Source: an uncultured Thiotrichales bacterium (lineage in GTDB: Bacteria; Pseudomonadota; Gammaproteobacteria; UWMA-0217). Taken from it: 34,612 nucleotides of DNA. The notes beneath the pieces were generated by a model. That model was not told the DNA's origin. It did not search any database and saw nothing but the letters and a program-made list of their open reading frames with translations. Within the stretch, counting starts at the first letter, position 1, and every line of letters begins with the position of its first letter. The position numbers and the translations under genes were made by a program. This document shows positions 1 to 34,612 of the stretch, piece by piece. The DNA is taken from positions 1 through 34,612 of the forward strand of contig CAZTJP010000003.1 in the NCBI GenBank assembly GCA_964613895.1. The letters are read 5' to 3'.

Positions 1-124
1 CTGGCGTTCGCGACCGAGGGCTGCGCAGGCGTAGTCGACACTACGTCGAGCAGCCCGACCGAGTGAACGACAGTCAGCGCGCCGCATTGGGCGGCCGCAG
101 CCGTGATCCTGTGAGAAATGCGGG
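1..124 (+). repeat. Palindromic MITE-like element, copy 1 (5' part cut by window edge)
   Basis: Colinear with 19824-19947 without gaps (8 mismatches in 124 by manual count); right end GAGAAATGCGGG at 113-124, followed by CTAG at 125-128. Confidence 0.93.
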
Positions 125-919
125 CTAGCCCGGGTTTTTCATATCGAAAACACGCCACTTTCTTTTTGCAGTGATTTCAGTCACTGACTGAACAACATAC
201 CGGTTCAGAAAGATGATGCTGCTGATTCGTCTGCATGGACTGAACCCGGCTTTCTCCATGGCTCTCATCGACGGGGTGTTATCGGGCGCACAACTGGTGT
301 ATATCGAGTCATGATCGCGTGCTTCGGTGAGGTAATGCGTAATTGCAACCAGCACGCTAGGAAAGATTCCCCGGCCCCGCCATGCCTCGATCGTTTCGCA
401 ATTTCCGATCAGGGGCACTTTCGGATCGAGGCCAAGCAGATGCTTGTAACTGCTTCGATAGAACGCATAGGAATGGTGAATCACGCGGCCTTCATGATCA
501 AGCACGGCGAATAACAGATCATCCTTGTAGAGCTGCGCCCGGTACTGGGCATCTTCAAGCGCGAACAACTGCTGATGAACCTCTGGCTCCAGGCTGTCTG
601 GAGGTCGATCCGCCCCAACCCGACATAATGTCAGATCCGGAAAATCAGCTAACCCGGGTTTCTCGCAGGGCCGCGCAGCGAGGCCGCTCAGCGCGCCGCA
701 TTGGGCGGCCACAGTCGTGATTCCGCGAGAAATCCGGGCTAATCCTGCCCGCTTCGACTCAGGCTTCCAGTGATAAACGACATCGCGTTGCAGACGCAAC
801 AAGCGTCCAGCCATGAACAGCAGGAACTTGCGAACACCGCGTTTACGCCAGACAGTAACGAGTCGCTGAAAGATTGCCGCAAGGCTGGTCGCCGAATGCA
901 CGCTGGATTCTGACTTCAT
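125..919 (-). CDS. GNAT-family N-acetyltransferase carrying a 30-aa repeat-derived insertion
   Basis: 264-aa ORF with acetyl-CoA motif A-like 'CETIEAWRGRGIF' and C-terminal 'DNTPSMRAMEKAGF'; contains repeat copy 2; start codon uncertain. Confidence 0.72.
   Translation of the reverse strand: MKSESSVHSATSLAAIFQRLVTVWRKRGVRKFLLFMAGRLLRLQRDVVYHWKPESKRAGLARISRGITTVAAQCGALSGLAARPCEKPGLADFPDLTLCRVGADRPPDSLEPEVHQQLFALEDAQYRAQLYKDDLLFAVLDHEGRVIHHSYAFYRSSYKHLLGLDPKVPLIGNCETIEAWRGRGIFPSVLVAITHYLTEARDHDSIYTSCAPDNTPSMRAMEKAGFSPCRRISSIIFLNRYVVQSVTEITAKRKWRVFDMKNPG
653..738 (+). repeat. Palindromic MITE-like element, copy 2 (internally deleted, 86 bp), inside GNAT CDS
   Basis: Ends CCCGGGTTTCTC (653-664) and GAGAAATCCGGG (727-738); CTAA direct repeat at 649-652 and 739-742 (90 bp apart). 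Confidence 0.92.
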
Positions 920-983
920 CGGTCAGATAGACCGGCTTTTCAGGCAAAGGTTGCACGCCATGCCGGGGTCTGCCGTACATCAC

Positions 984-1045
984 AGCCAACCCGCCAGGTT
1001 TGGCAGGATTATTCGACCGTGACGCTTTTGGCCAGGTTTCTCGGC
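984..1045 (-). other. attTn7-type site (3' end of glmS and downstream insertion point), apparently unoccupied
   Basis: glmS ends in the conserved PRNLAKSVTVE whose coding DNA is the TnsD recognition region; no tns genes seen downstream within the window. Confidence 0.5.
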
Positions 1046-2841
1046 TGATCGACGTCGGTTCCCTTGAGTATCGCTGTGTGATAGGACAATAGCTGTAGGT
1101 AAACGACATTGACCACCGGCTCGACGATCGGCGGCGTGGATTCGATATCGACGACAGTCACCTGTTCATCGCTTTCGAAACCGGCTCCGGCTTCTGCAAA
1201 TATATAGAGTTTTCCACCCCGCGCCCTGACTTCCTCGAGATTCGACTTGAGTTTCTCTGCCAGATCGTTGGAAGGCGCCACCGCGATGACGGGCATGTTT
1301 TCATCGACCAGCGCCAATGGACCGTGTTTGAGTTCACCGGCCGGATAGGCTTCTGCATGGATATAGGATATTTCCTTGAGCTTGAGCGCCCCTTCCATGG
1401 CAATGGGATACTCGATTCCACGTCCCAGAAAGAGGGCGTGATCCTTGTCCACGAACTCGTTGCAGAGCGATTCGATTTCGGCGTCCTTGGCGAGAGCCCG
1501 TTCGACCAACGCGGGCAACTGGCTCATGGCGGAGACGATTTCGGCGCGTTTGCCAGCTGCCATTCCGTGATGCTTGGCAACCGCAGTGACCAGTTGCAAC
1601 AGACAGACGAGTTGGGTCGTGAAAGCCTTGGTGGAGGCAACGCCTATTTCCGGACCTGCCTGGGTCATCATCACCAGATCAGACTCACGCACCAGTGAAC
1701 TCTCGGGGACATTGCAGATCGCCAAAGAGGCGAGATAGCCACTTTCCTTCGCCTGCATCAGCGCTGCCAGCGTGTCGGCGGTTTCACCCGACTGTGAAAT
1801 CGTCACGAACAGGCAGTCATCCGGCACGACATGCGGTCGATAACGGAATTCGCTCGCCACTTCGACCTGGCAGGCGGTATCCGCCAGCGATTCGAACCAG
1901 TATTTGGCGCACAATCCGGCATGATAGCTGGTGCCACAAGCCACGATCTGGATATTGCGAACCCGCTCGAAGATCTGCGACGCTTCCATGCCGAATGCAC
2001 GGTCGAGTACATCATCTTGACTGATCCGCCCTTCCAGCGTCTCGGCAATGGCGTTGGGCTGTTCGTAGATCTCCTTTTGCATGAAGTGCTTGAACTGACC
2101 ACGCTGCACCGAGCTGTCATTCTGTGTCGAAGTTTTCGTTTCGCGCTCGATCGGCTTGAGATCCTGATCGAACAATGCAACTTCTCCACGGGTGATGCGA
2201 CCAATGTCACCGTTCTCGAGATAGATGAAATTATGGGTGACTGGCAACAGGGCCTGAATATCCGAGGCAATGAAATTTTCCTGTATACCGAGTCCGATGA
2301 CCAACGGACTGCCTTCACGCGCGACGACCAGTGTTTCCGGCTTATCGGCCGCGATGACGCCCAGCGCATAGGCGCCCTTGAGATCCTGGGTCGCCTGCTG
2401 GACCGCTTTCAACAGATCACCGTGTTCGCGGTAATAAAGACTGATCTGATGAACGATGACTTCGGTGTCGGTTTCGGAGGTGAACGAAAAGCCCTGCGCC
2501 TTTTGCTGCTCGCGCAGTTCCTCGAAGTTTTCGATGATGCCATTGTGCACCACCGCCACACGGCGATCGCAGATATGTGGATGTGCGTTTTGCTCACTGG
2601 GCACACCATGGGTTGCCCAGCGTGTATGGGCAATGCCCAGTCCGCCCGGCAATGGCTCGTTGTCGAGTGCCGCTTCGAGTTCAGCAACCTTGCCAACACG
2701 CCGGTAGCGTGCCAGTCCACCATCAGCATTGACGATGGCCATGCCCGAAGAGTCATAGCCGCGGTATTCCAGGCGCTTGAGACCTTCCAGCAGGATGGGA
2801 TAGACATCGCGTTGAGCGACGCCGCCTACGATTCCACACAT
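1009..2841 (-). CDS. glmS: Glutamine--fructose-6-phosphate aminotransferase
   Basis: N-terminal MCGIVG, HTRWATHG, ELKHGPLAL, C-terminal PRNLAKSVTVE; 610 aa; follows glmU. Confidence 0.99.
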   Translation of the reverse strand: MCGIVGGVAQRDVYPILLEGLKRLEYRGYDSSGMAIVNADGGLARYRRVGKVAELEAALDNEPLPGGLGIAHTRWATHGVPSEQNAHPHICDRRVAVVHNGIIENFEELREQQKAQGFSFTSETDTEVIVHQISLYYREHGDLLKAVQQATQDLKGAYALGVIAADKPETLVVAREGSPLVIGLGIQENFIASDIQALLPVTHNFIYLENGDIGRITRGEVALFDQDLKPIERETKTSTQNDSSVQRGQFKHFMQKEIYEQPNAIAETLEGRISQDDVLDRAFGMEASQIFERVRNIQIVACGTSYHAGLCAKYWFESLADTACQVEVASEFRYRPHVVPDDCLFVTISQSGETADTLAALMQAKESGYLASLAICNVPESSLVRESDLVMMTQAGPEIGVASTKAFTTQLVCLLQLVTAVAKHHGMAAGKRAEIVSAMSQLPALVERALAKDAEIESLCNEFVDKDHALFLGRGIEYPIAMEGALKLKEISYIHAEAYPAGELKHGPLALVDENMPVIAVAPSNDLAEKLKSNLEEVRARGGKLYIFAEAGAGFESDEQVTVVDIESTPPIVEPVVNVVYLQLLSYHTAILKGTDVDQPRNLAKSVTVE

Positions 2842-2842
2842 A

Positions 2843-4213
2843 TCAGTTTTTCCTCTTGCTCGGGCGTTTCCAGGTTTCTACCGTGACCTGTTTTGCACGC
2901 GCCAGATTGAGCGTTTCGGCGGGCGCATCTCTGGTAATGGTCGAGCCAGCGCCAATCGTGGCGCCATCCTCGATGACGACTGGCGCCACCAGCGCCGTAT
3001 TGGAGCCGACGAATACGTCGTTGCCGATCGTGGTCTGGTGTTTGTTGACCCCGTCATAATTGCAGGTGATCGTGCCGGCGCCGATATTGGTATGCTCGCC
3101 AATACGCGTATCGCCGATATAGCTGAGGTGGTTGACCTTGCTGCCGGATCCCACTTCGGATTTTTTCACTTCGACGAAGTTACCAACCTTGGCGTTCTCA
3201 TGAAGCACAGCCTCGGGGCGCAGACGAGCGAATGGCCCGACACTGCATCCGCTTTCAACACGCGCGTTCTCGATCACGCAGTTGGGCTCGATGGTGACGT
3301 TATCACCAATCCTGCTGTTGACGATCACACAATTGGGGCCGATACGAACGTTGTTTCCCAGTTCGACCTCACCTTCGAACAGGCAGTTGAAGTCGATAAA
3401 TACGTCCTTGCCCACCACCAGTTTGCCACGCAGGTCGAAGCGGTGCTTGTCCGCCAGGGTGACGCCCTGCTTCATCAGGTTTTCTGCCTGTTCGAGCTGA
3501 TAGCTGCGCTCGAGTTCGTTGAGCTGTTGCTTGTCGTTCACGCCGGCCACCTCCGATAACGCTTGTGCCTGAATACCGATAACGGCACCGCCCTCCGCGA
3601 TACAGGCTTCGATACAATCGGTTAGATAATACTCGCCCTGGGCGTTGTCGTTATTGAGCGCATTCAAATATCGGGACAGGTCTTCCCGCATCGCACAGAC
3701 GATACCGGTATTGCCCTCGGTGATCGCCAGTTCAGCGTCACTGGCATCCTTTTGCTCGACGATTTTGCGAATGGCGCCCGACTCGTCCCGGACGATCCGG
3801 CCATAACCCTGTGGATCGTCGAGCTCGACGGTGACCAGATTCATGCGACCTGCCGATATCCCTTCGGTTGCCCGGCGCAGGGTTTCCTCCCGGATCAGCG
3901 GCACATCGCCATACAGCACCAGCACCTTGTCGGACTGAACCTTGGGCATAGCCGCCTGCACGGCATGACCGGTACCCAGCTGTTGTTCCTGCAGCGCCCA
4001 GTCAAGGTTGGCGCCATTGACGCTGTCACGTACCTGATCGGCGCCATGCCCCACCACGACCACGACTTCCTGAGGGTCGAGTCGCGTCGCAGTATCGACG
4101 ACGTGTTGCAACAGCGCCCGGCCTGCCAGTGGGTGCAAGACTTTCGGCAGGGAAGAACGCATTCTGGTGCCCTGACCGGCCGCAAGCACTATGATTGCCA
4201 GTGATTCGTTCAT
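2843..4213 (-). CDS. glmU: Bifunctional UDP-GlcNAc pyrophosphorylase / glucosamine-1-phosphate N-acetyltransferase
   Basis: LAAGQGTRM, YGDVP, EYYLTD, hexapeptide repeats, GAGTITCNYDG; ATG at 4213 preferred over TTG at 4216. Confidence 0.98.
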   Translation of the reverse strand: MNESLAIIVLAAGQGTRMRSSLPKVLHPLAGRALLQHVVDTATRLDPQEVVVVVGHGADQVRDSVNGANLDWALQEQQLGTGHAVQAAMPKVQSDKVLVLYGDVPLIREETLRRATEGISAGRMNLVTVELDDPQGYGRIVRDESGAIRKIVEQKDASDAELAITEGNTGIVCAMREDLSRYLNALNNDNAQGEYYLTDCIEACIAEGGAVIGIQAQALSEVAGVNDKQQLNELERSYQLEQAENLMKQGVTLADKHRFDLRGKLVVGKDVFIDFNCLFEGEVELGNNVRIGPNCVIVNSRIGDNVTIEPNCVIENARVESGCSVGPFARLRPEAVLHENAKVGNFVEVKKSEVGSGSKVNHLSYIGDTRIGEHTNIGAGTITCNYDGVNKHQTTIGNDVFVGSNTALVAPVVIEDGATIGAGSTITRDAPAETLNLARAKQVTVETWKRPSKRKN

Positions 4214-4309
4214 CAAAAAAACCGTGATAGCGTTCTATTAGACAGGAAAATCAGAAAAGTTCCCTACCTGTCCGCGTCAGACCGGTTGATTCTACAATGG
4301 CGCTTCAAC

Positions 4310-4336
4310 AAAAAAGGCAGCCAGATGCTGCCTTTT
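4310..4336 (-). terminator. Rho-independent terminator after atpC (potentially bidirectional)
   Basis: AAAAGGCAGC-CAGAT-GCTGCCTTTT stem-loop; U-run on the - strand; about 35 bp downstream of the atpC stop. Confidence 0.8.
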
Positions 4337-4370
4337 CCCAATCCGTCACAAAAACTGCCCGTGTTTGCGA

Positions 4371-4796
4371 TCAACGGCCCTTTTTACGCAATTTCTGGAG
4401 CATCTCCAGCTGGGCGGCTGCCGCCAGCAATTCTACCTTAACCTTGGCATAGTCCATGTCGCTGTCGAGATCCTTAAGTGCTTCTTCGGCGCGTTGCTTG
4501 GCTTCCAGCGCGGCGGCTTCATCGAGATCATCCGCCCGCATGCCACTGTCTGCAAGGACCGTCACCACATGGGGCTGGACCTCGAGAATGCCGCCGGAGA
4601 CGAAGATCGACTCCATCTCGCTCTTGCCCTCCGGCTTGACCCGAACCTCCCCTGGCTTCAGACGGGTGACCAGCGGCGTATGCCGGGGCAGAATGCCCAC
4701 CTCACCCATCTCGGCCGGTGCGTACACTGCCTCCACCGTTCCGGAGAAAATCTCGCCTTCGGCGCTGACGACATCCACATGCATGGTCATGGCCAT
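4371..4796 (-). CDS. atpC: ATP synthase F1 epsilon subunit
   Basis: [22 protein letters not shown]; 141 aa; last gene of the atp operon. Confidence 0.98.
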
Positions 4797-4808
4797 AATA
4801 CTGCCTCT

Positions 4809-6221
<1,413 letters not shown>

Positions 6222-6247
6222 CTAAATCCTGTAACCATCCAACCCGA

Positions 6248-7105
6248 TCAGACCGCTGCGGCGCCACTGACGATTTCCGACAATTCCTGCGTGATCGCCG
6301 CTTGTCTCGCCTTGTTGTAATCGAGCTGCAATTCATTGATCAGATCGCCGGCATTGTCCGAGGCGGCTTTCATTGCCACCATACGCGCCGACATCTCGCA
6401 GGCAATATTTTCGACGACAGCCTGATAGACCAGCGATTCGATATAACGTGTCAACAGTCCGTCGAGCACTTCTTTGGAATCGGGTTCATAGATGTAATCC
6501 CAGTAATGGGTCAACTGCTCATCGTCCGCAGGTTCCACCGGAATCAGCTTCGACACATGGGGCGTCTGGGTCATCGAGTTGACGAACTCGTTTTCCGCCA
6601 GATACAGCGCATCGATCTCCCCTTCCAGATAAGCGTCGAGCATGACTTTGATCACACCGATCAGGTCTTCGACGTGAGGGGTGTCACCCAGATGGCTGGT
6701 GACCGCGCGAACATTACCGAGCCGTTTGAAAAATCCCTCGGCCTTGGAGCCGATCAGACACAGATCGACATCGACGCCTTTTTGTTCCCATTCGGACATC
6801 GCGTTGACTGCCTGCTTGAACAGGTTGATGTTCAAACCACCACACAAGCCCCGATCGGTCGAGACAATGATGTAACCGACTCGTTTCGGATCACGATCTT
6901 CAAGGAACGGATGGCGGTATTCGGGATGAGCCAGCGCCAGATGACTGATGACGTTGCGCATTTTCTGCGCATAGGGTTTGCTCGCCTCCATGCGATCCTG
7001 CGCCTTGCGCATCTTGCTCGCGGCGACCATTTCCATCGCCTTGGTGATCTTCTGCGTATTCTTGACGCTCTTGATCTGGGTCCGGATTTCCTTTGCGCCA
7101 GCCAT
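6248..7105 (-). CDS. atpG: ATP synthase F1 gamma subunit
   Basis: [28 protein letters not shown]. Confidence 0.99.
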
Positions 7106-7111
7106 CAGTGA

Positions 7112-8653
7112 TCACCAGCTGCCATTGGCCTTGAAGTCTTCGATCGCCTTGCTCATTGCCTTGGCGATTTCGTCATTGAAATCACCACTTTCATTGATCT
7201 GCTCGAGCAGCCCGGCATGCTCCGATTTCAGGTAACTCTGCATTGCAGCTTCGAAAGCAACGATCTTCTTGGGATCGACATCATCGAGGTAACCCTCGTT
7301 CGCGGCGTGCAGCGAGAAAGCCATTTCAGCCACCGACATCGGTGAATACTGATTCTGTTTCATCAGTTCGGTAACCCGTTCGCCCCGCTCCAGCTGTTTG
7401 CGCGTAGCCTCATCCAGATCGGAAGCAAACTGCGAGAATGCCGCCAACTCACGATATTGCGCCAGTGCCAGACGAACACCGCCACCAAGCTTCTTGATGA
7501 TCTTGGTCTGGGCCGCGCCACCCACGCGCGAGACCGACAGGCCGGCATTGATGGCGGGACGAATCCCTGCGTTGAACAAGTCACTCTCAAGGAAAATCTG
7601 ACCGTCCGTAATCGAGATCACATTGGTCGGAACGAAAGCCGACACGTCACCCGCCTGGGTTTCGATGATCGGCAAGGCGGTCAAGGAACCTGTCTTGCCC
7701 TTGACCTTGCCACCGGTCGCCTTCTCGACAAAATCGGCGTTGACCCGTGCGGAACGCTCGAGCAGACGCGAATGGAGATAAAACACATCACCGGGATAGG
7801 CTTCCCGGCCCGGCGGACGGCGCAACAGCAATGAAACCTGACGATAGGCCCAGGCCTGTTTGGTGAGATCGTCATAGATGATCAGTGCATCCTCGCCCCG
7901 ATCGCGGAAAAACTCACCCATCGAGCAGCCCGCATACGGTGCAATGTATTGCATCGCGGCGGACTCTGCAGCCGTGGCTGCAACCACGATGGTGTGCTCC
8001 ATTGCATCGAATTCCTCCAGCTTGCGAACCACATTCGCAACCGAGGAGGCTTTCTGGCCAACAGCGACGTAGATACATTTCACGCCGGTGCCTTTCTGAT
8101 TGATGATTGCGTCGATCGCCACGGCGGTCTTGCCCGTCTGCCGGTCACCGATGATCAACTCACGCTGGCCGCGTCCGATCGGTACCATCGAGTCGATGGC
8201 CTTGAGGCCGGTCTGAACCGGCTGATCGACCGATTGCCGTTCGATGACACCCGGTGCAATCTTCTCAATGGTACTGCTCTCGGAAGTCTCGATCGGGCCC
8301 TTGCCATCGATCGGATTGCCAAGCGAATCGACCACTCGGCCAAGCAAGGCGTCACCGACCGGTACTTCGAGAATCCGACCGGTACATTGCGCCTTGTCGC
8401 CCTCCTTGATGTGCTTGTAGTCACCCAGAATGACGGCGCCGACCGAATCACGTTCCAGGTTCAGTGCCATGCCATAGGTGTCTCCCGGAAATTCGATCAT
8501 TTCACCGGACATGACATCGGCAAGGCCATGAATACGGACGATGCCATCGGTCACGCTCACCACGGTGCCTTCGGTGCGCGCTTCGGCGACAGCCTCGAAA
8601 TCGGCGATGCGCTTTTTGATCAGATCGCTGATCTCAGTTGGATTCAATTGCAT
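7112..8653 (-). CDS. atpA: ATP synthase F1 alpha subunit
   Basis: [28 protein letters not shown]; 513 aa. Confidence 0.99.
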
Positions 8654-8665
8654 AACTTGTTCCTC

Positions 8666-9202
8666 TTAGCGGGACAGTGCGGTAGCCGCTTTCGCCAGCC
8701 GGCCCTTGAGTGATCCATCGATCACCAGGTCGCCTGCGCGAATGATGGCGCCGCCCATCAGGCTTTCATCAATTCGGGTAGTGATTTTCACGTCGCGGCC
8801 AAAACGCTTTTTCAAGGAGTCAGCGATCGCCTTTTCCTGATCGGCATCGATTGCCATCGCCGAGACCACTTCAGCCTCGACCACGCCTTCGGCTTCATCC
8901 TTCTGGCGCTCGAACAGTGCCGCAATCTCGGGCATCAGCGTCAGCTTGCCATTCTCGGCCAGCAACCGAACCAAATTGACTCCATGACTGTCGAGCCCAT
9001 CGCCACAAATCTCGGCGACGATATCGGCAATGGCCTGCTTGCTCAGGCGCGGATTGTCGATCACCGGCTGCATGGCAGGATCGGTTACCACCCCGGCCAG
9101 AAAGTTCAGCTGCTTGTCCCAGGCATCGACAGCGTTCTGTTCACGAGCGAACTCGAACAGGGCGCGAGCGTAGGGACGGGCTGCGGTAATGAGTTCCGAC
9201 AT
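8666..9202 (-). CDS. atpH: ATP synthase F1 delta subunit
   Basis: ARPYARALF N-terminus, GGAIIRAGDLVIDGS; 178 aa; operon position. Confidence 0.98.
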   Translation of the reverse strand: MSELITAARPYARALFEFAREQNAVDAWDKQLNFLAGVVTDPAMQPVIDNPRLSKQAIADIVAEICGDGLDSHGVNLVRLLAENGKLTLMPEIAALFERQKDEAEGVVEAEVVSAMAIDADQEKAIADSLKKRFGRDVKITTRIDESLMGGAIIRAGDLVIDGSLKGRLAKAATALSR

Positions 9203-9215
9203 AATCTACGCCGCC

Positions 9216-9686
9216 CTAGATCTGTGAGACCAGTTCATCGAGCACTTCCTTGTGGGCCTCGGCATTGATCTCCCGGCCCAGGATTTTTTCTGCACCCGCA
9301 ATGGCGAGGCCGGAAACCTCCTTGCGAAGCGTCTCCTTGGCGCGATTGACTTCCTGCTCGATCTCCGCCTGCGCTGCCGTCCGAATCCTGGCACCCTCTT
9401 CCTGCGCGGATGCCTTGGCTTCGTCGATGATCTCACCTGCTCTGCGCTCGGCTTTGGCCAGAATCTCGCTGGCTTGCTGCTTGGCTGCCTTGAGATCCTC
9501 TTTGGCGCGTTCTTCCGCCAGCTGCTGCTCGTGCTTGCCACGCTCAGCCGCTGCCAGGCCGTCCGCAATCTTTTCCTTGCGTTCCTCCATGGCACGGATC
9601 AACGGCGGCCATACATATTTCATGCAGAACCAGACGAAGAAAAAGAAACTGATGGTTTGGCCGATCAACGTAAGATTGATATTCAT
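9216..9686 (-). CDS. atpF: ATP synthase Fo subunit b
   Basis: [10 protein letters not shown]...FCMKYVWPP transmembrane segment plus coiled coil; 156 aa. Confidence 0.98.
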
Positions 9687-9728
9687 ACGCTACGTCCGTC
9701 CTCGTGTTGAATGACTTTTACGGGCGTA

Positions 9729-9998
<270 letters not shown>

Positions 9999-10066
9999 TC
10001 AAAACTGTAAACGGCTGGTGCAGCTGTCCCTGCCGGTCGGACGACAACCGGCCCCGTCCGCGACGA

Positions 10067-11321
<1,255 letters not shown>

Positions 11322-11423
11322 TACAGTGAAACGGCGGCGATTATAAAGAGCGCGGGATGAACGGTCAACAAAAGCTTATGTCCGGCAGGCTGGTGCAATC
11401 GCCACATGCCGTCACCGAAATGA

Positions 11424-12281
11424 TCACTTTCGGATCTGTTCGAGAATACCGTCGAGTTCGTCGAGACTGTTATAGGAGATCACCAGTTTGCCCTTGCCAC
11501 GGTTGTTGTAATCGACCCGGACGGTGGCGCCCAGTTGCCTGGAAAGCTCCTGTTCGAGCCGTTCGACATCGGGTGATCTGGCCTTTTTGCCGGCACGGCC
11601 GGAAGGCTTGCCCGCAAGACCTTTGACGTAATGTTCGGTTTCCCGCACCGATAGCTGACGGGCCACGACATGTCTCGCAGCTGCTTCCTGCTCATGCCCC
11701 TTGAGCGCCAGCAAGGCGCGCGCATGACCCATCTCGAGCGACCGCTCGTCGAGTAATTGCCGGGTGGCCGGCGCCAGTTCCAACAGCCGCAGCAGATTCG
11801 TGACTGCCGCCCGTGAGCGCCCGACGGCTTCCGCCGCGCCCTGGTGCGTCAAGCCGAACTCATCGATCAGCCGGTTGAGGGCTTCCGCTTCCTCCAGCGG
11901 GTTGAGATCTTCCCGCTGGATATTCTCGATCAGCGACATGGCGGCGACCGCCTGGTCGGGAATTTCCTTGATCACCGCGGGAATGGTATCCAGTGCGGCG
12001 ATTTGGGCCGCCCGCCAACGGCGTTCGCCCGCGATCAGTTCGTAGCCGTCACCCTTTGGGCGTACCACTACCGGCTGTACCACGCCCTGGGCCCGAATCG
12101 ATTCGGCCAGTTCCTCGAGCCGGTGCTGATCGAAATGCCGGCGTGGCTGATAAGGCCCCCGCTGAACCTTGTCGAGCGGCACCTCACGCAGGGAATTTTC
12201 CGCCGGATCCTGCCGTGTGCGTGAAGTACTGCTGAGCAATGCGTCGAGGCCACGTCCCAGTCCGGGTTTTTTTCTTGCCAT
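11424..12281 (-). CDS. parB: Chromosome partitioning protein ParB/Spo0J
   Basis: LGRGLDALL, IAGERRWRAA, ENIQREDL, HTH 'GRSRAAVTNLLRLL'; ATG at 12281 preceded by GGAGG. Confidence 0.97.
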   Translation of the reverse strand: MARKKPGLGRGLDALLSSTSRTRQDPAENSLREVPLDKVQRGPYQPRRHFDQHRLEELAESIRAQGVVQPVVVRPKGDGYELIAGERRWRAAQIAALDTIPAVIKEIPDQAVAAMSLIENIQREDLNPLEEAEALNRLIDEFGLTHQGAAEAVGRSRAAVTNLLRLLELAPATRQLLDERSLEMGHARALLALKGHEQEAAARHVVARQLSVRETEHYVKGLAGKPSGRAGKKARSPDVERLEQELSRQLGATVRVDYNNRGKGKLVISYNSLDELDGILEQIRK

Positions 12282-12283
12282 CG

Positions 12284-13099
12284 TCAACCTCCGTTCGAAC
12301 CGACTCGCGGACCGGCAGCCATTTTGCCTTCCTGACGTCTGAGTATTTCACCCGCCAGCGCCAGATAGGCCAGTGATCCGCGTGAGGCGCGATCGTAATG
12401 CAAGACCGGCCGGCCGTGACTCGGTGCTTCGGCGAGCCTGACATTGCGCGGAATGATGGTGTTGTACACCCGGTCACCAAAGTATTCGATCAGTTGATCG
12501 GAGACATCGTTCGACAGGTTGTTGCGCGGGTCGAACATGGTACGCAACAGTCCTTCGACTTCGAGATCCGGATTGACGGATTCTCGCAGTTCTTCGACGG
12601 TGCGCATCAGAGCGCTCAAGCCTTCCAGCGCATAGTATTCGCACTGCATGGGAATGAGCACACCTTGCGCGGCGACCATTGCATTGACCGTCAGCATGTT
12701 GAGTGAAGGCGGACAGTCGATGATGACGAAATCGTAGTCCAGATCGGTGTTCTGAAGCGCCTTCTTCAATTTGAATTCCCGCCCGAACATGCTCACCAGC
12801 TTGACTTCGGCTACGGTCAGATCGCTGTTGGCGGGCAGTAGGTCGAAGTGAGCCTGCTCGATGGGCACCATCGCTTCTGCCACTGTGGCATCACCCAGCA
12901 GGACATCGCAGACCGAGATCTCCAATGCCAGCTTGTCGATCCCGCAGCCCATGGTAGCGTTGCCCTGCGGATCCATGTCGATCAACAGCACCCGGCGACG
13001 GGTCGCGGCCAGTGAGGCAGCGAGGTTGACACTGGTCGTGGTTTTGCCAACCCCACCTTTCTGGTTGGCGACAGCGAGTATCTTGCAGTCAGGTTTCAT
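12284..13099 (-). CDS. parA: Chromosome partitioning ATPase ParA/Soj
   Basis: NQKGGVGKTT deviant Walker A, DPQGN, DCPP, IPRNVRLAEAPS. Confidence 0.97.
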   Translation of the reverse strand: MKPDCKILAVANQKGGVGKTTTSVNLAASLAATRRRVLLIDMDPQGNATMGCGIDKLALEISVCDVLLGDATVAEAMVPIEQAHFDLLPANSDLTVAEVKLVSMFGREFKLKKALQNTDLDYDFVIIDCPPSLNMLTVNAMVAAQGVLIPMQCEYYALEGLSALMRTVEELRESVNPDLEVEGLLRTMFDPRNNLSNDVSDQLIEYFGDRVYNTIIPRNVRLAEAPSHGRPVLHYDRASRGSLAYLALAGEILRRQEGKMAAGPRVGSNGG

Positions 13100-13719
13100 G
13101 GCTTGGTCACCGTGATCAGGTGGCGTTGAGCATCCAGGCCGGGAATCTCCACGGCTTCGATAGTGTACTTGAATCGGCCATCGAGCGCTGTCAGTTCTTG
13201 TTGCGGATGCTGCCCCTTCATGGCAATGATCCGACCCCCTTCAGCCAGCAACGGTTGCGCCACCTCGACGAACGCATCCAATGATGCAAAGGCACGACTG
13301 ACGATCCGGTCGAAGCGCTGTTCTGGCCGGTAAGCCTCGGCCCGGCACTGGACCACTTCGACCTGCGCCAGTTGTAACTGAGTGACCGCTTGGTGCAGAA
13401 ACCGTGTTCGCTTGGCGCTGGCATCCAGCAATACGGTCTCCAGGGCCGGATTCATGATCGCCAGCGGCAAGCCGGGCAAACCCGCGCCGGAACCGATATC
13501 CAGCAACCGCCCCCGAACCCGCGGCAGCAGGCTGAGGCTGTCGAGGAGGTGGCGGCTGACCATCTCCGGCAGGGTACGAATGGCCGTCAGGTTATCGACA
13601 CGATTCCATTTGTCGATCAAGGCCAGATAGGCGAGCAGCATGTCGATCTGGGTGGAGCTGGCTTCGATGCCCAACCCATCGAGACCTCGGCGCAGTGACG
13701 CCGCCAGTGCTTCAGCCAC
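13096..13719 (-). CDS. rsmG: 16S rRNA m7G527 methyltransferase (GidB)
   Basis: [23 protein letters not shown] motifs; between mnmG and parA. Confidence 0.97.
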
Positions 13720-15598
13720 AGGATTGACGCTGCTGTTTTTTCAAATGGATCAACATCAGCGAAATCGCCGCCGGGGTCACGCCTGGAATTCGCGATGCCT
13801 GACCAAGCGTTGCGGGCCGGTGCTGCTTGAATTTCTGCACGATCTCGTTCGACAGGCCCGAGACCTGATCGTAATCGAGATCCGCCGGAATGCGGGCTGA
13901 TTCATTTTTTTCGGCGCGCTGGATTTCCTGCTGCTGGCGGGCGATGTAACCGGCGTATTTGACTTGGGTCTCAACCTGTTCCGCAATCACATCGTCTTCG
14001 ACACCGGGGCCGGCTGCCTGCATTTTCATCAGCTTACGGTAGGTCATATTCGGACGGCGCAACAGATCCTCGAGCCGTGCTTCCTTCGACAGATTGCCTT
14101 CGAGCAAGTCGTCGATTTCCGATCGGGGAAGTTTATGCGGATGAATCCAGGTGTCACGCAGACGCTGCAACTCGCGTTCGACCGCTTCCCGTTTCTCATT
14201 GAAAGCCCGCCACTGGGACTCATCCACCAATCCCAATTCGTAACCGATCTCCGTGAGGCGGGCATCAGCGTTGTCCTCGCGCAACAACAAGCGATGTTCA
14301 GCGCGGCTGGTGAACATCCGGTAAGGCTCGTCGGCACCACGGGTGATGAGATCATCGACCAGTACACCCAGATAGGCCTGATCGCGCCGCGGCCACCACT
14401 CACTTTGCTGGCTTGCCCGGCGGGCAGCATTGAGCCCCGCCAGCAATCCCTGAGCGGCGGCCTCTTCATAACCGGTGGTGCCATTGATCTGGCCGGCAAA
14501 ATAGAGGTTTTCGATGAAGCGTGTCTCCAGCGTCGGCTTCAGATCGCGGGGATCGAAAAAGTCATATTCGATCGCGTAACCGGGCCGGGTGATGTGGGCA
14601 TTTTCGAAACCGTCGATCGAGCGGACCAGCGCCAGCTGGATATCGAACGGCAGACTGGTCGAAATGCCATTGGGATAGACTTCGTGTGTATCGAGGCCTT
14701 CCGGTTCGATGAAAATCTGGTGGCTGTCCTTGTCCGCGAAACGAACGATCTTGTCTTCGATCGATGGACAATAGCGCGGCCCGACACCCTGGATCTGACC
14801 GCTGTACATCGGCGAACGATCCAGGCCGCCCTGGATGATTTCATGCGTCCGCGCATTGGTATAGGTGATATGACAGGCGACCTGGCGCGGATGATCCGCC
14901 ACACTGCCTCGAAATGAAAACACCGGCGTCGGTTCATCGCCCGGCTGGGTTTGGAGATGCGAATAATCGATGCTGCGTCCGTCGATGCGCGGCGGCGTGC
15001 CGGTTTTCAACCGTTCGACGCGGAATGGCAGATCCCGCAGGCGCTTCGCCAGGGCGATCGATGCCGGATCACCAGCCCGGCCGCCGCTGTACTGGCTCTC
15101 TCCAATATGAATCTGGCCGCCGAGGAAAGTGCCCACTGTCAACACCACGGTGTCGGCATGAAATTCCACACCGATGCCAGTCCGCACGCCAGCCACACGA
15201 TCACCTTCGACGATCAGATCCTCGACCGTTTGCTGAAAGATCTCCAGATTGGGCTGGTTTTCCACCATCGAGCGCACCGCCGCCTTGTACAGTACGCGAT
15301 CCGCCTGGGCCCGCGTCGCCCGAACCGCCGGCCCCTTGCGGCGATTGAGTATGCGAAACTGAATCCCGCCCCGGTCGGCCGCCAGCGCCATGCAGCCGCC
15401 AAGCGCATCGATCTCCTTCACCAAATGGCCTTTGCCAATACCGCCGATCGCCGGATTGCAGCTCATCTGGCCAATGGTTTCGATGTTCTGGGTCAACAAC
15501 AGGGTACGCACGCCCATGCGCGCAGCAGCCAGCGCCGCTTCGACGCCCGCATGCCCGCCGCCAATGACGATGGTCTGAAAGGATTCGGGATATTTCAC
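13712..15598 (-). CDS. mnmG: tRNA U34 carboxymethylaminomethyl modification enzyme (GidA)
   Basis: [43 protein letters not shown]; 628 aa. Confidence 0.99.
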
Positions 15599-15740
15599 TG
15601 TACTCGTCTAAAAATGTCCACGCCGCAGTATCTTACCGGTTTACGGCGTTTATTTCCGTTTGACCTTGTCCGGTACGGATTTTGTCAGCGCAATCACCGC
15701 CCGGTATGATTCGGATCACAATCGGATTGGGTCTGACCAC

Positions 15741-16679
15741 ATGGCATCGGGATCGAAAAAAGTCATCTTCGCCGCGCTACTGGGCAATACCGCCATCGCT
15801 GTCACCAAATTCATCGCCGCCGCGCTGACCGGCAGCTCGGCAATGTTGTCCGAAGGCATCCATTCGCTGGTCGATACCGGCAATCAGGGGCTGTTGTTAT
15901 ATGGCCTGAAACAGTCCCGTCAACCCGCCGATGAGCAATTTCCTTTCGGCCACGGCAAGGAGATCTATTTCTGGAGTTTCATCGTCGCCATCATGATCTT
16001 TGCAGTCGGCGCTGGCGTCTCCTTCTACGAAGGTCTGCATCGTGTCCTCCACCCGGAGGCAATCACCAATCCGCTGGTGAACTACATCGTGCTGGGTTTT
16101 GCCATTCTTTTCGAAGGTGCATCGCTGTTGGTCGCAGTGCGTGAATTCGATCATACCCGTGGCCAGATGGGCTACATCGAAGCCGTTCAGCGTGGCAAGG
16201 ATCCTTCCCTGTTCGTGGTGCTGTTCGAAGACTCGGCAGCAATGGCGGGCCTGGTCGTGGCGCTGGTTGGCATCTCGCTGGCACAACTGACCGGACAAAG
16301 CCGTTTCGATGGGATGGCTTCGATTCTGATCAGCTTGATCCTTGGCGCCACTGCCTTGTGGCTGGCGCGGGAAACCAAGGGCCTGCTGATTGGCGAAAGT
16401 GCCAACCGAAAAGTGGTTCAGGGTATTCGCGAACTTGCGCTGAAAATCCCCAACATCAAAAAGGTGCACGAAGTATTGACCATGCATATGGGACCGGAAT
16501 TCATCCTCGTCAATATCAATGCGCGATTCGGCGATGAGTTATCGGCTGTCGAGGTCAGCCGTGCAATTGCCGAACTGGATGACCGAATCAAGGCGGGATT
16601 CCCGGAGGTGAAACGGGTTTTCGTCGAAGCGGAGATTCGCGATCCGCGGCCCTCCGATCAACTCGACCCCGAACAGTGA
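15741..16679 (+). CDS. Cation diffusion facilitator (CDF) family transporter
   Basis: 'SEGIHSLVDTGNQ' TM2 motif, FPFGHGKE, 'FEDSAA' TM5, soluble C-terminal domain; ATG 15741 preferred over TTG 15660. Confidence 0.88.
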   Translation: MASGSKKVIFAALLGNTAIAVTKFIAAALTGSSAMLSEGIHSLVDTGNQGLLLYGLKQSRQPADEQFPFGHGKEIYFWSFIVAIMIFAVGAGVSFYEGLHRVLHPEAITNPLVNYIVLGFAILFEGASLLVAVREFDHTRGQMGYIEAVQRGKDPSLFVVLFEDSAAMAGLVVALVGISLAQLTGQSRFDGMASILISLILGATALWLARETKGLLIGESANRKVVQGIRELALKIPNIKKVHEVLTMHMGPEFILVNINARFGDELSAVEVSRAIAELDDRIKAGFPEVKRVFVEAEIRDPRPSDQLDPEQ

Positions 16680-16699
16680 ACGCCGTTGTCATCGGCTGA

Positions 16700-18049
16700 T
16701 CATTTGCCGATACAGAATGACGAAAAGATTTCTCCCAGCAGATCATCGGCGGTGAACTCACCAGTGATCGACCCCAGTGATTGCTGAGCCATGCGTAGAT
16801 GTTCCGCTACCAGTTCGCCGGCCCTGTTCTCGCGCAATTCCCTTTGTGCCTCCGTTACTGCACTGGCAGCAGCCTGCAATGCCTCGACATGCCGCCTGCG
16901 TGCCATGATCACACCCTCGGCATCGCCTTGATAGCCGGCTCGCTGTTTCAGTGTTGATTCCAACTCGTGCAAACCCGCTCCGGTTTTTGCAGACAAGCGG
17001 ATCTTGTCGTTGAAACGTCCGGGTTCCCGGCCACTGACATCACATTTATTGTAAACCTCGATGACCGGCAAACCGTCAGGCAACTGATCGAGAATCTGCT
17101 GATCCTGATCATCGAATCCCAATGTATCATCGATCAACAACAGGCAGAGATCCGCTTGCTCCACCGCTTTCCAGGTACGCTTGATGCCTTCCCGCTCCAC
17201 CGGATCGTCACTCTTTCGCAAGCCAGCGGTATCGATGATATGTAGTGGTAATCCATCCAGCTGGATGTATTCCCTCAATATATCACGGGTAGTGCCTGGA
17301 ACCTGAGTCACAATCGCGGCATCACGGCCCGCCAGCCGGTTCAGCAGACTCGACTTGCCGGCATTGGGTTTGCCGACGATGACCAGATGCAATCCTTCCC
17401 GGAGCAGACTGCCGCATTGTGCCTGCCGCAGAGTTGCAGCCACCTCCGTTGCGACACCCGAGAGTTTCTCCTGCAAATTCCTGTCAGCCAGAAAATCGAT
17501 TTCTTCCTCGGGAAAATCGAGTGCAGCTTCTATATGCATGCGGACATCGATCAACTTGTCGCGCAAGGAGGAAATCGTTCTGGAAAATTCGCCTTGCAGA
17601 GATTTGAACGCGGAACGCGCCGCCTTTTCGGAGCCACTGTCGATGAGATCGGCTATCGCCTCGGCTTGGGCAAGATCGATTTTGTCATTCAGGAAGGCAC
17701 GTTCCGAAAATTCACCCGGCCGCGCAACACGGGCGCCCAGCGTGACACAACGCTGAACGATCAAATCGAGAACGACAGGCCCACCGTGACCCTGAAATTC
17801 GACGACATCTTCACCTGTGAAGGAATGGGGAGCCGGAAATACCAGCAGGATACCTTCGTCGATGGCTTCGCCCTGCGCATCGAGGAAGCGCCGGAACGCG
17901 GCGTGTCTGGGTGCTGGCATCGTGCCGGAACAAATGTTCGCGGCAATCTCGATCGACGCCGGCCCCGAAAGCCGAACGATGCCCACGCCACCTCGACCCG
18001 CTGGTGTGGCAACGGCGACAATCGTATCGACACTCGGAGGATGGTTCAG
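16700..18049 (-). CDS. mnmE: tRNA modification GTPase (TrmE)
   Basis: DTIVAVATP, GKPNAGKSS, PGTTRD, DTAG, NKCD, C-terminal FCIGK. Start uncertain: CTG 18049 (overlapping yidC stop) or GTG 18091. Confidence 0.95.
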   Translation of the reverse strand: MNHPPSVDTIVAVATPAGRGGVGIVRLSGPASIEIAANICSGTMPAPRHAAFRRFLDAQGEAIDEGILLVFPAPHSFTGEDVVEFQGHGGPVVLDLIVQRCVTLGARVARPGEFSERAFLNDKIDLAQAEAIADLIDSGSEKAARSAFKSLQGEFSRTISSLRDKLIDVRMHIEAALDFPEEEIDFLADRNLQEKLSGVATEVAATLRQAQCGSLLREGLHLVIVGKPNAGKSSLLNRLAGRDAAIVTQVPGTTRDILREYIQLDGLPLHIIDTAGLRKSDDPVEREGIKRTWKAVEQADLCLLLIDDTLGFDDQDQQILDQLPDGLPVIEVYNKCDVSGREPGRFNDKIRLSAKTGAGLHELESTLKQRAGYQGDAEGVIMARRRHVEALQAAASAVTEAQRELRENRAGELVAEHLRMAQQSLGSITGEFTADDLLGEIFSSFCIGK

Positions 18050-19725
18050 TGTTTGATGCCCTCTTTTTCCAGCTTGCGGGTGATATACCACTGCTGGGCG
18101 ATCGACAGCATATTGTTGACCACCCAGTACAAAACCAGCCCGGATGAAAAGAATGCAAAGAACACAGTGAAGATGAACGGCATGGCCATCATCATTTTCT
18201 GCATCATAGGATCCGGTTGAGGCGGGTTCAGTTTCTGCTGAATGAACATCGAAACCCCCATGATGACCGGTAGAATGAACAACGGATCACGAACGGACAG
18301 ATCCTTGATCCACAGAATCCAGGGCGCCTGACGCAGCTCCACTGCCTCGATCAACACCCAGTACAACGCAATGAATACAGGAATCTGGATCAGGATTGGC
18401 AGGCATCCTCCCAGCGGATTGATCTTTTCCTTCTTGTACAGATCCATCATCGCCTGCTGATGCGCTTGCTTGTCGTCACCGAAACGGTCTTTCAACGCCT
18501 GGATCTTGGGTGCAACCTTCTTCATTTTCGCCATCGAGCGATAACTGGTTTCCGACAGTTTGTAGAAGACGCCTTTGACCAGCACGGTCAACAAAATAAT
18601 GGACCAGCCCCAGTTGCCCACCAGGCTGTGAATTTTCGACAGCAACCAGAACAACGGTTTTGAAAAGATGGTGAAAATGCCGTAGTCGATGGTCAGCTCC
18701 AGGCCTGGCGCAAGACTGGCCAGCTTGTTCTGCAAGGTCGGTCCGACATAGAGCCGTGAATGCAGCATGCCTTTTTCACCGGCGGGAATGGTCACCGCTT
18801 GCGAACGCAGACCGATGATGTATTCCTGGCCTTTGGCACCATTGACAACCTTGGAATACAGCAGGTTTTCCGACTCGGGCGAGGACGGAATCCAGGCCGA
18901 CAGGAAATAATGCTGCATCATCGTCACCCAGCCGCCCGTGACCGTTTCCTTGAGCGGGTTTTCGGCCATTTTATCGAGTGGCAACTTGTGAAATTTTCCA
19001 TCGTAATAAGCGGCGCCAAAATAAGAACGGGTGCCACCCAGGTGCGAACCCTTGCTCACCGGTTTTCCGCGACGCAATTGCATGTACTCCCGGCCTACCC
19101 AGTTGCTGCCCGAAGCATTCTGAACCTGATAATCGACATCGACGTGAAATTCACCTTTATGAAAAGTGAAGATCTTGTCTACCTGAACGCCGTCCTCACT
19201 CTGCCAGTGCATGACGACCTGGACTTTTTCCTTGCCATCGAGCGTATAGTTCGTTTGCTCGGCGGTGAACATCGCATAGTGATTCGGCGCTCGCTTGTCC
19301 CAGCCGGCACCAGTCTTGTCATGCAGCAGACCCGATTGCGCAATATAGGGTTTGTCGGCACTGAACAGCACCAGCGGAATATCTTTCTGTTCGACGCTGA
19401 CTGGATAGGTGGGCAATTTGACCGTGGTGATATCGCCGCCGCGTGTGCTGATGGTCACATCCAGTACATCGGTCACGACATGTACCGTTGGGGCGGCTGT
19501 CGAAGTGGTACCCGCCGTTGGCGCCTGAGCGGCCGACGGCGTATTCGCCGATGGAATGTCAGCACCAGTGTCCCGGGCAACGGCGTTGCTCACTGTCTTG
19601 GATGCTGACTGGCTCGTGGAAACGGCTGGCTGCGACTTTGGCGCATGATCCGCCGTCCACTGTTGCCAGATCAAAAAACCGAGGAAAAACAGTGCTAGGT
19701 ACAGGAAAGGCCGCTGGCTATCCAT
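18046..19725 (-). CDS. yidC: Membrane protein insertase
   Basis: MDSQR N-terminus plus TM1, large periplasmic domain, DYG, GNWG, NPLGGCLP, GLVLYW; 559 aa. Confidence 0.98.
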   Translation of the reverse strand: MDSQRPFLYLALFFLGFLIWQQWTADHAPKSQPAVSTSQSASKTVSNAVARDTGADIPSANTPSAAQAPTAGTTSTAAPTVHVVTDVLDVTISTRGGDITTVKLPTYPVSVEQKDIPLVLFSADKPYIAQSGLLHDKTGAGWDKRAPNHYAMFTAEQTNYTLDGKEKVQVVMHWQSEDGVQVDKIFTFHKGEFHVDVDYQVQNASGSNWVGREYMQLRRGKPVSKGSHLGGTRSYFGAAYYDGKFHKLPLDKMAENPLKETVTGGWVTMMQHYFLSAWIPSSPESENLLYSKVVNGAKGQEYIIGLRSQAVTIPAGEKGMLHSRLYVGPTLQNKLASLAPGLELTIDYGIFTIFSKPLFWLLSKIHSLVGNWGWSIILLTVLVKGVFYKLSETSYRSMAKMKKVAPKIQALKDRFGDDKQAHQQAMMDLYKKEKINPLGGCLPILIQIPVFIALYWVLIEAVELRQAPWILWIKDLSVRDPLFILPVIMGVSMFIQQKLNPPQPDPMMQKMMMAMPFIFTVFFAFFSSGLVLYWVVNNMLSIAQQWYITRKLEKEGIKH

Positions 19726-19993
19726 GGTATCGATGAACCTGGTTGGGAAAGAATTTATCCGGCATCGCCAGCCCGGATTTCTCGCCGGGTCGCGTAGCGA
19801 GGCCGCTCAAGGTGGTGCGATGACTGGCGTTCGCGACCGAGGGCCGCGCAGGCGTAGTCGACACTACGTCGAGCAGCCCGACTGAGTGAACGCCAGTCAG
19901 CGCGCCGCATTGGGCGGTCGCAGCCGTGATTCTGGGAGAAATCCTGGCCAGGATTTCCGTAACCTTCAATAATGTCTGGCAATCTTGCGCCAT
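19718..19993 (-). CDS. Possible 91-aa ORF in the yidD position, two-thirds encoded by repeat copy 3; not recognisable as YidD
   Basis: Overlaps the rnpA 3' end and the yidC start, but lacks the YidD CRFxPTCS and HP..GG.DPVP motifs; may be non-coding. Confidence 0.25.
   Translation of the reverse strand: MAQDCQTLLKVTEILARISPRITAATAQCGALTGVHSVGLLDVVSTTPARPSVANASHRTTLSGLATRPGEKSGLAMPDKFFPNQVHRYHG
19772..19947 (+). repeat. Palindromic MITE-like element, copy 3 (full length, 176 bp)
   Basis: Ends CCCGGATTTCTC / GAGAAATCCTGG; CCAG direct repeat at 19768-19771 and 19948-19951 (180 bp apart); nested inverted repeats throughout. Confidence 0.95.
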
Positions 19994-20325
19994 TGTTTTT
20001 CCAGTGATTGCGTCAAGGCGCGATTGTCGAGCCGATCCAATCCACGACGGGCGATGAACACGATATCGACAGCCGGCAATTGTGGTCGCGCCCGCCTGAA
20101 AGATTCACGAGCCAGGCGCTTGATCCGGTTCCGTTCAACGCTCAGCCGTATGTTCTTGCGGGCGATCACCAGTCCGAGCCGAGCGGCTCCTTGGTCATTC
20201 CGGCGGGCAAGCAGCGTATACGCCGGATGACGAAATGCCTTGGCCTGGTCGAAAACACGACTGAAATCACCCGGTTTGAGGAGGCGCGCCGCCTTGGGGA
20301 AACCGGTGCCTTTCGACCGCTCTAT
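19966..20325 (-). CDS. rnpA: Ribonuclease P protein component
   Basis: Manual translation extends the ORF-track fragment: [17 protein letters not shown]...RLGLVIARK...[16 protein letters not shown] (RNR motif); no ATG/GTG/TTG upstream of the conserved N-terminus, ATA at 20325 proposed. Confidence 0.93.
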
Positions 20326-20456
20326 GGTGTCAGTCGCGCTCGGCCACGGGCGCGGCGGGCTTTGATAACCTTTCTACCGCCAACTGTGCGCATCCTGGCC
20401 CGGAAGCCATGGGTACGCGCCCGCTTGAGGTTACTGGGTTGGAACGTTCTTTTCAT
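20322..20456 (-). CDS. rpmH: 50S ribosomal protein L34
   Basis: Manual translation [44 protein letters not shown] (44 aa; below ORF-track cutoff). Confidence 0.98.
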
Positions 20457-20497
20457 AGCTGCTCACCCGACAGGGATTAGTCTTCAAAAGGCGCGCG

Positions 20498-20526
20498 AGA
20501 GTACCGCCACCGGTGAAATTTGTCAA
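20498..20526 (-). promoter_or_regulatory. Candidate sigma70 promoter of the rpmH operon
   Basis: TTGACA (20526-20521), 17-bp spacer, TACTCT (20503-20498), about 40 bp upstream of the rpmH start. Confidence 0.6.
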
Positions 20527-20823
20527 TCGGTTTCACCACCGACTGACCGGCAGGAACGGGTTCAAGTCACTGATTATACAAATTATTTGATCGCGTACCC
20601 AACGGTGGGCATGATCCAATCCAAAAATACAAGCCTTTGAATTCATTGAGACAGTTGCGCGGATTCGAGTTTCGTCGCTTGGGGAATCACCAGGCCACGG
20701 TGTACATCGGCCGGCTGCTTCCAGCCGCCAAATGGTCTATCATAGCGGGTCCGGTCGGCTGGTTTTCTGCCGCATTCCCGACGGGCTCCGATCCCAACTG
20801 CAAGATAGAGGTTCCATCATCCA

Positions 20824-22155
20824 ATGACCCAATTGTGGAGGCAATGTACCGAACGTCTTGAAGCACAGCTGACCGAACAGGAAGTCAATACCTGGATCCG
20901 GCCATTGCAGGCTCGGGAACAACAGGGCAGCCTGATCCTGCTGGCGCCCAACCGCTTCGTGGTCGACCGCTTGCGGGAACAGTTTCTCGATCTGATTTCA
21001 TCGCTGGCCGAAGAACTGACCGGCGACCCTTCCCACCAGGTTCATATCGAGGTGGGTGACGATGCAGCGCCGCAGCATGAATCCGAACCCGCCTCCACGG
21101 AGGCGCCGGCAGCCGCACCGAGCTCACCACAGTTCACCAACAATCTGAACCAGTCGTTCCGTTTCGACAATTACGTCGAAGGCAAGTCCAATCAACTGGC
21201 GCGCGCAGCGGCATTTCAGACCGCGACGGAACCCGGCACGGCTTATAACCCATTGTTCATCTACGGCGGCGTTGGGTTGGGAAAAACCCATCTGGTGCAC
21301 GCCATCGGCAATCGTATTCTGGAACTCAACCGCCAGGCGAGGGTGATCTACCTGACCTCCGAACGGTTCGTCGCCGATATGGTGAAAGCCCTGCAAAACA
21401 ACAAGATAGAAACGTTCAAGAAATATTACCGCTCAGTCGATGCGCTGCTGATCGACGATGTCCAGTTCTTTGCAGGCAAAGGCCGGTCACAGGAAGAATT
21501 CTTCCACACTTTCAATGAGTTGCTTGATGGCGACCGCCAGGTGGTGCTCACTTCCGATCGTTACCCGAAGGAAGTCGAAGGCTTGCAGGAGCGGCTCAAA
21601 TCCCGTTTCGGCTGGGGCCTGACTGTTTCCATCGATCCACCGGAACTGGAAACCCGGGTTGCAATCCTGCAACGAAAGGCCGAGGAATTCGGCCAGAAGC
21701 TACCGTCGGAGGTCGCTTTCCTGATCGCCAAACGCATTCGCTCCAATATCCGTGAGCTGGAAGGCGCATTGCGGCGCGTGACCGCCAACTCGCGATTCAC
21801 CGGCCAGCCGATCACGCTCGAGTTCGCCAAGGAAACACTGCGGGATCTGCTGATCGCTCAGGACAAGATGATCTCACTGGAGAATATCCAGAAAACGGTT
21901 GCGGAATATTTCAATATCCGGGTCAAGGATCTGCATTCGAAGAGCCGCAGCCGCTCGATCACTCGGCCACGGCAGATGGCGATGGCGCTCTCCAAGGAAC
22001 TGACCAGTCACAGCTTGCCGGAGATCGGTGAATCGTTCGGTGGCAGGGATCACACCACGGTGCTACATGCCTGCCGCAAGGTCAAGGAGTTTCGTGAGCA
22101 GGATACCCGCTTCGATGAGGATTACATGAATCTCATTCGCATCCTCTCGAACTGA
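20824..22155 (+). CDS. dnaA: Chromosomal replication initiator
   Basis: [42 protein letters not shown]; 443 aa. Confidence 0.99.
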
Positions 22156-22397
22156 CATGAACATCTTCTGCATAAGCCTGTGGATAAATGTAGAATGGAT
22201 GCCGAAGCTGGATTCATTCAGGTTTTATCCACAGGCCACAGACAGGATCGAAGGCGGCTTTTGCACGGCTTACCCTTGAGGAAATATTATTTATGTTATT
22301 GATTAATAACGATTTTATTTTCTTATCCCCAGCAACACGAGCCGCTAATAATCGTAGTAACAAGTTTTATATATAACTCTATTATCAAGGCTAGGCG
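22156..22397. other. Probable replication origin oriC (dnaA-dnaN intergenic)
   Basis: Perfect DnaA boxes TGTGGATAA 22179-22187 and TTATCCACA 22225-22233, one-mismatch TTATCCCCA 22323-22331, AT-rich tracts at about 22282-22325 and 22346-22388, IHF-like site 22292-22304. Confidence 0.8.
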
Positions 22398-23504
22398 ATG
22401 ATCGAACTGACACTTCCAAGGAATGATTTGCTGAATCCGTTGCAGAGCATCATTGGTGCCATCGAAAGACGCCAGACCATGCCGATGCTCGCCAACGTGC
22501 TGATCCGATCCGATGGCCATGATCTGGAACTGACCGCCACCGACCTCGAAATCACCCTGCGAGCCAAGAGTCCGGGCAATGGCGCCGCGGAGGGGAGTGC
22601 GGTGTTGCCGGCCAGGAAACTGCTGGATATCTGCAAGAATCTCCCCGATGACAAGGATGTTCAGATCCAGGCCGATCACGAAAAAGCCGTCATCAAGGCG
22701 GGTAAGAGCCGGTTCACGCTGGTGTGTTTGCCGCCGGAAGATTTTCCCGAGCAGGAAGAGGACAAGGGCGCAAGTATCCGCTTTACGCTGGATTCGAGCA
22801 TCCTGGCGGAGTTAGTGGCACATACGGCTTTTTCGATGGCGCATCAGGATGTTCGTTATTATCTCAACGGTTTGATGCTCGAACTGGGCGCCAGCCTGAT
22901 TCGTGCGGTGGCGACCGACGGTCACCGGCTGGCTTATGCGGAGTCGCCGGTAAGCCTCGATGTGGGGGAGAGTCAGCAGGTTATCGTGCCCAAGAAAGGC
23001 GTTGTCGAGTTGCAGCGCTGGCTCGATGGCGATGAAGGTGAACTCGAGATTACGCTCAGTGCCAATTCCATTCGTATCGAAAGCGCAACCAGAACGCTGG
23101 TCTCCAAGCTCATCGACGGGCGGTTTCCCGACTACAATCGCGTGATTCCCGAGCTGGCGGACAATGTCGGTGTGCTCGACCGGGTAGTGTTTCGAGAGGC
23201 CCTGCAACGGGCTGCCATTCTCTCCAATGAAAAGTACCGAGGCATTCGCCTGATCCTGGATCAGGACAGTCTCACCTTGCAGGCCCATAATTCCGAGCAG
23301 GAGGAAGCACAGGAAGAACTGCCCATGGAATATGATGGCGCACGGCTGGAAGTCGGATTCAACGTGCAATACCTGATGGATATCTGCAATACCATCGACA
23401 ATGACACGCTGGAACTGTCCATCCAGGACCCCAACTCCAGTGCATTACTCAGGGATCCCTCGAAGCCAGGAATGCGATACGTCGTGATGCCAATGAGGCT
23501 GTAA
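22398..23504 (+). CDS. dnaN: DNA polymerase III beta sliding clamp
   Basis: TATDLE, DVRYYLNG, ATDGHRL, SKLIDGRFPDY, C-terminal VVMPMRL; 368 aa. Confidence 0.99.
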   Translation: MIELTLPRNDLLNPLQSIIGAIERRQTMPMLANVLIRSDGHDLELTATDLEITLRAKSPGNGAAEGSAVLPARKLLDICKNLPDDKDVQIQADHEKAVIKAGKSRFTLVCLPPEDFPEQEEDKGASIRFTLDSSILAELVAHTAFSMAHQDVRYYLNGLMLELGASLIRAVATDGHRLAYAESPVSLDVGESQQVIVPKKGVVELQRWLDGDEGELEITLSANSIRIESATRTLVSKLIDGRFPDYNRVIPELADNVGVLDRVVFREALQRAAILSNEKYRGIRLILDQDSLTLQAHNSEQEEAQEELPMEYDGARLEVGFNVQYLMDICNTIDNDTLELSIQDPNSSALLRDPSKPGMRYVVMPMRL

Positions 23505-23518
23505 CGGCTTCCGCGTCG

Positions 23519-24607
23519 ATGGAGCTGCGTAAGCTCACGATCCAGTCTTTCAGGAATCTGTCATCACTGACGTTGGCGCCAGGCCCCGGGTTCAATGTGT
23601 TCTGGGGCGCGAATGGGGCTGGCAAGACTAGTATTCTCGAGGCGATTCATACGCTTTCTCAGGGTAAATCCTTTCGTAGTGGCGCTGTCAGGGATCTCAT
23701 CCAGTATCAGCAATCATCTTTCGTCATCAGCGCCGAGTTGGTGCGTTCCGGCAGTCTCCACCATATCGGCATCGAACGAAGCAGGGAACGCATGCGCGCC
23801 CGCATCGATTACGAGGATGTCGGCTCGATCAGGGAACTGGCCCGTAACTTGCCAGTCATCAGTATCCATCCCGGTTCCTTTGCGCTCATCACCGGAGAGC
23901 CGGCAGCGCGGCGTGCTTTTCTCGATTGGGGACTTTTCTTTGCCGATGCCGGATTTCACGACCACTGGCTCCGTTATGCTCGAGCGCTCAAGCAACGTAA
24001 TGCCGCGATTCGGTTGGGTAGTTCACCCAGACTGATTCGGCAGTGGGATGAAGCACTGGTCGAGCATGGCGAAATCATTTCTCGCGCGCGGCAGGGTTAT
24101 CTGCAACAGATCGCCGAAGGGCTGCCTTCCACTGCCGAGCAGTTTTCCTGGCAGGACAAGCTGGCGTTGAATTACCGTTGGGGCTGGCCTGATAACCAAT
24201 CGTTGGCTGAGGTGCTGGAACAGAACATCGACCGAGACCGCCAGCTTGGATTCACCTTCGCAGGCCCCCATCGGGGCGATTTCTCCACTCGTTTCTGTGA
24301 TCATGACGCCGCGCGTTTTGGCTCCCGCGGTCAAGTCAAGATGATTACATTGCTGCTCAAGCTGACCCAGGCACGCTTGTTCGCCAACCAGTTTGATCGG
24401 AAATGCGTGCTGTTGCTCGATGATGTCGCGTCGGAACTCGATCAGGAGAGGCAGTTGCAGTTGATTGGCGTGGTATACAGGCTAGGGCTGCAAACCTTCG
24501 TGACGTCAGTGGAGAAGAACGCTGAATTGTATCGTGGGGCTTCGGATACACGGATGTTTCACGTGAAACATGGCAAGTTGTCCCGGAATTCTCACAGGGT
24601 CGTATAG
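23519..24607 (+). CDS. recF: DNA replication/repair protein RecF
   Basis: FRNL, GANGAGKTS Walker A, GPHRGD, SRGQ, LLLDDVASELD; last residues and stop come from repeat copy 4. Confidence 0.97.
   Translation: MELRKLTIQSFRNLSSLTLAPGPGFNVFWGANGAGKTSILEAIHTLSQGKSFRSGAVRDLIQYQQSSFVISAELVRSGSLHHIGIERSRERMRARIDYEDVGSIRELARNLPVISIHPGSFALITGEPAARRAFLDWGLFFADAGFHDHWLRYARALKQRNAAIRLGSSPRLIRQWDEALVEHGEIISRARQGYLQQIAEGLPSTAEQFSWQDKLALNYRWGWPDNQSLAEVLEQNIDRDRQLGFTFAGPHRGDFSTRFCDHDAARFGSRGQVKMITLLLKLTQARLFANQFDRKCVLLLDDVASELDQERQLQLIGVVYRLGLQTFVTSVEKNAELYRGASDTRMFHVKHGKLSRNSHRVV
24555..24570. promoter_or_regulatory. parS centromere-like site (inside recF 3' end)
   Basis: Perfect TGTTTCACGTGAAACA palindrome matching the canonical chromosomal parS consensus; parAB present in window. 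Confidence 0.92.
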
Positions 24608-24766
24608 GAGACTGCTCAAGGTGGTGTGATGGCTGGTGTTCGCGAGCGAGGGCCGCGCAGGCGTAGTTGACACACAGGGACACTACGTCGAGCAGCCCGA
24701 CCTTGTGAACGACAGTCAGCGCGCCGCATTGGGCGGTCGCAGTCGTGACCCTGTGAGAAATTCGGG
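24582..24766 (+). repeat. Palindromic MITE-like element, copy 4 (185 bp, enlarged central loop)
   Basis: Ends CCCGGAATTCTC / GAGAAATTCGGG then CTAG; aligns with copy 3 with about 10 extra nt in the apical hairpin. Confidence 0.93.
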
Positions 24767-24867
24767 CTAGCAAATAAGCGGGCAGGCAAGCAGTTACATC
24801 GGGATTTTCAATCAGAACAGGTATATAATAGCGGTTCAGCAATCTGCTGAATCCCAAACTACCTCCA

Positions 24868-24883
24868 TGTTTCACGTGAAACA
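24868..24883. promoter_or_regulatory. parS centromere-like site (recF-gyrB intergenic)
   Basis: Second perfect TGTTTCACGTGAAACA, 313 bp from the first. Confidence 0.92.
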
Positions 24884-24975
24884 TTCCCGGGTTACTCGTT
24901 ATCGCCGTGAGGATTTTCCCGTTGGATACTGGGCGGGATCGAAGCGATAGACAGGGGCAGGGCCCCGGACATTGA

Positions 24976-27396
<2,421 letters not shown>

Positions 27397-27430
27397 TACA
27401 TGTCTGATGGACGACCGGAGTGCGTTCCGG

Positions 27431-27499
27431 TCCGGGTTTCTCATCAGCGTAGCGAGGCCGTATTGGGTGCTCGCCGTCGTGATCTGATAGGAAACCGGG
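27431..27499 (+). repeat. Palindromic MITE-like element, copy 5 (degenerate mini-copy, about 69 bp)
   Basis: CCGGGTTTCTC...CGTAGCGAGGCCG...ATTGGG...TCGTGAT...GAAACCGGG then CCAG; retains both ends and diagnostic internal words. Confidence 0.78.
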
Positions 27500-27545
27500 C
27501 CAGCGCTGCGGCCGCCTGACCATTTGAATAGGAAAATACGAGTCC

Positions 27546-29591
27546 ATGACGGAAAACCCACTACTAGAACAGACTGATCTGCCAGCCTTTTCCAAAATTC
27601 GCCCTGAGCATATCGAACCTGCTATCGACCAAATCCTGGCGGATAATCGTCAGGCCTTGCAAGAACTGCTGACCCGGCACTCGACATTCACCTGGGACAA
27701 GCTGATCGTTCCACTGGAGGAGAACGAAGATCGCTTGTCTCGCGCCTGGTCTCCGGTGCGGCACATGAACTCGGTCGTCAACAGTGAACCATTGCGCCAG
27801 GCCTACAATAACTGCCTGCCGAAGTTGTCCGAATATGGCACTGAACTGGGGCAGAACCGGGCGCTGTTCGAAGCCTACAAGCAATTGCGGAAAATCGCGG
27901 ATGAACAAGGTTTGAGCAGCGCGCAAAAAACAGTGCTGGACAAGGCCATTCGTGATTTCAAGCTCAGCGGAGTGGATCTCGATGGCGACAAAAAGCAGCG
28001 TTTTTCTGAAATTTCAAAACAATTAAGTGAATTATCGGCGAAGTTCGAGGAAAATGTACTCGATGCCACCAATGCCTGGAGCAAGCATCTGCCTGATCTC
28101 GAATCCTTGGCCGGACTGCCACCGAGTGCAATGGAGATGGTGCAACAGGAAGCCAAATCCCGCGACCTCGACGGTGCCGTGATCACGCTGCAGTATCCTT
28201 CCTACATCGCAGTGATGACTTACGCCGATGATCGCAGCCTGCGGGAAGAAGTCTATCGGGCATTCGTCACCCGGGCGTCCGATCAGGGAGACAAGCCTGA
28301 ATGGGACAATTCCCAAATCATCGAAGACATGCTGCGGCTCAAACATGAGGCAGCGCAGCTGCTCGGATTCAACAATTTTGCGGAACGTTCGCTGGCGACC
28401 AAGATGGCGGAGTCACCGGCCAGCGTCATGGCGTTTCTCGAAGATCTGGCGGCACGCGCCCGACCGGCTGCCGAACGCGAATTCTCCGAGCTACGCCGCT
28501 TTGCACGTGGCGTGCTGGGCTATGATGAGCTGAAGGCCTGGGACGTCGCCTATGCCAGTGAAAAACTCAAGGGCGTCCATTATTCACTGTCACAGGAAGA
28601 CCTCAAACCGTATTTCCCGGTCGATAATGTCGTCAACGGCCTGTTCGCGCTGGTTCGGAAACTCTACGGTATCGACATCCGGCCTCGGAACGATGTCGAT
28701 ACCTGGCATCCCGATGTGCGGTTCTACGAGATCTACGATCGGGAGGGACAACTTCAGGCACAATTCTATTTCGATCTGTATGCCCGTCAAAACAAGCGTG
28801 GCGGCGCCTGGATGGACGAATGCATCAGCCGCCGGCGAACTCCCCGGGGTATCCAGATCCCTGTCGCCTACATGACCTGTAACTCCAGTCCACCGGTAGG
28901 TGACAAGCCGGCATTGTTCACCCACGATGAAGTGATCACCCTGTTCCATGAATTCGGTCATGGCCTGCACCACATGCTCACCCGCATCGATGAAGCCGAC
29001 GTCGCCGGCATCAGCGGGGTGGAATGGGACGCGGTCGAGCTCCCCAGCCAGTTCATGGAAAACTGGTGTTGGGAGCGAGAAGTGCTGGATATGTTCGCCC
29101 GCCACTACGAGACCGACGAACCACTGCCCGACTCGCTCTACCAGAAACTGATCGCCAGCAAGAATTTTCAGGCTGCCATGCAAATGGTGCGGCAGCTCGA
29201 GTTCGCCATTTTCGACATGCGTATCCACAGCGAATACGATCCGGAGAAAGGCGCTCGCGTCATGGAAATACTGGACCAGGTCCGGCGCCAGGTCGCTGTG
29301 CTGCAACCCCCGGCATACAATCGTTTTCCGCACAGCTTCAGCCACATCTTCGGTGGCGGCTACGCGGCCGGCTACTACAGCTACAAATGGGCTGAGGTGC
29401 TGTCGGCGGACGCCTTCTCGCGTTTCGAGGAAGAAGGCCTCTTCAATCCCAAGGTGGGCACGGATTTTCTCGAACATATCCTGCAGGTTGGCGGCTCGCG
29501 CGATGCGATGGAATCCTTCAAGGCCTTTCGTGGACGTGAACCACGCATCGACGCCCTGCTCAAACACAGTGGCCTGCTCGAGACCGACTGA
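27546..29591 (+). CDS. prlC: Oligopeptidase A (M3 family metallopeptidase)
   Basis: NPLL N-terminus, KRGGAWM, FHEFGHGLHH zinc motif, WDAVELPSQ, GYAAGYYSYKWAE; 681 aa. Confidence 0.96.
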   Translation: MTENPLLEQTDLPAFSKIRPEHIEPAIDQILADNRQALQELLTRHSTFTWDKLIVPLEENEDRLSRAWSPVRHMNSVVNSEPLRQAYNNCLPKLSEYGTELGQNRALFEAYKQLRKIADEQGLSSAQKTVLDKAIRDFKLSGVDLDGDKKQRFSEISKQLSELSAKFEENVLDATNAWSKHLPDLESLAGLPPSAMEMVQQEAKSRDLDGAVITLQYPSYIAVMTYADDRSLREEVYRAFVTRASDQGDKPEWDNSQIIEDMLRLKHEAAQLLGFNNFAERSLATKMAESPASVMAFLEDLAARARPAAEREFSELRRFARGVLGYDELKAWDVAYASEKLKGVHYSLSQEDLKPYFPVDNVVNGLFALVRKLYGIDIRPRNDVDTWHPDVRFYEIYDREGQLQAQFYFDLYARQNKRGGAWMDECISRRRTPRGIQIPVAYMTCNSSPPVGDKPALFTHDEVITLFHEFGHGLHHMLTRIDEADVAGISGVEWDAVELPSQFMENWCWEREVLDMFARHYETDEPLPDSLYQKLIASKNFQAAMQMVRQLEFAIFDMRIHSEYDPEKGARVMEILDQVRRQVAVLQPPAYNRFPHSFSHIFGGGYAAGYYSYKWAEVLSADAFSRFEEEGLFNPKVGTDFLEHILQVGGSRDAMESFKAFRGREPRIDALLKHSGLLETD

Positions 29592-29614
29592 GTGAGATCC
29601 GGAGGGGAACAACG

Positions 29615-30385
29615 ATGAAAATCGCGACATGGAACGTCAATTCGCTCAAGGTGCGACTGCCACAGGTACTGGATTGGATCGAAACCCATCGACCCGACGT
29701 GCTGGCACTACAGGAAACCAAACTGACCGATGAAAATTTTCCGCGTGACGAGATGCTCGCCGCTGGCTATCAGGTCGTCCATTCCGGTCAGAAAACCTAC
29801 AACGGGGTCGCCACCCTCAGCCGCTCGCCAGCGACTGACATCATCACCGATGCGCCCGGTCTCGACGATCCGCAACGGCGGATTCTGGGCACCACCATCG
29901 ATGGAGTGAGAATCCTCAACCTCTATGTCGTCAATGGCGCCGAAGTCGGATCGGAAAAATTTGCCTACAAAATGGACTGGCTGGAAAAGGTCACGGCGCT
30001 CATTGAGCGGGAAAGACGTGACCATGAGGACTATATCGTTCTGGGCGATTTCAATATCGCACCCACCGACGAGGATGTTTACGACCCGGAGAAATGCCAG
30101 GAGCGTATCCTCTGCTCGACGGCGGAGCGGCAGGCACTGCAGAGAATTCTCGATCTGGGATTCACGGATACCTTTCGGCTTTTCGAGCAGCAGCCCGCGA
30201 CCTTTTCATGGTGGGACTATCGCCATCTCGCCTTTCGCCGCAACCGGGGATACCGCATCGATCTGATCCTTGCCAGCCCGTCGATGGCGCAACGTTGCAA
30301 GGCAACCTGGATCGATCAAACCCCTCGCAAGCTGGAGCGGCCCTCCGATCACGCGCCGGTGATCGCCGAATTCGAGGACCGCTGA
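29615..30385 (+). CDS. xthA: Exodeoxyribonuclease III
   Basis: TWNVNS, LQETK, YNGVA, GDFNIA, WWDYR, RID, SDHAP motifs; 256 aa. Confidence 0.95.
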   Translation: MKIATWNVNSLKVRLPQVLDWIETHRPDVLALQETKLTDENFPRDEMLAAGYQVVHSGQKTYNGVATLSRSPATDIITDAPGLDDPQRRILGTTIDGVRILNLYVVNGAEVGSEKFAYKMDWLEKVTALIERERRDHEDYIVLGDFNIAPTDEDVYDPEKCQERILCSTAERQALQRILDLGFTDTFRLFEQQPATFSWWDYRHLAFRRNRGYRIDLILASPSMAQRCKATWIDQTPRKLERPSDHAPVIAEFEDR

Positions 30386-30392
30386 GCAGGAC

Positions 30393-31250
30393 TCAATCGG
30401 CGATCGATTCCCGCAGTTTCTTCATCGCATTGCTTTCGATCTGCCGGATGCGCTCGGCTGAGACACCGTATTTGTCCGCCAGTGAATGCAAGGTTTCCTT
30501 CTTTTCACCCAGCCAACGGCTGGCAAGAATGTCCTGACTACGTTCATCGAGGGCCGCCAGCGCCGAATGCAGTTTCCGGTTATTGCGGGCCGTCCAGTCT
30601 TCTGCCTCGAGTGTCACGGCTGGATCGTCTTCCTCGTGTGCCAGATAGGCGACCGGCGAGGTGTGATTATCCTCTTCATCGCTGGCTTGCAGATCGAAAC
30701 CGATATCCGAGCCTGTCAAGCGGGATTCCATCTCCGTGACCTCTTCCGGCTTGACGCCAAGATCAGCCGCCACCGAGTTGATTTCATCCTGGTTGAGCCA
30801 GGCAAGGCGTTTCTTGGCGCTGCGCAGATTGAAGAACAGCTTGCGTTGCGCCTTGGTGGTCGCAACCTTGACGATCCGCCAGTTACGCAGAATGTATTCA
30901 TGAATCTCGGCGCGAATCCAGTGAACCGCGAACGATACCAAACGAACATTCTTGTCCGGATCGAATCGCTTGACCGCTTTCATCAGGCCGATATTGCCTT
31001 CCTGTACCAGATCACCCAGCGGCAACCCATAGCCGCTGTAGCCACGCGCAATCTTGATGACGAACCGCAGGTTGTGCAATACCAGTTTGCGGGCGGCCTC
31101 GAGATCCTTTTCGTCGCGCCAGCGGCGAGCCAGACCGTACTCCTCGTCACGGCTCAGCACTGGATAGCTGTGTGCGACGTGCATGAAGGTTTCGAGGTTG
31201 CCAACCGCAACCGGAAAAGCTTCATTACGAATCTGTAGTGAATTGGTCAT
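30393..31250 (-). CDS. rpoH: RNA polymerase sigma-32 factor
   Basis: DLVQEGNIGLMKAV and RpoH box QRKLFFNLR; ATG at 31250 preceded by GGGGAG gives 285 aa (the ORF-track start at 31298 lies inside the CIRCE). Confidence 0.96.
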   Translation of the reverse strand: MTNSLQIRNEAFPVAVGNLETFMHVAHSYPVLSRDEEYGLARRWRDEKDLEAARKLVLHNLRFVIKIARGYSGYGLPLGDLVQEGNIGLMKAVKRFDPDKNVRLVSFAVHWIRAEIHEYILRNWRIVKVATTKAQRKLFFNLRSAKKRLAWLNQDEINSVAADLGVKPEEVTEMESRLTGSDIGFDLQASDEEDNHTSPVAYLAHEEDDPAVTLEAEDWTARNNRKLHSALAALDERSQDILASRWLGEKKETLHSLADKYGVSAERIRQIESNAMKKLRESIAD

Positions 31251-31287
31251 GTCGATACTCTCCCCACTTCCACGAGTGAGATATAGT

Positions 31288-31314
31288 TTAGCACTCATTT
31301 GAACAGAGTGCTAA
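31288..31314. promoter_or_regulatory. CIRCE element (HrcA operator) upstream of rpoH
   Basis: Exact TTAGCACTC-N9-GAGTGCTAA. Confidence 0.95.
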
Positions 31315-31560
31315 CAATTTTACGATAGAAAACTAATAATATAGTATTTTCAATTAGTTATGAAACATCAATAACATTAGAACCAGCTAATATTTGGCAA
31401 TTGAAATGGCGATTGGGCCACGCGACCGGGTGGTGATGGCGGCCAACCGCTCAATCGCCAGGGTTGCTCTGGAATCAACCGACACGGGCTATACTATGGT
31501 CCAGGGATTAACCAAACCTGAATTCCGTTAACAATTTTGTCGAAAACAAGGAGACAGCCC

Positions 31561-32550
31561 TTGACTCGAACCATTCGGCCTCCCGTCCTGGAAACCACTC
31601 AGCAAAAAACCACCCGAGCCAGCCGGTATACCAACCGGCCGGCCGCCGTCGGCTTTTCTCGTCTGACGCAATTCCTGTTACTGCTTTTTGCCGTAATCCT
31701 GCTCAACACGTTGCTGGTGCCAGACGCCGAAGCGCGGCGCTTTGGCGGCGGCATGAATTTCGGCAAGACGTACCGCTATGCCCGGCCAGCCCAACCGGCG
31801 CGCCCCTTTCGCCAGCCAAGCCGGGCAAACAATGATCGGTCAAACACCACGGGCGCCGCACCACGTCGAGGTGGGCTGATGGGGCCACTGGCGGGCCTGG
31901 CGGCCGGTGGTCTGCTGGGGGCGTTGTTCTTTGGTGGCGCATTTCAGGGTATTCAGTTGGTCGATGTGCTGGTTTTCGGCTTGCTGGCGTTTCTGGGATT
32001 CCGACTGCTGCGGGGTCTGACCCGCTCAGGGCCGGCACGACAGCCGGGTGAGCCGATTACCACCGGACCACCCAATTTCCGTACCACGTCCACCGTGGGA
32101 ACTGGGCACTCGCCAGAGCGATCCTTTGAGACACCCACGATCGGTTCAGCGTTGAACGATCAGCCGTTGACGGCGGCACCGTCCTGGTTCGACGAAGCAC
32201 GGTTCATGGCTGAAGCAGAGCATCACTTTCGACGCTTGCAGGCCGCCTGGGATGACAACGATCTGACGTGTATCCAGGAATATGTCACGCCCGAACTGTT
32301 CGAGGAAATCCGCCACCAGTCGCTGCAGCGGGAATCGGCGTCGACAACCGAGGTGATCCAGCTTTCCTCACAACTGCTCGATGTGATCGAGGATGGCGAT
32401 CAGGTCGTCGCCGCTATCCTGTTCAGTGGCAAAATCCGGGAAGATGGCGGGACGGTTCAGCCATTTGCTGAAATCTGGCATATCACCCACCGCAAGGACA
32501 ATCCAGCTGGCGACTGGCGGATTGCCGGCATTCGACAGCACGAATCCTGA
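31561..32550 (+). CDS. Tim44-like domain membrane protein
   Basis: Hydrophobic leader then AEARRFGGG, Gly-rich GLAAGGLLGALF segment, 'FRRLQAAWD', 'EIWH', 'WRIAGIRQ'; TTG 31561 has AAGGAG 7 nt upstream. Confidence 0.85.
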   Translation: MTRTIRPPVLETTQQKTTRASRYTNRPAAVGFSRLTQFLLLLFAVILLNTLLVPDAEARRFGGGMNFGKTYRYARPAQPARPFRQPSRANNDRSNTTGAAPRRGGLMGPLAGLAAGGLLGALFFGGAFQGIQLVDVLVFGLLAFLGFRLLRGLTRSGPARQPGEPITTGPPNFRTTSTVGTGHSPERSFETPTIGSALNDQPLTAAPSWFDEARFMAEAEHHFRRLQAAWDDNDLTCIQEYVTPELFEEIRHQSLQRESASTTEVIQLSSQLLDVIEDGDQVVAAILFSGKIREDGGTVQPFAEIWHITHRKDNPAGDWRIAGIRQHES

Positions 32551-32573
32551 TGGCCCGCCGGTAACGCTCGGCC

Positions 32574-34607
32574 ATGGAAGCGGAAGATCGGGCAACCGAG
32601 CCCTCCCGCCAGCGTGGCTGGCTGGGTATCGACACCGGCGGCACGTTTACCGATTTCGTCTATATCGAACAAGGCGCGGTGCGTGTCCACAAGGTGCCTT
32701 CGACGCCGGACCACCCTGAGCAGGCGATCCTGCGCGGCATCCGCGAAATGGGACTGCATGAGCGGGCGTTGCGCATCGTTCACGGCTCGACCGTGGCCAC
32801 CAATGCGGTGCTTGAAGGCAAAGGCGCGCGCACCGCGTACATCACCAACCGGGGCTTCGGCGATATTCTGACGATTGGCCGTCAGGCTCGCCGCGAACTG
32901 TACAATCTCCAGCCCCGGCCCGGCGAGCCTCCAGTCCCGCGCGAGCTGTGCCTGGAAACCGGCGGACGCTTGTCGGCGGATGGTGAATGGCTGGAGCCGT
33001 TGACCGACGAAGATATCGAGCGATTGCGGGCGGCGCTCGCCCGGCTCCGTCCGCAAGCTGTTGCCATCAACCTGCTGTTCTCGTTTGTCGATGATTCCGC
33101 CGAACGGCAGCTGGCAGCCGCGATCGATCCTGCCATCTTTGTCTCACGTTCCTCTGCGGTATTACGGGAATACCGGGAATACGAACGGGGTATCGCCACC
33201 TGGCTGAATGCGCGAGTCGGGCCGGTGATGAAGCAATATCTGCGACGCCTGACGACGGCGCTGAAGGACTGTGACATCGAGGTCATGCAAAGTCATGGCG
33301 GCACCATTCCGGCTCGCCAGGCGGGTGATCTGGCCGTGCAATTGTTGCTGTCGGGGCCCGCTGGCGGACTGGTGGGCGCCGCGGCGATGGCGAAACAGCT
33401 CGGCCATGACCGGCTGATGACTTTCGACATGGGCGGCACCTCCACCGATGTGGCGTTGATCGATGGCGAAATCGGCCTGACTTCGGAAGGTCAGATCGCC
33501 GGTTTCCCGGTCGCCACGCCGATGGTGGACATGCACACCATCGGAGCTGGTGGCGGCTCATTGGCCTGGCTGGATGCCGGTGGCATGCTGCAAGTGGGTC
33601 CCGAGTCCGCTGGCGCGGATCCAGGACCGGCCTGTTATGGCCGCGGTGGCGACAGGCCCACGGTGACCGATGCCAATCTGTTACTCGGCCATCTCGCGCC
33701 GGGCACATTGCTGGGCGGATCGATGCCGCTGGATCGGCCTGCGGCAGAACGGGCAATCGCCCGACTGGCCGAACAAGCCAGCCTGACAGCGGCAGACATG
33801 GCACGTGGCATCGTGCGGATCGCGAACGAACACATGGTCCAGGCTCTGCGGGTGATCTCGGTACAGCGAGGCTACGATCCGCGTGATTTCGTACTGATGC
33901 CGTTCGGTGGTTCGGCCGGCCTGCATGTCTGTGCCCTGGCCGATGCGATGCGCATCGACCGGGTGCTGGTCCCGATTCATGGTGGCGTCCTGTCGGCTTT
34001 CGGCATGGTGGTCGCCGAGCCGGCGCGGGAAATCTCCCAGTCACTGGTGAAGCGACTCGACCGCTGTTCCGCCGATGAGCTGGCAGACCGCTTCACCGAT
34101 TTCGAGGCACAACTGGCCGCCGCGATGAATCATCCTGCCGACAGGCTCCGGTTCCAGCGTCGGGTGGAATGCCGATATCTGGGGCAATCTTCGGTGCTGC
34201 GGCTCCCCTGGCAATCCGATCCGGCGGCGATTGCGAAGGCATTCCACGATCTTCATCAGGCCCAGTATGGACATGCGCTGGATGCGCCGGTCGAGCTGGT
34301 CAACCTGCGGGCTCGGGCGGTTGCACCGCGCCAGCCCCATGACTTGCCGCGCCGTCCGATTCGTGAACCCGCCAGTCCGACCGATCATGTCCAAACGCTC
34401 GATGAAGGCCGCGTTCCGGTCTATGCGCGTGAGCAGCTGGCGCCGGCACAACGGATCGAAGGACCAGCGATCATCACGGAAACGGTTGCCACCACCTGGC
34501 TGGCACGCGACTGGACGGCAACGCTGACGCCTGAAGGCCATTTGTGGCTCGCCAGACCGCATTTCTCACAGGGTCGCGTAGCGACGTCGAGCAGCCCGAC
34601 CGAGTGA
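32574..34607 (+). CDS. Hydantoinase A / 5-oxoprolinase family protein
   Basis: GIDTGGTFTD, HGSTVATNA, SGPAGG, DMGGTSTDV, GAGGGS, PESAGADPGPACYG, PTVTDAN; last about 16 aa come from repeat copy 6. Confidence 0.93.
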   Translation: MEAEDRATEPSRQRGWLGIDTGGTFTDFVYIEQGAVRVHKVPSTPDHPEQAILRGIREMGLHERALRIVHGSTVATNAVLEGKGARTAYITNRGFGDILTIGRQARRELYNLQPRPGEPPVPRELCLETGGRLSADGEWLEPLTDEDIERLRAALARLRPQAVAINLLFSFVDDSAERQLAAAIDPAIFVSRSSAVLREYREYERGIATWLNARVGPVMKQYLRRLTTALKDCDIEVMQSHGGTIPARQAGDLAVQLLLSGPAGGLVGAAAMAKQLGHDRLMTFDMGGTSTDVALIDGEIGLTSEGQIAGFPVATPMVDMHTIGAGGGSLAWLDAGGMLQVGPESAGADPGPACYGRGGDRPTVTDANLLLGHLAPGTLLGGSMPLDRPAAERAIARLAEQASLTAADMARGIVRIANEHMVQALRVISVQRGYDPRDFVLMPFGGSAGLHVCALADAMRIDRVLVPIHGGVLSAFGMVVAEPAREISQSLVKRLDRCSADELADRFTDFEAQLAAAMNHPADRLRFQRRVECRYLGQSSVLRLPWQSDPAAIAKAFHDLHQAQYGHALDAPVELVNLRARAVAPRQPHDLPRRPIREPASPTDHVQTLDEGRVPVYAREQLAPAQRIEGPAIITETVATTWLARDWTATLTPEGHLWLARPHFSQGRVATSSSPTE

Positions 34608-34612
34608 ACGCC
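34556..34612 (+). repeat. Palindromic MITE-like element, copy 6 (internal deletion; cut by window edge)
   Basis: CCAG then ACCGCATTTCTCACAGGGTCGCGTAGCGA joined to CGTCGAGCAGCCCGACCGAGTGAACG, both matching the other copies. Confidence 0.9.

Follow-up and report, generated by a model that had tools for sequence, protein, structure and literature searches.

How can a gene take up a whole copy of a mobile repeat and stay open from end to end, and what, if anything, has the repeat done to the protein? The gene in question encodes a GNAT-family acetyltransferase and lies in the window, by which we mean the whole stretch of DNA that was analysed: contig C3, in its entirety (34,612 nt), of the metagenome-assembled genome (MAG) G000, which comprises 2.64 Mb in 436 contigs at 58.8% G+C and has a completeness of 93%. 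The features of the window are collected in the table below, together with the other proteins in G000 that carry the element. Copy 2 of the element, which belongs to the 84-nt core-to-core size class among the 64 complete copies, adds 86 bp to the GNAT gene and its target duplication adds 4 bp; the net gain is exactly 90 bp or 30 codons, as the first-pass annotation had it, down to the identity of residues 61-90. The span 649-742, which takes in both CTAA copies, is 94 bp long, and the TTA (Leu) of each target copy brackets the inserted codons. The sequence and its comparisons show that a MITE inserted in frame at a TTAG of the GNAT gene, and we consider it quite probable that it is translated as a tolerated loop of 30 residues, a passenger peptide in a protein that has kept its function.

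Features of the window and, in the last seven lines, proteins encoded elsewhere in G000 that carry an element-derived insert (positions are those of the window; C numbers are contigs of G000)
Feature	Location	Strand	Description	Basis or comparison
GNAT-family acetyltransferase ORF	125..919	-	264 aa	ORF list, Pfam, homologues, Foldseek
Element copy 1	1..124	.	truncated by contig start; end abuts GNAT stop codon	repeat family D1, sequence
Flank of copy 1	125..128	.	CTAG; minus-strand TAG (125-127) is the GNAT stop codon	sequence
Target-site duplication, low-coordinate side	649..652	.	CTAA (TTAG in gene orientation); codes Leu90	sequence
Inserted codons	650..739	-	residues 61-90, ARISRGITTVAAQCGALSGLAARPCEKPGL	translation
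Element copy 2	653..738	.	86 bp; internally deleted, both terminal inverted repeats kept	sequence, repeat families D2/D4/D5
Target-site duplication, high-coordinate side	739..742	.	CTAA; codes Leu60	sequence
glmS-glmU	1009-4216 region		adjoining GNAT	names read off ORF list
Element copy 3	19772..19947	.	full length (176 bp); flanks CCAG/CCAG; intergenic beside yidC	sequence
Element copy 4	24582..24766	.	185 bp; contains last ~8 codons and stop of recF (23519-24607)	sequence
Element copy 5	34556..34612	.	truncated by contig end; gives last ~19 codons and stop of hydantoinase-A-like ORF 32574-34607	sequence
CysZ	C131		15 extra aa	absent in 5/5 relatives
GT39-like membrane protein	C258		about 25 extra aa	absent in 4/4 relatives
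TamB	C159		48 extra aa	absent in 6/6 aligned relatives; gap also in paired matches of 9 genomes
Formate-dehydrogenase-alpha-like protein	C248		17 extra aa, different element frame	absent in 2/2 orthologues
GlnE	C93 plus C421		60 extra aa	absent in 7/7 genomes with both flanks matched
M48 peptidase	end of C38		60 extra aa	absent from C240 allele or paralogue
Histidine kinase	C336 plus C9		60 extra aa	full peptide internal

The names of the neighbouring genes rest on Pfam for yidC, recF and the hydantoinase, and for the remainder on our reading of the ORF list. Judged from the sizes and order of the ORFs, positions 4365-27396 hold an apparent atp operon, parAB, mnmG, mnmE and dnaA-dnaN upstream of recF and gyrB, and the contig seems to hold the chromosomal origin region. 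Between recF and gyrB a perfect 18-nt palindrome, ATGTTTCACGTGAAACAT (inside 20-nt arms), occurs at 24554-24573 and again at 24865-24884, 291 nt apart; the two palindromes bracket element copy 4 and may each be a protein-binding site.

The insert in the GNAT protein

The assignment of the ORF to the GNAT family is supported by a Pfam match to Acetyltransf_3 over residues 178-226 (28.5 bits against a cut-off of 25.4), by 302 homologues at E<=1e-3 in an exhaustive HMMER search, and by Foldseek, which ranks GNAT structures at the top of its matches to the predicted model (lowest E 8e-6; the TM-scores are modest, at 0.36-0.43). From the 152 homologues listed of these 302 we picked 28 of near-full length and aligned them with the query and with P0001, a 99% identical protein from a second assembly (alignment A2). 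When P0001 is set aside, the insert is absent from 28 of 28 homologues, leaving the clean gap of 30 residues that had been anticipated. A word-indexed search returned three relatives only (P0001-P0003) and gave the same picture: the spacing from Y49 to F93 is 43 residues in the window protein versus 13 in P0002 and P0003 (59% and 45% identity), and the linker of a same-genus homologue in G001 is also 13 residues long.

The insert is internal as well as extra. Upstream of it the protein aligns family-wide in A2, with the motif RL...RG...F...RL.R...D.VF and a nearly invariant G28, and since this N-terminal region is conserved across the family, the GNAT protein starts upstream of the element. 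Homologues beginning downstream of the insert, which the first-pass annotation had named as an observation that would refute its reading, did not turn up; those of 209-256 aa all begin 5' of the insert site. A translation start 3' of the insert, giving a shorter GNAT protein with the insert in its 5' leader, is therefore extremely unlikely, even if the strong hairpin described below could serve as a 5' structure and ORFs called in G+C-rich DNA may be made too long at the 5' end: the upstream region corresponds to the N-terminal ~50 residues of the family, and no ATG lies between the insert and the GNAT core.

The remainder of the protein is equally well kept. Every column that is invariant or nearly invariant in A2 is retained by the window protein (T176, R181, G182, G28, P169, C174, L190, L197, N214, S217, A224, F226); two of these, R181 and G182 in WRGRGIF, never vary among the family members and presumably represent the acetyl-CoA motif. 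P0001 keeps both the ORF and the insert with no frameshift and differs from the window protein by 3 substitutions, namely K2M and two adjacent residues within the insert, too few differences between the two alleles known to measure selection. Such intactness argues against the insertion having killed the gene and left a young pseudogene, open because the frame is stop-free and the event recent, which we judge distinctly unlikely. That alternative would draw on the accessory nature of the gene (present in 2 of the 41 genomes searched, G000 counted in), such that loss of function might be tolerated, on the second element abutting the stop codon, which marks a heavily hit locus, and on the RNA: the insert forms a strong hairpin in the mRNA (-54.6 kcal/mol, z -4.23), in which the arms of copy 2 pair and which could impede translation or invite cleavage. 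Further points that tell against it are that the linker occupied by the insert differs among family members, in sequence and to some extent in length, that the fold around the insert is modelled confidently, and that the housekeeping genes glnE, tamB and cysZ contain comparable inserts, so that this organism evidently copes with inserts that are read through.

In an AlphaFold2 model built on A2 (mean pLDDT 84.3, pTM 0.79), the GNAT fold is predicted confidently and the insert as a low-confidence coil or loop, placed between strand 41-51 with helix 53-66 on one side and strand 97-102 on the other. The pLDDT falls below 50 solely at residues 1-3, 5-8 and 64-86, although within the insert low values may merely reflect the missing alignment depth there. 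Taken together, the conserved columns and the modelled fold favour a tolerated surface loop in a protein that may be translated and active.

Some observations bear on the two alleles and their sources. The difference within the insert lies at window residues 70-71 (TV versus AA) and makes the insert of one allele match copy 1; it could reflect gene conversion between element copies. The insertion is present in DNA contigs of 3 runs from 2 studies, two of which runs may be the source of the DNA of contig C3, and one insertion-carrying run is labelled as a hydrothermal vent metagenome. An empty-site joint skipping copy 2 was found in none of the contigs of 4 runs, contigs that drop rare variants and are thus compatible with polymorphism at the site.

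The element family, its ends and its landing sites

Measured between the two cores, complete copies of the element form a nested series of classes with lengths of 46, 59-61, 71-73, 84-87 and 174 nt. The ends are the same throughout, and what sets the classes apart is how much of a long internal hairpin has been deleted; the copies add between 50 and 189 bp to the DNA in which they lie. The terminal inverted repeats read CCCGGATTTCTCAC... and ...GTGAGAAATCCGGG in the 64 complete copies. Of these 64, 21 have the same 4 bp on both sides and in a further 15 the two flanks differ by one base, compared with a single identical pair among the 64 when the next 4 bp outward are taken as a control, and the flanking 4-mers are mostly CTAG, TTAG, CTAA or TTAA (YTAR). 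With its terminal inverted repeats, target-site duplication, small size, many copies and lack of a transposase gene, the element has the structural properties by which a MITE is recognised. No Rfam family was matched in a search of the window. A 21-nt pattern describing the element end matches 201 times in G000 versus 0 times for its reversed control, and BLAST defines 224 element loci in this genome, so that the repeat is no product of chance; of 40 relatives, four contain the pattern (22, 27, 15 and 1 matches) and the other 36 lack it. As many as 70 of the 872 contig ends in G000 lie inside the repeat. We also considered whether size classes of 3n length amount to a coding design and rejected the idea: 32 of the 64 copies add a multiple of 3, but the excess is carried by few, non-independent size classes.

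The distribution of the element extends beyond this genome. The same 174-nt element was seen in MAGs labelled Sedimenticola, Gammaproteobacteria and Spirochaetales, and the end of ~21 nt also heads MITE-sized elements (137-277 bp) with unrelated interiors in MAGs with the labels Candidatus Versatilivorator, Solimonas and Rhodospirillaceae and in one of a vent gammaproteobacterium, among others (loci L056-L135).

The ends also point to a family of insertion sequences. A segment of 1698 bp (L149:1344-3041, from the genome of locus L058), lying in a MAG labelled Candidatus Versatilivorator, encodes an IS1380-family transposase (412 bits against a cut-off of 180), starts with CCCGGATTTCTCAC, finishes with GTGAGAAATGCGGG and is flanked by CTAG and CTAA. 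It is the single full copy, two further copies retaining the right end alone. Its ends (CCCGSATTTCTCAC...) and YTAR flanks are common to the window element, which differs from it in having no transposase; the 4-bp target duplication, too, is in keeping with the IS1380 family. That the ends are shared with one full copy elsewhere supports, at the level of sequence, the derivation of the window element from IS1380 as a MITE. The IS1380 transposase (NF033539) was found neither in G000 (93% complete) nor in G001, G004, G010 and G012, four relatives that have the ends, an absence that is weak evidence given that repeats often go unassembled. Ten solo ends from other genomes, chosen from 23 without a convincing partner in a first scan (one had a weak match with 4 mismatches), were aligned against the 2-5 kb downstream and yielded no partner end. 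An ISKra4 transposase beside one solo end (L068) was considered as well, and no link between it and the end was found.

Most copies of the element are intergenic, and a few per cent of them are seen inside genes. Gene ends seem to be a main landing site: among the 284 element ends with flanking sequence, 45, copy 1 included, coincide exactly with the TAA or TAG that terminates an inward-reading ORF (100 aa or longer). The element hairpin could at such places act like a REP or a terminator. CTAG, CTAA, TTAG and TTAA are the four most under-represented 4-mers in G000; YTAR 4-mers occur at 0.05-0.09 of the expectation from base composition and at 0.32-0.54 of that from a second-order Markov model.

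Further carriers and the recurrence of one peptide

The first-pass annotation had proposed that the element donates a recurring peptide module to host proteins. To count carriers, we collected stop-free frames that span an element locus with at least 40 aa on each side, and confirmed candidates by Pfam and by relatives. This gave 81 spanning frames over 290 loci, of which BLAST defines 224, the other 66 being bare matches to the 13-nt core and for the most part due to chance. Five contig-internal loci were intragenic by eye and confirmed against relatives, and three more carriers extend across contig breaks, namely GlnE, the M48 peptidase and the histidine kinase. The latter were found by comparing the 64-aa translation of copy 3 with the longer ones among public proteins; the entries concerned turned out to be genes of G000 itself, in which the assembly is interrupted within the element. 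Because these three are split, a contig-internal census undercounts intragenic copies. In all, eight proteins carry an element-derived in-frame insert, the GNAT protein and seven others in G000. For seven of the eight, all but the histidine kinase, comparison was made with a homologue, a relative or a second allele that lacks the insert. The name GT39-like comes from reading the sequence of a protein that has no Pfam match at E<=0.001.

The peptide itself is thus found in CysZ, TamB, the GT39-like protein, GlnE, the M48 peptidase and the histidine kinase, and the proposed recurrence stands, with seven more proteins of which one uses another frame. Its description as a module in the sense of a functional unit is not supported: the inserts measure 15-60 aa, some are truncated, and that of the GNAT protein is modelled as a low-confidence loop.

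Several other loci were examined and set aside, on the basis of inspection by eye and of G+C by codon position. In C134 (imuA), C240, C72, C19, C87, C203 and C316 the element comes shortly before the start, so that there is no internal insert; C266, C214, C75, C9:6672 and C4 have antisense-like or non-coding frames and are not carriers. The TPR protein of C177 may have an element-derived N-terminus. In C189:1-822 (P0163), which encodes a hydroxyacylglutathione-hydrolase-like protein, the element is at the immediate 5' end and the called start Met is inside it; the element may supply the start codon and an N-terminal extension of ~50 aa, or the start may be mis-called. The M48 peptidase is present in G000 in two versions, one at the end of C38 with the 60-aa insert and one uninterrupted at C240:2042-3304. 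They are identical over roughly the first 210 aa and then diverge, with CTGG in the uninterrupted version where the other has CTAG, which suggests co-assembled strains or a chimeric contig.

Why the same peptide should recur follows from the reading frames of the element. We translated all complete copies with their flanks. Divided as YTA|R, the target gives a frame (Leu, Ala-Arg-Ile-Ser-His-Arg...) that has one open orientation, and no more than one, in 13 of the 14 copies of the 180-bp class and in 6 of the 7 copies of the 78-bp class; within the window this frame is likewise open in copy 1 (ORF 3..158, minus strand), copy 3 and copy 4, in line with the earlier reading. The opposite orientation reads LARISHRVA-stop, which rules out a palindrome giving the same peptide in both orientations. 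The second element frame starts and ends on the TAR of the target, and the third has stops. Only one of the six combinations of orientation and frame is therefore stop-free, and the frame of the host is kept solely by size classes that add a multiple of three. With one open combination and classes of 3n length, recurrence of the peptide is to be expected from survivorship alone.

The same arguments weigh on the alternative that the peptide has been selected as a functional module, which might serve as a flexible linker or through its pair of cysteines (QCG ... RPCEK) and which the element would spread among proteins to the advantage of the host. The reading is the same in at least 7 proteins, the two cysteines are conserved in most copies and the inserts persist in housekeeping genes, all of which such selection would explain; yet conservation of the peptide already follows from conservation of the DNA repeat, and we find the alternative very improbable. 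The inserts range from 15 to 60 aa, some of them cut short or with internal deletions, the proteins that carry them are unrelated in function, most of the copies found lie outside genes, the GNAT insert models as a low-confidence coil, and one of the eight carriers uses another frame.

The course of events that we favour for the GNAT gene is in-frame insertion of a tolerated passenger. An IS1380-type MITE entered a TTAG between the codons that are now 60 and 91, in a sequence that originally encoded ...K-R-A-G-L-A-D-F.... The copy is an 86-bp deletion derivative of an element of ~176 bp, with the 4-bp duplication bringing the gain to 90 bp. As it happens to lie in the sole stop-free orientation and frame, it would be read as a loop of 30 residues, located in the variable linker that joins the N-terminal helices and strand to the GNAT core, and the enzyme most likely still folds and works. 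Insertions in other orientations or frames, or of classes other than 3n, would truncate the protein and be lost, so that the same peptide would come to be seen in other proteins as well. The peptide is probably a neutral, tolerated passenger and not a selected module.

Significance and comparison with known systems

The survival of selfish repeats in frame is best documented in Rickettsia and, less so, in Coxiella, both of which have host-restricted, decaying genomes. An outcome like that of the Rickettsia palindromic elements (RPEs) is now met in a metagenome-assembled vent gammaproteobacterium, in well-defined proteins that include a sensor kinase, and its cause would be simple: a target of YTAR type, size classes of 3n length, and a single combination of orientation and frame that is free of stops. 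Clean inserts in housekeeping proteins of a bacterium that is not host-restricted constitute a natural experiment, in which each insert tests how well loops are tolerated in the fold concerned; the coincidence of target 4-mers, rarest tetranucleotides and stop codons offers another useful one. There are also practical consequences. Full-length copies break short-read assemblies, to the extent that 3 of the 8 cases are visible only by joining contig ends, and gene callers will split or mis-start genes that carry an insert.

A bolder interpretation may be offered tentatively, as a rather doubtful possibility. The MITE would be an RPE-like, "coding-compatible" parasite of a free-living bacterium of chemolithotroph type, in which it has seeded a disordered two-cysteine peptide into at least eight proteins, some of them with housekeeping roles; with YTAR now the rarest class of 4-mers and stop codons the main landing sites, the element and the oligonucleotide usage of the genome would have shaped each other, and the inserts would be raw material for new loops, more than just scars.

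A literature search of main texts, which was not exhaustive, retrieved no paper that joins IS1380, a MITE and in-frame insertion. According to the review PMC10969869, it is not unusual for a MITE inside a gene to be fused in frame with the ORF of the host, and the RPEs are the extreme case (Ogata et al. 2000, as cited there). The parallel with RPEs that the first-pass annotation drew holds for the outcome, as in-frame inserts in unrelated proteins, and is one of behaviour. In both cases a short palindromic repeat is found in frame in unrelated genes, encodes a conserved peptide and leaves the host protein apparently undamaged. The host of RPEs is Rickettsia, whereas here it is a vent gammaproteobacterium of free-living type; the window element, unlike RPEs, has clear terminal inverted repeats, a 4-bp YTAR duplication and IS1380-type ends. 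Nearly half of the RPEs of R. conorii are intragenic according to PMC10969869, as against the few per cent noted above for the window element.

Closer in taxonomy are QMITE1 and QMITE2 of Coxiella burnetii, for which PMC5896051 reports in-frame and C-terminal insertions in genes. These are likewise gammaproteobacterial MITEs that overlap genes, some of them in mid-ORF and in frame and some giving C-termini and stop codons. They belong to another sequence family and another host, and the internal in-frame cases reported concern mostly hypothetical proteins; the hosts of the window element, in contrast, are well-defined (GlnE, TamB, CysZ, M48 peptidase) and have insert-free relatives to compare with. 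ERIC, BOX and Correia elements are also small repeats that sometimes lie within ORFs and add peptide, and they are named in PMC10969869. They presumably are unrelated families with other target sites. The mechanism is already known in kind; the present case adds a set of clean inserts in housekeeping proteins that are backed by comparators.

What the first reader, a model, noticed from the sequence alone, without database searches (positions are those of the whole stretch)
19768..19951. Unrecognised family of about 176-bp palindromic mobile elements colonising the conserved oriC region (6 copies in 34.6 kb)
Seen: related copies at 1-124, 653-738, 19772-19947, 24582-24766, 27431-27499 and 34556-34612. 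They share 12-bp terminal inverted repeats (CCCGGATTTCTC / GAGAAATCCGGG). Copies 2 and 3 have matching 4-bp flanking direct repeats that differ between copies (CTAA vs CCAG), as expected for target-site duplications. No transposase or RAYT is in the window, and both window ends fall inside a copy. Known: MITEs, ERIC and Rickettsia palindromic elements behave similarly, but I do not recognise this sequence as any of them. Inference: a high-copy non-autonomous element mobilised in trans by an IS-type transposase with a CYAR target.
Basis: partly seen in the sequence, partly recalled or inferred. Interest (0 to 1): 0.85.

Follow-up and report, generated by a model that had tools for sequence, protein, structure and literature searches.

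The report
Hairpin MITE family with IS1380-type ends
The repeats are real copies of a small non-coding jumping element whose tips match those of IS1380-family insertion sequences, so it is an ordinary kind of bacterial mobile DNA, though an unusually abundant and neatly hairpin-shaped one.

Summary
The window (a whole contig, broken at both ends inside copies) carries six copies of a palindromic element whose full form is 176 bp. The 2.64-Mb assembly has 186 places with it. Ends are CCCG(G/C/A)ATTTCTCAC. The 4-bp flanks have consensus YTAR and are identical direct repeats in 21 of 71 paired elements, against 5.4 expected. The element is genome-wide and mostly intergenic, not special to the oriC region. 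Shorter forms (48, 61, 74, 86 nt) are internal deletions between short direct repeats in the two arms.

The ends match IS1380-family insertion sequences. An IS on Pseudomonas putida plasmid pKF715A has CTAG|CCCGCATTTCTCACAGG…GTGAGAAATGCGGG|CTAG. Several gammaproteobacterial ISs share these ends and YTAR duplications. One genome of another family (G386) holds both such an IS and hundreds of ends of the same 176-nt element. No IS1380 transposase is in the window's own fragmented assembly.

Verdict: a MITE moved in trans by an IS1380-family transposase, a new member of a known kind. The hairpin is kept by compensatory changes between two subfamilies, which remains unexplained.

The parts
1..124 (+). 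Right-hand 124 nt of a full-length (176-nt type) copy, cut by the contig start. It is followed by CTAG (125-128), whose TAG on the minus strand is the stop codon of the ORF 125-919.
   Evidence: 93% identical to 19824-19951; sequence read; the ORF 125-919 (-) has a GNAT domain
653..738 (+). 86-nt internal-deletion derivative (left 38 nt joined to right 51 nt, 3-nt overlap TCA), flanked by CTAA/CTAA
19772..19947 (+). Full-length 176-nt copy, a single long hairpin, flanked by CCAG/CCAG (19768-19771 and 19948-19951). It lies 47 nt upstream of the yidC start on the minus strand.
24582..24766 (+). 185-nt copy (176-nt type with 10 extra central bases; 82% identical to the reference copy). Flanks are TTGT/CTAG, not a duplication. 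The recF ORF 23519-24607 runs 26 nt into it and stops there.
27431..27499 (.). Degenerate 69-nt short copy between gyrB (stop at 27396) and the M3 peptidase gene (start at 27546)
   Evidence: TIR match with 2 mismatches; sequence; missed by BLAST, so this is the weakest member
34556..34612 (+). Copy cut by the contig end, with the left 29 nt joined directly to inner right-arm sequence. The hydantoinase-family ORF 32574-34607 runs about 50 nt into it.

Best explanation
[quoted passage not shown] The master form is a 176-bp near-perfect palindrome without coding capacity. Its outermost 16-18 bp are the terminal inverted repeats of one branch of the IS1380 family of insertion sequences. Shown: the family, its ends, its 4-bp YTAR flanking duplications, its mainly intergenic spread, and the identity of its tips with autonomous IS1380-family elements that make the same duplications. 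Inferred: an IS1380-family DDE transposase supplied in trans binds the two tips, cuts the element out or copies it, and inserts it at a YTAR tetranucleotide, duplicating those four bases. The shorter size classes arose by deletion between 3-8-nt direct repeats that the hairpin brings together (inferred as replication slippage). They keep both tips, so they could still move. In the window's own genome no cognate transposase gene was found. The copies there (mean 89% pairwise identity) may be relics of past bursts, or the IS may sit in unassembled or unbinned DNA.
For: Family and copy number: 235 BLAST pieces merge into 186 places, 59 at contig ends. Flanks: of 71 paired elements with both flanks, 21 have identical 4-bp direct repeats, against 5.40 +/- 2.10 in 10,000 shuffles (maximum 13; none reached 21). 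Among the 50 with a non-palindromic left flank, 12 are identical as direct repeats and 1 as inverted repeats. The consensus is C/T, T/C, A/G, G/A on both sides. The same ends and CTAG, CCAG or CAAG flanks occur in G010, G012, G013 and G001. IS1380 link: G386 IS (L152) has CTAG|CCCGCATTTCTCACCAGG...GGTGGTGAGAAATGCGGG|CTAG. G327 IS (L154) has CTAG|CCCGCATTTCTCACCG...|TTAG. G090 IS (L165) has TTAG|CCCGGATATTTCA...|TTAG. L150 is CTAA/CTAA, L153 CTAA/CTAA and L168 CTAG/CTAG. The IS annotated 'IS1380 family transposase' on P. putida plasmid pKF715A has CTAG|CCCGCATTTCTCACAGG...GTGAGAAATGCGGG|CTAG; 17 of 17 tip bases equal those of copies in this genome such as C83:3113. The type element IS1380A ends in ...TGTGAGAAATCCGCG with 4-bp TCGA/TCAA flanks. 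The L152 transposase is 51% identical to IS1380A transposase and scores 521 bits on PF13701. Co-residence: G386 has that IS plus 184+184 tip matches (control 0+0) and 43 BLAST matches to the element; 6 of 7 fetched copies are 176 nt with CTAG/CTAG. In a class-wide sample the element was found in 5 of 399 scored genomes other than G000. Three of those 5 also carry PF13701, against 32 of the other 395 (Fisher 0.0055, but two of the three are kin). Location: 132 of 186 places are intergenic, 40 overlap a gene edge and 14 lie inside my crude ORF calls, in a genome that is 88% ORF by the same calls. Deletions: the junction overlap is GGTCGC in 9 of 13 48-nt forms and GCCGC in 7 of 8 74-nt forms.
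Against: No IS1380-family transposase is in the window's genome. PF13701 gives only an 18-bit sub-threshold hit on an IS4-like gene. tblastn with four IS1380 transposases finds nothing better than E 0.17. None was found in G010, G012, G013 or G001 either. Homology between the element and the ISs stops after 16-18 bp; the interiors are unrelated. Only 21 of 71 flank pairs are perfect. Copy 24582-24766 in the window has unlike flanks, TTGT/CTAG. No exact empty site and no presence/absence polymorphism was seen. At 3 mismatches the 14-mer tip motif is not specific on its own: 320+302 hits against 23-291 for scrambled motifs. A few of the 71 pairs, such as the 31-nt and 53-nt ones, are therefore probably chance. 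They were kept in the count and can only dilute the signal. Mobilisation itself is untested.
Confidence: 0.8

Rival explanations
1. A MITE derived from and moved by an IS5-family (IS5 group) transposase. By my recollection of ISfinder, that group also makes 4-bp duplications at YTAR.
For: The YTAR 4-bp flanks. One IS5-type gene (DUF772 + DDE_Tnp_1) is in the own genome on C389 and one is in G010.
Against: The ends of both IS5-type elements were read and do not resemble the element's tips. C389 has CAGCTGG..CCGGCATTAACC-type repeats. G010:C17 has GGGAACCTCTGATCAATT. The two ISs share no nucleotide similarity with each other. G012, G013 and G001 have the element but no DUF772 hit.
Confidence: 0.04
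2. A REP/REPIN-like hairpin repeat spread by a RAYT (Y1 tyrosine transposase) through single-stranded DNA.
For: Two Y1_Tnp genes are in the genome, on C303 (239 aa) and C263 (320 aa). The element is a hairpin that is often intergenic and is flanked by xTAG, which recalls the GTAG head of REPs (recalled).
Against: Neither Y1 contig carries any copy of the element. The flanks co-vary as direct repeats (CCAG/CCAG, TTAA/TTAA, CTGG/CTGG, CTAC/CTAC), which is what a staggered cut by a DDE enzyme gives and not what Y1 insertion beside a fixed target gives. The tips equal those of DDE-type IS1380 elements.
Confidence: 0.03
3. The copies are no longer mobile in this genome. They persist because the hairpin itself is useful to the host or to its transcripts, for example as a terminator or stabiliser, a protein binding site or a structural DNA element. 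This is compatible with an IS1380 origin.
For: There is no cognate transposase. Copies are on average 89% alike. Pairing is kept across two subfamilies that differ at about a quarter of positions: 18 of 51 pairs have changes on both sides, against 12.7 +/- 1.4 in shuffles (0 of 500) and 4-7 with slid partners. The length is exactly 176 nt in both subfamilies. An unpaired GACCGAG is kept on both arms.
Against: Orientation relative to the upstream gene is only weakly biased (65 co-directional, 43 opposed, p 0.043, using crude gene calls). Arm-to-arm correction within a palindrome would give the same covariation without any function. No RNA run was available to test transcription.
Confidence: 0.12

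Closest known systems
IS1380-family insertion sequences with CCCGCATTTCTCAC ends (for example the IS annotated 'IS1380 family transposase' on Pseudomonas putida KF715 plasmid pKF715A, NZ_AP015030.1; and ISs in genomes G386, G327, G242, G339, G243)
   Same: The terminal 16-18 bp are identical or nearly so. They begin with CCC and make 4-bp duplications of CTAG, CTAA or TTAG.
   Different: Those are 1.56-1.75-kb elements with one transposase gene of about 470 aa. The element here is 48-185 bp, has no gene, and has an unrelated, fully palindromic interior.
IS1380A of Acetobacter pasteurianus (type member of the family; NC_017136.1)
   Same: The right end TGTGAGAAATCCGCG matches the element's TGTGAGAAATCCGGG at 14 of 15 bases, and the flank is 4 bp. 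Its transposase is 51% identical to that of the G386 IS.
   Different: The flank is TCGA/TCAA rather than YTAR, and the tip begins CGCGG rather than CCCGG.
Other bacterial MITEs, such as MITEPye1 of Paracoccus yeei (IS1182-related; passages of PMC11578231 read) and Correia/NEMIS, ERIC and RUP (recalled)
   Same: They are small and non-coding, with inverted-repeat ends and direct-repeat flanks. They are intergenic and fold into long stem-loops.
   Different: They have a different parent IS family, different ends and a different duplication length. MITEPye1 has 1-3 chromosomal copies (PMC11578231), against 186 places here.
piggyBac-type elements and their MITEs in eukaryotes
   Same: IS1380 transposases are used as the prokaryotic outgroup of piggyBac (passages of PMC10813416 read). 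piggyBac has a 4-bp TTAA duplication (same paper) and tips that begin CCC (recalled). TTAA is one of the YTAR flanks seen here (5 left and 6 right of 71).
   Different: The target here is looser (CTAG is the commonest). The host is a bacterium. No sequence similarity was tested.
REPINs / REP elements with RAYT
   Same: They are abundant intergenic hairpins.
   Different: No RAYT is associated here, and target duplications are present.

Membership tests
Bacterial MITE | Small size and no coding capacity | tested here: met
   Forms of 48-185 nt; listed
Bacterial MITE | Terminal inverted repeats | tested here: met
   CCCGSATTTCTCAC at both ends; whole-element hairpin
Bacterial MITE | Target-site duplications that differ between copies | tested here: met
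   21 of 71 identical 4-bp direct flanks against 5.4 expected, with 0 of 10,000 shuffles reaching 21; 12 direct against 1 inverted among non-palindromic flanks
Bacterial MITE | Many dispersed copies | tested here: met
   186 places in 2.64 Mb; 132 intergenic
Bacterial MITE | Ends shared with an autonomous IS | tested here: met
   16-18 bp shared with IS1380-family ISs
Bacterial MITE | Evidence of movement (exact empty site, polymorphism or assay) | tested here: inconclusive
   Three congeners lack it upstream of yidC, but the spacer is too diverged. No contig joins across it in 3 runs. Copies cluster mostly by genome, which fits amplification within each lineage.
IS1380-family dependent element | Tips match IS1380-family tips | tested here: met
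   An IS1380 of another branch in the same bacterial family (G007) shares only CCC.GATT.
IS1380-family dependent element | 4-bp duplication as made by those ISs | tested here: met
   IS flanks are CTAG/CTAG, CTAA/CTAA, TTAG/TTAG and TCGA/TCGA. Element flanks are YTAR.
IS1380-family dependent element | Cognate transposase gene in the same genome | tested here: not met
   None in G000, which is 93% complete in 436 contigs, nor in G001, G010, G012 or G013. Met in G386.
IS1380-family dependent element | The transposase binds and moves the element | not testable with these tools
   Needs a transposition assay
IS5-family derived MITE | Ends shared with an IS5-family element | tested here: not met
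REP/REPIN with RAYT | Y1 transposase gene flanked by the repeat, and no target duplication | tested here: not met
   No copy on the two Y1_Tnp contigs; duplications are present
Any Rfam family | Match at the gathering score | tested here: not met
   0 matches in the window. A permissive search of 19700-20020 gave only three microRNA-hairpin models at 21-23 bits, against cut-offs of 70-268.

The most novel reading that the evidence does not exclude
The 176-nt hairpin is itself under selection rather than being a passive passenger. Two subfamilies that differ at about 25% of positions keep the same length, the same stem (14 of 51 pairs changed on both sides between the two consensus sequences, 1 broken) and the same unpaired GACCGAG on both arms. 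That would mean that this branch of IS1380 transposases needs a folded (cruciform or single-stranded) substrate, or that the hosts use the element as a structured DNA or RNA part. The element would also have passed between at least five gammaproteobacterial families.
Probability: 0.2. Interest if true: 0.6.

Novelty: new member of a known kind. Interest (0 to 1): 0.4.

Why it matters
The finding explains why this assembly is shattered: 59 of the 186 places with the element touch a contig end, out of 872 contig ends. It gives a named transposase family to test. It adds a high-copy MITE to the IS1380 family, for which I found no MITE described in the papers searched (ISfinder could not be consulted). 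The nested deletion series and the compensatory upkeep of the hairpin make it a convenient natural case for studying how long palindromes survive and shrink in bacterial genomes. Two of the six copies in the window supply the stop codon of the upstream gene (recF and a hydantoinase-family gene), so the element also reshapes protein ends. None of this changes what is known about mobile DNA in principle.

Tried and rejected
Search for a parent element inside the own genome. Tip pairs 300-5000 bp apart gave only three cases (4091, 1897 and 657 bp), all of them separate small copies. Twenty one-ended or truncated copies run straight into unrelated unique sequence with no shared extension.

IS5-type and IS4-type transposase contigs (C389, C378) and the two Y1_Tnp contigs were read and rejected as partners. 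The G010 IS5-type element was also rejected.

The order-level search for PF13701 covered the same 14 genomes as the family search and added nothing.

The search for related loci with DnaA was meant to name the organism and fetch empty sites. The best relatives were only 67-69% identical and the own genome was left out. I can therefore say only that this is a gammaproteobacterium of a small uncultured order.

Exact empty site: G001, G002 and G003 have a short spacer without the element upstream of yidC, but no alignable single CCAG.

Public runs: three DNA runs of two studies hold the stretch, and no RNA holder is listed. When laid, contigs from both sides enter the element in X1 and X2, and no contig joins 19771 to 19948. 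The joints seen inside the element (skips of 58-104) are the deletion forms from other loci. The summed depth inside the element cannot be read as a copy number.

Orientation test for an RNA role: 65 against 43, p 0.043, with home-made gene calls. This is too weak to use. Mismatch-type asymmetry in the stem is dominated by one internal loop and was not pursued.

Literature: the four tip strings occur in 3 unrelated papers only. 'IS1380' with 'MITE' gave 7 papers. I read passages of two (PMC4133298, PMC11578231) and neither describes an IS1380-derived MITE. The other five I saw as listings only.

Full report
WHAT IS THERE. The window is one whole contig of a 2,641,662-base, 436-contig assembly that is 93% complete (G000:C3:1-34612). 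Pfam confirms its genes. On the minus strand lie a GNAT acetyltransferase, GlmS, a GlmU-like protein, ATP synthase genes, ParB, ParA, RsmG/GidB, MnmG/GidA, MnmE and YidC. On the plus strand lie DnaA, DnaN, RecF, GyrB, an M3 peptidase, an exonuclease III-like protein, a Tim44-like protein and a hydantoinase-family protein. Two perfect DnaA boxes lie between dnaA and dnaN (22179 and 22225).

The reference copy 19772-19947 is 176 nt, is flanked by CCAG on both sides and folds into one long hairpin (-61.7 kcal/mol as DNA, z -6.75).

THE FAMILY IN THE GENOME. BLAST of the reference copy against the assembly gives 235 pieces in 186 separate places, of which 59 touch a contig end. The repeat is therefore a main cause of the fragmentation, and both ends of the window are such breaks.

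Pairing left and right tips gives sharp length classes: 48 nt (13), 73-75 (13), 61-63, 86-89 and 176 (14). At 3 mismatches the tip motif alone is not specific, because scrambled motifs give 23-291 hits against 320 and 302. The pairing is what gives specificity, and a few of the pairs are likely chance.

Comparison with the 176-nt consensus shows that the short forms are its two ends joined across a short repeat present in both arms. The repeat is GGTCGC in 9 of 13 48-nt forms, GCCGC in 7 of 8 74-nt forms, CGC in 2 of 3 61-nt forms and TCA in 2 of 3 86-nt forms. This is the pattern expected from slippage across a hairpin (inference). Whether each short class then spread by transposition or arose repeatedly in place cannot be told from these data.

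FLANKS. Among 71 paired elements with both flanks, the four bases outside each tip have the consensus C/T, T, A, G/A on both sides. They are identical direct repeats in 21 cases, against 5.40 +/- 2.10 when right flanks are shuffled among elements (0 of 10,000 shuffles reach 21). Where the left flank is not its own reverse complement (50 cases), 12 pairs match as direct repeats and 1 as inverted repeats. The flanks are therefore target duplications and not an outer part of the inverted repeat. Fifty of 71 pairs are imperfect, which fits old insertions.

By crude gene calls of my own, 132 of 186 places are intergenic, 40 overlap a gene edge and 14 lie inside a called ORF, in a genome that the same calls make 88% coding. 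The window's density is high but is matched on other contigs. The oriC region is not a special target.

WHO MOVES IT. The own genome has two DDE_Tnp_1 genes (one IS4-like with DUF4372, one IS5-like with DUF772) and two Y1_Tnp genes. None of their contigs carries the element, and their ends do not match.

The lead came from an IS1380-family element in a genome of the same bacterial family (G007). Its ends start CCCAGATT, against CCCGGATT here. A class-wide search for PF13701 found the family in 35 of 401 genomes.

Among the fetched loci, several ISs carry the element's tips and YTAR duplications:
- G386: CTAG|CCCGCATTTCTCACCAGG...GGTGGTGAGAAATGCGGG|CTAG
- G327: CTAG...TTAG
- G242 and G339: CTAA/CTAA
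- G243: CTAG/CTAG
- G090: TTAG/TTAG

The G386 transposase finds 'IS1380 family transposase' genes on 703 plasmid records. The best is on P. putida pKF715A (60.7% identity), and it is 51% identical to IS1380A. The pKF715A element reads CTAG|CCCGCATTTCTCACAGG...GTGAGAAATGCGGG|CTAG, a 17-base tip that is identical to many copies in the window's genome. IS1380A itself ends ...TGTGAGAAATCCGCG with TCGA/TCAA flanks. Beyond 16-18 bases the ISs and the small element are unrelated.

CO-RESIDENCE. G386, which belongs to another family of the class, carries that IS together with 184+184 tip matches (reversed-pattern control 0+0) and 43 BLAST matches to the window's copy. Six of the 7 copies I fetched are exactly 176 nt with CTAG on both sides, and the seventh ends at a contig end.

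In the class sample the element was found in 6 of 400 scored genomes including the own one. Three of the five others also have PF13701, against 32 of the remaining 395. Two of the three are kin, so the test overstates.

In the window's own order (14 genomes) the element is in G000, G001, G010, G012 and G013, none of which shows an IS1380 transposase. All five are fragmented assemblies of 150 to 670 contigs.

HISTORY. Full-length copies fall into two subfamilies. Subfamily A is in G000, G010 and G012. Subfamily B is in G001 and G013, and G386 copies are of the B type. This cuts across the genera, because G000 and G001 are congeners, as are G010, G012 and G013.

Copies are 89% alike on average within G000 and 86.6% alike between G000 and G010. 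The housekeeping DNA beside the reference copy aligns at only 65-72% between those genera. Copies cluster mostly by genome.

The simplest reading (inference) is spread between lineages, followed by separate bursts in each.

THE HAIRPIN. On 37 full-length copies the consensus fold has 51 pairs. Eighteen have changes on both sides with pairing kept. That compares with 12.7 +/- 1.4 in shuffles (0 of 500 as high) and 4-7 when partners are slid by 1-3 columns. In all, 95.9% of cells are paired.

Between the two subfamily consensus sequences, 14 pairs changed on both sides, 4 on one side and 1 broke. Most of this is one deep split, so it amounts to about 14 events on one branch. Selection on structure or arm-to-arm correction within a palindrome would both give this result, and I cannot separate them.

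COMPARISON AND VERDICT. The element meets every structural criterion of a bacterial MITE, and its tips and duplication place it with one branch of the IS1380 family. The one defining feature not met in this genome is a resident transposase.

No Rfam family matches. I found no paper that describes an IS1380-derived MITE. ISfinder and paper supplements were out of reach.

It is a new member of a known kind. It is real, abundant and tidy, but ordinary in principle.

Noticed in passing
window 24554-24573 and 24865-24884: The perfect palindrome ATGTTTCACGTGAAACAT occurs exactly twice in the whole assembly. Both copies are here, one 8 nt before the recF-gyrB copy of the element and one about 95 nt before the gyrB start. 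The second is followed by CCCGGGTTACTC, a 2-mismatch look-alike of the element's tip. It may be an operator-like site or a small duplication. It remains unexplained.
   Followed up: partly
window 22176-22236: Two perfect DnaA boxes in inverted orientation (TGTGGATAA at 22179, TTATCCACA at 22225) lie in the 243-nt dnaA-dnaN spacer. This is a likelier origin or DnaA-regulatory site than any spot hit by the element.
   Followed up: no
window 24582-24607 and 34556-34607: The recF ORF and the hydantoinase-family ORF both read into a copy of the element and take their stop codon from it. At 125-128 the CTAG flank of the first copy supplies the stop of the ORF 125-919, which has a GNAT domain. The YTAR target contains TAG or TAA, so insertion at or near stop codons may be favoured.
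   Followed up: partly
window 129-140: CCCGGGTTTTTC, a 2-mismatch look-alike of the tip, lies directly after the CTAG that follows copy 1 and inside the last codons of the ORF 125-919. It may be a remnant of a neighbouring copy or chance.
   Followed up: no
G000:C263:606-1565 (L042): A 320-aa protein joins a Y1_Tnp (IS200-like) domain to a C-terminal DnaA-type helix-turn-helix (Bac_DnaA_C, 47.5 bits). This is an unusual pairing and is not linked to the repeat.
   Followed up: no
G000:C234:3804-4005 and C254/C416: On C234 two copies sit head to tail and share one CTAG, which suggests insertion into the duplicated target of an earlier copy. The copies on C254 and C416 are 98.9% alike and share their right flank, so they are a duplicated region or an assembly doublet and not two insertions.
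   Followed up: no
G007:C37:1-1488 (L140): A 1488-bp IS1380-family element of another branch (ends CCCAGATTGTCCATTAGCC, 27-nt inverted repeats) sits in a genome of the same bacterial family that lacks the small element.
   Followed up: partly
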